Shown: positions 1 through 64,000, counted from the first letter of the stretch. The stretch is DNA of 64,000 nucleotides from Vicinamibacterales bacterium (GCA_965202655.1 CBDBBK010000002.1:658528-722527), one strand, 5' to 3'. Notes: a model not told the origin generated them from the letters alone. Numbers and translations: made by a program.

Positions 1-1190
1 GAGATGGCGCCATAGGCGAGGACGCCGATGAGCTGCGTGACGAACGAGTGGTCCGGATTGACGCTGAAGAGCCCGACCGCCAGGGTGCCCCAGATGCCGC
101 AGACCAGGTGGACGGAGATGGCGCCGACCGGATCGTCCAGTTGTGCGCGGTCGATCATGATGACCGAGGCGACGACTATGAATCCGGCGACTAGGCCGAT
201 GACCATCGCCGCGTTGACGCTGACGGTGTCGGCGCCCGCCGTGATGCCGACCAGGCCGGCGAGCGATCCGTTCAGCACCATGGACAGGTCCGGCTTGTGC
301 TGGACCGACCACGAGCCGATCATCGCGCCGATCACACCGGCCGCCGCCGCGAGCGCGGTGGTGACGAACACCAGCGATACGAGTCCGGGATCGGCGCTCA
401 GCACCGAGCCGCCGTTGAACCCGAACCAGCCGAGCCAGAGCAGGAAGACCCCGATGGTGGCAAGCGGCATGCTGTGGCCCGCAATCGGTCTGACCCTGCC
501 ATTGAGGTACTTGCCGAGCCGCGGACCGAGCACGATGACGCCGGCCAACGCGCCCCAGCCGCCCACCGAATGGACCAGCGTGGAGCCGGCGAAGTCGTAG
601 AAGCCCATCTGATCGAGCCAGCCGCCGCCCCACTTCCAGGAACCGGCGATGGGATAGATGATCGCGACGTAGATGGTCGTGAAGACCAGGAAGGAACCGA
701 GCTTGATGCGCTCGGCCACGGCGCCCGAGACGATGGTGGCCGCGGTGGCGGCGAACATCGCCTGGAAGATGAAGTCGGTCCAGTAGGTATAGCCGGGGTT
801 GTAGGCGCTGGTGATGCCTTCGGCGCCCGCGTCGATGCCGAAGCCGGCGAACCCGAAGAACTGCCCGATCGAGAAATCGCCCGGGTACATCAGGTTGAAG
901 CCGACGAAGGCGTAGGTCAGCAACCCGATCGCGATGACACCGGTGTTCTTGAACAGGATGTTGACGGTGTTCTTGGCCTGCGTCAGTCCCGACTCCAGGC
1001 AGGCGAAGCCGAGGTGCATGATGAACACCAGGAAGGTGGCGACCAGCATCCAGGTGTTGTTGACGGCGAACATTTCGTCCGTGACGTCATCCTGCGCGAA
1101 CGCTGCCACGGGCGCGAGCACCACGAGGAGCAGCGCCGGCAGGGCGAGACGGCTGAAACGGACGAGTGAGTGGCGAACTGCGTGTGTCAT
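1..1190 (-). CDS. amtB: ammonium transporter, Amt family (3' end runs off the window start)
   Basis: Hand translation of the minus strand from ATG at 1190 gives MTHAVRHSLVRFSRLALPALLLVVLAPVAAFAQDD...NNTWMLVATFLVFIMHLGFACLESGLTQAKNTVNILFKN, and later DFAGSTLVHSVGGWGALAG. These are Amt/MEP hallmarks. It is absent from the ORF track because no stop lies in the window. It sits 34 nt downstream of glnK. Confidence 0.88.
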   Translation of the reverse strand, partial: MTHAVRHSLVRFSRLALPALLLVVLAPVAAFAQDDVTDEMFAVNNTWMLVATFLVFIMHLGFACLESGLTQAKNTVNILFKNTGVIAIGLLTYAFVGFNLMYPGDFSIGQFFGFAGFGIDAGAEGITSAYNPGYTYWTDFIFQAMFAATAATIVSGAVAERIKLGSFLVFTTIYVAIIYPIAGSWKWGGGWLDQMGFYDFAGSTLVHSVGGWGALAGVIVLGPRLGKYLNGRVRPIAGHSMPLATIGVFLLWLGWFGFNGGSVLSADPGLVSLVFVTTALAAAAGVIGAMIGSWSVQHKPDLSMVLNGSLAGLVGITAGADTVSVNAAMVIGLVAGFIVVASVIMIDRAQLDDPVGAISVHLVCGIWGTLAVGLFSVNPDHSFVTQLIGVLAYGAI

Positions 1191-1224
1191 GAGTGGTTTC
1201 CTGCTCTTGATCGTGGAGTGGCTC

Positions 1225-1650
<426 letters not shown>

Positions 1651-1670
1651 CTAACGTCGCCCTAAGTGCA

Positions 1671-1686
1671 AGCAAGAACCGTGCCA
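1671..1686 (-). promoter_or_regulatory. sigma-54 (-24/-12) promoter candidate for glnK-amtB
   Basis: The minus strand reads TGGCACGGTTCTTGCT. GG and GC are separated by exactly 10 nt, matching the TGGCAC-N5-TTGCW consensus. It lies about 108 nt upstream of the glnK ATG. Confidence 0.75.
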
Positions 1687-1808
1687 ACTGTGCCCGCCAG
1701 CGGTTTCCCGAATGACGGCAGAGTGCGGCCCGCAGACCCAGGGGCAAAAAACAGACGGGGAGAGGTGTCGGACGGGGGAATCGGGCGGGAGGCTGGGAAA
1801 CCGAAGGC

Positions 1809-1850
1809 TACATTTATGTATGAATTATACGCAGAAGTTACATTTAGGTA
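1809..1850. promoter_or_regulatory. pair of TACA-N4-TGTA-like sites (candidate upstream activator/operator sites)
   Basis: TACATTTATGTA (1809-1820) and TACATTTAGGTA (1839-1850) sit 30 bp apart centre to centre. They lie in an unusually AT-rich stretch 125-165 bp upstream of the sigma-54 promoter. Confidence 0.45.
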
Positions 1851-1998
1851 GAGTGAGTCCATCCGCCCATCTTGTCGGGAAGCCTCGCGGGACCCTCCGG
1901 TGGCTGAAGATGGCCTGATCAGGCGGTTTCTGCTGTGTCCTGGGGGGTGCAGGGTGCGGGCGCGCATCCGGAGGGGCCGTCCCGCAGAGGCAAGAATC

Positions 1999-2041
1999 TA
2001 CAATATTGTCTAGGAACTGAATCAGAGAATACAAAAATGTA
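1999..2041. promoter_or_regulatory. second pair of TACA-N4-TGTA-like sites
   Basis: TACAATATTGTC (1999-2010) and TACAAAAATGTA (2030-2041) are 31 bp apart. Same 12-bp dyad architecture as the sites at 1809-1850. AT-rich stretch just beyond the stop of the activator gene. Confidence 0.4.
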
Positions 2042-2052
2042 GTCTCATTATC

Positions 2053-3600
2053 CTACCGAAAACGTCGACAGTCGATCCCGTATTTCTTCACCTTGTAGTT
2101 GACGATTCGCTCGGTGGAATCGAGCAGTCTGGCTGCTCTGACGCGATTCCCGCGGGTGGTCTTGAGGGCGTCCTGCAGCAGGTCCTTTTCGTAGGCGCTT
2201 ACTGCATCGGCGAGCGAAACCCGCGTCACCGTGCCGGAGGCTTCCGCCGTCTGGAGACTGGGGGGCAGATGGTGCGCGTAGATGACGCTGCCGTCACACA
2301 CCAGGGTAGCCCGCTCGATGGTGTTCTCCAGCTCGCGCACGTTCCCCGGCCAGTGGTACGCCATCAGCATGTCGATGGCGGGCGTGGAAATCCGCTTCAC
2401 CTCCTTCCGATGCTCCACCGAGTACTTCTCGATGAAGCTGTCGGTCAGGAGCTGGATGTCGGTTTTCCGTTCCCGCAGCGGCGGCACGAATATGGTGAAG
2501 ACATCGAGCCGGTAGTGGAGATCCTCGCGGAACGTGCCGCTGGCGATCGCCTTCTCGAGATCCGCGTTGGTGGCCGCGATCAGCCGCACGTTCGCACGGA
2601 TTGGCTCGACCCCCCCGAGCCGCTCGAACTCCTTCTCCTGCAGCACGCGGAGCAGCTTGATCTGCGTGGACAGGTTGATGTCGCCGATCTCGTCCAGGAA
2701 CAGCGTGCCGCCCTCGGCCAGTTCGAAGCGGCCCTTCTTCCGCGCCGCCGCGCCGGTGAAGGCCCCCTTTTCGTGACCGAAGAGCTCCGCCTCGATGAGC
2801 GAGTCGGGCAGCGCGGCGCAGCTCACCTTGATGAACGGCTTCTTCGCGCGGGTCGAGTTGTAGTGGATGGCGTGGGCGATCAACTCCTTGCCGGTACCGG
2901 ATTCGCCCCGGATCAACACCGTCGTATTGGTCGCCGCCACCTGCGTGATCTGTTCGTAGACCTGTCGCATCGGGCCGCTCGTCCCGATGATCTGCGCGAA
3001 GTCGTAACGCTCCTTCAGTTCCGCCTTCAGGTGGATGTTCTCGTCCAGCAGGCGCTGCCGTTCGGCCTCGGCCGCCTCCTTCAGGCGGATCGCCTGGCCG
3101 AACATGCTGGCGACCACGCGGCAGACATGCAGGTCGCGGTCGTAGTGGCGCTTCGCATCGAAAGCAAAGTCGATGTTGAGGGCGCCGATGGCTTTCGTGG
3201 CGCCCGGTATGGGGGCGCAGAGGAAGGTGATTTCGGAACGAACCCCCTTCGGCCGGCGGCCGGTCCGATGGAGGAATTCCGGTTCCTGGCTGATCTGCGG
3301 CACCACGACGGGCTGACCGGAGGCGACTACGCGTCCGGTGATCCCTTCGCCCATCTCCCACTCGGCGTGCCGCCCCTCACCCGGTACCCCCGCTGACGCC
3401 CAGACGCGCATGCGTCCGCTATCCGGGTCGGAGAGCACGACCGCGCTCCGGATGACGCCGTAGTCGTTGTCGAGAATCTCCAACGCCCGTTGCAGCCCTG
3501 CGCGGGGCGACTGCGCCATGGTCAGCGCCTGATTGATCTCCGCCAGCATCGCCAGCGGCCTGACCTCGTCAGGGAGCGACTTCAGCCTGATCTTCGGCAT
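2053..3600 (-). CDS. sigma-54-dependent transcriptional activator with N-terminal GAF domain (NifA-like architecture, no receiver domain)
   Basis: AAA+ sigma-54 interaction module (GESGTGKE Walker A, GAFTGA loop, REDLHYRL). GAF-like N-terminus. C-terminal Fis-type HTH (GNRVRAARLLDSTERIVNYKVKKYGI). The ORF track extends to 3681, but a sigma-54 promoter at 3697-3712 makes the ATG at 3600 (MPKIRLKS...) the more plausible start. Confidence 0.85.
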   Translation of the reverse strand: MPKIRLKSLPDEVRPLAMLAEINQALTMAQSPRAGLQRALEILDNDYGVIRSAVVLSDPDSGRMRVWASAGVPGEGRHAEWEMGEGITGRVVASGQPVVVPQISQEPEFLHRTGRRPKGVRSEITFLCAPIPGATKAIGALNIDFAFDAKRHYDRDLHVCRVVASMFGQAIRLKEAAEAERQRLLDENIHLKAELKERYDFAQIIGTSGPMRQVYEQITQVAATNTTVLIRGESGTGKELIAHAIHYNSTRAKKPFIKVSCAALPDSLIEAELFGHEKGAFTGAAARKKGRFELAEGGTLFLDEIGDINLSTQIKLLRVLQEKEFERLGGVEPIRANVRLIAATNADLEKAIASGTFREDLHYRLDVFTIFVPPLRERKTDIQLLTDSFIEKYSVEHRKEVKRISTPAIDMLMAYHWPGNVRELENTIERATLVCDGSVIYAHHLPPSLQTAEASGTVTRVSLADAVSAYEKDLLQDALKTTRGNRVRAARLLDSTERIVNYKVKKYGIDCRRFR

Positions 3601-3696
3601 GAAACGTAACTGTCCGGCAGGCAGGGTCGTCGTCCTGCGCCGGGAGGTCGTCGTGCGTGCGCGGCGTGTCCCGGAAGCCATACGCCCGAAGGCGCA

Positions 3697-3712
3697 TGCA
3701 AGTTTCTTGCCA
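3697..3712 (-). promoter_or_regulatory. sigma-54 (-24/-12) promoter candidate ahead of the activator gene
   Basis: The minus strand reads TGGCAAGAAACTTGCA, with GG-N10-GC spacing. It lies in the 94-bp gap between the gltD stop (3776) and the longest-ORF start of the activator. Confidence 0.65.
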
Positions 3713-3775
3713 GTTTAGGCAGCCGGTGTTCGCGCCGTCGCCCCGAGCCGGTGCGCGCCGGGCAGAGCGAGTCCT

Positions 3776-5221
3776 TCAGACCGGCGCCGGAAGGCTCGAG
3801 CTGCCCATCAGCCAGGCGTCAATCCCTCGCGCCGCGCTCCGTCCCTCGGCGATCGCCCAGACGATGAGCGACTGCCCCCTCTGCATGTCTCCCGCAGTGA
3901 AGACCGAGGGCACGGAGGTCATCCAGTTCTCGTCCCGCCAGACGTTCCCCCGCCCCGTCAGGCGCACGTCCAACTCCTCGAGCATTCCCGGCCGCTCCGG
4001 ACCCAGGAACCCCATGGCGAGCAGCACGAGGTCGACTTTCTGCTCGAACTCGGTGTCAGGCACCGGTTCGAACGACAGCCGTCCGTCCGCCCGCACCATC
4101 TCCACCTGCCGGCCATGCAGCCTCGCGACGCGGCCGTCTTCGGTTCCGGTGAACCGTTCGGTCGACACCGAGTAGACCCGGTCGCCTCCCTCTTCGTGCG
4201 CCGCCGACACCCGGAAGATGTTCGGCCACGTCGGCCAGGGGTTGTCGGACGCCCGCTCCTCCGGCGGCCGCGGCAGCAGCTCGAACTGGGAGACCGCAGC
4301 GGCTCCCTGCCGGTGTGCGGTGCCGAGGCAGTCGGCCCCGGTGTCCCCGCCGCCGATGATCACGACGTGCTTGCCGGTGGCGGTGATCGCCTCCGCGTCC
4401 GGGATCGTCTCGCCCTCGTTCCGGCGGTTCTGCTGCGTCAGGTACTCCATCGCGAAGTGAATGCCCTTCAGCTCCCGACCCGGCACCTTCAGGTCGCGCG
4501 GCCAGCCCGCGCCGCCGGCAAGCAGCAACGCGTCATTGCGGTCCCGCAGCTCCGCCGCGGAAACGTCGACGCCGACGTTCACTCCGGTCCGGAACAGCAC
4601 TCCCTCGGCTTCCATGATGTCGAGCCTCCGGTCGAGGAAGCGTTTCTCCATCTTGAACTCGGGGATCCCGTAGCGGAGCAGTCCGCCGATCCGGTCCGAC
4701 TTCTCGAATACGGTGACGGTGTGGCCGGCGCGGTTCAGTTGATCCGCCGCGGCCAGGCCGGCCGGGCCGGAGCCGATCACCGCCACCGTCTTTCCGGTGC
4801 GGATCGCCGGCGCCTGCGGTTCGACCCAGCCCTGCTCGAACGCATGTTCCACCGTGGCGAGCTCGATCGACTTGATCGTCACCGCGTCGTCGTCTATCGC
4901 CAGGACGCATGAGCCCTCGCACGGCGCGGGGCAGAGGCGGCCGGTCCATTCGGGGAAATTGTTGGTCTTGTGGAGGCGGTCGATCGCGTCACGCCACTTG
5001 CCGCGGTAGACCAGGTCGTTCCAGTCCGGGATCAGGTTGCCCAGCGGACAGCCCTGATGGCAGAAGGGAATACCGCAGTCCATGCAGCGCGCGCCCTGTG
5101 CGCGCAGCTCGGTGTCGGCGTACGGCAGGTACACCTCGTTCCAGTCGTGCACCCGCTCGGCCTTCGGCCGCCTGGGAGCCCCCTGCCGGTCGATTTCGAG
5201 AAATCCCTTCAGCTTGCCCAT
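3776..5221 (-). CDS. gltD: glutamate synthase (NADPH) small subunit
   Basis: 481 aa. N-terminal Cys clusters (CMDCGIPFCHQGCP..., CPAPCEGSC), two Rossmann motifs (VIGSGPAGL, IIGGGDTGADC), and directly downstream of gltB. Confidence 0.93.
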   Translation of the reverse strand: MGKLKGFLEIDRQGAPRRPKAERVHDWNEVYLPYADTELRAQGARCMDCGIPFCHQGCPLGNLIPDWNDLVYRGKWRDAIDRLHKTNNFPEWTGRLCPAPCEGSCVLAIDDDAVTIKSIELATVEHAFEQGWVEPQAPAIRTGKTVAVIGSGPAGLAAADQLNRAGHTVTVFEKSDRIGGLLRYGIPEFKMEKRFLDRRLDIMEAEGVLFRTGVNVGVDVSAAELRDRNDALLLAGGAGWPRDLKVPGRELKGIHFAMEYLTQQNRRNEGETIPDAEAITATGKHVVIIGGGDTGADCLGTAHRQGAAAVSQFELLPRPPEERASDNPWPTWPNIFRVSAAHEEGGDRVYSVSTERFTGTEDGRVARLHGRQVEMVRADGRLSFEPVPDTEFEQKVDLVLLAMGFLGPERPGMLEELDVRLTGRGNVWRDENWMTSVPSVFTAGDMQRGQSLIVWAIAEGRSAARGIDAWLMGSSSLPAPV

Positions 5222-5255
5222 CGGTTCCGTCCGGTTCGCGCCCTCGCCCCCGCGG

Positions 5256-8200
5256 CTACGACGCCACCCCGATCAGCTCCGCGAACTCCGGCTCGCGCGC
5301 TTCGGCCCGCGCGCGCGCCTCAGCCTGGAGAACCCGCTTGTAGTCTCGCGGCATCACCTTGACGAAGCGGGCGCGCGTCGCTTGCCAGTCCTCCAGCAGA
5401 CGGCGCGCGACCGGACTACCGGTCAGATCGGCGTGGCGCGCCAGCAGGTCCTGCACGACCGGCACGTCGTCGTCGGCCAGCGCTTCCAGATCGACCATGC
5501 CGGGATTGCACCGTGTCGCGAATCCGCCGTCGATGTCGAGCACCCAGGCGACGCCTCCGCTCATGCCGGCGGCGAAGTTCCGCCCGGTCCTGCCGAGGAC
5601 GACCACGCGACCGCCGGTCATGTACTCGCAGCCATGATCCCCGACCGCCTCGACCACCGCGTGCGCGCCGCTGTTCCGGACACAGAACCGCTCGCCGGCA
5701 ATTCCACGGAAGAAGGCCTCACCGCCGGTCGCGCCGTACAGCGCCACGTTGCCGATGATGATGTTCTTCTCGGCGACGAACGTCGACGCGGCCGGTGGCC
5801 GGACCACGAGGTGGCCGCCGGAAAGGCCCTTTCCACAGTAGTCGTTGGCGTCGCCGTCCACCGTCATCGTCACTCCGCGCGGCAGGAACGCCCCGAAGCT
5901 CTGGCCGGCGGAGCCGGTGAAGTGGATGCGAATCGTCTCGTCGGGGAGCCCCTCGGCTCCCCAGCGTTGCGTGATGCGGCAGCCGAGCATCGTGCCGACG
6001 GTCCGGTTGACGTTCCGGATGGGCAGCTCGATCTCCACCGGCGTCCGGTGCTCGATCGCCGGACGGCACCGTTCGATCAGCGTGTTGTCGAGCGCCTGGT
6101 CGAGGCCGTGGTCCTGCGGCTCGGTGCAGAACCGGCCCACCGTGGGCGGCACGTCGGGCTGATGCAGGATGGTGGAGAGATCGACTCCGCGAGCCTTCCA
6201 GTGGTCGACCGCCGACTTCATGTCGAGCCGGTCGGCGCGGCCGATCATCTCGTCCATCGTCCGGAAACCCATCTCCGCCATCAGTTCGCGCACTTCCTGG
6301 GCCACGAACCGGAAGTAGTTCTCGACGAACTCCGGCTTCCCCGAGTAGCGCTTTCGGAGCTCGGGGTTCTGCGTCGCGATGCCGACCGGGCAGGTGTCGA
6401 GGTGGCAGACGCGCATCATGATGCAGCCGGACACCACCAGCGGTGCGGTGGAGAAGCCGTACTCCTCGGCGCCGAGCAGTGCCGCGATGACGACGTCGCG
6501 TCCCGTCTTCATCTGGCCGTCCACCTGCACGACGATCCGGTCACGGAGGTCGTTGAGGGTCAGCACCTGCTGCGTCTCGGCCAGGCCCAGCTCCCACGGA
6601 ACGCCCGCATGCTTGATGCTGGTCAGGGGTGATGCGCCGGTGCCGCCGTCGTGGCCGGAGATGAGCACCACGTCCGCATGCGCCTTCGAGACGCCGGCGG
6701 CAACCGTGCCGACTCCCACCTCGGCCACGAGCTTCACGTGGACGCGCGCCTCCGGGTTCGAGTTCTTCAGGTCGTGGATCAGTTGCGCCAGATCCTCGAT
6801 GGAGTAGATGTCGTGGTGCGGCGGCGGCGAGATCAGCCCGACGCCCGGCGTCGAGTAACGCACCTTCGCGATCCAGGGGTACACCTTGAAGCCGGGCAGT
6901 TGCCCGCCCTCGCCCGGCTTCGCTCCCTGCGCCATCTTGATCTGCAGGTCGTCGGCGTTCACGAGGTACTCGCTCGTCACGCCGAACCGGCCGGACGCGA
7001 CCTGCTTGATGGCGCTCCGCCGGAGGTCGCCGTTGGCGTCGGGAACATAGCGCGCCGAATCCTCGCCGCCCTCGCCGGTATTCGACTTGCCGCCCAGCCG
7101 GTTCATCGCAATGGCGAGCGTTTCGTGCGACTCGGCGCTGATCGAGCCGTACGACATCGCACCGGTGGAGAAGCGCCGGAAGATTGCCTCGGCCGGCTCC
7201 ACCTCGTCGATCGGGATCGCCTGGCCCGCCGGTTTGAGTTCGAGCAGGCCGCGCAGCGTCGCCCGCTTCCGGTTCTGGTCGTTTACCAGCGTGGCGTACT
7301 CCCGGTAGATCCGGTCCTGGCCGCTGCGCGTCGCATGCTGCAGCTTGAACACCGTTTCCGGGTTGAACAGGTGGTACTCGCCGTCGCGCCGCCACTGGTA
7401 CTCGCCCCCGGTGTCCAGCTCGTCGTCCTCGCGGCGGCGATCCTCGAACGCCTGGGCGTGGCGGCGGATCACCTCCTCGGCCACCGTGTCGATGCCGATG
7501 CCGCCGATGCGTGACGCGGTCCACGTAAAGCAGGTGTCGACGAACGCCCGATCGAGGCCGACCGCCTCGAAGATCTGCGCGCCGCGGTAGCTCTGCAGCG
7601 CCGAGATCCCCATCTTCGACATCACCTTCAGCACGCCCTTGGTGCATGCCTTGATGTAGTTGGCGAGCGCCTGCTCCAGGTCGATGTCCTGCACCTCGCC
7701 GTCCGCGAGGAGTTCCTCGATCGTCTCGAAGACGAGATACGGGTTGATCACGGCCGCGCCGTAGCCGACGAGCAGCGCCATGTGATGGCACTCGCGCGCC
7801 TCGCCCGTCTCGACGATGAGCGAGCAGCGGGTCCGCGTGCCCTCGCGCACGAGGTGGTGATGAACGCCGGCCGTGGCGAGCAGGGCCGGTACCGGCGCGT
7901 GATTTGCGTCCACGCCGCGGTCCGACAGGATCAGCAGCGTCGCGCCGTCCGCCACCGCGGCGCTCGCCGCCTCGCGTAAATCGTCCATCGCCCGTTCGAG
8001 GCCGGCCGTGCCCTCGGCCGGGTCGAACAGCATCCGCAGCGTCACCGCGCGGAACGCGGGGTCGTCCAGCGCCCGCAGCTTCGCCAGGTCGCCGTTGGCG
8101 ATCACGGGCGCGTCGACCTTGACGTGGTGGCACGAACGCGCGCCGGGCGCGAGGAGGTTCCCTTCGGAGCCCAGGGTCGAACCCATGTCGGTTACGAGTT

Positions 8201-9857
8201 CCTCGCGAATCGCGTCGAGCGGCGGGTTCGTCACCTGCGCGAACAGTTGCTTGAAGTAGTCGTACAGCATCCGCGGCCGGTCCGAGAGGACGGCCAGGGC
8301 GGTGTCGGTCCCCATCGACCCGGTCGGCTCCACGCCCTTCTGCGCCATCGGCGCGATCAGGATGCGGAGGTCCTCCTCGGTGTATCCGAACGCCCGCTGC
8401 CGGTGGCGAACCGACGAACGGGGCGCGGGCGGGTCGGCGGGAACCGCCGGCAGGCTGTCGACGTGGATCAGTTCCCGTTCCAGCCAGTCGGCGTACGGTT
8501 GCTCGCGGGCCAGTTCCGTCTTGATCTCCTCGTCGTCGACGATGCGTCCCTGGGCCGTGTCGACCAGGAAGATCTTCCCCGGGTGAAGCCGTTCCTTCAC
8601 CAGGACGTTCTCCGGCGGGATGTCGAGCACGCCCACCTCGGACGCCATCACCACCAGGTCGTCCTTCGTCACGATGTAGCGTGACGGGCGGAGGCCGTTC
8701 CGGTCGAGGACCGCGCCGATGACCTTCCCGTCCGTGAACGCGATCGACGCCGGCCCGTCCCACGGTTCCATCAGCGAGGCGTGGTACTCGTAGAACGCCT
8801 TCCGCTCCGGGCTCATCGACTCGTGGTTGCGCCACGGCTCCGGAATCATCATCAGCACCGCGTGGGCGAGCGGGCGTCCGGTGAGCGCGAGGAACTCCAG
8901 CACGTTGTCGAACGTCGCGGTGTCGCTCTGGCCCTCCCGGATCAGGGGGAACAGCTTCTGCAGGTCGTCGTCGCCGAACGCCCCGGAGCGGCAGAGCGAC
9001 TCGCGCGCCCGCATCCAGTTGATGTTGCCGCGCAGCGTGTTGATCTCGCCGTTGTGCGCGACGTAGCGGTACGGGTGGGCCAGCGGCCACGACGGGAAGG
9101 TGTTGGTGGAGAAGCGCGAGTGGACCAGGGCCAGCGCCGTCTCCACGTCGGGATCGACGAGATCGGGGAACATCTGCTCGATCTGATCCGAGATCAGCAT
9201 CCCCTTGTAGACGATCGTGTTCGACGAGAGGCTGGCGACGTAATACAGCGCGCGCTCGCGCAGGGCGAGGGTGTCGGCGGCGTGCGCCATGCGCATCCGG
9301 ATGACGTACAGCTTCCGCTCGAAGCGGAGGTGGGCATCGGGTTCGCCGTCCAGTTCGGCGCTCCGGCCGATGAAGATCTGCCGGATTACCGGCTCGCCGC
9401 TACGCGCCGTCGCGCCGAGATGCGAGCTGTCGGTCGGCACGTCGCGCCAGCCGAGCAGCCGCTGGCCCTCCTCGGCGACGATCTCGGCGAAGCGTGTTTC
9501 CACGCGCCGCCGCTCGTCGGCGTCGCGCGGCAGGAAGATCATCCCGACGCCGTAGGCGCCCGGCTCCGGCAGGTCGATACCCGCCTCCGGCGCGGCCTTC
9601 CGGAAGAACCTGTGGGGAAGCTGCAGCAGGATGCCGGCGCCGTCGCCGGTGGTCTTCTCGCAGCCGCAGGCGCCGCGGTGGAGCAGGTTGTTCAGCACCT
9701 CGTGCGCCTGGCGGACCAGTTTGTGCGAGCGGCGGCCCTTGATGTTGACGACGAAGCCGACGCCGCACGAATCGTGCTCGGACGCCGGGTCGTACAGGCC
9801 CTGAGCTTCGGGGGGGACGCCGACAGGGGCACCGGGAGCGGAGTGTCTTTCCTGCAT
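5256..9857 (-). CDS. gltB: glutamate synthase large subunit
   Basis: 1533 aa. Ntn amidotransferase start (...[15 protein letters not shown]), FMN/3Fe-4S central domain and C-terminal GXGXG beta-helix region. A GGGAGGA Shine-Dalgarno precedes the ATG. Confidence 0.97.
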
Positions 9858-9871
9858 GCTGGTCCTCCCGG

Positions 9872-10798
9872 TCAGGCGGCCTGTTCGGCGCTCGCCTGTC
9901 GGAGCACCCGGATGAACTCGGTTACCGCCGGACTGAGCCGGCGGCCGCGGCGATGGACGATGCTGAGCGGCCGGACGAACGGCGCCTCGCCGTCGAGCGT
10001 ATCGAGCGGCACGGCGACCAGCGCGTGCAGCTCCACTTCGCGGCGGAGCGTCGGTTCCGGCAGGATCGCGACGCCGGCGCCATCTTCCACCGCCTGCTTG
10101 ATGTTCTCGATGTTGTCGAACTCGGCCACGATATGGACGTCCGCTTCGTTCCGCCTGAGGTAGCGGTCAAGCTCGCGCCGCACCGGAAGTCCCCGGTCGA
10201 ACGTCACGAACGCTTCGCCTGCCAGCTCCCACGGTCCGATGGCTGCATTGCGCCGGGCAAGACGGTGCGACGGCAGGCAGGTGACCATCATCGTCTGCTC
10301 CTGCCACGGCACCACCGTCAGGTCGCGTCCGGGTGCCGCGAACGCCAGCAATCCCAGGTCGTACTGGTCGCTCTGGATGCAGGTGGGGATCTCGTCGGGA
10401 TGCATGTAGTCGACGTCGACGTGCGCGCCCGGCTCCGCGGCGCGGAACCGGTCGACGTACTGGTTCAGGTCGTGCATGCCGACCGAGTAGATCGACGCCA
10501 GGCGCACCGTGTGGGCGGCCCGGCTGGTCTGTCGTTTCACCGACTCTTCGAGCTCGCGGTAGCGTTCGACGATCTCCTGGGATCCCTTGAAGAACAGCTC
10601 GCCCTCGGCCGTCAGTCGCCAGGGCCTCCGGGAACGGTCGATCAGTTGCGCGCCGATCCGCCGCTCGATTTGCCGCACGGTCTGGCTGGCCGAGGACTGC
10701 GACACCGAATTGGCGAGCGCGGCCCGCGAGAAGCTCTGATGCCGCACGACGTCGCAGTAGATACGGAGGGCCTCGATCTGCATGGGTGGAACGGACAT
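9872..10798 (-). CDS. LysR-family transcriptional regulator, first gene of the gltBD transcription unit
   Basis: Typical LysR N-terminus ([44 protein letters not shown]) plus a substrate-binding domain. Its stop is only 14 nt before the gltB ATG. The track start at 10825 is a TTG inside a palindrome. ATG at 10798 or 10783 is more plausible. Confidence 0.85.
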
Positions 10799-10815
10799 TG
10801 TAGACGCGGCATTAA

Positions 10816-10835
10816 CTGATAGCAAGCGCTATCAG
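10816..10835. promoter_or_regulatory. perfect 8-bp inverted repeat, candidate LysR operator
   Basis: CTGATAGC-AAGC-GCTATCAG, 18 bp upstream of the ATG at 10798. A third GCTAT half-site follows at 10841-10845. Confidence 0.5.
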
Positions 10836-10839
10836 TATT

Positions 10840-10855
10840 AGCTATTCTGATGCCA
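10840..10855 (-). promoter_or_regulatory. sigma-54-like -24/-12 element upstream of LysR-gltBD (weaker match)
   Basis: The minus strand reads TGGCATCAGAATAGCT. GG-N10-GC spacing is kept, but the -12 element is TAGC rather than TTGC. Confidence 0.35.
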
Positions 10856-10890
10856 GGGGCGCTCCCCCCGTGCCGTAGGCGACCATCCTC

Positions 10891-11493
10891 CTAGACCAGC
10901 GTCTTGAGGGCCGGCGCGTTGGCGATGCGAATCGTCACGCCGGTGCGATCCCGGTCCGCGAGCGGAGCCGACTCCACGCGCGCGTCGCCGAAGATGAGGC
11001 GCGCGGCCTGTTCGGCGGCGTCCTGAAGCTCTCGTTCCACGTCAGGATCCTTCGGCGCGTGCAGCCGATCGTTGACCACCAGTTCGATCCGGTCAGCCTC
11101 GAACGGCATCGCACCGTCCGGGTCGTCGGCCGTGTCCTGCTGCAGGCGCCGGGCCGCGAAGAAGAGCGTGCTCGCGGCGTCGGCGATGCGGCCGGCGAGG
11201 GAGCCGGGCGTCTTCCGTTTGACGGCGTAGGCGAAGCCCGCGCGCTGGTGGCAGTCGAAGACGTAGTTCGCTTCGTGGGCCACGAGCAGGACGTTCGGAG
11301 ACTCGGGCAGGTGGCCGTAGTCGGCGACGTCGATCAGCAGGCCGGGCACCGCCCGCTCCCGGATCCAGCGGTGGAAGATATCGATGATGTCACGCGGCCG
11401 CACCGCGCGGCCTTCCGCCAGGAAGAGCTTCACGCTGAAGCGTTCGATGGCGTCGACGTCGACTGCGTGATCCATCCGGGCGGCCTGCACCAT
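10891..11493 (-). CDS. hypothetical protein, last gene of the sulfite reductase operon
   Basis: 200-aa ORF starting 15 nt after the sir stop on the same strand. Amino-acid composition is normal, unlike the Arg/Pro-rich shadow ORFs. I recognise no family. Confidence 0.55.
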   Translation of the reverse strand: MVQAARMDHAVDVDAIERFSVKLFLAEGRAVRPRDIIDIFHRWIRERAVPGLLIDVADYGHLPESPNVLLVAHEANYVFDCHQRAGFAYAVKRKTPGSLAGRIADAASTLFFAARRLQQDTADDPDGAMPFEADRIELVVNDRLHAPKDPDVERELQDAAEQAARLIFGDARVESAPLADRDRTGVTIRIANAPALKTLV

Positions 11494-11508
11494 CGAGTCC
11501 GGTTGGCC

Positions 11509-13839
11509 TCAGGCGGTCGGCGCTTCCGCCGCGGCGGACACCGCGCCGGCGCTCCCCGCCGGCCGTGCGGCGAGCCGCGCGGCGCAGGCATGGCACGCCT
11601 CGAGGAAGAGTTGCGCCTCCTCGATCAGGTGGTGCACAGTCTCTTCGGTCTCGCGCGGACCGGAGCCGTGCCGGCGGAAGAGGTACATCGCGAACTTCCC
11701 CCCGGCGTACTTGTCGAAGAAGACCTGGGTGTCGAAAAAGCGGGTCCTGAACTCGCGGACTATCGTGTCGGCGTCGTCCCCGATGTCGACGAACTCGGTC
11801 TTGATCAGCCCGCGGGCGCCCAACAGCATCGACCGGTAGGCGAGTGCGTCGGCCTCTGCCGGCGAGCCTTCCTCCAGCCTCAACTGGGCTTCGAAAATCT
11901 GCGCCTCGGCCGCCGCCAGGTCGAACTCGGTGAGCGTGACCACTTCGCCGGCGCACTCGCCGACGCCCATGTCTCCCAACGTGAACTCGCGCGGGTCGCC
12001 CCAGTCGGAATAGAAGGACGGGTCGTCGTCGTGCGACGGCACCGCTGCGAGGTCGGCGAACATCTCGCGCAGCGCGCGCTTGCCGATCCGCCGCGTGTAG
12101 TCCTGGAACGTCTCGTTCTCCTGCCGCTCGGCGACGAACCGGCCGGTGATTCTATCGATCACCTCCGGGATGCGCTTCGACGGAATCGCGCCCGACGCCA
12201 GCCCGTAGGATCCGGCGTTCTCCGTCCATTGCCCGCCCAGCACCACCTGGAAGTGCGGCACGGCGTAGCCGCCGATGTTCCGGCTGACGCCATAGAAACC
12301 GAGATCGGCGACGTGATGCTGGCCGCACGAGTTGAAGCAGCCGCTGGTCTTGATGCGGAGTCCGCGCACCGCCGGGTCGGTCGCGCTGTCCGGCCGCCCG
12401 AGGTGATTCGCCAGCTCCGCCGCCAGGCCGCGTGACGAGGCGATCCCCAGCTTGCACGTGTCGGTGCCGGGGCAGGCCGTAATGTCGGTGATGGTCCCGG
12501 CTCCCGGACTATCCAGCCGGATTGCGCGCAGCCCGTCGTACAGCTCCCGCAGATCCGTCTCGCGCACCCACCGCAGCACGATGTTCTGCTCGGCCGTCGC
12601 CCGCGCTTCGCCCCGGGCGTAGCGCTCGACGAGCGACGCCAGGCCGCGCATCTGGGTGGAGGTCAGATCGCCCAGCGGCAGGGTGACGGTGACGACGGCG
12701 TAGCCGGCCTGGCGCTGGTGGTAGACGTTGGTCTGCGCCCAGCCGTCCAGGCGCTGCCGGGCGGCGTCGGCGTTCGCGTTGCTGATGTGAAGCGTCACGG
12801 GAACGCCGGATGGGTTCGGCCGCGCGTCGCAGGACGGTCCCGGCGCAGCCGGAGGGCCGGCCGCGGCGTCCGCGAGGTGCGCCGTCCACCGCGGGTCTTC
12901 CGGCAGCCCCGCCCGCTCTTCCAGTACGAGTCGGCGGAATTCTTCGAGGCCCAGTTGCGCCACGAGGAACTTGATCCGCGCCCGCGCGCGGTTCTTCTTC
13001 TCGCCCAGGCGAGCGAAGATCCGCGCGATCGCCTGCGCCGTCGGCAGCAGCTCCTCCACCGGCAGGAACGGGTCGAACAGCTTCGCCTGGTACGGCACCG
13101 CACCGAGCCCGCCGCCGACGTAGGTCTCGAAACCGCGCCGCTCCACACCGTTCTCGTTCCTCGTTACGGCGACAAGTCCCAGATCGTGCATCGCCACCAG
13201 TCCGCACGCCTCGTCACGGCATCCGGAGAACGCCACCTTGAACTTCCGGCCGAAGTCCTGCGTGTCCGGGTGGCCGAGCAGGAAGTGCATGCACGCCACC
13301 GCATGCGGCGTCACGTCGAAGGTCTCGCCATGGCAGACGCCGGCGAGCGGACAGGCGGTGACGTTCCGGACCGTGTTGCCGCATGCCTCGCGCGTCGTGA
13401 TGCCGACGGCGGCGAGGCGGCGCATCAGGTCGGGCGTGTCATCGATATGGACGAAGTGGAGCTGGATGTCCTGCCGCGTGGTCACATGGCAGACTCCGTC
13501 GCTGTACTCCTCCGCCAGGTCGGCGAGAGTTCGCATCTGCGCCGGGTCGAGCAGCCCCATCGGAATCTTGATCCGCTGCATCCCGGGGGCGTCCCACACG
13601 GTGTCGGGACCCTTGGTCAGCTTGTCCGCCGAATACGGCAGAGGTTTCGGACCCGTTCCGTCGTCCCGGTGTCCGTTGTCGTACCGCTGCCCGTAAACGC
13701 CTCGGCGCAGCCGGGTCTCGGCGAAGACTTTCTCGTCGATTTTTCCCTGGCGCCGAAGCTCGATCTGACTTTCGAAGAGATCGATTTCCGCGCCGAGATC
13801 CGCCGGAATCCGTTCCGCCAGTCTTGTCTTCCAGGTCAT
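11509..13839 (-). CDS. sir: ferredoxin-type sulfite (nitrite/sulfite) reductase hemoprotein with about 175-aa C-terminal extension
   Basis: 776 aa. Duplicated NIR_SIR ferredoxin-like/siroheme modules, with cluster ligands TACPGTDTCKLG ... TSGCFNSCGQHH. Its start overlaps the cysG stop (ATGA). Confidence 0.88.
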   Translation of the reverse strand: MTWKTRLAERIPADLGAEIDLFESQIELRRQGKIDEKVFAETRLRRGVYGQRYDNGHRDDGTGPKPLPYSADKLTKGPDTVWDAPGMQRIKIPMGLLDPAQMRTLADLAEEYSDGVCHVTTRQDIQLHFVHIDDTPDLMRRLAAVGITTREACGNTVRNVTACPLAGVCHGETFDVTPHAVACMHFLLGHPDTQDFGRKFKVAFSGCRDEACGLVAMHDLGLVAVTRNENGVERRGFETYVGGGLGAVPYQAKLFDPFLPVEELLPTAQAIARIFARLGEKKNRARARIKFLVAQLGLEEFRRLVLEERAGLPEDPRWTAHLADAAAGPPAAPGPSCDARPNPSGVPVTLHISNANADAARQRLDGWAQTNVYHQRQAGYAVVTVTLPLGDLTSTQMRGLASLVERYARGEARATAEQNIVLRWVRETDLRELYDGLRAIRLDSPGAGTITDITACPGTDTCKLGIASSRGLAAELANHLGRPDSATDPAVRGLRIKTSGCFNSCGQHHVADLGFYGVSRNIGGYAVPHFQVVLGGQWTENAGSYGLASGAIPSKRIPEVIDRITGRFVAERQENETFQDYTRRIGKRALREMFADLAAVPSHDDDPSFYSDWGDPREFTLGDMGVGECAGEVVTLTEFDLAAAEAQIFEAQLRLEEGSPAEADALAYRSMLLGARGLIKTEFVDIGDDADTIVREFRTRFFDTQVFFDKYAGGKFAMYLFRRHGSGPRETEETVHHLIEEAQLFLEACHACAARLAARPAGSAGAVSAAAEAPTA

Positions 13840-15263
13840 CGTCCCCGCCCCCCGGCGCGGCGTCGTCGGGCCGCCCCTTCGGCATCGATCCGCGTGTCGG
13901 CGCTACGCTCCGCGTTGGCTCCGATCAGGAGCCGCAGCCGCGCCACCTCACCAACAACAAGCGTTCCCGGCGTTGACGGTTCACTGCCGCGCTCCGGAAC
14001 GGTCGTCCCGTCCGCGCCCGGCCATTCGAACCGCCCGTCTCCCAGCGCATCCAGGCGACCGTTCCAGGTCGCCATATCGGGGGTCGCAGCCCCGAGCACG
14101 ACCGCGGCCGGCGTGTCCGCCCGCCACCCGACATCGAGCAACGTCCGCACAATCCGCTCGCGATTCCGCAATCCCATCAGCACCACGATGGTCATCGACC
14201 CCGGCGCGACGCTCCGCAGGATCGGTTCATAGGCTTCCGGGGCGTGCCCCGACACGACGGTGAAACCCGTGGTCATGCCGCGATGGGTCACCGGAATGCC
14301 TGCAAGGCCCGGCGCCGCCACCGCCGACGTCACGCCCGGGATTACCTCGAACGTCACTCCTGCCGACGCCAGGGCCAGCGCTTCTTCGCCGCCGCGCCCC
14401 AGCAGGAACGGATCGCCGTTCTTCAGCCGCACCACCCGCTTGCCGCGGCGCGCGCCGCGAATCATCAGCCGTTGAATGGTCTCCTGCGTCACGGCCGGAC
14501 GTCCGGCGCGCTTGGCGACGCTGAAGTGCTGCGCGCGCGTGGCCAGCGCGACCGTCGATTCGGGCACGAGGCCGTCGTACAGCACGAGATCCGCTTCGGC
14601 GAGGCGCTGCGCCCCGCGGACGGTGAGCAGATCCGGATCGCCCGGCCCGGCGCCGATCAGCGAGACGAAGCCGCCGCCATCGGGCGCGGCCGTCCGCCGC
14701 CCGTCGCGTTCGTACAATCCGATCAGCGCGTCGAGGAGTTCGGGCCGGCGCGCTTCCATCGGCGTGTCGTCCCGCCGCCAGCGGGCGCGCAGTCGATCCG
14801 ACTCGAGGAGCCACCGCTCGAGATCCGTCTCGGGGAGGATTGCATCGAGTCCCTCGCGCAGCAGACCGGCGATCGCGGGCGCCCGGCCGTCGGTGGAGAT
14901 CGCGATCGTGGCGCCGCCGCGACGCACCACGCCGCCGAGATAGAGGCTGGCGTTCGGCGGATCGTCGACCGCGTTGACGAAGAGCTGGCGGTCGCCCGCG
15001 GCGCGCGCCACTTCGCGGTTCACCGCGGGCGATGCCGCGGCGACGACGAGCCAGGCGCCGTCGAGGTCGGACGGCTCGAACCGGCGGCGGATCAGCGTGA
15101 CGCCGGGCGTCGACGCGATCTTCTCGACGATGGCCGGCGCGATCACCGTCACCTCCGCCCCCGCCTCCTGCAGCCCGCGCACTTTGGAGGCGGCGACGGG
15201 GCCGCCCCCGACGACCACCACGCGGCGGCCGTTCAGTTTCAGGAACGCGGGAAAGAGCTGCAT
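13836..15263 (-). CDS. cysG: siroheme synthase (precorrin-2 dehydrogenase/ferrochelatase + uroporphyrinogen-III C-methyltransferase)
   Basis: From the ATG at 15263: MQLFPAFLKLNGRRVVVVGGGPVAASKV (the CysG N-terminal Rossmann fold), then a SUMT domain (VSLIGAGPGDPDLLTVRG ... LKNGDPFLLGRGGEE). The Arg-rich 74-aa N-terminal extension in the track is rejected. Confidence 0.9.
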   Translation of the reverse strand: MQLFPAFLKLNGRRVVVVGGGPVAASKVRGLQEAGAEVTVIAPAIVEKIASTPGVTLIRRRFEPSDLDGAWLVVAAASPAVNREVARAAGDRQLFVNAVDDPPNASLYLGGVVRRGGATIAISTDGRAPAIAGLLREGLDAILPETDLERWLLESDRLRARWRRDDTPMEARRPELLDALIGLYERDGRRTAAPDGGGFVSLIGAGPGDPDLLTVRGAQRLAEADLVLYDGLVPESTVALATRAQHFSVAKRAGRPAVTQETIQRLMIRGARRGKRVVRLKNGDPFLLGRGGEEALALASAGVTFEVIPGVTSAVAAPGLAGIPVTHRGMTTGFTVVSGHAPEAYEPILRSVAPGSMTIVVLMGLRNRERIVRTLLDVGWRADTPAAVVLGAATPDMATWNGRLDALGDGRFEWPGADGTTVPERGSEPSTPGTLVVGEVARLRLLIGANAERSADTRIDAEGAARRRRAGGRGR

Positions 15264-15282
15264 CTGTGGTTCGATCCCTGTG

Positions 15283-16047
15283 TCACGGATCCGCCGACAC
15301 GGTCTCCGGTTCGGGCGCCGTATGCAGGCCGCACTCGGTCTTCGCCGTGCCCCGCCAGCGTCCCGCCCGCTGGTCCTCGCCCGGCGCGACCCAGGTCGTG
15401 CACGGCCAGCAGCCGATGCTGGGGAAGCCCTGATCGTGCAGCGGGTTGTAGGGCACGTCGTGCTTCGCGAGGTAGCGCCAGACATCCTTCGCCGTCCACG
15501 TGACGAGCGGATTCACCTTCGCTATCTCGAACTTGCCGTCCCACTCGACCGTCAGGGCGTTCGCGCGCTGCGGCGTCTGATCGCGCCGGATCGCGGCGAT
15601 CCAGGCATCGACGTTTTCCAGCTCCTCGCGCAGCGGGATCACCTTCCGCATGGCGCAGCAGCGGTCGGGTGCGCGTTCCCAGAGCCGATCGCCGTACAAC
15701 GCGTTCTGTTCGTCCACCGCCAGCGCCGGCTTCACCCCGCGGATCGTCAGGCCGTAGCGCGCTTCGAGCCGCCGCCAGAGATCACGGGTTTCCTCGAAGA
15801 TCAGGCCGGTGTCGAGCGTGAAGATGTCGATGGGGAGTGCGTGGCGACCGATGAGATCGATCAGAACGCACCCCTCCGGACCGAACCCGGTGGCAAACGT
15901 CAGCCGGTCGGCGTACTCGTCCACCGCCCAGCGCAGCACGTCCTCCGGCGGCGTCCCCTCCAGCATGGCGGCGACCGTGGCAAGGTCGTTTTCCGCCGCG
16001 TACCCGTTCTCAAACCGTTCCGCGCGTTCCAGAACCGTAGTGCTCAC
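15283..16047 (-). CDS. cysH: adenylylsulfate (APS) reductase, thioredoxin-dependent, Fe-S type
   Basis: PAPS_reduct fold. It has a CC pair (DRCCAMRKV) and CxxC (IGCWPCT), characteristic of cluster-containing APS reductases, plus a C-terminal ECGLH. The GTG start at 16047 overlaps the tauE-like stop (GTGA). Confidence 0.88.
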   Translation of the reverse strand: MSTTVLERAERFENGYAAENDLATVAAMLEGTPPEDVLRWAVDEYADRLTFATGFGPEGCVLIDLIGRHALPIDIFTLDTGLIFEETRDLWRRLEARYGLTIRGVKPALAVDEQNALYGDRLWERAPDRCCAMRKVIPLREELENVDAWIAAIRRDQTPQRANALTVEWDGKFEIAKVNPLVTWTAKDVWRYLAKHDVPYNPLHDQGFPSIGCWPCTTWVAPGEDQRAGRWRGTAKTECGLHTAPEPETVSADP

Positions 16048-16838
16048 CAAATGCCTCCGTACGCCATCGAAATACCGTGCGCCCCACCGAACATCGCCAA
16101 GTGAATGCCGAGAAACAGCAGCACGGTTGCCAGACCGGTCCGCAATGTGCGTTCCGGAACCACGATCGACATCCGCGCGCCGATCAGCACGCCGGGGATG
16201 GCGCCACAAAGCACCAGGCCCGCCAGCGCGAAATCGACGCGTCCCGCCGCGGCATGACCGACCGTCGCCGCCGCCGACAGAAAGAGCGCGTGGACCAGGT
16301 CGGTGCCGACCGTCGTCCGCGCGCCAAGGGGATACGCGAGCACGAGCGCGCAGAGCAGGAGCGAGCCGCTCCCCACGCTTGTGGTCGCGACCAGAACGCC
16401 GGTAACGAAACCGATCGCCACGGTAACCTGCGGCGCCGGTTGTTTCGCCGGCCGCAACCTGTCGCTGAAGCGGACGCGCAGCCAGAGCGCAACCCCCGCG
16501 AGCACCAGCACGAGGCCGAGAGCCCGCGTCAGCCAGTAGTCGATCTGCGTCGCCGGCAGCGCACCCAGGATGACGAGGCCCACGACGGCGCCCGGGATGG
16601 AGCCGAGGGCGAGCCGTCCCACGGTGGGCCAGTGCACCTCCCGGCGCAGCGCGTAGAAGCCGCCTCCGAACAGCTTCATCGCGCTGGCGATCAGGACGTC
16701 CGAGCCGATCGCGACCGGCGCCGGCACGCGCGCGATCAGGATCAGCGCCGGTGTGAGCAGCGCGCCGCCGCCGGTGGACGTCGCCCCGACCAGCAGGCCG
16801 ACGACGAAGCCGATCAGGACGGGTGCGACCTCCGTCAC
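16044..16838 (-). CDS. TauE/SafE (DUF81) family anion transporter, first gene of the cys operon
   Basis: 264 aa and multi-pass hydrophobic, with two internally similar halves bearing Gly-rich helices (GLLVGATSTGGGALLTP / GVLVATTSVGSGSLL). GTG start preceded by GAGG. Confidence 0.8.
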   Translation of the reverse strand: MTEVAPVLIGFVVGLLVGATSTGGGALLTPALILIARVPAPVAIGSDVLIASAMKLFGGGFYALRREVHWPTVGRLALGSIPGAVVGLVILGALPATQIDYWLTRALGLVLVLAGVALWLRVRFSDRLRPAKQPAPQVTVAIGFVTGVLVATTSVGSGSLLLCALVLAYPLGARTTVGTDLVHALFLSAAATVGHAAAGRVDFALAGLVLCGAIPGVLIGARMSIVVPERTLRTGLATVLLFLGIHLAMFGGAHGISMAYGGIW

Positions 16839-16942
16839 GCGGAAAACCTCGCGCGCGGCGCGCCGCCGTCGGCTACCGTGTCCATCCCGTTCACTCTGTG
16901 CGTTCCGTTCATGCGTTTCGACCGTTCTCTCGCCGCGGCCAC

Positions 16943-16974
16943 AAAAAAAGCCCGGAGGGCGTCGCCCCCCAGGC
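16943..16974 (-). terminator. intrinsic terminator inside the 5' leader of the cys operon (attenuator)
   Basis: Minus-strand RNA is GCCUGGGGGG-CGACG-CCCUCCGGGC followed by UUUUUUU. That is a 10-bp stem (8 Watson-Crick pairs plus 2 G-U), a 5-nt loop and a 7-U tract. It sits about 105 nt upstream of the tauE-like start and does not follow any minus-strand gene. Confidence 0.8.
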
Positions 16975-17013
16975 TCTCAGTCTGTCGCGCGTCGTCTGAT
17001 GTCTGCTGTTCGC

Positions 17014-17127
17014 TTACGCCATCAATGCATCCGAACGCGTACGACCGTCGCCCAGGGGAGCCCCTTGGGGCCCCATACAACAGCAGCAACAACAGGCGCA
17101 GCCGGGAGCGAAGGTCGGTACGAGCAT
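17014..17127 (-). CDS. candidate Cys-rich leader peptide (37 aa)
   Basis: MLVPTFAPGCACCCCCCMGPQGAPLGDGRTRSDALMA. Six consecutive Cys codons, UGU UGU UGC UGC UGU UGU, occupy 17095-17078. The stop UAA (17016-17014) lies 3 nt before a segment complementary to the Cys-codon run. Confidence 0.55.
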   Translation of the reverse strand: MLVPTFAPGCACCCCCCMGPQGAPLGDGRTRSDALMA

Positions 17128-17140
17128 CTGCGTCAGACGG

Positions 17141-17171
17141 ATTGTAGTCCCACCTGCACCCAGGGAGTCAA
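17141..17171 (-). promoter_or_regulatory. sigma-70-type promoter candidate for the cys leader
   Basis: The minus strand has TTGACT (17171-17166), a 19-nt spacer, then TACAAT (17146-17141). The -10 box ends 13 nt before the leader ATG, implying a very short 5' UTR. The spacer is longer than optimal. Confidence 0.35.
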
Positions 17172-17175
17172 GTTG

Positions 17176-17221
17176 GGATGGTGGGTTAGTATGCTGAGCG
17201 ACAGTAACCCGTTCGCCATCC
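17176..17221 (+). promoter_or_regulatory. nested inverted repeat / 5'-UTR stem-loop ahead of the endostatin-like gene
   Basis: Outer arms GGATGG (17176-17181) / CCATCC (17216-17221) enclose inner arms GGGTTA (17183-17188) / TAACCC (17205-17210). The element ends 3 nt before a GAGAGGAGAG ribosome-binding region. Confidence 0.35.
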
Positions 17222-17239
17222 TGAGAGGAGAGCACTCAG

Positions 17240-17914
17240 ATGAGGAACAAACGAATCCGGCTGGCAGCTACGGCGGTCTTCGGTGCGTTGGTTCTGTCCG
17301 GGCTATCGGCCATGGCCCAGCAACAGGAAGAGGAGCCGCCTCCGATGGGCTTCTTCATCACCAGTACCGGCCTCGGTGACGGCGCCAACCTCGGCGGGCT
17401 GGACGGCGCGGACGCCCACTGCCAGACACTGGCCGCCGGGGCGGGCGGCGGCAGCCGCACCTGGCGGGCCTACCTAAGCACGCAGGGCCCGGGAGCCGTC
17501 AACGCACGCGATCGGATCGGGGAGGGACCGTGGGCGAACTCGGAGGGCCTCGTCATGGCCACCAGCGTCGACAGTCTGCACTTCGACAACTCCAACTTCA
17601 ACTGGACCTACACGCTGGACGAGAACGGCAACCAGTTCGCGTCACGCATCGACGGAGACCCTGACTTCACGGAGCACGACGTGCTGACCGGCACGCAGAT
17701 GGACGGCACGGCGTTTCCGGTGGGTGAGGACCGCACCTGCGGCAACTGGACCAGCAATGGCGAAGGCAGCGCCATGCTCGGCCACGCCGACCGCTACTCC
17801 TTCACGACGCCGGGTTCATCCTGGAACACCGCCCACCCGTCACGCGGTTGCTCACAGGACAATCTGGTGGCCACGGGAGGGGCCGGCCTGTTCTACTGCT
17901 TCGCCGTCGACTAA
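17240..17914 (+). CDS. secreted protein with endostatin-like / DUF1554-like (C-type-lectin fold) domain
   Basis: Signal peptide (AVFGALVLSGLSAMAQQ). By eye, GGLDGADAHCQ...TWRAYLST and ...CGNWTS...C...LFYCFAV parallel the endostatin pattern GIRGADFQC...TFRAFLSS ... CETWRT...C...VLCIE, with four Cys in equivalent order. Confidence 0.45.
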   Translation: MRNKRIRLAATAVFGALVLSGLSAMAQQQEEEPPPMGFFITSTGLGDGANLGGLDGADAHCQTLAAGAGGGSRTWRAYLSTQGPGAVNARDRIGEGPWANSEGLVMATSVDSLHFDNSNFNWTYTLDENGNQFASRIDGDPDFTEHDVLTGTQMDGTAFPVGEDRTCGNWTSNGEGSAMLGHADRYSFTTPGSSWNTAHPSRGCSQDNLVATGGAGLFYCFAVD

Positions 17915-18510
17915 GGGCCGACCCTCGCCACCAGGGATCGGATAGCCTCGGGCAGTTCCAGGGACGGGACGGCGGCGCGGCCCTCGTCCGACATCTTGCG
18001 CCACGTCTTCTTCAGGATGTCGACGACCTTGTCATCGTCGTGCTTCGCGGCGAAGTCGGCGAGGTAGTGGGTGAGGAAGACGTGACAGATGACGTCCTCG
18101 AGGAGCTGAACCTCGGGGTCGGCCTTCAGGCGGTCCTTGCGGACGAGGGACCGGACCCGCGCGATCGTCGCTTCGTCGTAACCGACATCGCCGAGGATGC
18201 CGGCCGCCGTGTCGGCATGAAAGGCGGCCAGGTCGGTGCGCCACTGGCGGTAGCCGGCGCGGCCCTCCGGGTAGTCGCCGCGTGGAATGGTCCAGCGCCG
18301 GATGTGCTGGCAGCGGGCGGCGAGCTGGACGGTTTCGTTGGCGTCGGGGGCAAACCGGTCGAGCGCGGCCGTCATGCGACTGGCATAGACCAGTTCCTTC
18401 GGCTGAGGACGGCCGCCCTCTACCTCGGTGTTGGGATCCTCCGCATTGGCGGCGTCGAAACGGCGCATCGCTTCGCGGAAGCGGGCGAACGCATCGTCGC
18501 GAGCCGTCAT
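17911..18510 (-). CDS. DUF4202 family protein
   Basis: 199 aa. Recognisable family pattern (LAARCQHIRRWTIPRGDYPEGRAGYRQWR ... PEVQLLEDVICHVFL ... KKTWRKMSDEGR). Begins 7 nt after the sat/cysC stop. Confidence 0.7.
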   Translation of the reverse strand: MTARDDAFARFREAMRRFDAANAEDPNTEVEGGRPQPKELVYASRMTAALDRFAPDANETVQLAARCQHIRRWTIPRGDYPEGRAGYRQWRTDLAAFHADTAAGILGDVGYDEATIARVRSLVRKDRLKADPEVQLLEDVICHVFLTHYLADFAAKHDDDKVVDILKKTWRKMSDEGRAAVPSLELPEAIRSLVARVGP

Positions 18511-18517
18511 CGACGCT

Positions 18518-20242
18518 CTACTCCTCGGCGCTTATGTAACCCTGGCGCTCCAGGTGCAGGATGATGCGCTGGGCCGCCTCGTCGGGCGTGAGGGACGTCG
18601 TGTCGATGGTGACGTCGGCATCCGCGGGCGCTTCATAGGGATCGGAGATGCCGGTGAACTCCTTGATGATGCCGGCCCGCGCCTTGGCGTAGAGGCCCTT
18701 GCGGTCGCGCTGCTCGCACACCGTGAGCGGCGTGTCGACATGGACGAGGGCGAAGCCGCCGAGCGGCTCGATCATCCGCCGGACGTCCTTTCGCACCGTG
18801 TCGTAGGGAGCGATCGGCGCGCAGACGGCAATGCCGCCGTTCTTCGTGATTTCGGAGGCGACGTAGCCGATGCGCCGGATGTTGATGTCGCGGTGCTCCT
18901 TCGAGAAGCCGAGCTCGCTCGACAGGTTCTTGCGCACCAGATCGCCGTCGAGCAGCGTAACCGGCCGGCCGCCGAACTCCAGGAACTTCACCAGCAGGGC
19001 GTTCGCGATGGTCGACTTGCCCGAGCCGGACAGTCCGGTGAAGAAGACGGTGAAGCCCTGCCGGCCGCGCGGGGGGTGACTCCGGCGCAACTCTTCCGCG
19101 ACGTCCGGGAAGGTGAACCAGCTCGGGATGTCACGTCCTTCGGCGAGGCGCTCGCGCAACTCCGTGCCGGAGATGTTGAGCGTGCGCCGGCCCTCCTCCA
19201 CTTCGTCTATCGGGAGGTAGGCGTCGGCATCCTGCACGTAGACCATCAGCTTGAACGGCACCATCGTGACGCCCAGCTCGTCTTCGTGCGCACGAAGCAG
19301 CTCCTGCGCGTCGTACGGCCCGTAGAACGGGTTGCCGGCGGAATCACTCCCGGGGCCGGCATGGTCGCGGCCGACGATCAGGTGCGTGCACCCGTGGTTC
19401 TTCCGGATGATGGCGTGCCAGACCGCCTCACGCGGGCCGCCCATCCGCATCGCCAGGGGCAGCAGGGACAACTGCGCGGTGTTGGATGGATAACGGTGCA
19501 GCAGCGCCTGGTAGCAGCGCACGCGCGTGTAGTGATCGACGTCGCCCGGCTTCGTCATGCCGACCACGGGATGGATCAGCAGATCGGCGCCTACTTCCTT
19601 CGCGGCGCGCAACGTCAGTTCCTGGTGCGCGCGATGCATCGGATTGCGGGTCTGGAAGGCGACCACGTTCGTCCAGCCGAGCTTTCCGAACTGCGCCCGG
19701 AGCTCGGCCGGCGTATGGCGAATCTGCCGGTAGTCGTAATGCGTCACCGGCTGCACGACGGTGACCCGCCCGCCGACGTAGTACGGATGGGTGCGGTCGA
19801 GCAGGTGCGCGACGCCGGGGTGCTCGGGGTTGTCGGTGCCGAAGACCGCCACCGCCTCCGCGTCGCGGTCCGGCTGCCAGACGTCCTCGACGTCGACCAC
19901 GGCCAGCATCACGCCTTCCGGATCACGAAGGGCGAGCTTCGATCCCGGCGAGAGCGACGCGGCGAGATCCTCCGGCACGTCGAGCGTGATCGGAATGGGC
20001 CAGAGCGTGCCGTCCGCGAGCCGCATGTCCGCGCAGACGCCGTCGTAGTCCGCGCGCGTCATGAAGCCGGTCAATGGCGAGAAGCCACCGGCGCCCAGCA
20101 ACTCGAGGTCGCAGAGCTGTCGTTCCGTGAGGTCGTGGGAAGGCCAGTCGCGAGATGCCTCCTTCAGGGCGGCGCTGTCAGCGTCGGTGGCGAAGAGGTC
20201 TACGAGCCTGCCTCCATGGGGGGCGATGAGGTGATCCGTCAC
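18518..20242 (-). CDS. sat: bifunctional sulfate adenylyltransferase / adenylylsulfate kinase
   Basis: 574 aa. ATP-sulfurylase core (VAFQTRNPMHRAHQEL, HLIVGRDHAGPG) fused to a C-terminal APS kinase with P-loop FFTGLSGSGKSTIANAL. GTG start with GAAGGAG 11 nt upstream. Confidence 0.93.
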   Translation of the reverse strand: MTDHLIAPHGGRLVDLFATDADSAALKEASRDWPSHDLTERQLCDLELLGAGGFSPLTGFMTRADYDGVCADMRLADGTLWPIPITLDVPEDLAASLSPGSKLALRDPEGVMLAVVDVEDVWQPDRDAEAVAVFGTDNPEHPGVAHLLDRTHPYYVGGRVTVVQPVTHYDYRQIRHTPAELRAQFGKLGWTNVVAFQTRNPMHRAHQELTLRAAKEVGADLLIHPVVGMTKPGDVDHYTRVRCYQALLHRYPSNTAQLSLLPLAMRMGGPREAVWHAIIRKNHGCTHLIVGRDHAGPGSDSAGNPFYGPYDAQELLRAHEDELGVTMVPFKLMVYVQDADAYLPIDEVEEGRRTLNISGTELRERLAEGRDIPSWFTFPDVAEELRRSHPPRGRQGFTVFFTGLSGSGKSTIANALLVKFLEFGGRPVTLLDGDLVRKNLSSELGFSKEHRDINIRRIGYVASEITKNGGIAVCAPIAPYDTVRKDVRRMIEPLGGFALVHVDTPLTVCEQRDRKGLYAKARAGIIKEFTGISDPYEAPADADVTIDTTSLTPDEAAQRIILHLERQGYISAEE

Positions 20243-20447
20243 GATCGGCGCTGCTCCTTCTCTGGGGTCCTGGCAGCCCGTGCCAGGTGATTTCGAACCG
20301 AAAACTGTAGCATGCGGCGGGACTGGGGCCCGATGCGGGCCTCCGATTGCGCTCCCGCCCGGGAGCGTTTATCGTTGATTGTTCGCTGGCTTCAGGACGG
20401 CGGGCTGGGGGCGTTTCGCGGGGGTTGGCAAGGTTCAGGGGGATCAC

Positions 20448-21449
20448 ATGACTGTCCGCAATCTGATCGTGGGAGTGGCGTCGATTGCAATCCTGGTCGG
20501 GGTGGCGCCGGCGGCGTTCGGGCAGGACAACTACGCGGCGCCCCGCAACGCCTTGGGGCAGCCGGACCTGTCGGGCATCTGGGCGAACAACAGCGCGACC
20601 CCGATGGAACGTCCGGAACAGTTGGGCGAAAAGGCGACGCTTACCGACGAGGAGCTGGCCGAACTGACCCAGCGGATCGAGGCGTTCCGCGACGCCGAGC
20701 AGGCCGGCGACCTGTTGGGCGACCGGCTCATTCAACAGGCGCTCGGCAACGCCGAGTTCCAGGACTTCGATGTCATCACCGGCAACTACAACGCCTTCTG
20801 GCTGGTGGAGCGACAGCTCGACAACCGCACGTCGCTCGTCATCGACCCGCCGAACGGCCGGATCCCTCCGTTGACCGATGCCGCCCAGGCGCGCGCCGCG
20901 GAGCGTAGCGCCTACCGGGCGGCGCATCCGTCCGACGGCCCGGAGGACCGCACGCTGGGCGACCGCTGCCTCCACTTCCAGGCGCCGAACATGGGCTCGG
21001 GCTACAACAGCTACTTCCAACTGCTGCAGACGCCCACCCACGTGGCGATCTTCCAGGAGATGGGACATTTCAGCCGTCTGATCCCGATCGACGACCGGCC
21101 TCACGTGGACGGGGACGTTCGGCTCTGGGCCGGCGATTCGCGCGGCCGCTGGGACGGCGACACGCTGGTGGTCGAGACCCGGAACTACTCGCCGAAGACC
21201 GGCTTCAGCGGCGCGACGGAGAACCTCCACCTCGTGGAGCGCTTCACCCGGATCAGCCCGACCGTCCTGCGGCAGGCGATCACGCTGACCGATCCCGACA
21301 CCTGGACGCAGCCCTGGACGGTCGAGCTGCTGCATCAGTCGACCATGGACCCGATCTTCGAGTACGCCTGCCACGAGGGGAACTACGCGATGCCGGGCAT
21401 CCTGGCCGGCGCGCGGCTCGAGGAGCGGGAGGCCGGCGGCGGCCAGTAG
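20448..21449 (+). CDS. exported hypothetical protein
   Basis: The ATG at 20448 gives MTVRNLIVGVASIAILVGVAPAAFGQ (a signal peptide). Composition is normal with Trp/Tyr/Asn-rich segments. I recognise no family. The opposite-strand 427-aa ORF is Arg-rich shadow. Confidence 0.65.
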   Translation: MTVRNLIVGVASIAILVGVAPAAFGQDNYAAPRNALGQPDLSGIWANNSATPMERPEQLGEKATLTDEELAELTQRIEAFRDAEQAGDLLGDRLIQQALGNAEFQDFDVITGNYNAFWLVERQLDNRTSLVIDPPNGRIPPLTDAAQARAAERSAYRAAHPSDGPEDRTLGDRCLHFQAPNMGSGYNSYFQLLQTPTHVAIFQEMGHFSRLIPIDDRPHVDGDVRLWAGDSRGRWDGDTLVVETRNYSPKTGFSGATENLHLVERFTRISPTVLRQAITLTDPDTWTQPWTVELLHQSTMDPIFEYACHEGNYAMPGILAGARLEEREAGGGQ

Positions 21450-21545
21450 GGTCGCACGCATAGCGCTCCGAAGAGCAGAGCGGACGGCCGTAGTACCGCG
21501 GCCGCACCGGCCCGCCTGACAGGACGGCTGGCGCGAGGCGCCCGA

Positions 21546-22655
21546 TCACGGAGCCGGCGCCAGCGCGGTCAGCTCCCGGGCCTCTTTCACGAAAGCGGCC
21601 TCGGCCACGCCTATCGCGCCGTCATTGGTCGCAAACGCCAGCACCAGATTCCTGGCAAGCAGGACAACCAGCAACGCGTACCACATCGTGTTGCTGCCGT
21701 TGTGCCAGATCACGGGACCGCCGGCCGAGTCGCTCGTGTAGCAGGCCCAGCCGCATGCGTAATCGTCGAGAAACGGCGTGTGCAACCGCTTCCATGCCGA
21801 CTGCGGGAGCAGGCCCGGCAAGCTTCCGGACTCTCCCCCGAGGTGGACCGCGCCGTAGCGGGCCAGGTCGCCGATCGTCATGTGAACGACGCCAGCGGGC
21901 GCCATCACCGGCGAGTTGTCGGCGCGCGTCGTGAACGGGTCCATCGGCTTGCGGAACCAGCGGAACCAGGCGACGTGTCCGACCGGCTCCTGATTCGGGC
22001 CATCGCCCCGCGGCGGGCCGAAGCCGGCGCTCGTGAGTTTCAGCGGGGCGAAGACGCGGTCCCGGAGCAGGACTTCGAAGGGTTTACCGGTGATCGTTTC
22101 GGCAATGTGGCCGGCGATGGTGTAGCCAACGTTGGAATACTCGTGCCGCTTGCCCGAGGGGTATCGAGGCTTCCTGGCGAGAACGTCGGCGACGTGGCGG
22201 CGCCGCGCTCGGACCAGTTCCTCGGCGGTGTCGGGCCAGACGTTCTGCACCCTGTAGGGAAAGTTCGCGCGCGCACCACCGGTGTGCGTCAGCAGGTGAT
22301 GCAACGTGCAGCCACTCCAGCCCTCCGCGATGGCGACATCGGGCAACAACGCGGGCAACGTGTCGTCCAGGGACAACTGCCCGTCGTCTTCGAGCACGGC
22401 GAGCAGAGTAGCCGTCATGGACTTGGTGATCGAGCCGACGTGCCAGCGGTCGCCGGCGGTCACCGGGATGCCCGAACCTCGTCGACGCTCGCCACTGGCG
22501 GCCACGGCAACCAGTTGCCTGCCGGTCATCACGGCAGCGGCCACTGCAGTCAGCCCTGCCTCGTTCCGCAACCGCGCCATGCGGGTCTCGAGGAGTGCCT
22601 GCCAGTCTTCGGTGTTGCGGAGTGCCGCTTGGCTCACGTACCCATGATGACGCAC
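21546..22655 (-). CDS. serine hydrolase, beta-lactamase/transpeptidase-like family
   Basis: 369 aa. The SxxK motif is in HVGSITKSMTA, and a YSNVGY (YxN) motif is present. Confidence 0.85.
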   Translation of the reverse strand: MRHHGYVSQAALRNTEDWQALLETRMARLRNEAGLTAVAAAVMTGRQLVAVAASGERRRGSGIPVTAGDRWHVGSITKSMTATLLAVLEDDGQLSLDDTLPALLPDVAIAEGWSGCTLHHLLTHTGGARANFPYRVQNVWPDTAEELVRARRRHVADVLARKPRYPSGKRHEYSNVGYTIAGHIAETITGKPFEVLLRDRVFAPLKLTSAGFGPPRGDGPNQEPVGHVAWFRWFRKPMDPFTTRADNSPVMAPAGVVHMTIGDLARYGAVHLGGESGSLPGLLPQSAWKRLHTPFLDDYACGWACYTSDSAGGPVIWHNGSNTMWYALLVVLLARNLVLAFATNDGAIGVAEAAFVKEARELTALAPAP

Positions 22656-22727
22656 CGGCTCCGGGCCCGGTTCCAGACACGTCCCGCTTCCGCGGTGGCG
22701 ATGAACAGTTGCAGCCGTGTCATGCTG

Positions 22728-23651
22728 CTAACGCCCCGGCCACGCGCGCCAGAGGGCGGCGGCGACGCTCCCGACGAGGGAGTGGAGGACGGCGGAGATG
22801 GCGCTCGGGACGGCGGTCAGGGGATTGATGAAGTTCTGCTGGGCGAGGACGACGCCGAGGCCCGAGTTCTGCATGCCGACCTCGATCGCGGCGGTCCGCG
22901 CCGCCTGTTCCTTGCGAAGCCAGAGCTTTCCGGCGGTATAGCCGAGCACGAAGCCGCCGGCATGGAGGGAGAGGACCGCCAGGAGCAGGCGCAGGCCGGC
23001 GTCGATGACCGCTTCGCGGTTGCCGGCGATCACGGAGCCGGCAATCAGGATGATCGCGAGGACGGCGACCAGCGGGGCCACCGGCAGGACGCGGTCGCAC
23101 GCGCGCGGGAACCGGGCCTTGAGGAGCGCGCCGGCCGCGACGGGGAGAATCACCACCTGCACGGTGTCGGTCAGCAGGCCGACGACGGGCACGTCGATCC
23201 GGTTGCCGGCGAGGAGTGCGGTCAGCGCGGGGGTGGCGAGCGCGGCCAGCAGCGTCGAGGCGGTGGTCATCGCGACGGAGAGGGCGACGTCGGCGCGGGC
23301 GATGAACGCGATGACGTTCGACGCGGTGCCGCCCGGGCAGCAGCTCACGAGGATCAGGCCGACCGCGAAGGGCGCCGGGAGGCCGAAGATCAGGCCCAGA
23401 GTCAGGCCGAGCAGCGGCATGAGCGTATATTGGAGCGCGACGCCCGGCAGGACGTTCGCGCGTTCGCGCACGATGCGGCGGAAATCCTCGAAGCCGACGG
23501 TCATCCCCATGCTCAGCATGATGAGGCCGAGCCCAAGAGGGATCAGCGGGCCGCTGAACCAGGTGAACGACGCGGGACGCCAGAGGGCGAGCGCGCTGGC
23601 GAGAATGAGCCAGAGCGGGAAGGCGTTGGTGGCGGTCGCGAGCAGGCCCAA
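22728..23651 (-). CDS. bile acid:sodium symporter (BASS/SBF) family transporter
   Basis: 307 aa polytopic membrane protein. Family-typical segments: LSMGMTV, LVSCCPGGTASNV, EVGMQNSGLG. Confidence 0.85.
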   Translation of the reverse strand: MGLLATATNAFPLWLILASALALWRPASFTWFSGPLIPLGLGLIMLSMGMTVGFEDFRRIVRERANVLPGVALQYTLMPLLGLTLGLIFGLPAPFAVGLILVSCCPGGTASNVIAFIARADVALSVAMTTASTLLAALATPALTALLAGNRIDVPVVGLLTDTVQVVILPVAAGALLKARFPRACDRVLPVAPLVAVLAIILIAGSVIAGNREAVIDAGLRLLLAVLSLHAGGFVLGYTAGKLWLRKEQAARTAAIEVGMQNSGLGVVLAQQNFINPLTAVPSAISAVLHSLVGSVAAALWRAWPGR

Positions 23652-23709
23652 CGCCGTGGATTGTACGTGCGCGGCGCACGCGCGGTGAGCGCGGGGAGGC
23701 GGTGAACGG

Positions 23710-24534
23710 ATGATGGGGTTTCAGGCGGACCTGTTGAAGGGGAAGGCGGCGCTGGTGACGGGCGGCGGTTCCGGCATCTGCCGCGGCATGGCGCTCGCGC
23801 TGGCGGCCCACGGGTGCGACGTGGCGGTGAACGGGCGGCGGCCGGAACCGCTGGAGGCGGTACGGGACGAGATTGAAGCGCGCGGCGCACGCGGGTTCGC
23901 GGCGGCCGGGGACGTGCGGGACCCGGCGGCGGCCGAGGCGGCGGTGACGTCGACGGTCGAGGCTTTCGGACGGCTCGACATCCTCGTGAACGGGGCGGCG
24001 GGGAACTTCCTCTGCCTCGCGGAGAATCTGTCACCCAACGGATTCGGCGCCGTGGTCGACATCGACCTGAAGGGCACGTTCCATATGTGCCGGGCGGCCC
24101 TGCCGCACCTGAAGGAGAAACGGGGGAGCGTGCTGAACATCAGCGCGACGCTGCACTATCTGGGGACGGCGGCGCAGTTGCACGTATCGGCGGCGAAGGC
24201 GGGCGTCGACGCGCTGACGCGCGTGCTGGCGGTGGAGTGGGGTCCCCACGGGATCCGCGTGAACGGCATCGCCCCGGGACCGATCGCCGGCACCGAGGGC
24301 GTCAGGCGGTTGCTGGTGGGCGAGGCGAAGGCGCGGACCGTCAACACCACGCCGCTACGGCGACTGGGCGCGACCGATGACGTATCGCAGGCGGCGCTGT
24401 ATCTCTGTTCGGACCTGGCGTCGTTCGTGACGGGCGTGACACTGGTGGTGGATGGCGGGCTGTGGCTGGCGTCGAGCCGCATGAGCGAAGCGTGGGATGC
24501 ATCGCTGGCGGCGGCGGAACAGGCATCATCGTAG
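23710..24534 (+). CDS. short-chain dehydrogenase/reductase, 2,4-dienoyl-CoA reductase-like
   Basis: 274 aa. TGGGSGICRG cofactor motif, NGAAGNF, and SAAKAG in place of the classical YxxxK, as in DECR-type SDRs. Confidence 0.8.
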   Translation: MMGFQADLLKGKAALVTGGGSGICRGMALALAAHGCDVAVNGRRPEPLEAVRDEIEARGARGFAAAGDVRDPAAAEAAVTSTVEAFGRLDILVNGAAGNFLCLAENLSPNGFGAVVDIDLKGTFHMCRAALPHLKEKRGSVLNISATLHYLGTAAQLHVSAAKAGVDALTRVLAVEWGPHGIRVNGIAPGPIAGTEGVRRLLVGEAKARTVNTTPLRRLGATDDVSQAALYLCSDLASFVTGVTLVVDGGLWLASSRMSEAWDASLAAAEQASS

Positions 24535-24556
24535 AGAGCAACCGGGGAGAGACCTG

Positions 24557-24886
24557 ATGAGTGAATTGGCGAAGCAGGAGTGCATTCCGTGCAAGGGCGG
24601 CGTGCCGCCGCTGGCCGGCGACGAGCTGGCCGCCGTCCAGGAGCGGCTGGGCGGCAACTGGAACGTCGTCGAGGGGCATCACCTGGAGAAGGTGTACAAG
24701 TTCGACGATTTCCGGCAGGCGCTCGACTTCACGGTCAAGGTGGGAGAGATGGCGGAGCAGCAGTTCCACCATCCCGACATCTACCTGGCGTGGGGGCGGG
24801 TGAAAGTCGTCATCTGGACGCACAAGATCGATGGGCTGACGGAGAGCGACTTCGTCTTTGCCGCGAAAGCGGACGCGCTACTCTAG
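24557..24886 (+). CDS. phhB: pterin-4-alpha-carbinolamine dehydratase
   Basis: 109 aa from MSELAKQECIPCKGG... with the signature EQQFHHPDIYLAWGRVKVVIWTH. The track start at 24497 adds an Arg-rich extension, which I rejected. Confidence 0.85.
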   Translation: MSELAKQECIPCKGGVPPLAGDELAAVQERLGGNWNVVEGHHLEKVYKFDDFRQALDFTVKVGEMAEQQFHHPDIYLAWGRVKVVIWTHKIDGLTESDFVFAAKADALL

Positions 24887-25360
24887 CTGCTGGTCGTCCC
24901 ACGAGACGGGATCGCCCAGCGCGATGGCGCCGTCGTCCAGGCTCTCCGCGTAGGCGCCGCCGGCCCATCCCGGGTTGCGCATCACGTTCCGCAACCCGGG
25001 AGCGGCTTCGTCCATCCGCTCGCAAGGGCGGGTCTCCCCGTTGATGCGGAAGCGGCACGAGCCGATGCGCAGCACGCGGCCGCGCGTGCCTTCGAGCCGG
25101 ATGCCGGAGATCAGGACGTTGGCCCGGCGGATGGCGGGATCGAGATGGTCCGCCATCGCCTCGCTCACCCGATCCCACTCGCCGCGCGAGATGAGGGTCA
25201 CCTGCCGCTTGCCGCCCTGATCCGCATTGCCGACCAGACCCTGCCCCGCGCGCAGTTCCGCCTGCTGCACGGGGTCCATCGGCCCGCGGCGAAAGCGTTT
25301 GATCCAGATCCGTTCGAGCCGTCCCACGTCCGTCCCGCCCGCCGTGTTCGTTCCTGCCAT
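24878..25360 (-). CDS. MOSC domain-containing protein
   Basis: 160 aa, beta-barrel MOSC-like with the conserved Cys context FRINGETRPCERMD. Confidence 0.7.
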   Translation of the reverse strand: MAGTNTAGGTDVGRLERIWIKRFRRGPMDPVQQAELRAGQGLVGNADQGGKRQVTLISRGEWDRVSEAMADHLDPAIRRANVLISGIRLEGTRGRVLRIGSCRFRINGETRPCERMDEAAPGLRNVMRNPGWAGGAYAESLDDGAIALGDPVSWDDQQLE

Positions 25361-25384
25361 CTTCCAGTTTCTCCGCTTGAGCCC

Positions 25385-25424
25385 GTGGTGAAACCCCGCT
25401 CGAAGGTAGCAGGGGGTTCACCAC
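25385..25424. promoter_or_regulatory. long imperfect inverted repeat in a divergent promoter region
   Basis: GTGGTGAAACCCC - 14 nt - GGGGTTCACCAC. 12 of 13 positions are complementary, with one extra A. It lies between the MOSC gene (minus) and the adenylating-enzyme gene (plus). Confidence 0.4.
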
Positions 25425-25451
25425 CGACTGCTAGTGTAAGATTCCCGCTCG

Positions 25452-26555
25452 ATGAGTGCACCGGCTACCGATACCGACGGCCGTTCCGCCGCCGCCCGCG
25501 AGGCGCTCGACGCCTGGGTCCGCGAGGTGGTCGAGTGGCATTTCGATCCCGCGACCGGCAGCCCCTTCTGGCTGGGCTGGGCCGAACGGGCGGGATGGGA
25601 TCCCCGCGGCGCAGTGAACGGTTTCGACGACCTGAAGAAGTTCGGCCACTTCGAGGACGAGTGGCTCCGCGGCGGACCGGTTCGGCGGTGGGTGCCCAAG
25701 GGGCTTGCCGACCGTCCGGTCTACGTCTTCGAGACCGGCGGGACGACCGGCATTCCGAAGAGCCGGATCGCGATCGACGATTTCCGGACGGACTACGAGT
25801 TGTTCTCGGAGACGCTCCCCGACGAGTGCTTCCCGAAGGGCTCCAACTGGCTGATGCTCGGCCCGAGCGGTCCGCGCCGCCTGCGCCTCGCCGTCGAACA
25901 CCTGGCGCAGTATCGCGGCGGCATCTGCTTCTGTGTCGATCTCGACCCGCGCTGGGTGATCAAGTTGATCAAGAAGGGGTGGATGGACCATCTCAAGGCG
26001 TACCAGGCGCACGTCATCGATCAGGCCCTGACGGTCCTGTCGGCCGGCCACGACATCAAGTGCCTGTTCTCCACCCCGAAACTGATCGAGGCGCTCGCCA
26101 CGCGTCTCGAGGACGAGGGATCGAGCATCCGGGAGACAGGCATTACCGGCATCTTCGCGGGCGGTACGGAGTTCACGCCGCAGTGGAACCGTTTCGCGCA
26201 CGAGGAGTTGCTCGACGGCGTCTACATGACCCCCACCTATGGCAACACGCTGATGGGGCTTGCCGGCTCGCCGCCGAGCGGACCGGAAGACGGCTACAAG
26301 ATCACCTATTACGCTCCCCAGCCGCGCGCGGTCCTGCAGGTGGTCGATCCGGACGACGCGGACCGCGAGGTGGGTTACGGCGACACGGGCCGGGTGATGC
26401 TGACGACGCTGACGAAGGAATTCTTCGTCCCCCGGTTCCTCGAGCGGGACGAAGGAGAACGCGAACCGCCCTGCGAGCAGTATCCGTGGGACGGCGTGAG
26501 CGGCGTCCGCCCGTTCAGCGCCCTGGCGTCCTCGACAACGGTCGGCGTCTACTGA
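25452..26555 (+). CDS. adenylate-forming enzyme, LuxE/PaaK-like (acyl-protein or acyl-CoA synthetase-like)
   Basis: 367 aa. FETGGTTGIPKS resembles the (S/T)SGTTG(x)PK adenylation motif and the LuxE FTSSGTNGLKS. Later GIFAGGTEF. The length matches LuxE rather than full ANL ligases. Confidence 0.5.
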   Translation: MSAPATDTDGRSAAAREALDAWVREVVEWHFDPATGSPFWLGWAERAGWDPRGAVNGFDDLKKFGHFEDEWLRGGPVRRWVPKGLADRPVYVFETGGTTGIPKSRIAIDDFRTDYELFSETLPDECFPKGSNWLMLGPSGPRRLRLAVEHLAQYRGGICFCVDLDPRWVIKLIKKGWMDHLKAYQAHVIDQALTVLSAGHDIKCLFSTPKLIEALATRLEDEGSSIRETGITGIFAGGTEFTPQWNRFAHEELLDGVYMTPTYGNTLMGLAGSPPSGPEDGYKITYYAPQPRAVLQVVDPDDADREVGYGDTGRVMLTTLTKEFFVPRFLERDEGEREPPCEQYPWDGVSGVRPFSALASSTTVGVY

Positions 26556-26664
26556 CCGGGTCGGGTATCATGAGGAGGCCGCTTCGCGCGGCCCCCGGCG
26601 GACAATCAACCGAGCGGGCGTAACGGCGCACGAACGCCGTCTATTTGAAGGAGCGAGACCCACA

Positions 26665-27189
26665 ATGCGAACCGAACTGCTGAACCGAAACCTGCTGATC
26701 ACGCTGGCGATTTTCGCCCTGGCCGCGGCCGGGTGCGGCGGCGGTGGTGGCGAGATGGCCCCCGAAGAGCCGATGGAGATGGAGGCCGAAGAGCCGATGG
26801 CCGACGCCGCGCCGAGCGGACCGCCGCGCGTCTTCTTCGTGGCCCCGCTCGACGGTGAGGCGATGTCCAGCGACCACGACGTCGAAGTCGAGATGGGCGC
26901 GGAGAACTATCCCATTTCGGCCATCCCCGAGGGCTTCGATCCGGAGACCGACACGCCGCGCGAAGGCATGGGCCACTTTCATGTCGGACTGAATACCGGT
27001 TGCCTCCCGGTCGGCGAAGTGATCCCGCAGGGCCAGGGCTGGCAGCACTTCGGCGACGGCTCGAACGCCTACACGCTGCAGGTCGAGCCGGGTACGTACG
27101 AGCTGACGGTCCAGATCGGCGACGACCTCCACGCGACCCAGGAGGGACTCTGCGAGACGATCAGCATCGAGGTGGCTGACGGCATCTAG
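26665..27189 (+). CDS. DUF4399 domain lipoprotein
   Basis: Lipobox LAAAGC. The domain pattern PRVFFVAPLDGEAM...GMGHFHVGLN...QHFGDGSNAYTLQVEPGTYELTVQIGDDLH matches DUF4399 as I remember it. GAAGGAG Shine-Dalgarno. Confidence 0.7.
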   Translation: MRTELLNRNLLITLAIFALAAAGCGGGGGEMAPEEPMEMEAEEPMADAAPSGPPRVFFVAPLDGEAMSSDHDVEVEMGAENYPISAIPEGFDPETDTPREGMGHFHVGLNTGCLPVGEVIPQGQGWQHFGDGSNAYTLQVEPGTYELTVQIGDDLHATQEGLCETISIEVADGI

Positions 27190-27192
27190 CCG

Positions 27193-28626
27193 TTGGTGCG
27201 CGCCGTGATTCACTTCCCGGCGCTCCGGTGGGGCGAGCCTTACCGGAGCCTTGAAGTCGACAAGGTCGTTCACTTCGACACCGGCGAGCCGGTGGCGGAG
27301 GTGAGCCAGGCGAACCCCGGCATCGTTGCGCGCGATCTCCGCAAGGCGGAGCGTGCGCGCTCCGCGCTCCGCGAGGTGCCGCCGGACGAGCTCGTCGCCA
27401 TGGTCAAGAAGGGCGCCGAGCTCTTCTCGTCGGCCGAGCTACCGCTCGGCGACGGGACGCAGACGCCAGAGGACTTCGTCCGGCAACAGTCGGCGACTAC
27501 CGGCCTTCCCGAGCACATGTGCCGCATGAACATGGAGAAGCTGCGGTACGTGCTCGATCACATCGACGACATCCTGGCGTCGCTCACCAGGCGGCTCGAT
27601 CCCGGCATCCTCGCCCGCGGTTTCGGCGAAGAGGACGGCGTGATGCGGAGTTACCAGGCCACGACGCCGGTGCTCGGCATGGTGCTGCCGTCGAACTCGC
27701 CGGGCGTGCACAGCCTCTGGCTGCCGATCATTCCGCTGCAGATCGGGTTGGTGCTGAAGCCGGGTCCGCAGGAACCGTGGACCCCCTGGCGGATGACCCA
27801 GGCGTTCTTCGAGGCGGGCGTTCCGAAGGAGTCGGTCGCGCTCTATCCGGGGCTCGGCGATGTCGGGGCGGCGGTCCTGAACAGCTGTTCCCGCAGCCTG
27901 ATCTTCGGTGGCACCGCGACGGTGGAGCAATACGCCGGGAATCCCGGCGTACAGGTGCATGGTCCCGGTTTCTCGAAGATCCTGCTGGGCGACGACGAGG
28001 CGGACAACTGGGAACAGCATCTCGACCTGATGGTCGACAGCGTGCTGATCAACAGCGGCCGTAGCTGCATCAACTGCTCCGGCATCTGGACGCCGCGGCA
28101 CGGCCGGGCCATCGCCCAGGCCCTGGCGGAGCGGCTCGGACCGGTTGCGCCGCTGCCCCCCGAGGATCCGGACGCCGCTCTCGCCGCGTTCACGGTGCCG
28201 GGACAGGCGCCGGCGATATCGGCCGACATCGACAATGCGCTCAAGGAGGAGGGGGTCGAGGAGACGACCGCGGCCCACCATCCGGACGGCCGGCTGGTGC
28301 AGCGCGAGCGTTGCGATTACGTCCGCCCGACCGTTGTCTACTGCGCGTCGCCGGACGTGGCGATGGCGAAGAAGGAGTACATGTTCCCGTTCGTCACCGT
28401 CGTCGAGTGTCCGCAGCCGAAGATGATCCGGTCGATAGGCCCGACGCTCGTGGCGACCGCGCTCACGTCGGATGCGGCTTTCGAGCGGGATCTGCTCGAC
28501 GCGCGGAACATCGATCGGTTGAACCTGGGACCGATTCCGACCATCCGGCTGAACTGGCTGCAGCCGCACGAAGGCAACATCGTCGACTTTCTCTTCCGCC
28601 CGCGCGCGCTGCAGAAGGCGTCGTAA
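27193..28626 (+). CDS. aldehyde dehydrogenase superfamily protein, LuxC-like acyl-CoA/acyl-protein reductase candidate
   Basis: 477 aa. ALDH-like order of motifs: VLPSNSPGVH, LVLKPG, IFGGTATV, and catalytic-Cys context NSGRSCINCSG. The start codon is uncertain (TTG 27193, GTG 27196 or GTG 27205). Confidence 0.5.
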   Translation: MVRAVIHFPALRWGEPYRSLEVDKVVHFDTGEPVAEVSQANPGIVARDLRKAERARSALREVPPDELVAMVKKGAELFSSAELPLGDGTQTPEDFVRQQSATTGLPEHMCRMNMEKLRYVLDHIDDILASLTRRLDPGILARGFGEEDGVMRSYQATTPVLGMVLPSNSPGVHSLWLPIIPLQIGLVLKPGPQEPWTPWRMTQAFFEAGVPKESVALYPGLGDVGAAVLNSCSRSLIFGGTATVEQYAGNPGVQVHGPGFSKILLGDDEADNWEQHLDLMVDSVLINSGRSCINCSGIWTPRHGRAIAQALAERLGPVAPLPPEDPDAALAAFTVPGQAPAISADIDNALKEEGVEETTAAHHPDGRLVQRERCDYVRPTVVYCASPDVAMAKKEYMFPFVTVVECPQPKMIRSIGPTLVATALTSDAAFERDLLDARNIDRLNLGPIPTIRLNWLQPHEGNIVDFLFRPRALQKAS

Positions 28627-28653
28627 CCAGGCGATCACGAGCGGGGGGCGCGG

Positions 28654-29325
28654 GTGCTGGACGTCCGGAACGTTTCCAAGGCGTATCCCACCGCGCGCGG
28701 TCCGCTGCCGATCCTCACCGACGTTTCGTTGTCGCTCGAGCGCGGCGCCGCGGCGTCGATCGTCGGGCCGTCCGGCAGCGGCAAGAGCACGCTCCTCTAC
28801 ATCGTGGGCGCCCTCGAGCCGCCGACGAACGGCAGCGTTACCCTCGAAGGTACCGACCCGTTCACGCTGAACGACGTCGAGCTTTCCGGCTTCCGGAATT
28901 CGAAGGTGGGTTTCGTCTTCCAGGATCACCTGCTGCTGCCGCAGTGCACGGTGCTGGAGAATGTCCTCGTGCCGACGCTCGTGAACGAGCCGGATGCGGC
29001 GGTGGGCGAGCGGGCGGCGGCGTTGTTGAAGGAGGTCGGGCTGGCCGACCGGATGGATCACCGTCCGTCGGAGCTGTCGGGCGGCGAACGGCAGCGCGTC
29101 GCGCTGGCGCGGGCGCTGATCCAGGAACCGCCGCTCGTCCTGTGCGACGAACCGACCGGCAATCTGGACCGTGATTCGGCCGCGACGGTGACCGACCTGC
29201 TGTTCAAGTTGCATGAGCAACAGGAAAGCGTGCTGTTGATCGTTACGCACAACCAGGAACTGGCGGCGCGGTGCCCGATCCGCTACCGCCTCGACAACCA
29301 GCGGCTGACGCCCGCGGGCGGATAG
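28654..29325 (+). CDS. ABC transporter ATP-binding protein (MacB/LolD/FtsE type)
   Basis: 223 aa. Walker A GPSGSGKST, signature LSGGERQRVALARAL, Walker B LVLCDEPTGNLD. Confidence 0.93.
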   Translation: MLDVRNVSKAYPTARGPLPILTDVSLSLERGAAASIVGPSGSGKSTLLYIVGALEPPTNGSVTLEGTDPFTLNDVELSGFRNSKVGFVFQDHLLLPQCTVLENVLVPTLVNEPDAAVGERAAALLKEVGLADRMDHRPSELSGGERQRVALARALIQEPPLVLCDEPTGNLDRDSAATVTDLLFKLHEQQESVLLIVTHNQELAARCPIRYRLDNQRLTPAGG

Positions 29326-29344
29326 GCCGCCAACGGAGCATCGC

Positions 29345-32300
29345 ATGGCGGTCCGCGCACTCGTCCGGCGCAATCTCGGCCATTACTGGCGCACCAATCT
29401 GGCCGTCGTGGGCGGTGTCGCGGTCGCGGTCGCGGTTCTCGCCGGCGCGCTGCTCGTCGGCACGTCGGTCCGCTCCAGCCTGCGCGCCCTGGCCCTTGAG
29501 CGGCTTGGCGCCATCGACCGCGTCGTCACGACCGGCCGCTTCGTCGATGAAGAGACCGCTGCCGCCCTGCTCGCCGCGGACGGAATGGCGGCACGGTTCG
29601 CGGCGGCCGTTCCGATGGTTGCCGTCGAGGGCTTCGTGACCCATCAGGCGAGCGGCCGCCGGGCGTCCGGCGTGCAGGTGTACGGTGTCGACGACCGTTT
29701 CTGGGCGTTCCACGGCCGCGATCCCGACCGCTTCGTCTTCGACCGCAACGCCGCGTTCGCCAGTGGCGGACTTGCCGGCGAGTTGGGGGTCGAGCCCGAC
29801 GACGCGCTGCTGGTCCGTGTCGAGAGGCCCTCGGCGGTGCCGATCAGTTCGCTCCACGGACGCCGCGACGATGTGGGCCGGACGCTCCGCCTCGGCGTGA
29901 CGCGCGTGCTCGATCCGGCCGACCTCGGGGAGTTCTCGTTCCGTCCCGCGCAGGGTCTGGCCCGCTCGGTCTTCGTCCCCCTGTCGCGCCTGCAGGAGGA
30001 ACTGGAGACGGAGGGACAGGTCAACACGCTGCTTCTGGGAGGCGTTTCGGCCGGGTTCGAGGCGGCTGACGCCGGCGACGCCGCGCGCCAGGAGATCGCC
30101 GAGGCCGCGGTCCGTTCCACTGCGGCGCTCGCCGATCTCGGCCTGCGGGTCCGCGCGATCCCCGAGCAGGGGACGATCGCGGTCGAATCGGATGCCGGCC
30201 TGCTGACGGACGCGACCGTCGGCGCGGTGGAGAACGTCGCCGCGGCGCGCGGTCTGGCGGCCGAGCCGATCCTGTCGTACCTCTCGAACGAGCTGCGGAT
30301 CGGCGAGCGCGTCACGCCGTACTCCGTGATCACGGCGCGCGACCTCTCCCGGCTCGACGCGCCGGCGCCGGCCGCCGACGCAGCGGCGGGACCGCCGCCC
30401 GTGATCCTCAACCAGTGGACGGCGGACGATCTGGAAGCGAGTCCCGGTGACAGCCTCACCATCGAGTACTACCTCTGGGAAGACGAAGGCCTGCTCACCA
30501 CCCGTGAAACGGAGTTGCGCGTCGCGGGCGTCGTCCCGATCGAGGGCGCCGCCGCCGATCCCGACCTCACGCCCGACTACCCCGGCATCACCGAGGCGAC
30601 CGACGTCATCGACTGGGACCCCCCGTTTCCGGTCGATCTCGGACTGATCCGTCCGGTCGACGAGACGTACTGGGATGACTACCGCACCACGCCGAAGGCC
30701 TTCATTCCGCTGGGGACGGGTCAGCAGATGTGGGCGTCGCGCTGGGGCCAGGTCACCTCGGTCCGCCTGACGCCCGCGGACGGCGGCGCGGCCGGCCTCG
30801 ACGCGGTCGCCGCGGAGGTGGGCGGCGCGCTCCGGGAGACCCTCGACCCGCTCGCCCTCGGCTTCGTCGTCTATCCGGCGCGGACGCTGGCCCTCGAGGC
30901 CTCGGCGGGCGCGACGGACTTCGGGCTCTACTTCATCTACTTCAGCTTCTTCCTGGTGGTGTCGGCGCTGCTGCTCGCCAGCCTTTTCTTCCGCCTCGGC
31001 GTCGAACAGCGGCTGCGCGAGCTCGGCCTGCTGCGCGCGACCGGCTGGACGCCGCGCGCCATCCGGCGCCTCTTCCTGAGCGAAGCGCTCGTGCTGTCGG
31101 CGGCGGGCAGCGCCATCGGGGTTGCCGGCGCCGTCGGCTATGCCTGGCTGATCATGTTCGGGTTCCGCACCCTCTGGATCGACGCGGTCGGAACGACCCG
31201 CCTCGCGCTCGATCCGTCGCCCGCCACGCTGGCGGCCGGGGCCGCGGGTGGGATTCTGGCGGCGCTCCTGTCGATCGCCTGGACGCTCCGCGCACTTTCG
31301 CCGGCGACGCCCCGCAGCCTGCTGACCGGAGGCGTGGCGGAAGTGACCGGCGTGCCCAGGGTCGATGAAACGGGGGCGGGCGAGCGGCGCGCCGGGTGGA
31401 TCGCGCTGACGCTGGGGGGTATCGGGATCGCCCTGATCGGGGCCGCCGCGCTCGGCGTCATCGGCAACACGGCCGGCTTCTTCGCAGGCGGCATGTCGCT
31501 GCTGCTGGCGTCGCTCGCGCTCGCCTGGACCTGGATGGGAGGTAGCCCGGACCGCCAGTCGCGCGGGCGAAGATCGCTCACGCAGGTGGGTTACCGCAAT
31601 GCGGCGTACCGTCCGGGCCGCAGCGTCCTGTGCATCGCGCTCATCGCCTTCGCCGTCTTCATCATCGTCGCCGTCGACGCCTTCCGCAGGGACGGCGAGA
31701 CGGATGTGACCGACCGCGGATCCGGCACGGGAGGCTACACGCTGCTCGCCGAGTCGCTCCTGCCGATCGTGCACGACCCGTCGAGCGCGGCGGGTCAGGC
31801 GGAGCTGTTCATCGACGATCTGTTCGGCGACGGCGAAGCGCTGGCGGGCGTCTCCCTCGCGCGCTTCCGCCTGCGTCCGGGCGAGGACGCGAGCTGCCTC
31901 AATCTCTACCAGGCAAAGGACCCGCGGGTGTTGGCGCCCACGGCGGAGTTCCTGGCCGAGCGGCGTTTCACCTTCGGGGCCACCGCGGCGGAGACCCCCG
32001 AAGAGGAAGCGAACCCCTGGCTGCTGCTCGACCGGACGTTCGACGACGGCGCGATTCCCGCGATCGCGGACGCGACATCCCTGGCCTACGCGCTGCATCT
32101 CGGCATCGGCGACGACTTCGTCCTGAACCGGGAGACCGACCGGCCCGTGACGCTACGCATCGTCGCCGCGCTCGCGGATTCGGTATTCCAGGGCGAGCTG
32201 CTGATCGGCGAAGCGAACTTCGAACGCGTTTTTCCGGACTACGACGGCTACCGGGTGTTCCTGGTCGACGCGCCGCCGGATCGGATGGAGGAAGTGAGCG

Positions 32301-32767
32301 CCGCGCTGGAAGACCGGCTGGCCGACTTCGGCTTCGACGCCGTTTCCGCCGCGGAACGCCTGGCGTCGTTCCACCAGGTGGAGAACACGTATCTCGCGAC
32401 CTTCCAGACCCTCGGTGGCCTCGGCCTGATCCTGGGCACCTTCGGCCTCGGCGCCATCCTGCTGCGGAATGTCCTGGAGCGGCGCCGCGAGCTGGCCCTG
32501 ATGCGCGCCGTCGGCTACAACACGCGGCACCTTTCGCTGATGGTGCTGGCCGAGAACGCGTTTCTCCTGTTTCCCGGCCTGCTGGCGGGGACGGCCTGCG
32601 CCATCGTGGCCATCGCGCCGGCCTGGCTGGAGCGCGGCGGCGCGGTTCCTGTCGTGTCCCTGGCCGTGCTGCTGATCGTCGTGATCGCGGCGGGCCTCAC
32701 GTCGTCGGTTGCGGCAACCGTTGCCGCCGCCCGCACCCCGCTGCTGGGGGCGCTTCGCACCGAGTAG
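29345..32767 (+). CDS. ABC transporter permease with two FtsX domains (unusually long, 1140 aa)
   Basis: An N-terminal TM segment, then a large extracytoplasmic region, then an FtsX module (ELGLLRATGWTPRAIRRLFLSEAL). A second extracytoplasmic region follows, then a second FtsX module (ELALMRAVGYNTRHLSLMVLAENA). Confidence 0.85.
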   Translation: MAVRALVRRNLGHYWRTNLAVVGGVAVAVAVLAGALLVGTSVRSSLRALALERLGAIDRVVTTGRFVDEETAAALLAADGMAARFAAAVPMVAVEGFVTHQASGRRASGVQVYGVDDRFWAFHGRDPDRFVFDRNAAFASGGLAGELGVEPDDALLVRVERPSAVPISSLHGRRDDVGRTLRLGVTRVLDPADLGEFSFRPAQGLARSVFVPLSRLQEELETEGQVNTLLLGGVSAGFEAADAGDAARQEIAEAAVRSTAALADLGLRVRAIPEQGTIAVESDAGLLTDATVGAVENVAAARGLAAEPILSYLSNELRIGERVTPYSVITARDLSRLDAPAPAADAAAGPPPVILNQWTADDLEASPGDSLTIEYYLWEDEGLLTTRETELRVAGVVPIEGAAADPDLTPDYPGITEATDVIDWDPPFPVDLGLIRPVDETYWDDYRTTPKAFIPLGTGQQMWASRWGQVTSVRLTPADGGAAGLDAVAAEVGGALRETLDPLALGFVVYPARTLALEASAGATDFGLYFIYFSFFLVVSALLLASLFFRLGVEQRLRELGLLRATGWTPRAIRRLFLSEALVLSAAGSAIGVAGAVGYAWLIMFGFRTLWIDAVGTTRLALDPSPATLAAGAAGGILAALLSIAWTLRALSPATPRSLLTGGVAEVTGVPRVDETGAGERRAGWIALTLGGIGIALIGAAALGVIGNTAGFFAGGMSLLLASLALAWTWMGGSPDRQSRGRRSLTQVGYRNAAYRPGRSVLCIALIAFAVFIIVAVDAFRRDGETDVTDRGSGTGGYTLLAESLLPIVHDPSSAAGQAELFIDDLFGDGEALAGVSLARFRLRPGEDASCLNLYQAKDPRVLAPTAEFLAERRFTFGATAAETPEEEANPWLLLDRTFDDGAIPAIADATSLAYALHLGIGDDFVLNRETDRPVTLRIVAALADSVFQGELLIGEANFERVFPDYDGYRVFLVDAPPDRMEEVSAALEDRLADFGFDAVSAAERLASFHQVENTYLATFQTLGGLGLILGTFGLGAILLRNVLERRRELALMRAVGYNTRHLSLMVLAENAFLLFPGLLAGTACAIVAIAPAWLERGGAVPVVSLAVLLIVVIAAGLTSSVAATVAAARTPLLGALRTE

Positions 32768-32775
32768 GAGTCTGC

Positions 32776-33531
32776 ATGTTCACGATCGAGCAACGCGACA
32801 GGGTCGCCGTGGTCCGGATGCGCCACGGCAAGGTCAACGCTTTCGATACCGACTTCGCCCGCGGGCTGAGCGCGGAACTGGCGAAGCTGCAGCAGTCGGA
32901 TGACGCCGCCGCCGTCGTCCTGACCGGCACCGGCTCGGTCTTCTCCGCCGGCGTCGATCTGCGCGTGCTGATGGAGGGTGGACGCGACTATATCCGGGCG
33001 TTTCTGCCGCTCCTCGGCGACGTCTTCTTCCGGGCCTACACCTTTCCGAAACCGCTCATAGCCGCCGTGAACGGCCACGCCATCGCCGGGGGCTGCATCC
33101 TGGCGTGCGCCTGCGACTATCGGGTCATGGCGGACGGCGGGGGCCGGGTCGGCACGCCCGAGCTTTCCGTCGGCGTCCCGTTTCCCGCCATGGCGCTCGA
33201 GATCCTCCGCCTGGCGGTTCCCGCGCACCGCCTGCAGGCGGTGGTTTACGGCGGCCTCACGTGCACGCCGGCCGACGCGCTCGCGAACGGCTTCGTCGAC
33301 GAAGTCGCGCCGGCCGAGGCGTGCGTCGACCGCGCCGTCGAATTCGCCGCCCGCCTCGGCGCGCTCCCGCCGGTTTCCTTCGCCCTGACCAAACGACTCA
33401 TCCGCGGCCCGGGCCGCGACCGCGCGGTGGCCGGCCTCCGATCGGTCGACGAGGAAGTGCTCGAAGCCTGGCTCTCGCCCCGCGTCCTGGCCGCGGTTCA
33501 GGCGTACGTCGACCGCACCCTCCGCAAGTAG
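32776..33531 (+). CDS. enoyl-CoA hydratase/isomerase (crotonase) family protein
   Basis: 251 aa from MFTIEQRDRVAVVRM. Oxyanion-hole segments FSAGVDL and NGHAIAGGCILACACD. In the track it is hidden inside a longer ORF (31630-33531) whose upstream part lies within the permease gene. Confidence 0.85.
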   Translation: MFTIEQRDRVAVVRMRHGKVNAFDTDFARGLSAELAKLQQSDDAAAVVLTGTGSVFSAGVDLRVLMEGGRDYIRAFLPLLGDVFFRAYTFPKPLIAAVNGHAIAGGCILACACDYRVMADGGGRVGTPELSVGVPFPAMALEILRLAVPAHRLQAVVYGGLTCTPADALANGFVDEVAPAEACVDRAVEFAARLGALPPVSFALTKRLIRGPGRDRAVAGLRSVDEEVLEAWLSPRVLAAVQAYVDRTLRK

Positions 33532-33539
33532 CTTTCGCC

Positions 33540-35999
33540 ATGGGGGCGCTCCACATTCTCGTCCGGCGCCTCGCCGCCTCGCCCGGCTTCACGACCGTCT
33601 CGCTCCTCACCCTGGCGGTCGGCGTCGGCGCCAACGTCGCCATCTTCACGGTCGTCAACGCCGTGCTGCTCCGGCCGCTGCCGCTTCCCGACTCCGAACG
33701 CCTCGTCATGCTGGAGCATGCCGCGCCGGCCCTCACGCAGCTCGACCAGCTCCCCATCTCCGACGCGCTCTACGTGCGCTACGAACAGGAAAGCCGGACG
33801 CTCGAAAGTGTCGCCATGATCGAGGGGGGAGCGGCCAGCTTCACCGGCGCGGGGAACCCGGAACGGGTGAGCGGCGCGCGGGTTACCGCGTCATTCTTCG
33901 ATGTGGCGCGAACCCAGCCGCGGTTCGGCCGGGCCTTCACGGTGGACGACGAACGCGGCGATGCGCGGTGGGTCGCGATTCTGAGCGATGACCTCTGGCG
34001 GCGGCGGTTCGGCGGCGATCCGGACGTGATCGGCCGAATCGTCGACATCGACGGCGACCGTGTCGAACTGGTCGGCGTCATGCCTCCCGGACTCGTCGTG
34101 CCGTCCCAGCCCGACGCGGAACTGTGGAGGCCGCTTCGCATCAACCGGGCCGCGCTTCAGTTGGGCTCGTTCGGCGCGCAGGGCATCGGGCGGATGGCGC
34201 CGGACGTCTCGCTGCCGCAGGTGCAGGCGGAGCTCGAAACACTGCTGTCGAATCTGCCGGAGACGTTTCCGGATCAGCCGGCGGCGACGTTCCTGGCGAA
34301 CGCCGGCCTGCGCCCGCTGGTGCGCCCGGCGCGCGAGTTCGTCGTGGGCGACATCGGAACGACGCTCTGGATCCTGCTGGGTGCGGTCGGATTCCTCCTG
34401 CTGATCGCCTGCGCGAACGTCGCGAACCTCTTCCTCGTCCGTTCGGAGGCGCGCGCGGGGGAGCTGGCGATCCGCGCCGCGCTGGGGGAGACGCGCGGGC
34501 GCCTCACGAGGTCGTTGCTGCTCGAGAGCCTGGCGCTCGGTATCGGCGGCGGGCTGCTGGCGCTGCCGCTCGCGGGGGCCGCCGTGCGTCTCGTAGTCCG
34601 TTTCGGTCCCCGGAACCTGCCGCGCCTGGACGAAGTGTCGATAGATGGCGCCGTGCTGCTGTTCGGCCTGGCGGTGTCGGTGGCCGCCGGCCTCCTGCTC
34701 GGCCTGCTGCCGGCGGTCCGCGCGGCCGCCCTGTCGGCCGCGGCGGCGCGGATGACGGAAGGCGTGCGCGCCGTCACCGGGGGACGCCGGCGCCAACTCC
34801 TGCGACGGGGGCTGGTGGTGACGCAGATCGCCCTCGCGTTGTCACTGCTCATCGGATCCGGTCTCGCGGTCCGGTCGTACCAGCGGGTCGCTGCCGTCGA
34901 CCCCGGTTTCAGTCCGGACAACGTCCTGAACTTCGCCGTCGCGCTTCCCGCGCGCGAGTACGAAACGCCGGCGTCGCGCCTCAACTTCCATCGCGCCGTG
35001 GTCGACCGCCTCGCCACGTTGCCGGGGGTGACGGCAGCCGCGGCGGCTTCCGCGCTGCCCTTCGGGGGGACGGCGGAGGCCGCCGGTCACAGTATCGAGG
35101 GGCAGCCGACGGAGGACAACGACATCCCGAACGTCTTCCTGATCAAGCAGGTTTCCCCCGGCTTCTTCCGCGCGATGGAAATCGGCGTGCTCGACGGGCG
35201 TGAGTTCGAAGCGTTGGACGCGGGGCGGGATGCGCCCATCGTGATCGTCTCGCGTTCGCTGGCGGAATCGTACTGGCCGGGCGAGAGCGCCATCGGCAAG
35301 GGGATCCGGGCGGCCGGCGCGCCGAACGCCGAGGAGGGCGAGGCGTGGTCGCGCGTCGTCGGCGTCGTGGACGACGTGTACGAGTTGGGGTTCAACGAGG
35401 ATCCACCGGAGATGACGTACTACCCGTGGATCAGCCAGATCGGCGGCCGGGAACCGGTGCCGGCGGCGATGCGCTTCGTCGTTCGCGCGCCGGACGCGGC
35501 CGGCCTCGCCGGGGCTGTCCGTGAAGTCGTGGGCGCCATCGATCCGAACCTGCCGGTTTCGAACGTCGAGACGCTGGCGACGCTGATCGCCCGCTCGCAA
35601 CAGGAGCGCGTATTCGTCATGGTGCTCCTGGCCGTTGCCGCCGCGCTCGCGCTGCTGCTGGGTGGGATCGGTCTCTACGGGGTCATTGCCTACATGGTCG
35701 CGCAGCGCCGCCGCGAGCTCGCCATCCGGCTGGCGGTCGGCGCGCAGGCGTCCGACGTCAGCCGGCTCGTCGTCACCGAGGCCGCCTGGATGGCGGCGGC
35801 GGGCGTCGTCATCGGCATTGCCGCCGCCGCCGCGCTCACGCGCCGGATGCAGGCGCTCCTGTACGAGACGAGCCCGGTCGACCCCGTCGTATTCGTCGGC
35901 GTGTCGGCGGTCCTGATCGCCATCTGTCTCCTGGCGAGCTGGCTTCCCGCCCGGCGCGGCGCCCGGATCGACCCGATGGGCGCTCTCCGCGTCGAGTAG
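33540..35999 (+). CDS. ADOP-type duplicated FtsX permease (MacB-like)
   Basis: 819 aa from MGALHILVRRLAASPGFTTVSLLTLAVGVGANVAIFTVVNAVLLRPLP, the characteristic ADOP N-terminus. Two FtsX modules (ELAIRAALGETRGRL, ELAIRLAVGAQASDV). Confidence 0.85.
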   Translation: MGALHILVRRLAASPGFTTVSLLTLAVGVGANVAIFTVVNAVLLRPLPLPDSERLVMLEHAAPALTQLDQLPISDALYVRYEQESRTLESVAMIEGGAASFTGAGNPERVSGARVTASFFDVARTQPRFGRAFTVDDERGDARWVAILSDDLWRRRFGGDPDVIGRIVDIDGDRVELVGVMPPGLVVPSQPDAELWRPLRINRAALQLGSFGAQGIGRMAPDVSLPQVQAELETLLSNLPETFPDQPAATFLANAGLRPLVRPAREFVVGDIGTTLWILLGAVGFLLLIACANVANLFLVRSEARAGELAIRAALGETRGRLTRSLLLESLALGIGGGLLALPLAGAAVRLVVRFGPRNLPRLDEVSIDGAVLLFGLAVSVAAGLLLGLLPAVRAAALSAAAARMTEGVRAVTGGRRRQLLRRGLVVTQIALALSLLIGSGLAVRSYQRVAAVDPGFSPDNVLNFAVALPAREYETPASRLNFHRAVVDRLATLPGVTAAAAASALPFGGTAEAAGHSIEGQPTEDNDIPNVFLIKQVSPGFFRAMEIGVLDGREFEALDAGRDAPIVIVSRSLAESYWPGESAIGKGIRAAGAPNAEEGEAWSRVVGVVDDVYELGFNEDPPEMTYYPWISQIGGREPVPAAMRFVVRAPDAAGLAGAVREVVGAIDPNLPVSNVETLATLIARSQQERVFVMVLLAVAAALALLLGGIGLYGVIAYMVAQRRRELAIRLAVGAQASDVSRLVVTEAAWMAAAGVVIGIAAAAALTRRMQALLYETSPVDPVVFVGVSAVLIAICLLASWLPARRGARIDPMGALRVE

Positions 36000-36002
36000 C
36001 TC

Positions 36003-38099
36003 ATGGCGAAGATCGCGGCGCCGCCCCTCGCCCCCCGGCGACCCCACCGCCACGAGATGCATGGCGACGTGCGGGTGGACGACTACTACTGGCTGCGCGA
36101 GCGGGAGAATCCCGAGGTCGTCGATTACCTGAAGGCGGAGAACGCCTGGACCGATGCCGCGATGGCCCACACGGCGCAGTTTCAGGATGCGTTGTTCGAA
36201 GAGATCAAGGGACGCATCAAGCAGACCGACATGTCGGTCCCGTACCGCGATGGCGCCTACCGGTATCACGTCCGGTTCGAGGATGGGCGGGAGTACGAGA
36301 TCCACGGCCGGGTCCGGATCGACGACGCGGCGGCGCCCGCGCCGGCGGGAATCGCGGCGGGTCCGCCGCCGGGCGAGCAGCTCCTGCTCGACGTCAACCG
36401 GGTCGCCGAGGGCCACGAGTTCTGTTCGGTCGGCGCGCTGCAGGTCAGTCCGGACGATCGGCTGCTGGCCTACGCCGTCGATATGGTGGGCCGCCGTCAG
36501 TACGCCATCCGGGTGCGTGACCTCGAGACGGGCGACGATCTGCCCGACGTCATCCCGGACGTCACCGCCAGCCTGGCCTGGGCCGCGGACAGCCGGACCC
36601 TTCTCTATACCCGGCACGATCCGACGACCCTTCGCCCGTTCCAGGTGCTGCGCCACCGGCTGGGAGACGACCCGGCCGACGACCGGCTGGTGTTCGAGGA
36701 GACCGACGAAACGTTCGTTTGCGGCGTCTGGCGCAGCCGGTCGCGCCGGTACCTCCTGATCGGTTCGTTCCAGACGATCACGACGGAGTACCGCCTGATT
36801 GACGCGTCGGATCCGGACGCCGAGCCGGTCGTCTTCCTGCCGCGCGAGCGGGGGCACGAATACGACGTCGATCACTACCGCGGGCGGTTCTACATCCGGA
36901 CGAACGCCGGCGCCGTCAACTTCCGCCTGATGGCGGCGGAGGGAGCGCGCCCGGGGCGCGACGCCTGGCGGGAGCTGATCCCGCACCGCGACGACGTGTT
37001 CCTCGAGGGCTTCGAGCTGTTCCGCGACCACCTGGTGCTCGCCGAACGCCGCGACGGACTGACGCAGCTCTCCGTTCACCCGTGGGGCGGCGCGGCGCCG
37101 CACACGATCGCGTTCCGCGAGGCGGCGTACGAGGTTTCCATCGCCACGAACCGCGATCCGGAGACGACGACCCTCCGGTTCCACTACAGCTCGATGGCCA
37201 CGCCGTCGTCGATATACGACTACGACATGGTGACGCGGGAGCGGACGCTGCTGAAGCGCGAGGAAGTGCTGGGCGACTTCGATCCGGCCCGCTACGAGAC
37301 CCTTCGCCTCGTCGCGACGGCGGAGGACGGTGCGCGCATTCCCATCTCGCTCGTCCGCCGGCGTGGAAGGGACGCCCCCGGTCCCGCGCCGCTGCTCCTC
37401 TACGGCTACGGCTCGTACGGCATCAGCATGGACCCGTCCTTCCGGTCCCCCAGACTCAGCCTGCTCGATCGCGGCATGACGTACGCCATCGCGCACATTC
37501 GCGGCGGGCAGGAAATGGGCCGTCCCTGGTACGACGCCGGCAAGCTGATGCGGAAGAAAAACACCTTCACCGACTTCATCGCCTGCGCCGAGCACCTCGT
37601 GGCGGAAGGGCATGCCGACCCCGGGCGCCTCTACGCGATGGGGGGCAGCGCCGGCGGCCTTCTGATGGGCGCCGTCGTCAACCTGCGGCCCGACCTCTTC
37701 CACGGCGTCGTCGCGCAGGTTCCGTTCGTCGACGTCGTCACGACGATGCTCGACGAGAGCATCCCGCTGACCACCGGCGAGTACGACGAGTGGGGCAACC
37801 CCAACGACCCCGCCGCGTACGCCTACATCCGCTCGTACTCTCCCTACGACAACATGGCCCCCGTCGCCTGGCCGCACCTGCTCGTGATGACCGGCCTTCA
37901 TGATTCCCAGGTGCAGTACTGGGAGCCGGCCAAGTGGATCGCCCGCCGCCGGACCGTCGCGCCGCCGGACGGCCGCCGTCTCCTGCTCCGGACCAACCTG
38001 GACGCCGGTCACGGCGGCGCCTCCGGCCGCTATCGGCAGTACCGCGAAATCGCCCTCCAGTACGCCTTCCTGCTCGATCTCGCCGGAGCAGCGGACTGA
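36003..38099 (+). CDS. ptrB: oligopeptidase B / prolyl oligopeptidase family S9A serine protease
   Basis: 698 aa. An N-terminal beta-propeller region, then a catalytic domain with nucleophile context GGSAGGLLMG plus downstream D and H (GLHDSQV, AGHGG). Confidence 0.88.
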   Translation: MAKIAAPPLAPRRPHRHEMHGDVRVDDYYWLRERENPEVVDYLKAENAWTDAAMAHTAQFQDALFEEIKGRIKQTDMSVPYRDGAYRYHVRFEDGREYEIHGRVRIDDAAAPAPAGIAAGPPPGEQLLLDVNRVAEGHEFCSVGALQVSPDDRLLAYAVDMVGRRQYAIRVRDLETGDDLPDVIPDVTASLAWAADSRTLLYTRHDPTTLRPFQVLRHRLGDDPADDRLVFEETDETFVCGVWRSRSRRYLLIGSFQTITTEYRLIDASDPDAEPVVFLPRERGHEYDVDHYRGRFYIRTNAGAVNFRLMAAEGARPGRDAWRELIPHRDDVFLEGFELFRDHLVLAERRDGLTQLSVHPWGGAAPHTIAFREAAYEVSIATNRDPETTTLRFHYSSMATPSSIYDYDMVTRERTLLKREEVLGDFDPARYETLRLVATAEDGARIPISLVRRRGRDAPGPAPLLLYGYGSYGISMDPSFRSPRLSLLDRGMTYAIAHIRGGQEMGRPWYDAGKLMRKKNTFTDFIACAEHLVAEGHADPGRLYAMGGSAGGLLMGAVVNLRPDLFHGVVAQVPFVDVVTTMLDESIPLTTGEYDEWGNPNDPAAYAYIRSYSPYDNMAPVAWPHLLVMTGLHDSQVQYWEPAKWIARRRTVAPPDGRRLLLRTNLDAGHGGASGRYRQYREIALQYAFLLDLAGAAD

Positions 38100-38187
38100 C
38101 GCCAGTGAGCACCGGCGAAGCGTGTAACGCCGCCATCCCCGCGTCCATGCCCCTGTCGCCGATCGGTCCCGACCGAGGTGATCTAGG

Positions 38188-39477
38188 ATGAGCGCCATGA
38201 TGACGATGCGGCGAACAACGGTGTGTCTCCTGGCCTGGTTTGCGGTGGCGACGATTGCGGCAACTCCCGTCTCGGCGGAGAACTGGCCGAACTGGCGGGG
38301 GCCGACGCGGGATGGGGTGAGTTCCGAGACCGGCCTGCCGGTCGAGTGGGACACCGAGCGGAACATTGCCTGGAAGCTGGAAATGCCCGCGTGGTCGGGC
38401 TCCACCCCGGTCATCTGGAACGAACGGATCTTCCTCAACGTGGCCGTCGATGACGACAACATCGAACTCTGGGCGCTCGACCGGGCGGATGCAACCGTGC
38501 TGTGGCAGCGCCACCTGAGCGACGGCAACCGGCGGCTGCGGAAGCAGAACCTGTCGTCGCCGTCGCCGGTGACCGACGGCGAACGGGTCTGGGTGATGAC
38601 CGGCACCGGCATCCTGACCGCGTTCGACTTCGACGGCGATCAACTGTGGCAGCGTGACATTCAGGCATCGTACGGGCGGTTCGGGCTGAACTGGGGCTAC
38701 GCCTCGTCGCCACTGCTTCACGACGGCGCGCTCTACGTGCAGGTGCTGCATGGCATGCGGACCGACGATCCGTCGTACCTGTTGCGCATCGACGCCGCGA
38801 CCGGCGAGACGGCCTGGCGCGTGGAGCGGCCGACCCAGGCGCGGCGTGAGTCGCCGGATTCCTACAGCACGCCGGCCCTGCTTCGATACGACGGCGTCAC
38901 CGAAATCGTCCTGACCGGGGGCGATGCGGTGACCGGGCACGATCCCGAGACGGGCGAGGAGCTTTGGCGCGCCGACGGGTTGAACCCGCGCCGCGAAGGG
39001 AACTACCGGATCGTCGCCTCGCCCTTCGTCCGTGACGGCGTAATCTACGCGCCCACGCGCATCCGGCCGATGCTCGCGCTGCGCCCGGGCGGCCGGGGCG
39101 ACGTGCTCGAGACGCACGTCCTCTGGCGGACCGACGACGGGCCGGACGTTCCGACGCCGGTGACTGACGGCGAGTACCTCTACGTGGTGAACGACCGCGG
39201 CATCGTCTTCGTGATGGACGCGAAGACCGGCGAGGCGGTCTACGGGCCGGAGCGGCTCAGCCGCGGAACCTACAGCGCGTCTCCGGTGCTGGCCGACGGG
39301 AAGATCTACGTGACGAACGAGAACGGCCTCACCTCGGTCTTCCGCGCCGGACCGGAGTTCGAGCTGCTGGCCGAGAACGACTTCGACGACTACTGCCTCA
39401 GTTCGCCGGCGGTCTCCGACGGGCAGATCTTCATCCGGACGACCCGGCATCTCTACGCCATCGGCGAGCGCCGATGA
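38188..39477 (+). CDS. PQQ-like beta-propeller repeat protein, exported
   Basis: Signal peptide followed by ENWPNWRGPTRDGVS, then repeated propeller blades (DGxxYV / TGExxW motifs). Confidence 0.8.
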   Translation: MSAMMTMRRTTVCLLAWFAVATIAATPVSAENWPNWRGPTRDGVSSETGLPVEWDTERNIAWKLEMPAWSGSTPVIWNERIFLNVAVDDDNIELWALDRADATVLWQRHLSDGNRRLRKQNLSSPSPVTDGERVWVMTGTGILTAFDFDGDQLWQRDIQASYGRFGLNWGYASSPLLHDGALYVQVLHGMRTDDPSYLLRIDAATGETAWRVERPTQARRESPDSYSTPALLRYDGVTEIVLTGGDAVTGHDPETGEELWRADGLNPRREGNYRIVASPFVRDGVIYAPTRIRPMLALRPGGRGDVLETHVLWRTDDGPDVPTPVTDGEYLYVVNDRGIVFVMDAKTGEAVYGPERLSRGTYSASPVLADGKIYVTNENGLTSVFRAGPEFELLAENDFDDYCLSSPAVSDGQIFIRTTRHLYAIGERR

Positions 39478-39752
39478 CACGTCCGACGCGCGCGACCAAC
39501 TGGCTGCTGGCGGCCGCCGTCGCCGCGCTCTACCTGCTGCATCAGGACACCTGGTTCTGGGACGCCGCGCGCCCGCTGGTGTTCGGCTTCCTGCCGATCG
39601 GGCTCTTCTATCACGCTGCCTATTCGCTGGCCGTCGCCGCGCTGATGTGGGCGCTGGTCCGTTACGCGTGGCCGGCGCACCTCGAGGTCGACTCGCAGCC
39701 CGAGGCCGAGGCGGCGACTGACGGGCCGCCGGCGGGGGAGCCGAAGCCGTGA
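39474..39752 (+). CDS. DUF3311 small membrane protein
   Basis: 92 aa with two TM segments. Typical position directly upstream of an SSS transporter. 4-nt overlaps with both neighbours. Confidence 0.7.
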
Positions 39753-41392
39753 TCCCGGCGCTCGTCGTCATCGCCTACCTCGGCGTCGTCCTCTACATCG
39801 GCATCTTCGCGTTCCGCCGCGCGCCCGGCGGGGAGCACGCCGAGGGCTACTTCCTCGCGAACCGATCGCTCGGCCAGTACGTCTTCCTGCTGTCGTTGTT
39901 CGGCACGAACATGACGGCGTTCACCATCCTCGGATCGGCGGGGCACGCCTTCGCCAACGGCGTCGTCACCTACGGCCTGATGGGGTCGTCGTCGGCGTTC
40001 ATCATCCCGGTGACGCTCTACCTGTTCGGCACGCGGGTCTGGGCGCTCGGCAAGCGCCACGGCTTCATGACGCCGGTGCAGATGTATCGGGACCGCTGGG
40101 AGTGCGGCCACATCGGCACCGCCATCTTCGCGTTGCAGGCGGCGCTGCTGGTGCCCTACATCGTCATCGCGGTGATGGGCGGCGGGACGACGCTCAGCGC
40201 GGTGAGCGGCGGCATCGTGCCCTACTGGTTCGGCGGGGCGATCGTCGCCGCCGTCGTGATGAGCTACGTCTTCTTCGGCGGCATGCGCGGCACCGCGTGG
40301 GTCAACACGTTCCAGACCGTCCTGTTCCTCACGTTCGGGGCGGCGGCCATCATCTTCATCGGTGTGAGCATCGGCGGTTTCCCGCAGGCGATGGAGCGGC
40401 TGCTCGACTCGCCGGAGAGCGCGCCGCTCCTGACCCGCGAGCGGATCCCGCCGCGCTTCTTCTTCAGCTACATGCTGATCCCGCTCTCGTCGATCATGTT
40501 CCCGCACATCTCCATCTTCTGCCTGACGGCGCGGCGGATGGGGCAGTTCCGGAAGACGGTGATCTTCTATCCCCTCTGCATCCTCGCCATCTGGCTGCCG
40601 TGCACGTTCCTGGGTCTCGCCGCCAATGCGATGACCGACGTGCCGGCCATCGAATCGAAGCTCGAGGCGCGGGCCGAGCTGGCGGCCGAGCGCGACTCGC
40701 TGACGGCGGAAGAGACCGCGTCGCTGCAGCGCGCGGCGGCGGGAGACGACGTCATCATCCTGATGCTGGAATACTACGCGCCGCTCTGGCTGGCCGGCCT
40801 GCTCGGCGCCGGCATCATGGCGGCGGTGATGGCGAGCGACTCGCAGATCCTCGCGCTTTCGACGATGTTCACGGAGGACGTCTTCACCTACTACGGCGGC
40901 ACTTCCCGCTTCGGGCCGGCCGTCCAGGTGCAGACCGGACGATTATTCGTCGTGCTCATCGCGCTGATCGCCTACGTCATCGCGCTCAACATGCCGCCCG
41001 GGATATTCGGCCTCGCCGTGCAGTACGCCTTCTCGGGCTTCACGTCGATGCTGCCGCTGCTCGTGGCGGCCCTCTTCTGGCGCGGCAGCACGAAGTGGGG
41101 GGCGCTCGCGGTGGTGATCTGGACCGCCGCGACGATGGCGGGCGTCGCCCTGCTGCAGGCGGTCGTTCCCGCCCCGCCGCCGGGTGTCACCATTCCGGTC
41201 TGGACGTTCGCCGGGACCGAGATCGTCACGCGCACGCCGGGCGGCACCGACGTCCTCGGCTTCATGCCGGTGCTGCCGATGCTGATCGGCTCGTCGCTCT
41301 TGATGGTGGTCGTCTCGTGGCTGACGCCCAAGCCCGCCACTCCCACGCTGTCCCGCTACTTTCCGGAGCAGAACCAGCCGCCGCGCCCCTGA
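39749..41392 (+). CDS. sodium:solute symporter (SSS) family transporter
   Basis: 547 aa and about 13 TM segments, with an SSS-like N-terminal region ([29 protein letters not shown]). Confidence 0.85.
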
Positions 41393-41401
41393 CACGCCAG
41401 C

Positions 41402-42751
41402 GTGGAGCCCGTGGTGAGACCTCCGCTGCATTCGAGCGGCGATACATCGCGCCGGCGCTACGTTGACGCGGTCGGCCTCTGGTGCGCGATCGGCTACGCC
41501 GCCCTCGCCTTGCTGGCGCGGCAACCCGGCGAACCGGGTCTTTCCGCGTTCCTCATGCTCGTCGCCTGGACCGGCCTGCCGGTCTTCGGGCTCTACGGGT
41601 TCCTTCGCCGGCGCGGCGAGCCGGCGCCGATCGGCCGCCTCTTCTTCTGGGCCGTCGTTTTCCGGCTCTGCGGCCTCGCGGGCGGCCCCTTCTACGAGGA
41701 CGATTTCTATCGCTACCTGTGGGACGCCTACCGCTTCGCGACCACCGGCACGCCCTACGGCGCCGCGCCGGAGGCGTTCTTCCTCGACCCGAACGTTCCC
41801 GCGCTGCTTCAGGGCGTGCTGGGCGGGATCAACTACCCGGAGCTGCCCACCATCTACGGGCCGACGTCGCAGTTCATCTTCCTGCTCGGCTACTGGGTGC
41901 AGCCGGGCAGCGTCACGGCGCTGCAGGCGATCCTCATCGCCGTCGACCTCGTCCTGCTGGGACTGCTGCTGCGGCTCGCGCCGGCCCGCAACGTCCTGCT
42001 CTACGCGTGGTGTCCGCTGGTCGTCAAGGAGATCGCCTTCACGGCGCACCCGGACGGCGCCGGCGCCTGTCTCCTGATCGCCGCCATCGTGCTGGCGCGG
42101 GACAGGCACTGGCGGAGCGCCGCCGTCCTGCTCGGCCTCGCGACCGGGGCCAAGGTGTTCGGGCTGGTGCTCGCGCCGCTGGTGCTGGCGCGCGCGCACG
42201 TCCGTCACTGGATCCTGTTTGCCGCGACAGTCGCGGCGCTGTACGCCCCGTTCGCCCTGCAGGGGGGCACGGACCTGGCCACGCTCGAGGTATTCGCCCG
42301 CGAGTGGGAGTTCAACTCGGCCGCCTTCGGGCTGGCCGCGACGGTGATGCCGCGCTTCGGCGCGCGGCTCGCGCTGGGCCTGGGCTTCGCGCTGTTCTGG
42401 GCGTACTACCTTCGCCGGTACATCCGTCACGAGGCCGGCGGCGGGATACCGCGAGGCGACTGGCTGTACGGCGCGCTGCTCGTCGTGTCCCCGGTAGTGA
42501 ATCCGTGGTACCTGCTCTGGCTGCTCCCGTTCGCCGCCGTCTTCCCGAGCGCCTGGGCCTGGACCGCCTCGGTCGCCGTCCTCCTGAGCTACGTCACCGG
42601 TCTCAACCTGCAGGATTACGCCATGGATCCGTACCTGCAGCCGCTCTGGATCCGCTGGCTGGAGTTCGTTCTGATACTGGCTGCACTCGGTTACGATCTG
42701 GGACGACGCAGGAAGAAACATCCCGGCCACCAGGGGGAAGCAAGACAATGA
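41402..42751 (+). CDS. polytopic membrane protein, GT-C / DUF2029-like glycosyltransferase candidate
   Basis: 449 aa and many TM segments. An acidic loop, YEDDFYRYLWD, after the early TMs resembles the GT-C first-loop motif. Function and start codon (GTG 41402) are uncertain. Confidence 0.5.
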   Translation: MEPVVRPPLHSSGDTSRRRYVDAVGLWCAIGYAALALLARQPGEPGLSAFLMLVAWTGLPVFGLYGFLRRRGEPAPIGRLFFWAVVFRLCGLAGGPFYEDDFYRYLWDAYRFATTGTPYGAAPEAFFLDPNVPALLQGVLGGINYPELPTIYGPTSQFIFLLGYWVQPGSVTALQAILIAVDLVLLGLLLRLAPARNVLLYAWCPLVVKEIAFTAHPDGAGACLLIAAIVLARDRHWRSAAVLLGLATGAKVFGLVLAPLVLARAHVRHWILFAATVAALYAPFALQGGTDLATLEVFAREWEFNSAAFGLAATVMPRFGARLALGLGFALFWAYYLRRYIRHEAGGGIPRGDWLYGALLVVSPVVNPWYLLWLLPFAAVFPSAWAWTASVAVLLSYVTGLNLQDYAMDPYLQPLWIRWLEFVLILAALGYDLGRRRKKHPGHQGEARQ

Positions 42752-43611
42752 CTATCGTCTCTATCGGGGAAACGCAGCAGCCACGGAGGGTCCGGCTAAC
42801 GTCGTTCCTGCTGGGCGCCGCGCTGCTGGCGGCAGCGTGCGACGCGCCCATGCCGGAGGAGATCGAAGGGTGGGACGTGAGCGACGACGCCAATGTCGAG
42901 CAGCTCGACCACGGCCCGTGGCAGGACATTCTGGACGGCTACCTCGCCACCGACGAGATGGGGGTCAATCTCGTCGATTACGAAGGCCTCGCCGCGAATG
43001 CCGCGGACACCGCGAAGCTGAACGCGTATCTGGAATACCTCCAGGGACTTGACCCGCGCGATTACTCACGCGCGGAACAGATGGCGTACTGGATCAACTT
43101 CTACAACGCGTTGACCGTCAAGGTGGTGCTCGATGCCTATCCGGTCGAGACGATCCGGGACATCCACGAGGGCGTGGTGCCCTATACCGGGCCGTGGGAT
43201 GACGTGCATGCGCGGGTTACCGGCGAGGAGCTGACGCTCAACCACATGGAGCACGGGATCCTGCGGCCCCTCTGGCAGGACGAACGGATCCACTACGCCG
43301 TCAACTGCGCCGCCTACGGCTGCCCGCATCTGCTGGACACCGCCTTCACCGCCGCCAACACGGAAGAGTTGCTCGAAGCCGGGGCGCGGGACTACGTGAA
43401 CAATTTCCGGGGCGTCGATGTCGTAGACGACGACTTCATCGTTATCTCCAGCATCTACGACTGGTACGCCGAGGACTTCGGAAACACCGAGGCAACGGTG
43501 ATGGAGCATCTGCGCCAGTACGCCGCGGGCGAGCTCGCGGCGTTCCTGGAAGGCTTCGAGGGGGCCGTCGAGTACGACTACGACTGGAGCCTGAACGAAC
43601 AGAACCGCTGA
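42748..43611 (+). CDS. DUF547 domain protein, probable lipoprotein
   Basis: 287 aa. DUF547 signatures YWINFYNALTV and IHYAVNCAAYGCPHL. Lipobox-like LLAAAC. ATGA overlap with the preceding gene. Confidence 0.8.
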   Translation: MTIVSIGETQQPRRVRLTSFLLGAALLAAACDAPMPEEIEGWDVSDDANVEQLDHGPWQDILDGYLATDEMGVNLVDYEGLAANAADTAKLNAYLEYLQGLDPRDYSRAEQMAYWINFYNALTVKVVLDAYPVETIRDIHEGVVPYTGPWDDVHARVTGEELTLNHMEHGILRPLWQDERIHYAVNCAAYGCPHLLDTAFTAANTEELLEAGARDYVNNFRGVDVVDDDFIVISSIYDWYAEDFGNTEATVMEHLRQYAAGELAAFLEGFEGAVEYDYDWSLNEQNR

Positions 43612-43677
43612 AGACCGAGATTCTGGCGACGCCCGGCACGGGAACATGCCATCAGTGAGACAGTGAGGTAGCTGCCG

Positions 43678-44514
43678 TTAGCGTTGGTCGTCTTGACGGG
43701 CCTCGAGCGCACTGAGAAAGTCTGCGCGCACCTTGGACTTCTGCGACGAATCGAGATCGTCACCGAGTGTCTTGCGCGACATTGCCAGAAGCTTCGAGTC
43801 GTACTGATGCGGTCGCTGATTCGTGGCATGGATCATGCTGACGAGTGCAGCCACCTCAGTCGGCGGCACTTCGTTTGCAAGCTGCCGAGCAACTGCTGTC
43901 AGGCTGTCTGACGGATAGGTGGACTCGCTGGTCGTTGGAGTCTTGGCAGTAGCGGGGGATGGTGGGTCGACTCTCAGTCGTGGAGGGCTGCAGCGCAAGA
44001 ACCCGAGATCGGAGGCACCCCACTCGTGTGTCACGTCGGCTTCCTGAAGAAGAAAGAGCGACTGACTGCCGGTTGCTGGTCTGATGCCCAACAAGTGAAC
44101 TCGAACGCCATACTCTTGCGCCTGCAGGACGCCCACCCGGAGGTCTTCGTCACCAGACAGCAGTACACACCCTGCCATGGCGCGGTTGCGGGCGAGAGTG
44201 ATCATGTCAGTCACGATCAGAGAATCGACGCCCTTCTGTTGCCCCTGCGAGTTGACGAAACCGAGCCGAACCTTGACGTTCGCCTGGCCAGCGAGCGTGA
44301 GGTGCTGAGAGGTCGGGCCCTGGGAAGTGCCGTCGTACCAGTAGATTCTGAGCAGCGGGAGTTCCAGGGCCGCCTCAGCGAAGGTCTTGAGCTTCGCTGT
44401 TACCGCCTCGTGATCAAGACTGATCTCTCCACGCCTCAGTTTCGTTCCGCAGAGCTCGATCGAGCCTTGGGCGAAGAGATAGCCTGCATCGACGAATACA
44501 GCGACCCGTTCCAT
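43678..44514 (-). CDS. NYN (LabA-like PIN-fold) domain protein with an unassigned C-terminal region
   Basis: 278 aa. The canonical NYN start MERVAVFVDAGYLF, then acidic-centre motifs QKGVDSLIVTDM and LLSGDEDL. The gene and its flanks are visibly lower in G+C than the surroundings. Confidence 0.75.
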   Translation of the reverse strand: MERVAVFVDAGYLFAQGSIELCGTKLRRGEISLDHEAVTAKLKTFAEAALELPLLRIYWYDGTSQGPTSQHLTLAGQANVKVRLGFVNSQGQQKGVDSLIVTDMITLARNRAMAGCVLLSGDEDLRVGVLQAQEYGVRVHLLGIRPATGSQSLFLLQEADVTHEWGASDLGFLRCSPPRLRVDPPSPATAKTPTTSESTYPSDSLTAVARQLANEVPPTEVAALVSMIHATNQRPHQYDSKLLAMSRKTLGDDLDSSQKSKVRADFLSALEARQDDQR

Positions 44515-44538
44515 GGAGGGATGCTCCTTCGAGGCGTG

Positions 44539-44562
44539 AAAAAGGGCCCCCGCGGGGGCCCC
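44539..44562 (-). terminator. perfect GC palindrome plus T-tract (terminator-like on the minus strand)
   Basis: GGGCCCCCGCGGGGGCCC (44544-44561) is an exact 18-nt palindrome. On the minus strand it is followed by TTTTT (44543-44539). It lies 25 nt upstream of the NYN start, and no minus-strand gene ends there. Confidence 0.45.
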
Positions 44563-44697
44563 TTAGTAGGCCGTCCATTGATAGGCTAGATTCGGACGAC
44601 CAAGTAGAGGCTATGGCTTCTTGGATCGCCCTGTCAAGACACCATGGCAGTACCGCTACCAAGCCACGTGAAGCTCAGGAGACAGCGGCGTGTCACC

Positions 44698-45861
44698 ATG
44701 GTCAACATCGCAAGACCTCTCATCGTCGCCGTCGCGCTCCTGAGTGCGGCGCCTCTGTCGGCGCAGCCGCGCCTCACCATGGACTGGGAGGCGATGGCCG
44801 AGCAATTGGTGCGCCGGCTTGCGCCCGCGCCGGGGGAGAGGATCCTCCTCGTCGCGCGGCCCGGCCAGTTCGACGAGTTGATACCGCCGCTGCGCTACGC
44901 GCTGATGCGCGCGGGCGCGATCGATCTCGGCGTGATCGACGTCATCGAAGAGCCGCATCCGGCCGACTGGGACGGCGACCTGCTGTCGCGGAACCGTGAC
45001 GCGGCGCGCGCCGCCTACCGCGAGATGCTCCGGGACTTCGACGGGGCGATCATGCTGCCGGGAGCGCGGCCGGACCATGCCGTCTACGCGGCCCTCCAGG
45101 ATCTGCTGCATGAGGGGATCGGGCGCACCATCCATTTCCACTGGACCCAGAACGGCAGCGCGTTTCCGATCCCCGGTCAGCCGATGCCGGTTCAGGCGGT
45201 GATCGACGCTACCTATCAGCGGGCCCTGCTCGGGACCGACTACGCCGCGCTTGCCTCGGCCCAGCGGCGCTTTGTCGAGGCGATGCGCGACGCGGAGGTG
45301 CGCGTGACGTCGCCCCTCGGCACCGATATCCGTTTCCGCATCGGCCACCGGCCGGTGAACTTCGGCGACGGCAACGCCTCGAAGGAACGGACCGACCGGG
45401 GGGTGATCCTGATCGACCGGGAGATCGAGCTGCCATCCGGGGCCATCCGCGTGGCGCCCATCGAGGAGAGCGTCAATGGGACTATCGCCTTCCCGCCATC
45501 GCAGTGGGACGGCCGCCCGGTAACCGGACTCACGGTGCGGATCGAGAATGGCCGGGTCGCCGGCGTGACCGCCGAGTCGGGCCAGGACGCGGCGGAGGCG
45601 GAACTGGCCGGCGTGCCGCAGCAGGCCCGCGCGTTCCGGGAGTTCGCTCTCGGCTTCAACCCGCTGCTGGCGGTGCCGGAGCGCAACCCCTGGATCCCGT
45701 ACTACGGCTATGGCGCCGGCATCGTGCGTCTGTCGCTCGGCGACAACTCCGAGCTGGGCGGAACCGTGACCGGCGGCTACGTCCGCTGGAACTTCTTTAC
45801 CGATACGACAGTCACCGTCGGCGACGAGGTCTGGGTCCGCGACGGGCGACTGGTGCGCTGA
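44698..45861 (+). CDS. M29 (aminopeptidase T/AmpS)-like family protein, exported
   Basis: From MVNIARPLIVAVALLSAAPLSAQ (a signal peptide). The C-terminal pattern ELPSGAIRVAPIEESVNGTIAF...GLTVRIENGRVAGVTAESGQ...REFALGFNP matches the GE.FTAP.E.S.NG.I / GEF.IG.N architecture of M29 proteins. Confidence 0.6.
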   Translation: MVNIARPLIVAVALLSAAPLSAQPRLTMDWEAMAEQLVRRLAPAPGERILLVARPGQFDELIPPLRYALMRAGAIDLGVIDVIEEPHPADWDGDLLSRNRDAARAAYREMLRDFDGAIMLPGARPDHAVYAALQDLLHEGIGRTIHFHWTQNGSAFPIPGQPMPVQAVIDATYQRALLGTDYAALASAQRRFVEAMRDAEVRVTSPLGTDIRFRIGHRPVNFGDGNASKERTDRGVILIDREIELPSGAIRVAPIEESVNGTIAFPPSQWDGRPVTGLTVRIENGRVAGVTAESGQDAAEAELAGVPQQARAFREFALGFNPLLAVPERNPWIPYYGYGAGIVRLSLGDNSELGGTVTGGYVRWNFFTDTTVTVGDEVWVRDGRLVR

Positions 45862-45872
45862 GGAAAGTGATC

Positions 45873-47033
45873 ATGGCGAGGGCGCGAGTCTGGTCGTTGG
45901 GCGGACCGGCGGCGGTTGTCTCGCTGCTGCTGGCCTGTGCGGGTCCTGATCCGGAGTCCCCGCCGCCGCCGGAGCCGGCCGGCGGGGAGTCGCCGTCGGC
46001 TGCGTCGGCGGTGGGAGAAGCGCTTTACTTTCCGCCGGCGGAAGGGCCCTGGGGGACAGTCGATCCGGCGGCCGCCGGCTGGGACGCCGAACGGCTCGAC
46101 GCGGCGCTGGCCCTCGCCGGGGAACGGGATTCGACCAGCGTCGTCATCCTCCACCGCGGGCGGATTCTGGCCGAACGCCACCGGACGCTGGAATCCCCGT
46201 CGCGCAGCCACGCGAACGGGAGCTACGGCCCGAACGCGCTCGGTCATGCGATCGAAGATGTCGCCTCGGTGCAGAAAAGCGTCGTTGCCGTCCTGGTTGG
46301 CATGGCGCAGGAGCGGGGGCTGCTGACGCTCGACGATCCGGTCACCGATCACCTGGGTCGCTGGACCGAGGCATTGGCGGAACAGGAACGCGCGGTGACC
46401 ATTCGCCATCTGATGGCGATGACGACCGGCCTCACGCCCGCGCTGGAGTACGACGCCCCGCCGGGCTCGACGTGGCTCTACAACACGCCGGCCTATCACC
46501 ATCTGCTACGCATCGTTGCCGACATCGCCGGCCTGGACCGCAACGAGGTCACCCGGGCGTGGCTGACCGGGCGCCTCGGCATGCGGGACTCACGGTGGGA
46601 GCCACGTCCCTGGGTGGCCTCCGCTATCGGGACGGGCTTTGCCACCACCGCGCGCGACCTGGCGCGCTTCGGCCTGTTCATCCTGGCCGGCGGCACGTGG
46701 GACGGCGACTTCGTCGTTCGGGACGCCGAGTACCTGAAGGAGATGCTGCGGCCATCGCAGACGCTGAACCCGTCGTACGGCCTGCTGTGGTGGGTCAACG
46801 GACAGGACTCTTCGCAGTCCTGGGCGATTCCCCCCGTCCCGACCGCGGGCACGCTGATCGCGGCCGCGCCGGCCGATCTGGTAGCGGCCCAGGGCGCGCG
46901 CGATCGGAAGCTCTACGTCGTACCCGGTCTGGACCTTGTGGTCAGCCGCCTGGGCGACGCCGGCTCGCGCGACGGCTCCACATTCAACGACGCCTTCTGG
47001 GAGCGCCTGATCGAAGCCGCCCCCGATCCGTGA
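45873..47033 (+). CDS. serine hydrolase, beta-lactamase-related lipoprotein
   Basis: 386 aa. Lipobox LLLACAG, SxxK in ASVQKSV, and YNTPAY (YxN-like). Confidence 0.8.
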   Translation: MARARVWSLGGPAAVVSLLLACAGPDPESPPPPEPAGGESPSAASAVGEALYFPPAEGPWGTVDPAAAGWDAERLDAALALAGERDSTSVVILHRGRILAERHRTLESPSRSHANGSYGPNALGHAIEDVASVQKSVVAVLVGMAQERGLLTLDDPVTDHLGRWTEALAEQERAVTIRHLMAMTTGLTPALEYDAPPGSTWLYNTPAYHHLLRIVADIAGLDRNEVTRAWLTGRLGMRDSRWEPRPWVASAIGTGFATTARDLARFGLFILAGGTWDGDFVVRDAEYLKEMLRPSQTLNPSYGLLWWVNGQDSSQSWAIPPVPTAGTLIAAAPADLVAAQGARDRKLYVVPGLDLVVSRLGDAGSRDGSTFNDAFWERLIEAAPDP

Positions 47034-47167
47034 CGGGCCTGTCGATTCTGCTGGCGGCCTACCTTTTTTTCTTGCGCGGGCAGGCTGCCTCGGCGGGGCG
47101 AGTACCGGTAAAATCAAGAGGTTAGGTGTCACTTAGAAGGATTCATTCGTCTGGAGGAGTGCAAGAG

Positions 47168-47542
47168 ATGAAACGCTGCTTTTTTCTGGCCGTGCTGCTT
47201 GCCGCCGGCATCTTTCTCGTTCAGGGTTCGGTGGAGGCGTCCGGTTCCATCGGCGCCGGCGCCGGCAAGGTGAGCCCGCGCGCCGCCTATTCGCAGGGCA
47301 AGGCCCTCACGTTCGACCTTCTCGTTTGCGATTCCTGTCCGGTCCAGAGAGACGAACTCGACCGTGATCGGGCGGTGAGCCTGACCGCCAGCCTCGTGGC
47401 GGTCTTCGACGGCAACGAAACCGGGTCGCCCGACGACGAAGCCGTGACGGCGGTGTGCGGCGGCGGGGCCGTGCAGGGCGAGGAGTGCAATCTCCGGATG
47501 GAGCTCGTGCACTACTTCCTGAGCCGCCGCTACAAGCTGTAG
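47168..47542 (+). CDS. small secreted Cys-containing protein (unknown function)
   Basis: 124 aa from MKRCFFLAVLLAAGIFLVQGSVEA (a signal peptide). Contains CDSCP in a context reminiscent of a cytochrome c CxxCH site, but with Pro instead of His. GGAGGAG Shine-Dalgarno-like sequence upstream. Confidence 0.55.
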   Translation: MKRCFFLAVLLAAGIFLVQGSVEASGSIGAGAGKVSPRAAYSQGKALTFDLLVCDSCPVQRDELDRDRAVSLTASLVAVFDGNETGSPDDEAVTAVCGGGAVQGEECNLRMELVHYFLSRRYKL

Positions 47543-47602
47543 CGCGGGCCGTCCGGGACCGCTACGTTGTCCGATAACCAGTTCGAGGGAGAAATGCACC
47601 CA

Positions 47603-48550
47603 ATGTCGAAGTACCTGCGATTCCTGTCCATCGTTTCCGCCACTACGGCGTTTATCGCCCTTCTGCTCGTTCCCCCGGCGTTCGCACAGGGAACGCCATG
47701 GCTCGCGGAGCCCGGAACCGGCACTTTCAGCATCACGTACGTCAACCAGAACGCCAAGGAGTTCTTTCGCGAGACCACGAAGGTCAAGGGGCCGCTCGAG
47801 GCGACCAACGCGAATCTGGCCCAGAACACGGTGTGGTTCGGCGTCAACTACGCGTTCACGGACGCCGTGGCCATCGATGTGCAGTCGGCGTTCGCGCGGA
47901 GTTTCGTGGCCGGCGGGGTCGGTCCGTCGGGCGGGCAGGAGAGCTACAGCGGCCTGTACGATTCCAACATCGCCATTACGTGGCGGGTCGTCGACGAGCT
48001 GATCAGCGACGCGCCGAGCGTCGCGCTGCGTATCGGGGCGATTGCCGCGGGCCCCTACGACACCGGCTACATCAATTCGATAGGTGACGGCGGCCACGGC
48101 CTCGAGACGTCGCTCATCATCGGCAGATTCGCCGACGCGGCGGGCTTCTCGGCGGAAATCGGCTACCGGGCCCGGGCAAGCACCGAGGTCAACCCCGGCG
48201 CGGTCGGAGCTTCCGGGGCGAGCGAGACGGTCGACATCCCGTCCGAGGCGTTCCTCAACGTGGGTGTCTTCATCCCGGTGAGTGGCTCGGTCACTCTCGG
48301 CGCCGACTACCAGATGGTCAACGCGCTGTCGGGGATCGACATCGGCGGCCCCGGCTTTTCACCGAGCCGCTTCCCCGGGCTGGAGGAAGATCGACATCTC
48401 GTGGCGGGGCGGCTGCTCGCCAACGTCACGGACACGGTCAGCCTCAACGCGTTCTTCGGTCAGATGGTGGCCGGCCGTAACACGGCGGCTTCCCGGATCG
48501 TCGGTTTCGGTCTCGGCTTCGGCTTCGGCGGCGGCGGCCTGGGATTCTAG
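47603..48550 (+). CDS. outer-membrane beta-barrel protein (unknown family)
   Basis: Signal peptide ending PPAFAQG, alternating amphipathic strands, and a Gly-rich C-terminus ending in Phe (GFGFGGGGLGF). The start could be 47567, 47594 or 47603. Confidence 0.65.
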   Translation: MSKYLRFLSIVSATTAFIALLLVPPAFAQGTPWLAEPGTGTFSITYVNQNAKEFFRETTKVKGPLEATNANLAQNTVWFGVNYAFTDAVAIDVQSAFARSFVAGGVGPSGGQESYSGLYDSNIAITWRVVDELISDAPSVALRIGAIAAGPYDTGYINSIGDGGHGLETSLIIGRFADAAGFSAEIGYRARASTEVNPGAVGASGASETVDIPSEAFLNVGVFIPVSGSVTLGADYQMVNALSGIDIGGPGFSPSRFPGLEEDRHLVAGRLLANVTDTVSLNAFFGQMVAGRNTAASRIVGFGLGFGFGGGGLGF

Positions 48551-48569
48551 GAGTCCGCATCCCGGCGCC

Positions 48570-50213
48570 TTAGAAGCGCGACGCCGGAATCCAGGTGTCG
48601 GAGCGCGCCCAGCTCTCCGTGAACTCCGCCTCGACGTCCGTGGCGGGCTTCCCCTGCTTCTCGAGGGCCGTCAGCAGGCCGAACAGCGACCACCCGTTGT
48701 TCGGATGGTCCTCGAGTTCATCCCGGTAGACCTGCTCGGCGTCCGCATACCGCTCCGCCTCGATCAGGGCCGCGCCGAGCCAGTGGCGCGCGGCGAACGG
48801 CAGCGGCTCCGGCTCCGAGTATTCGAGTTGGTCTTCCACCGCGACTGCCCGCTGGAAGGTGTCGATCGCCGCTTGGAGATCGCCTTCCGCGCGCTGCAGC
48901 TCGCCCTCCAGGATGCCTCCTACCGTCTGGAGCAGTAGCCGCACCTCATCGAAGCGGAATCGCGCGGTGGTCTTCTCGGCGAGCGCCAGAACCCGATCCA
49001 GATAGACGCGCGCGAAGTCCGACTCGCCGTTCCGCAGGTGGGCGTAGCCCTGGGCAAAGTCCCAGAGGCCGGCCGAGCCTTCCTGCTCGGGCCGCTCGGT
49101 AACCTCGAGCACCTCGTCGAACCGGCCGAAGCGGAGCAGCGTCAGCACCTCGTAGACGGTGTCGTCGGTCAGCTTCGTGTAGTCCTTTCCGGCCTGCGCC
49201 GCGATGGCCCCCTGTCCGTCCATCGAGGCCGCAAAGAGCAGCATGTGGAGGTTGTGGCTCGGGTAGATCGCAATACCCTCGTTGCGCTCCGCCTTCAGGT
49301 CGGAATGCCAGGCGTCGAGGTTGGAGCGCACGCCGTCGGCCCACCGGCCGATCTCGTTCCAGGTGTGCGACGGCATGTGGTTGATGTGGCTGGCCCCCGG
49401 AACTCCGTCGCCGAGATGCTCCGCGCAGCCGGCTGCGAGGCCGGGATTAACGGTCGACTCGGTGGCGTGGATATAGAGGTGGCAGGCGCCGGGATGGCGG
49501 ATGTCGCGGTCGAGCACACTCGTGAGCACCCCGTGCAGCCGCTGCACGTTGGGATCGTTGAGGTCACGCAGCCCGCGGCGCGGCTCGAGCAGGAACAGCG
49601 CGTCCGCGTAGAGCGTCACCGCGTCCAGATCGTCCGGGTACTCCTCGGCCAGCCCGCGCATGGCCTCGGCATACGCTTCGTCCTGCTCGCGGCGCGTCTC
49701 CGGATCGAAATCCTCGACGTAGCGGTGCGTCATCGCCTTGATGTAAGCCCGCTCCTTCGGGCTCGCGCCGTCCATCCGCGCTACCGCCTCCTGCATCGCC
49801 GCGTAGGCATGCGGCGCCTCGAACGGCCGCATCGGGCCGTTCAGGTACGAGCCCCACGACCACGCCTCGCCCCAGTAGCAGATAGCGCACTCCGGATCGC
49901 GTTTCCACGCCTCGCGGAACGACCGGGTCGCTTCCTCCTTGGCGAAGGCGTACATCAGCGCGAAGCCCTGGTCGAAGTACGCCTGCGCCTCGGGGTTGGT
50001 GGTGGAGATCGGATGCGCGTGCGGGCCGCGGATCGAGACGTCATAGAGCGGCATCGGCTCGGCGAAGCTCTCCGGAAGCTCGCTCTCCGACGCCGTGTCA
50101 CCGCCGCCGTGGTCGTGCTGCGCCAGCGCCGGCGACGCCGCCAGCAGGATGATCCCGGCCAGCAGCGCCGTCCGCAGGCCGGCCAACTTCGTCGACATTC
50201 TCATCTTGTGCAT
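48570..50213 (-). CDS. exported TPR-like repeat protein
   Basis: 547 aa. Signal peptide (LLAASPALAQ) and helical-repeat composition. The opposite-strand ORF is Arg-rich shadow. Confidence 0.7.
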   Translation of the reverse strand: MHKMRMSTKLAGLRTALLAGIILLAASPALAQHDHGGGDTASESELPESFAEPMPLYDVSIRGPHAHPISTTNPEAQAYFDQGFALMYAFAKEEATRSFREAWKRDPECAICYWGEAWSWGSYLNGPMRPFEAPHAYAAMQEAVARMDGASPKERAYIKAMTHRYVEDFDPETRREQDEAYAEAMRGLAEEYPDDLDAVTLYADALFLLEPRRGLRDLNDPNVQRLHGVLTSVLDRDIRHPGACHLYIHATESTVNPGLAAGCAEHLGDGVPGASHINHMPSHTWNEIGRWADGVRSNLDAWHSDLKAERNEGIAIYPSHNLHMLLFAASMDGQGAIAAQAGKDYTKLTDDTVYEVLTLLRFGRFDEVLEVTERPEQEGSAGLWDFAQGYAHLRNGESDFARVYLDRVLALAEKTTARFRFDEVRLLLQTVGGILEGELQRAEGDLQAAIDTFQRAVAVEDQLEYSEPEPLPFAARHWLGAALIEAERYADAEQVYRDELEDHPNNGWSLFGLLTALEKQGKPATDVEAEFTESWARSDTWIPASRF

Positions 50214-50289
50214 CGCGCTATCGTCCCTTCCACGGTCCCCGCCATCGGGGTGGCCCTACATCATACGTAACTGGGGTATCCTCAGGACC

Positions 50290-51120
50290 GTGGCGCGTCG
50301 GGTTGTCCTGCTGGTCGTCGCCTTCCTGTTCACCGGCCTCCTCGCGGTCGGGTCGGCGCAGTGGGGCTGGGGCGTGGGCGAGGGGAACCTGCCCGCCCGC
50401 TTCCCGCCCGACTCGATGCCGGACCGGGGCTTCACCTTCTGCAAGTTGATGTACGACCAGGTGCGCTACGAGGCGCTCGGCATGGGCTGGTCGACCGATT
50501 ACCCGTTCGCCGGCATCAACCTGATGCACCGCCTCGAAGATCTCACGTCGACCGAGATCAGCACGGACAACCGCGGCGAACCGAACCACTGGGTCGTCCG
50601 GCTCACCGACCCCGAGTTGTTCAACTGCCCGTTCCTGATGGCCGCCGACGTCGGGACGATCGGCCTGAGCGGCGAGGAGGCGGCGGGCCTGCGGGACTAT
50701 CTGCTCAAGGGAGGCTTCCTCTGGGTGGACGACTTCTGGGGACCGCGCGCGTGGGACCATTGGGTGAGCGAGATCAGCCGCGTGCTCCCGCCGTCGCAGT
50801 ACCCGATCCGCGACGTTCCGATGGACCATCCGGTCTTCACGGCGCTGACGCACGTGGAGAAGGTGCCGCAGATCACCTCCATCCAGTTCTGGTACCGCTC
50901 CGGCGGGCGCACCACGTCCGAACGCGGCCGCGACAGCGACGTCGCCCACTTCCGCGCGATCACCGACCGGCACGACCGCTTTCTGGTCGTGATGACGCAC
51001 AACACCGACGTCGCGGACGCGTGGGAACGGGAGTCCGACGACCCGCGCTTCTTCGAACAGTTCTCGCCGGACGGCTACGGTCTCGGCATCAACGTCCTGC
51101 TCTATTCGATGAGCCACTAG
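50290..51120 (+). CDS. DUF4159 domain protein
   Basis: An N-terminal TM segment, then WSTDYPFAGINLMHRL...LTDPELFNCPFLMAADVGTIGLSGEEAAGLRDYLLKGGFLWVDDFWG, typical of DUF4159. The start is taken as the GTG at 50290, since the track start at 50095 overlaps the TPR gene. Confidence 0.7.
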   Translation: MARRVVLLVVAFLFTGLLAVGSAQWGWGVGEGNLPARFPPDSMPDRGFTFCKLMYDQVRYEALGMGWSTDYPFAGINLMHRLEDLTSTEISTDNRGEPNHWVVRLTDPELFNCPFLMAADVGTIGLSGEEAAGLRDYLLKGGFLWVDDFWGPRAWDHWVSEISRVLPPSQYPIRDVPMDHPVFTALTHVEKVPQITSIQFWYRSGGRTTSERGRDSDVAHFRAITDRHDRFLVVMTHNTDVADAWERESDDPRFFEQFSPDGYGLGINVLLYSMSH

Positions 51121-51152
51121 GCTGCTAGGGCGCACGCGGCGTCCAGGTTTCG

Positions 51153-52385
51153 ATGATTACGCCCTGCGGGCGACGCACGTTTCTCTCCACGCTTCCGGCG
51201 CTCGCCGGCGCCGCGACGGCCGCCGCCGCGCCGCGGAGACCCGCCGCGGCGGCGGCGCGCCTGCCCCTCGGCCAGGCGGAACTCGGTGTCCGGATCACCG
51301 GGATGGAGACCATCGTCGTTCGCGCGACGGGGCGGACCACCTGGATCTTCGTGCGCCTGTCGACCAATGACGGGATGACCGGTCTGGGCGAGGCGTCGAT
51401 GGGGCGCCGGACCGACATGCCCGAGCTGGAGCAGTTCTTCGACCTCGTGCGCGACCGGTCGCCGTTCGAGATCGAGCGCTACCGGCAGAACGGCCGGGCG
51501 ACGGCGGCGGGCGGCGACCGCGGGCTGGCCACCGCGTTCAGCGCCATCGAGCAGGCGCAATGGGACCTCGTCGGCAAGGCGCTCGGCGCGCCGGTGTACG
51601 ACCTGACCGGGGGCGCCCTCCGTCACGATCTGCCGGCCTACGCCAACATCAACCGCGCGACGTCGGACCGGACGCCGGAGGGATTCGCCGCGAACGCGCG
51701 TCAGGCCGCGGCGGACGGCTTCCGCGCGATCAAGGCGGCGCCGTTCGACGGTTTTCCGCCGCTCGATGGGCCGGCGGCCGACGTCGAGGCGGCGACGGAG
51801 CTCGGAATCGCCTGCATCGAAGCGATGCGCGAGGCGATCGGTCCGGACGTCGACCTGAAGATCGACGTCCACAGCTTCTTCGACGTGCCGCTGGCCATCG
51901 AGGTGGCGCGCCGGCTCGAGCCGCAGCAACTGTCGTGGTACGAGGAACCGGTGCCGCCGACCGACGTCGCGAGCACGAAGGCGATCAAGGAAGGCATCAG
52001 CCAGACGATGGCGGGTGGCGAGTTCCTCTTCGGCGTCGAAGGGTTCGAGCCGCTCTGCCGCGAGGGCGCCGTCGACATCATCATGCCGGATGTCAAGCAC
52101 TGCGGCGGACTCGCCGAGATGGCGAAGATCGCCACCGTGGCCGAACTGCACGGCGTGCTGGTCTCGCCGCACAACCCGAGCGGACCGGTCAGCACCATGG
52201 TGTCGGCGCACACCTGCGCCGGCATGTCGAACTTCGACATCCTGGAATACCAGTGGAACGAAGCCGACTGGCGCGGCGATCTGCTGGACCCGCCCGAGCG
52301 GTTCGAGGCGGGCATCCTGCGCGTGCCCGACGGTCCCGGCTTCGGAGTCACCCTGAACGACACGCTCGCCCGCGAGCATGCGTAG
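51153..52385 (+). CDS. mandelate racemase/muconate lactonizing enzyme family (enolase superfamily) protein with Tat-type signal peptide
   Basis: 410 aa. The N-terminus CGRRTFLSTLPALAGAATAAAA matches the twin-arginine motif. The canonical MR/MLE core starts at VRITGMETIVVRA, with metal-ligand regions (KIDVH, YEEP). Confidence 0.8.
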   Translation: MITPCGRRTFLSTLPALAGAATAAAAPRRPAAAAARLPLGQAELGVRITGMETIVVRATGRTTWIFVRLSTNDGMTGLGEASMGRRTDMPELEQFFDLVRDRSPFEIERYRQNGRATAAGGDRGLATAFSAIEQAQWDLVGKALGAPVYDLTGGALRHDLPAYANINRATSDRTPEGFAANARQAAADGFRAIKAAPFDGFPPLDGPAADVEAATELGIACIEAMREAIGPDVDLKIDVHSFFDVPLAIEVARRLEPQQLSWYEEPVPPTDVASTKAIKEGISQTMAGGEFLFGVEGFEPLCREGAVDIIMPDVKHCGGLAEMAKIATVAELHGVLVSPHNPSGPVSTMVSAHTCAGMSNFDILEYQWNEADWRGDLLDPPERFEAGILRVPDGPGFGVTLNDTLAREHA

Positions 52386-53759
<1,374 letters not shown>

Positions 53760-53769
53760 CGGACCGCCG

Positions 53770-54810
53770 TCAGCGGGCGGCGGCCCCGTCCGACCGGCGG
53801 TAGCGCTCCCGCAGCGGCGGCATGTAGGTCGGCGGCGCGTGGTGGAAGTAGCCCTCGAGAAACTCCACGCGGCTGTCGAGCGTGGCGGCCCCGATGGCGT
53901 TCACGGCGTCCCGCCACGCCCGCCAGTCGGGGCCGTTGCCCCCCATCAGCACCGCCCGGCCCGGTTGCAGGGCGCGGTAGTGGTCGTGGCCGGCATAGCG
54001 GGTCATCGTGATCATCTCGTCGTGGGCGTCGCTCGGCTCGGTGCGGCTTGCGGCGCCGTCCGGATGTATCACCCGCCACTGTCCCATCGGGCGGGCGCCC
54101 AGCTTCTCCTCGAAGGGCCAGACCGCGGTCACCGTGCCGTCGAGCAGGCCGCCGAATGACCCCTCGCGGATCCGGCGGTAGGTCAGGACGACCAGCTCCC
54201 GGCCCGCGCCCTGATCGGCGTCGCGGCGGACGGCGATGAGTTCGTCTCCGGGATCGGGCGCCGCGCCGGTATCGATGCGTTCATACTGCTCGCCGACTAC
54301 GCCGGGCAGGTACCGCGGCGGCGTCGTGGCGGTCAGGCCCTGCAGGAAATAGCCGCCTTCCGATCCGCGCGCGAACGTCTGCCGGATCCGGAGCGCCTCG
54401 TCGCTCCGCAGGCGGTTCGGGCCATTGCCCCCCAGCGCGCTGGAGGCCGGACCGCGGGTCTGCCGCCAGTGCTCGAAGCTCGCGTAGCGGGCCAGGCGGT
54501 ATCCCTCGTCGAACTCCGGGTGGCCGGCGCTGCCGTCCGGATGGACCACCTGCCACTGTCCCACGATGCGGGCGCCGATCTGCTCGAACCAGGGCCACAC
54601 GCCGTAGGCGCTCGCCCGGTAGTACATCTCGTGCGTGCCGCGCGCCAGGTACTGGTGGCGCAGCATCAGCACTTCGTTTTCCGGCCCCAGCGGCCGGGCC
54701 ACGTCGTTGCGCGCCGGCGCCGGCGGCGGCGCGTCGTCAGTCTGCTGCGTGGCGGCCATCGAGCCGAGCACGGCCACGCAGACTATCGCGAGACAGAAAG
54801 ACCCCTTCAC
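53770..54810 (-). CDS. exported protein with an internal tandem duplication (NIPSNAP/Dabb-like repeats)
   Basis: 346 aa. Two repeats share VWP.FE..GAR..GQW.V.HPDG ... RYA...H.R ... GGNGP..R. Signal peptide present. Confidence 0.65.
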   Translation of the reverse strand: MKGSFCLAIVCVAVLGSMAATQQTDDAPPPAPARNDVARPLGPENEVLMLRHQYLARGTHEMYYRASAYGVWPWFEQIGARIVGQWQVVHPDGSAGHPEFDEGYRLARYASFEHWRQTRGPASSALGGNGPNRLRSDEALRIRQTFARGSEGGYFLQGLTATTPPRYLPGVVGEQYERIDTGAAPDPGDELIAVRRDADQGAGRELVVLTYRRIREGSFGGLLDGTVTAVWPFEEKLGARPMGQWRVIHPDGAASRTEPSDAHDEMITMTRYAGHDHYRALQPGRAVLMGGNGPDWRAWRDAVNAIGAATLDSRVEFLEGYFHHAPPTYMPPLRERYRRSDGAAAR

Positions 54811-54873
54811 GGTGTGCCCTCCGGCGCTCGGGGTGGTGGCGAAGAGACGGGGCTACTGGATGATCGAACGGGA

Positions 54874-55311
54874 CTACTTGATCATCGAGTAGTCGGTCGC
54901 TTCCAGCCAGAGCACGTCGACGTTCTGCACGATCCGGCCGTCACGCTGCGATTCCTCGGAAACCCGCGACCACTCGGGATCGGCCCGGAACGCATCCCAG
55001 CTCGCCTGCGCCGCGTCGCGGCTGTCGTGGGAAATGATGTAGACGAGCGTGTTGTCCGAGAGCGGCGCCTCCTGCGGCGTCCAGTAGCCGATGTTGGTCA
55101 TGCCGTGCTTCTCGAAGATCCGCGTCGTGTGGTTGCGGAACCGGGCGTTGAGGGCGTCGAGCCGTCCGGGATGCGCGGTGTAGGTGCGCATCTCGAAGAT
55201 CTTCTCTCCCTGCGCCGAGGCGACCGGCTCGAAGTCGGCGAACTGCCCGGCCGCGAAGCCGAGACCAAACACCAACAGGCCGAGGGCGACAAGCGTCTTG
55301 CGGGTCATCAT
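54874..55311 (-). CDS. NIPSNAP family protein, exported
   Basis: 145 aa from MMTRKTLVALGLLVFGLGFAAG. IFEMRTYTAHPGRLDALNARFRNHTTRIFEKHGMTNIGYW is typical of NIPSNAP. GAAGGAG Shine-Dalgarno. The track's longer N-terminal extension is rejected. Confidence 0.75.
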   Translation of the reverse strand: MMTRKTLVALGLLVFGLGFAAGQFADFEPVASAQGEKIFEMRTYTAHPGRLDALNARFRNHTTRIFEKHGMTNIGYWTPQEAPLSDNTLVYIISHDSRDAAQASWDAFRADPEWSRVSEESQRDGRIVQNVDVLWLEATDYSMIK

Positions 55312-55352
55312 CGTGGCAACTCCTTCTGGTGAACTGCTTCCGGCGGAAGGCG

Positions 55353-56039
55353 TCATTCTAGTCCGTCCGGTTCCTCCCCGGAAGCGTAACGCTGGACGAG
55401 ACGGGCGCGGTCGGCGTCCGTCAGTTGCATGTACTGCGGCCGGTCCTTCGCCAGCCCGCCGGTCTGGCAGGGCCCGCACATCAGGGTCGTCGGGTTCCGG
55501 TTGTGTCGCAAGCCGAGGGTGTGTCCGAGTTCGTGCGCGAGGATGTTGCGCGCGATGTTCGGATTGAAGGCCATCGCGGTGGCGTCCTGCTCGATCGCGA
55601 CGAAGTAGCGGCCCCGGTGGCGCGGCACGGGCCACGCGAACGACATCAGGTCCTGGCGCGACAGCAGCAGCACCGCCTGGGCGTCCAGATCGGTCACCTC
55701 GGCCGGCGCGTCCGGCTCGTTCGGCCCCCCGCGCAGCCGGCCCGCGCGCTGCGAAATGGACCGGGCGTAGTTCTCGAGGGGACGCATGATGGGCGTGCCG
55801 ATGCGGAGCTCCTCGGTCAGGCGCAGGGAAAGCCCGAGTTCCTCCGCCACCTCGTTCCAGAACCGGATCGCGTCGAGGGCCATCGGCAGCCGAACGTCGT
55901 TCGTGTCGTAGGCGAGGATGACGACCCGGTGCTCCAGCTTCCCGTTCGCCGCCGCGGCGGCCGCGGGCGGGTTGACGGACTCCGGTCCGACTGCGCAGAG
56001 CAGCGCAAGAACGAGCGCGGCGATGATCCTGGTGGGCAT
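55353..56039 (-). CDS. secreted metzincin-type zinc metalloprotease
   Basis: 228 aa. Signal peptide, HELGHTLGLRHN (HExxHxxGxxH), and a downstream Met (TLMCGPC) as a possible Met-turn. Confidence 0.75.
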   Translation of the reverse strand: MPTRIIAALVLALLCAVGPESVNPPAAAAAANGKLEHRVVILAYDTNDVRLPMALDAIRFWNEVAEELGLSLRLTEELRIGTPIMRPLENYARSISQRAGRLRGGPNEPDAPAEVTDLDAQAVLLLSRQDLMSFAWPVPRHRGRYFVAIEQDATAMAFNPNIARNILAHELGHTLGLRHNRNPTTLMCGPCQTGGLAKDRPQYMQLTDADRARLVQRYASGEEPDGLE

Positions 56040-56051
56040 CGGCGCGGTCTG

Positions 56052-57374
56052 TCAGGCGTCGCCCGTCTTCGCGTCACGCAGGAAGTCGATGAGCAGCCGC
56101 GCCGTTTCCTCCGGCTGTTCCTGTTGCACCCAGTGGCCCGCGCCGTCGATGAAATGAACGCCCCGCATGTCGGTGCAGGCCGACTCCTGCATCCGCTCCA
56201 GCGAACCGGGCCGCTGGTACGCGCCCCAGTCGCTGGTCCCGGCGATGAACATCGACGGGATGTCGATGGTGCGGCCGGCGAAGGTGCGCGACTCTTCCGA
56301 GAAGACGCCCGAGCGGTACCACTGCAGGCCCCCCTGGAATCCGGTCCTCCCGAACTCCTCGCTGTACACGCTCAGCTCGCGCTCGGGCAGCCACGTGTTG
56401 GCGGCGATCTCGGCCGCCGTCGGCATCTCCCGGGCGACCGTCTCGGCCATCGTCATGTCGAGGTCCATGATGTAGTAGGTGGGCATCTTCGCCACCTCGG
56501 TCGCGGTCCATCCGGCCAGGCGATACGGCCGGTTCTCCTCCCAGTCGGCGCTCTTGTGGTGGTAGTAGGCGCGAAGGAAGTCGTGCACGCCCTGCGGTGC
56601 GCGCCACATGTCGGGGTTCGCGTCGCGCGTCGTGTAGTAGCGCTGGTAGTGCTTGCGCGGGCGACCGAGGCGCGCCATCTCCGCGTGGATGTCCGGCTCG
56701 GCCGGAGCCGGTGGGCGCGGGTTGTCGGCGGTGTCGAACGGAAAGCTCGGGGTGCCGCCGAACGGCGCGCTCATCAGCGCGACGGCGCCGAAGATGTCGG
56801 GGCGGGTGACGGCGCACCAGGCGGCGATCGGCGATCCGAAGTCGTGGCCGATCACGGCGTCGACCGTTCGGTAGCCGAGCGCGGAGACGAGCGCGAGGGC
56901 GTCGCGGACCACGTTCAGTCGGCTGTAGGACCGGAGATCGCCGTCATAGTCGGGGTCCCAGCCGGTGGTCCGGCCGTAGCCCCGCTGATCCGGCGCCACG
57001 ACGTGGTAGCCGGCCTCCGCGAGGGGAACGAGCACGTGACGCCAGCTATAGGCAAGCTCCGGAAAGCCGTGCAGGAGGAGCAGCAGCGGCCGGCGGTTCG
57101 CCGCATCGTGTCCTGCCTCGAGCAGGTGCATGTCGAGCCCGTGGACGTCCGCGACGAATCGGGAGCGGACGCCGTCGGGCAGGACGCTGGAGTCGTACGG
57201 GCCGACCGGATCGGTCTGGGCCGTGGCTTCCAGGGATGCCCGGGCGCGTCCCGGGGCGGCCGCGTGCAGCGCCGCGCCGCCGAGCAGCGCGCCCGCGCCG
57301 CGCAGCAGGTCCCGGCGCGTGACGCGCGCAGCCGGCGTGGCCGGGGAGGTAGCGGAAAGTGGGGATCCGGTCAT
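56052..57374 (-). CDS. alpha/beta hydrolase, epoxide hydrolase-like, Tat signal
   Basis: 440 aa. RRDLLRGAGALLGGAAL twin-arginine leader, HGFPELAYSWRH, and nucleophile elbow GHDFGS. Confidence 0.8.
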   Translation of the reverse strand: MTGSPLSATSPATPAARVTRRDLLRGAGALLGGAALHAAAPGRARASLEATAQTDPVGPYDSSVLPDGVRSRFVADVHGLDMHLLEAGHDAANRRPLLLLLHGFPELAYSWRHVLVPLAEAGYHVVAPDQRGYGRTTGWDPDYDGDLRSYSRLNVVRDALALVSALGYRTVDAVIGHDFGSPIAAWCAVTRPDIFGAVALMSAPFGGTPSFPFDTADNPRPPAPAEPDIHAEMARLGRPRKHYQRYYTTRDANPDMWRAPQGVHDFLRAYYHHKSADWEENRPYRLAGWTATEVAKMPTYYIMDLDMTMAETVAREMPTAAEIAANTWLPERELSVYSEEFGRTGFQGGLQWYRSGVFSEESRTFAGRTIDIPSMFIAGTSDWGAYQRPGSLERMQESACTDMRGVHFIDGAGHWVQQEQPEETARLLIDFLRDAKTGDA

Positions 57375-57407
57375 CTCAACCTCTCAATGCGGGTGGCAGG
57401 CCGCCTA

Positions 57408-58139
57408 TCATCGCGACAACTCGCCGCGATCGAGCATCGCGACGAGGGCGTCGGCGCGCGCCAGCGAACCATTCTGGCGCAACAGGTCCATCCGGTCGAA
57501 ACGGCTCATGCCGAGGAACTGGGCGAGGCCGTCGACCAGCGCCTCGTCCGGCAGGTCCTCGGGCGTCGGCGTGTCGCCCGCGTCGTCCAGCGCGAGCAGC
57601 TCCAGCAGCAGGGGACGGTGCCGGCGCAGCGGGCCGCGCTCGTCTTCGGCGACGGGTTCCGGAATCGCCACGACGTCGGCCATCCGGTACAGCCGGCTCT
57701 GGTCTTCCGACGTGACGCGGAACTTCGTGATGCCGCGCAGCACGATGTTGTACCGGCCGTCGGACAGCTCTTCGACGTCGGCGATTACGCCCGCGGTGCC
57801 GAGTTCGTAAATCGGCGGATTCCCCTCGTACTCGTCCTCGTAGCCCGGCCGGAGCATGACCATGCCGATGATCCGGTCGCCGGCGAGCGCATCGGCCACC
57901 ATCCGGCGGTAGCGCGGCTCGAAAATGTGGAGCGGCCGCGACGCGCGCGGGAAGAGCATGACGTCTTCCAGCGGGAAGATGGGGATCGCCGGGGGGAGAT
58001 CGGCCGCCACCGGCGTGGCCTGGGATCCCGCCCCACCGGCAAGCGCCGCCATGGAGGGCGCGGAGAGGAGGCCGAGCGCGACCACCACGGCCAGTATCGC
58101 CCGTCGGGTCGACCCGGTGCCCCGCATCGCCCCTATCAT
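57408..58139 (-). CDS. LON substrate-binding (Lon N-terminal) domain protein
   Basis: IPIFPLEDVMLFPRASRPLHIFEPRYRRMV is the Lon-N/PUA-like start. The annotated ORF carries about 50 extra N-terminal residues with a hydrophobic, signal-like stretch, so the true start is uncertain. Confidence 0.7.
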   Translation of the reverse strand: MIGAMRGTGSTRRAILAVVVALGLLSAPSMAALAGGAGSQATPVAADLPPAIPIFPLEDVMLFPRASRPLHIFEPRYRRMVADALAGDRIIGMVMLRPGYEDEYEGNPPIYELGTAGVIADVEELSDGRYNIVLRGITKFRVTSEDQSRLYRMADVVAIPEPVAEDERGPLRRHRPLLLELLALDDAGDTPTPEDLPDEALVDGLAQFLGMSRFDRMDLLRQNGSLARADALVAMLDRGELSR

Positions 58140-58150
58140 ATGCCCCGGGG

Positions 58151-59308
58151 TCAGCCGGCCTCGGCGAGGATCTTCAGGTACGCGTCGTAGGCAAAGATGC
58201 GGTTCCGCGCGCCGACGCTGATCTGGCGCGTGATTCCCATGCCGTTCAGCAGCTCGATCGCGTTGGCGGCGGCGGGGAAAGAGATTTCCGCTTCCGCCCG
58301 GAGGAGCGGAATCGAAACGACCGGCCGCGCAATCAGCGCCTCGTGCACGCGCGCGGCCGACCGGCCGCGGCGGCCCGCCTCGCCGATGCGCTGCCGATCC
58401 GCGGCGAAGCGATCCGTCAGCCGTCCGGCCAGTACGACCGCGCCGTCAGCCGCCGCGCGGACGCCTTCGAGAAAGTACTCGAGCCAGGCTTCCCAGTTGC
58501 CGGTCCGGGTGACGGTGTTCAGCAGGTCGTAATACGCCATCCGGTGACGGTAGAGATACGCGCTGAGCGGGAGGACCGCGTCGCGCAGCAGGTTGAGTTC
58601 GTGCAGCATCAACGTGACGAGCAGGCGCCCCACCCGGCCGTTGCCGTCCAGAAACGGGTGAATCGACTCGAACTGCGCGTGGGCCAGGGCGGCCCGCGCG
58701 AGCAGCGGCAGGCGCTCGTCGGCGGCATGCACGAACCGTTCGAGCGCCGCCATGCAGTTCTCCACTTCCGCCGGCGGCGGCGGAACATAGCGTGCGCTGA
58801 GGGGATGCGGCCCGCCGATCCAGTTCTGGGCCCGCCGAAACGCGCCCGGCATCTTCTTCTGTCCGCGCGGGCTGTCGAGCAGGAGCGCGTGCATCTCCCG
58901 CAGCAGCCGGTTCGACAGCGGCTGATCCTGCTGCAGCCGATCGAGGCCCTGCTCGATCGCCTGCACATGGTTCGCCACTTCCAGCACGTCGTCACCGGTC
59001 GACGACGACGGGCCGTCCACCTCGACCTTCAGCAGGGTCTCCATCGACACGTCGATGCCCTCGATGTGCGACGAGCCGATCGCTTCCTGCCGGACGCAGG
59101 CGTAGCGCAGGGCTTGCGCGTGCGGGTGGGTGGCGGCGCCGACGGCGTCGAGCCGGCCGATGGCGGTCGCTGCCGCTTCCAGGGCGCGCGGAACCCCGCC
59201 GTCGATCGCGAGGGCCGGCGCGGGCGGCAGCGGAGCGGGAACGAACGCCCGGACTTCCTCCCCTTCGACCTGCACGACGGCGTAGCCGCCGGTGGTGCTG
59301 CGTTGCAT
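58151..59308 (-). CDS. Fic family protein (AMPylator-type motif)
   Basis: 385 aa. Fic core HPFLDGNGRVGR (HxFx[DE]GNGRxxR), an N-terminal SSHIEG matching the inhibitory [ST]xxxE[GN] motif, and a C-terminal winged-helix-like tail. Confidence 0.88.
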   Translation of the reverse strand: MQRSTTGGYAVVQVEGEEVRAFVPAPLPPAPALAIDGGVPRALEAAATAIGRLDAVGAATHPHAQALRYACVRQEAIGSSHIEGIDVSMETLLKVEVDGPSSSTGDDVLEVANHVQAIEQGLDRLQQDQPLSNRLLREMHALLLDSPRGQKKMPGAFRRAQNWIGGPHPLSARYVPPPPAEVENCMAALERFVHAADERLPLLARAALAHAQFESIHPFLDGNGRVGRLLVTLMLHELNLLRDAVLPLSAYLYRHRMAYYDLLNTVTRTGNWEAWLEYFLEGVRAAADGAVVLAGRLTDRFAADRQRIGEAGRRGRSAARVHEALIARPVVSIPLLRAEAEISFPAAANAIELLNGMGITRQISVGARNRIFAYDAYLKILAEAG

Positions 59309-59439
59309 AGGAACGGACTCCTTATTAAGATGTGCAAGCTAGGGTTATGGTATGGCCCTCAAAAACCGCCCTGCATATTAAGGGCAACGCCACCAGATGT
59401 TAACATATGGTATCTGGGCATCCGGAGGACGAAGAAGGC

Positions 59440-60246
59440 ATGACTACTCTTCGATGGGCCACGGCAGCGACCGTGCTGGCGCTGGTGCTGGGGACCGCGT
59501 CCACGGCTTCGGCGCAGACGGAGTTCCACTACCAGTTCGGCCGCCTCGTGAACCCGTTCGCAACGCCGCAGGCAACCACGGCGACGACCCATATCCTGAC
59601 GCTGCAGCAGGCTTCCACCTGGAAGGGAGGCGACAGCTTCTTCTTCGCCGACATCATCGAGGACGTGGGCATCGATGGTTTCAACGAGGTGGAAATCTAT
59701 AGCGAGTGGTACCCCACCCTGAGCTTCTCGAAAGTCTCCGGTTCCACCGTGGGCGCAGGGCCGATCCGGGACGTCGCGCTGATCGGCGGCATCAACATCG
59801 ACGCGGACGCGAACTTCCTGAAGTTCCTTCCCGGGGTCCGGCTGTCCTGGAACGTTCCCGGCTTCGTGTTCCTGAACACCGATATCACGGCGTTCCTCGA
59901 CGGCAACCCCGGCATGGCCAGCGGCGTCGCCAAGACGACCCACACCTACATGTTCGACATCAACTGGCTCTCCGTCTTCAGCATCGGGAACCAGTCGTTC
60001 AACTTCATGGGGCACGCGGAGTACATCGGTCCGACCACCATCACCGAGGACGTGCCGTTCAACCGCAATGTGAACGGCTGGATCCTGGCCCAGCCGCAGT
60101 TCGTGTGGGATCTGGGCAACGCCGTCGGCGGCGCCCCCGCGGCCAACCAGATCTTCGTCGGCATCGAGTATCAGTACTGGCGGAACAAGCTGGGCGCCGC
60201 TGCGGACGAAAACACCGTGCAGTTCCTCGCGGTGTGGCGGATGTAG
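59440..60246 (+). CDS. Tsx-like outer-membrane channel protein
   Basis: 268 aa. Signal peptide (TASTASAQ). The pattern FFFADIIED...EIYSEWYPTLSFSK ... FVGIEYQYWRNKLG ... VQFLAVWRM resembles nucleoside-specific channel Tsx family members. Confidence 0.6.
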   Translation: MTTLRWATAATVLALVLGTASTASAQTEFHYQFGRLVNPFATPQATTATTHILTLQQASTWKGGDSFFFADIIEDVGIDGFNEVEIYSEWYPTLSFSKVSGSTVGAGPIRDVALIGGINIDADANFLKFLPGVRLSWNVPGFVFLNTDITAFLDGNPGMASGVAKTTHTYMFDINWLSVFSIGNQSFNFMGHAEYIGPTTITEDVPFNRNVNGWILAQPQFVWDLGNAVGGAPAANQIFVGIEYQYWRNKLGAAADENTVQFLAVWRM

Positions 60247-60364
60247 CCGTGGCGGGAGCGGCCGCCGCCGCGGGACTGGCGACCGCCGTGACAGGCAGTG
60301 GCCGCCTCGGCGTTCCGCAGCCTGCGATCAAATATAGTAGTTTCATGCCTTGGGGAGTGGTGGA

Positions 60365-62890
60365 ATGACTGACGCAGCAGTTGGCACGGCGGCGGCGCCG
60401 ATTGCGGTAGGGGAATCGTCACCGAGGCTCCGGCTTGCCGTCCGCGGCTTCCTGGCGGCGGCGCTCCTGCTCACGCTCACCATCACCGCCACGTCGACGA
60501 CGCAGCTCTACAACACCGCCACCGCCCTCCGCCAGGAGGCGGAAGCATCGGCCGTCAACCTGTCGGAACTGCTTGCCGCGAGCTTCGCCGAGATCGGGGA
60601 GATCTCGCTCGCCAACGTGGCGCGCACGCTCGATGTGACGCTCGACGGGCAGATGACGGCGCAGGCGCGCCTGACGGCGAACATGGTGGCCGCGGCGGAA
60701 GCGGCCGGCATGTCGCCGCCGGAGGTCATTGCCCTGCTCGACAGCGTCGTCGCCCAGACGGTGCTCGACGAGTTCTGGATCACCGACGAGTCGGCGTTCG
60801 CGTACCTCACGAACGTGCGCGACCCGGAGGGCGAGCTGGTTCCGTTCGCCTTCGATCCGGATCCGACGGTGCAGCCCCAGGCGTCGAAGTTCTATGTCCT
60901 GCTCGCGTCGCCGCTCGACGGCGGCGACGTCATCACGCAGCCCCACCAGGTGCGCGAGATCGATCAGCAGGTCTACAAGTACGTCGGCGTCGGCGGAGTC
61001 GACAAGCCGCGCATCGTGCAGGTCGGCAACGCGCTCAACTTCGGTGAACAGGAGATCCTGACCAACGTCTACGCCTCGCAGCGCGCCGACGTTTCGGCGG
61101 TCATCGAGGGGATCCTGGGCCAGCAGATGGTGGCGCAGGCGACGATCCTGGACCGGTTCATCTACTCGGCCGAACTGGCGGAGTGGGACCGCGGCGAGAT
61201 CGAGGAGCGACTGCGCCGCATCGTCGACACGACGGTCATCGGCGAGATCCGGGTCACGGACCACTCGGGCGCCATCCGGTACAGCAGCCTGTCCGCCGCG
61301 CTGGCCGAGGGTCCGCTGCCCCACGATGCGGAACTGGGGCTCCTGCGTGACGGGACCGAACGGATCGCGGAGCATGCCGCGGGGCCGCGGCCCGCCGATG
61401 GCGCCGCATTCAAGTACGTCACGATTGCCGGACAGGACACGCCGCAGTTCGTGCAGGTCGGTCTGCCGATCGAAGGGAGTGACGGCAACCTCCTGTATTC
61501 GGTCTACCAGAGTGACGCGGACGTGTACGTCCGCTCGCGCAACCTGGAGGCGCTCTGGGTAGTCAACCTCAACCGCGAGATCGCCGCCGCGGCGCCGCGG
61601 CCGGGAATGCAGACCGACGGAAGCGTCACCGATGCACGCGCCGTCTACGGTCAGCGGGCCGAAGCCGTCATGGCGCAGGCGATGGACGAGGGCCGCGTCG
61701 TGAGCGAGGCCACTCTGGCCCTGCTGTCGCCTGCCGACCGCGGACTCTGGGTCGCCTCGCCGATCATCAACGCCGGCGGGATCCAGATCGGCGGTCTGGC
61801 GATCGCCGTCAGTCTGGATGAAATCGTCGAGACGGTGTTCGCCGAGGTGTTCAGCACCACCCTCATCGCGCTGGTGCTGCTCGGCGGCGCCGGGGCCGGA
61901 GCGCTCTGGGGAACGCGCTGGCTTACCCGTCCGATCGAGGTCATTGCCGACGCCGCGCGGGAAGTGGAGTCGGGCCGTCCCCCCGACAAGGGCGCGATGC
62001 GTGAGGTCGTTCAACGACAGGACGAGTTGGGAAGCCTGGCGCGTGTCTTCAACGACATGACGGTGCAGGTCTTCATGCGTGAGGAGCAGCTCGAGACGCT
62101 CGTCTCCGAGCGGACGCAGGAGTTGCAGACGAGCAACCAGCAGTTGCGTCTCGCCCAGGACGCGATGGAGCAGGACCTCGAGATGGCGAAGGTCGTGCAG
62201 CACGCCCTGGTGCGGGAAGGGAACGTCGAACTGGACGCCTTCTTCGCCACCGCCCGCATGACGCCGGCGCAGGCGGTGGGCGGCGACCTCGTCGACATGG
62301 TGGAGTTGCCCAACTCGCGTTTCTGTCTCGTGCTCGGCGACGTCTCCGGCAAGGGGGTGGCGGCGTCGCTGTTCATGGCGGCCGCGCATTCCGCGATCAA
62401 GACCGCCACGTCCAAGCATGACGATGCCGGCGCGGTCGTCGCCGAAGCGAACAACCGGCTCTGCAGCCAGAACCCGATGGGCTTCTTCGTGACCGGCGTC
62501 GTCGCGCTCGTCGACCTGAAAGCCAACACGGTCGACTACGTCTGCGCCGGCCACGACTCGCCGGTCGTTGTCGACCAGGACGGCGCGTGCCGGGTGATCG
62601 ACGCAACCGGCGGCCTCGCGATGGGCGTGATGGACGGCATGGACTACGACAGCCGCCGGATCACGCTGCAGCCGGGCGAGACGCTCTTCCTCTTTACCGA
62701 TGGCCTGACCGACGCGGTGAATCTTCAGGGCGACCTGTACGGCAAGGAACGGCTGGATCAGACCTTCGTGGAAGCGGCCGCCCTTGCTCCCGAAGCCCTG
62801 ATCGATCACGTGTGGCGGCGGATAGCGGACTTCTCGGCCGGCGCGCCGGTCGTGGACGACATGACCTGCCTCGTCCTCAAGCGCATGTAA
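60365..62890 (+). CDS. membrane sensor PP2C/SpoIIE-type serine phosphatase with HAMP (RsbU-like)
   Basis: 841 aa from the ATG at 60365, with GGGGAG upstream. The order is TM, an extracytoplasmic region of about 470 aa, TM, HAMP (LTRPIEVIADAAREV...LARVFNDM), a coiled coil, then the SpoIIE domain (VGGDLVD...LGDVSGKGVAASLFM ... DDMTCLVLK). Confidence 0.85.
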   Translation: MTDAAVGTAAAPIAVGESSPRLRLAVRGFLAAALLLTLTITATSTTQLYNTATALRQEAEASAVNLSELLAASFAEIGEISLANVARTLDVTLDGQMTAQARLTANMVAAAEAAGMSPPEVIALLDSVVAQTVLDEFWITDESAFAYLTNVRDPEGELVPFAFDPDPTVQPQASKFYVLLASPLDGGDVITQPHQVREIDQQVYKYVGVGGVDKPRIVQVGNALNFGEQEILTNVYASQRADVSAVIEGILGQQMVAQATILDRFIYSAELAEWDRGEIEERLRRIVDTTVIGEIRVTDHSGAIRYSSLSAALAEGPLPHDAELGLLRDGTERIAEHAAGPRPADGAAFKYVTIAGQDTPQFVQVGLPIEGSDGNLLYSVYQSDADVYVRSRNLEALWVVNLNREIAAAAPRPGMQTDGSVTDARAVYGQRAEAVMAQAMDEGRVVSEATLALLSPADRGLWVASPIINAGGIQIGGLAIAVSLDEIVETVFAEVFSTTLIALVLLGGAGAGALWGTRWLTRPIEVIADAAREVESGRPPDKGAMREVVQRQDELGSLARVFNDMTVQVFMREEQLETLVSERTQELQTSNQQLRLAQDAMEQDLEMAKVVQHALVREGNVELDAFFATARMTPAQAVGGDLVDMVELPNSRFCLVLGDVSGKGVAASLFMAAAHSAIKTATSKHDDAGAVVAEANNRLCSQNPMGFFVTGVVALVDLKANTVDYVCAGHDSPVVVDQDGACRVIDATGGLAMGVMDGMDYDSRRITLQPGETLFLFTDGLTDAVNLQGDLYGKERLDQTFVEAAALAPEALIDHVWRRIADFSAGAPVVDDMTCLVLKRM

Positions 62891-62909
62891 GTCATGCTAG
62901 GATTTGCGG

Positions 62910-63341
62910 ATGCCTGACGACGTGCTGCACATCTCAATGGTGCCGCGCGTGACCGAGTTGCAGAACCTGTCACGCAAGGTGGAGGAGTACGGTGACGCTC
63001 AGGGGCTGCCGGAGCCGACGGTGTTCGTCATCAATCTGGCCCTGGACGAACTGATCACCAACTCCGTGATGCATGGGTTCAACGGTGTCGGGCATCCCCG
63101 CATCGACATCATCCTGCGGGTTGAGGACGATAGCCTGTTGCTGACGGTTCAGGACAACGGAGCGCCGTTCGATCCCACCGATGACACGAAGCCCGATTTG
63201 GATTCCGCGCTCGAGGAACGCCGGATTGGCGGGTTGGGGCTGCACCTGGTGAAGAGCTTCGCCAACCGGATCCACTACGAGTACGTGGATGGCAAGAACT
63301 GCCTGACGCTTGAGCATGACTTACAGCGGACGTCGGAATAG
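62910..63341 (+). CDS. anti-sigma-factor-type serine kinase (RsbW/SpoIIAB-like, HATPase_c_2)
   Basis: 143 aa. N-box ELITNSVMHG and G-boxes DNGAPFD / GGLGLHLV. Confidence 0.85.
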   Translation: MPDDVLHISMVPRVTELQNLSRKVEEYGDAQGLPEPTVFVINLALDELITNSVMHGFNGVGHPRIDIILRVEDDSLLLTVQDNGAPFDPTDDTKPDLDSALEERRIGGLGLHLVKSFANRIHYEYVDGKNCLTLEHDLQRTSE

Positions 63342-63391
63342 TCCGTGGGGCTGACGGCGCCGTTACCGAACGGAGTTCCGAGGATTGATTG

Positions 63392-63730
63392 ATGAACATT
63401 GAAGTGGCAGAGGAACGGGATGGCGCGGCGTTGGTGCTGCTGCCGGTCGGCCGTCTGGACAGCGCGAACGCCCGCTCGTTCGAGTCAGTGGTGATGGAAC
63501 GCATCGCTGGCGGTGAACAGGCCCTCATCGTCGATTTCAGCCGCCTGACCTTCATCAGCAGTTCCGGGATGCGCGTACTCCTGATCGCCGCGAAGAAGCT
63601 GCAGGCGACCAACGGCAAGCTGATCCTGTGCGAGATGAAGGACCACATCGAAGAGGTGTTCCGGATCAGCGGCTTCGACCAGATCATCCCGATCAAGGGA
63701 TCGCGCGCGGAAGCCAGCGAAACCGCCTGA
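63392..63730 (+). CDS. STAS-domain anti-sigma-factor antagonist (RsbV/SpoIIAA-like)
   Basis: 112 aa. The conserved phosphorylatable Ser context is FISSSGMRVLL. Confidence 0.85.
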   Translation: MNIEVAEERDGAALVLLPVGRLDSANARSFESVVMERIAGGEQALIVDFSRLTFISSSGMRVLLIAAKKLQATNGKLILCEMKDHIEEVFRISGFDQIIPIKGSRAEASETA

Positions 63731-63789
63731 TCGCCTGATCGGGCAGGGGGCCGGGTCACCGACCCCACCGGTTCAGCGAACCCGCCGCT

Positions 63790-64000
63790 TCATCGAACCG
63801 GGGCTCCGTCCATCTCGTACCCCACGTAGGCGTTCATCACGAGGCCGTGGAACGTCCGATACTCGGCCTGAAGTGTGCGCAGGCGCGCGTTGCGGGCGTC
63901 GAGGGCCGACCCGGCCGGCCAGTCGTTCCGGATCGCCGCGCTCATCCGCGACGCGAGTTGCCGCGCGTCGGCTGTAGGTCCCGGACCGATCGGAAGCGCG
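63790..64000 (-). CDS. hypothetical protein, C-terminal fragment (the gene continues beyond the window end)
   Basis: Hand translation of the minus strand gives ...DARQLASRMSAAIRNDWPAGSALDARNARLRTLQAEYRTFHGLVMNAYVGYEMDGAPVR with stop TGA at 63792-63790. Composition is plausible but I recognise no family. Confidence 0.35.
   Translation of the reverse strand, partial: ALPIGPGPTADARQLASRMSAAIRNDWPAGSALDARNARLRTLQAEYRTFHGLVMNAYVGYEMDGAPVR

Follow-up and report, generated by a model that had tools for sequence, protein, structure and literature searches.

Organization of the tauE locus

The window, meaning the whole 64-kb stretch of DNA that was analysed, belongs to a member of the Vicinamibacterales (Acidobacteriota), placed by the relatives of its TauE protein. 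On the minus strand a promoter, a leader ORF and a terminator lie ahead of tauE-cysH-cysG-sir. The genes of this operon were assigned using Pfam and NCBIfam, and the promoter was read directly from the sequence. The features are as follows.

17171-17141, minus strand: promoter; -35 hexamer TTGACT (17171-17166), 19-nt spacer, -10 hexamer TACAAT (17146-17141)
17127-17014, minus strand: leader ORF of 37 codons plus stop; ATG at 17127, TAA at 17016-17014; encodes MLVPTFAPGCACCCCCCMGPQGAPLGDGRTRSDALMA
17100-17077, minus strand: putative regulatory Cys codons; UGC at 17100-17098, then UGU UGU UGC UGC UGU UGU at 17094-17077
16974-16943, minus strand: intrinsic terminator; GCCUGGGGGGC (16974-16964), loop GAC, GCCCUCCGGGC (16960-16950), U7 (16949-16943)
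16942-16839, minus strand: spacer of 104 nt, purine-rich with GAACGG repeats; tauE ribosome-binding site GAGG at 16850-16847
16838-16044, minus strand: tauE, TauE/SafE sulfite exporter; start codon GTG at 16838
~16050-15283, minus strand: cysH (PAPS reductase)
~15280-13836, minus strand: cysG (sirohaem synthase)
13839-11509, minus strand: sir (NirA/Sir-type sulfite reductase)
11509..16838, minus strand: regulated operon tauE-cysH-cysG-sir in the proposed model
9872-10825: LysR gene at the operon end, not a CysB equivalog according to NCBIfam

The leader lies within a 400-bp divergent intergenic region, so no same-strand upstream gene needs the terminator, and no same-strand gene ending upstream of the terminator was found. 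The original prediction had likewise described the terminator (16974-16950 plus U7) as serving no upstream gene. The divergent gene, on the plus strand from 17240, encodes a 224-aa protein with an N-terminus that looks by eye like a signal peptide. Past sir, the minus-strand order continues with a 200-aa protein without assigned function and then the LysR regulator. NCBIfam supplied no name for the 224-aa gene, the 200-aa gene or a 427-aa gene.

Both promoter hexamers and their 19-nt spacing had been predicted, and both are in the sequence. The columns TTGAC and TAnAnT are invariant and stand 18–19 nt apart in 14/14 genome loci, and the spacer sequence is variable. A consensus promoter scan returned no match at the leader because it allowed only spacers of 16–18 nt. 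Transcription would start at about 17134, roughly 7 nt upstream of the leader ATG, which lies 13 nt past the -10 hexamer; the predicted 5' UTR is therefore 6–7 nt. A Shine-Dalgarno sequence was found ahead of the leader ORF neither in the window nor in the relatives examined. With no such sequence and so short a predicted 5' UTR, translation of the ORF would hinge on leaderless-like initiation. In relatives an in-frame start codon is found 8–22 nt past the -10 hexamer, and in the soil class a GTG is located exactly 7 nt past it. Judged by the distance from the -10 hexamer to the start codon, the predicted 5' UTR is ∼0–3 nt in the marine and soil classes, 11–15 nt in L011-L013, and 0–8 nt in most members. 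Initiation is probably leaderless or nearly so.

A 37-codon ORF with seven Cys, six of them consecutive, was the centre of the original prediction. It is present as described (Cys is 7/37 codons), and a Cys-rich ORF is kept in frame across relatives; only the coordinates were 1 nt off, as the run occupies 17094-17077 rather than 17095-17078. No other run of at least five Cys occurs in the six-frame translation of the window. A CCCC at ∼55672 on the minus strand is inside a coding region, in another frame. The preference for UGU had been called surprising; UGU makes up 5/7 leader Cys codons, and the window genes use 21 UGU versus 113 UGC. Related leaders have a UGU:UGC ratio of 181:87. The single long Cys run, this codon preference and the recurrence described below show that the feature exceeds chance.

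Recurrence of the leader upstream of tauE

The original prediction had proposed examining the upstream regions of orthologues for Cys-run ORFs and covariation. Such leaders recur, and both the terminator and the antiterminator covary. The arrangement was found upstream of orthologous tauE genes at 13 genome loci, namely those with enough upstream sequence, and at 43 metagenome loci, with TauE proteins 50–84% identical. Metagenome contigs yielded 62 more tauE loci, and a Cys-rich short ORF was present at most of them. The order tauE-cysH-sirohaem synthase-sir is kept behind the leader in L010 and L064.

A covariance model, R1, was built from 31 leaders. R1 gave full-length matches at 56/60 tauE loci with at least 200 nt of upstream sequence. 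The four misses were two loci with a 36%-identical relative of tauE, one fragmentary tauE match, and one partial hit. R1 matches the 64-kb window exactly once (16943-17091, 110.8 bits). The tauE homologue of L079, which stands in a non-sulfur context, is not preceded by a leader. Rfam 15 produced no match at the gathering score; with E-values up to 10 admitted, the best hit had an E-value of 5.4 and the hits were to unrelated families.

In L032 the leader occurs a second time, ahead of an ATP sulfurylase (sat) gene. L077, a MAG that carries the label Planctomycetes and whose TauE is 59% identical, has a poly-Cys ORF, M(A)MCCCMCPTG..., followed by a strong terminator, and this leader precedes tauE-cysH-sat/cysC-cysG. 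R1 does not recognise the L077 leader, which looks unrelated to that of the window and would then be non-homologous.

The short ORF was surveyed at 58 related loci, where the automated pick was corrected or unresolved for L016, L034, L031, L068 and L043. At 58/58 loci tauE is preceded by a short ORF in which two or more Cys fall within eight codons. The total per leader ranged from 2 to 8 Cys, and 53 of the 58 leaders were distinct in sequence. The last Cys codon always lies just 5' of a hairpin, referred to here as hairpin A, and the remaining peptide diverges. For example, the divergent peptides MCCCCCHMREALCLRD, MLCCCCCTEARKGP, MRPCLRHNCSCSCVCMEP and MSLFTILNGCCCTQV all retain Cys codons directly 5' of hairpin A. 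Further peptide classes, ...GCACCCCCCMGP... and (V)NVARIMCCCCCHMREALCLRD..., have 2–8 in-frame Cys and a promoter-proximal start. In interrupted runs such as C-S-C-S-C-V-C the Cys residues are preserved and the nucleotide repeat is lost. The ORF of the L009 group is cut short by an additional nucleotide, with the downstream GACGGUC still present; as it persists outside the ORF, its conservation there is at the RNA level.

The terminator has an 11-bp G+C-rich stem of -27 to -30 kcal/mol. It is conserved, with changes on both sides at 5/15 pairs, and nearly all members combine a G+C-rich stem with a downstream U-rich tract of at least 6 nt. The U-tract is degraded in one lineage (L009, L024, L033), and the terminator of L006 is weak. 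The length of the spacer between terminator and tauE differs among relatives. In L007, L008 and L010 the terminator adjoins the tauE start codon, with the hairpin ending 1–6 nt before it, so tauE can be transcribed there only by read-through.

Competing pairings between the Cys codons and the terminator

Between the Cys codons and the terminator loop lie hairpin A and the two strands of a longer helix, the antiterminator, with which hairpin A competes.

17074-17057, minus strand: hairpin A (regions 1:2); GGGGCCC (17074-17068), loop CAAG, GGGCUCC (17063-17057); -14.4 kcal/mol
17062-17042, minus strand: region 2, the antiterminator 5' strand, GGCUCCCCUGGGCGACGGUCG; includes CCCCUGGGC (17058-17050) and GGUCG (17046-17042)
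16983-16964, minus strand: region 3, the antiterminator 3' strand, AGACUGAGAGCCUGGGGGGC (AGACUG-AGA-GCCUGGGGGGC); contains the terminator 5' arm (16974-16964)

Hairpin A was absent from the original prediction. It begins 2 nt past the last Cys codon, and an equivalent was found in 31/31 aligned leaders at -5.7 to -15.2 kcal/mol. The inner stem varies among leaders (GCCC/GGGC, GCUC/GAGC, GGCCC/GGGCC, GGUCC/GGACC, GGCCU/AGGCC), with both-side changes at 3/5 inner pairs.

An antiterminator formed by CCCCUGGGC (17058-17050) and GCCUGGGGG (16974-16966) had been proposed. Its placement was right but the helix was too short, as GGUCG (17046-17042) also pairs with AGACUG (16983-16978). In the window, region 2 overlaps the 3' arm of hairpin A by only 4 nt. 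The 2:3 duplex is predicted at -27.3 kcal/mol versus -15.9 ± 3.5 for shuffles, 0/200 of which were as good. When the whole leader was scanned, the best partner of the terminator 5' arm was the segment starting 15 nt past the last Cys codon at 11/14 loci. The 2:3 pairing accounts for two conserved features, the GGUC shared without exception by the 14 genome loci and the GAC(C/U) that stands ahead of the terminator. A soil class with differing sequences follows the same logic, with a hairpin of -14 to -18, an antiterminator of -31 to -34 and a terminator of -26 to -31 kcal/mol.

Pairing and covariation were counted on a model-based alignment, A5, of 37 sequences. In the terminator state 86.9% of cells pair, 9 pairs changed on both sides (1/500 shuffles), and the covariation score was 0.234 versus 0.190, with 0/500 shuffles as high. 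In the antiterminator state 84.5% of cells pair versus 26–52% when the partner is slid by 1–3 columns. Four antiterminator pairs changed on both sides, with 7–11/500 shuffles as good; this covariation is modest and comes from sequences that are related. The compensatory changes are at columns 41:130 (G-C to A-U) and 45:126 (C-G to U-A), where the region 3 change is absorbed by the terminator as a G-U wobble and compensated in region 2. The majority register is a 1-nt slip from that of the window. The register found in the window was discarded for the family as a whole (68% of cells pair, no covariation).

The original prediction had also matched CUGCUGUU in the Cys run, correctly 17086-17079 and not 17087-17080, with AACAGCAG (17010-17003). 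The complementarity is real but no stronger than that of shuffled partners (-14.8 versus -13.4 ± 2.4 kcal/mol, 58/200 as good), and it is unconserved, with a mean z of ∼0 over 31 leaders against dinucleotide shuffles. It was rejected as a specific element. A possible lower stem between CUGUUG, from the last Cys codons, and CGACGG pairs in 79.7% of cells without covariation, and a +3 slide gives 76%. A whole-leader consensus from RNAalifold was uninformative; it went as far as pairing the non-transcribed -35 hexamer with GGUC.

The window RNA was folded to the terminator loop with and without a ribosome. For the 2:3 pairing the probability was 0.00 in the absence of a ribosome, 0.16 when one sat at the stop codon, and 0.45–0.87 when one was stalled at any Cys codon. 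As modelled, these probabilities fit classical attenuation. Full-length minimum-free-energy folds always retain the terminator, with or without a stalled ribosome. Among 50 relatives, the equilibrium probability of 2:3 pairing was higher with a stalled ribosome than without in 38/50, and the antiterminator (-27 kcal/mol) is far stabler than hairpin A (-14). At equilibrium the antiterminator beats hairpin A without any stalled ribosome in 30/50 relatives, and equilibrium folding therefore leaves the OFF state unexplained in many of them. The OFF state is probably set by which helix folds first, or by a ribosome shielding region 2 as it translates.

A candidate cysteine attenuator

We propose that the element is a ribosome-mediated leader-peptide transcription attenuator that senses charged tRNA-Cys and controls read-through into tauE-cysH-cysG-sir. 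From the sequence evidence we give this reading a probability of about 0.8. The original prediction had likewise read the locus as trp/his/leu-type attenuation keyed to Cys and a sulfur operon, and comparison bears it out in that the promoter, ORF, terminator and antiterminator are all conserved. What the comparison shows are the parts, how widely they are kept, and the alternative pairings with their covariation; where transcription begins, that the ORF is translated, that ribosomes stall, and in which order the helices form are inferred. Weighing against the reading are the missing Shine-Dalgarno sequence with the short predicted 5' UTR, the stability of the antiterminator relative to hairpin A, its modest covariation, and the degraded U-tract or weak terminator of a few relatives.

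In the proposed model, a ribosome would load at or near the mRNA 5' end without a Shine-Dalgarno sequence and reach the Cys codons. When Cys-tRNA is plentiful, it would pass the Cys codons and region 2 and reach the stop codon. Region 2 would be shielded, or refolded into hairpin A (17074-17057), which would leave the terminator 5' arm free to form the 16974-16950 hairpin with U7, and RNA polymerase would halt at ∼16943. When Cys-tRNA is scarce, the ribosome would stall on the UGU/UGC run and its footprint would lie over hairpin A's 5' arm, with region 2 (17062-17042) left single-stranded and able to pair with region 3 (16983-16964) once the latter is made. The 2:3 pairing would sequester the terminator 5' arm, the operon would be transcribed, and cysteine synthesis would rise.

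Three other explanations were weighed. The poly-Cys ORF might instead act by translational attenuation in the mycobacterial style, and the experimentally proven precedent for a poly-Cys leader is translational (10.1101/834739). The hairpins that end 1–6 nt before the tauE start codon in L007, L008 and L010 would suit such a mechanism, as would the decayed U-tract and retained hairpin of L009 and L024. In the window, however, the hairpin and U7 are 104 nt from the tauE start and 92 nt from GAGG, and a hairpin 92–104 nt upstream cannot mask either. Nearly all members also keep the G+C-rich stem with a U-rich tract of at least 6 nt, and the conserved alternative pairing is aimed at the terminator 5' arm, so we consider translational control improbable. 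A riboswitch or protein-binding leader, in which a ligand or factor drives the terminator/antiterminator switch and the Cys ORF is untranslated or irrelevant, would account for the conservation of GACGGUCG and hairpin A as RNA, which survives a frameshift that ends the ORF early, and for an ORF that has no Shine-Dalgarno sequence. It leaves unexplained why 53 distinct leaders, with differing codons elsewhere, all hold Cys in frame with a start close to the promoter, and why interrupted runs (C-S-C-S-C-V-C) hold Cys and lose the nucleotide repeat. The alternative poly-Leu frame is broken by a stop codon in L006, the non-homologous L077 leader again pairs Cys codons with a terminator, no Rfam family matches, and two alternative helices already account for the conserved nucleotides. 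We give such a leader very little weight.

Equally little weight is given to a stand-alone small gene for a cysteine-rich peptide, e.g. metal-binding or redox, with tauE transcribed from its own promoter. The ORF does have its own promoter and its own terminator, and the peptide segment MGPxGAPLGDGRTR looks conserved in close relatives, but that conservation follows the RNA pairing and not the reading frame. Peptides of different classes are wholly different except for their Cys residues, which number from 2 to 8. Several relatives have no room for a tauE promoter past the terminator, and the ORF is always linked to sulfur-assimilation genes.

The classical leader-peptide transcription attenuators are those of the enterobacterial trp, his, leu, thr, pheA and ilv operons. 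Like them, the window leader places a short ORF close to the promoter, with consecutive codons for the amino acid that the pathway ends in, and has an intrinsic terminator ahead of the first structural gene and an antiterminator that uses the terminator 5' arm. An upstream hairpin, within reach of a stalled ribosome's footprint, would compete for the antiterminator strand. Of the synonymous codons, the one rarer in the genome is favoured (UGU here, CUA in the leu leader). Unlike them, it concerns cysteine in an acidobacterial host and has no Shine-Dalgarno sequence and, in most members, a predicted 5' UTR of 0–8 nt. The regulatory codons lie immediately 5' of region 1, not within it, and the antiterminator is much stabler than the 1:2 hairpin. 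The stop codon in the window also lies 26 nt beyond region 2, so that a terminating ribosome leaves region 2 uncovered.

Other controls of cysteine and sulfur genes are CysB-type LysR activators, CymR, and T-box and S-box (SAM) leaders. All of these concern the same pathway, and T-box and S-box leaders also choose between terminator and antiterminator. Here, by contrast with these two, there is no tRNA- or SAM-binding fold, and the sensor would be an ORF, translated in the proposed model.

Closer parallels are the Cys leaders of other phyla. Candidate Cys leader peptides without terminators were reported in 2005 for Mycobacterium, Propionibacterium acnes and Bifidobacterium longum (PMC1262725). 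In Mycobacterium smegmatis, poly-Cys leaderless short ORFs attenuate translation (Canestrari et al. 2020; 10.1101/834739), the following gene's ribosome-binding site being unmasked, and in mycobacteria no conserved terminators were found (10.1101/834739). As in the polycysteine ORFs of M. smegmatis and M. tuberculosis, the window has an unannotated poly-Cys first cistron (at least two consecutive Cys) of a cysteine/sulfur operon, leaderless or near-leaderless initiation (here predicted), and sensing by pausing at Cys codons (here proposed). More than one operon per genome can be involved, here tauE and sat in L032. The window leader, likened to the mycobacterial ones by description, differs in having a canonical terminator/antiterminator pair, set 92–104 nt ahead of the GAGG and GTG of tauE. 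In Rhodobacterales, the uORFC-8-2 motif upstream of cysS, which has a tandem pair of Cys codons and a terminator, was predicted to be a ribosome-mediated attenuator (PMC8632094). It shares with the window leader the tandem Cys codons and the intrinsic terminator, but its two Cys codons are inside the first stem and not 5' of it, and it is an alphaproteobacterial element of another fold ahead of a tRNA synthetase gene rather than tauE and sulfate assimilation.

The original prediction had called such an attenuator unusual for this lineage. For Acidobacteria our literature search found no description of such an element, but Cys leaders as such are known in mycobacteria and predicted for Rhodobacterales cysS. 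By its sequence, the leader appears to be a family that we did not find described, of a known regulatory kind, ribosome-mediated attenuation. It would give the Acidobacteriota an amino-acid attenuator with an assigned function, and would add a complete Cys leader on a biosynthetic operon, with promoter, ORF, antiterminator and terminator, to mycobacterial cases that are without terminators. Its occurrence supports the view that ribosome pausing on poly-Cys short ORFs evolved several times as a means of sensing Cys, in Actinobacteria, Alphaproteobacteria and Acidobacteria.

A broader and tentative possibility, which we think is probably not the case, is that the Vicinamibacteria leaders and their analogue in the Planctomycetes-labelled MAG form an independently evolved 'Cys ribulon', in which leaderless-type poly-Cys short ORFs control several sulfur-assimilation operons by intrinsic termination. 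In such a system read-through would be the default and termination would need a translating ribosome over region 2. Read-through may be the default because the antiterminator is much stabler than the competing hairpin. If true, this would invert the usual rule, by which termination follows when there is no translation.

The R1 model can be used to find more copies of the leader, which would help to chart how sulfur genes are regulated in abundant bacteria of soil and sea, most of them uncultured. A search of a 5.8-billion-sequence database found no predicted protein that shares words with the leader ORF, and no homologues; the ORF is uncalled in public protein sets. The leader described here would correct public annotation, in which it is either uncalled or merged into an over-extended tauE. 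A mechanical 85-aa ORF in the poly-Leu frame (17092-16835) was rejected, as it is unconserved and its frame contains a stop codon in L006. In one NCBI annotation the leader and terminator are swallowed by an 87-aa N-terminal extension of TauE, and the poly-Leu frame is the frame of this mis-extended tauE.

Duplicated and divergent leaders

The predicted Cys attenuator leader was found twice in L032, a metagenome contig, as two nearly identical copies inverted relative to each other.

L032:1111-1254, minus strand, Cys leader copy
L032:2342-2485, plus strand, Cys leader copy

One copy is followed by tauE and the other by an ATP sulfurylase gene. This placement suggests, from sequence, that the leader can control more than one sulfur operon. 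The gene between the two copies appeared cysQ-like as judged by eye.

Departures from the usual leader were also seen among the related tauE loci.

L009:380-423, terminator region with decayed U-tract; same region in L024 and L033
L077:2775-2920, poly-Cys short ORF and strong terminator, upstream of tauE-cysH-sat/cysC-cysG

In L009, L024 and L033, which belong to one marine lineage, the terminator U-tract is reduced to CUCGGAGUUGUUUG, while the hairpin and antiterminator strand are kept. These leaders may have weaker termination or an altered read-out. The short ORF of L077, from a MAG labelled Planctomycetes, reads M(A)MCCCMCPTGNGPPTAPGVRVRWRRE and is poly-Cys but different from the other leaders. 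The L077 leader was not detected by the covariance model, and may be diverged or have originated independently.

Public annotation of TauE

The TauE of P0004, an NCBI MAG named 'Acidobacteria bacterium', is 87% identical. As publicly annotated it carries an 87-aa N-terminal extension, MRLLLLLLYGAPRGSPGR...GGNALRAFFV, which corresponds to window positions 17092-16839 and is the Cys run, hairpin A and terminator read through in another frame. The P0004 tauE gene is mis-called and has swallowed the leader.

Neighbouring genes and flanking sequence

Window 10891-11493, minus strand, ORF of roughly 200 aa after the sulfite reductase gene
L010:11213-11818, ORF of roughly 200 aa after the sulfite reductase gene of a distant relative
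Window 17911-20242, minus strand, fused ATP sulfurylase/APS kinase gene and DUF4202 gene
Window 16839-16942, terminator-tauE spacer, purine-rich with repeated GAACGG motifs
Window about 17185-17210, semi-conserved motif AACnGGTAACTGTAGCATGCGG upstream of the leader promoter

The roughly 200-aa ORF had no Pfam or NCBIfam match. The ATP sulfurylase/APS kinase and DUF4202 genes lie just upstream of the leader on the same strand, with a convergent plus-strand gene in between; within the window, the covariance model detected no leader beyond the one described. L001-L004 have runs of ACGAACGG/GGACGG similar to the GAACGG repeats of the window spacer, as does the soil class, a group of leaders with different sequences and the same pairing logic. 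The AACnGGTAACTGTAGCATGCGG motif is also present upstream of the -35 element in four related loci (L001, L004, L014 and L011) at a varying distance from the leader promoter. It may serve as promoter for the divergent gene, or be a site to which a regulator binds.
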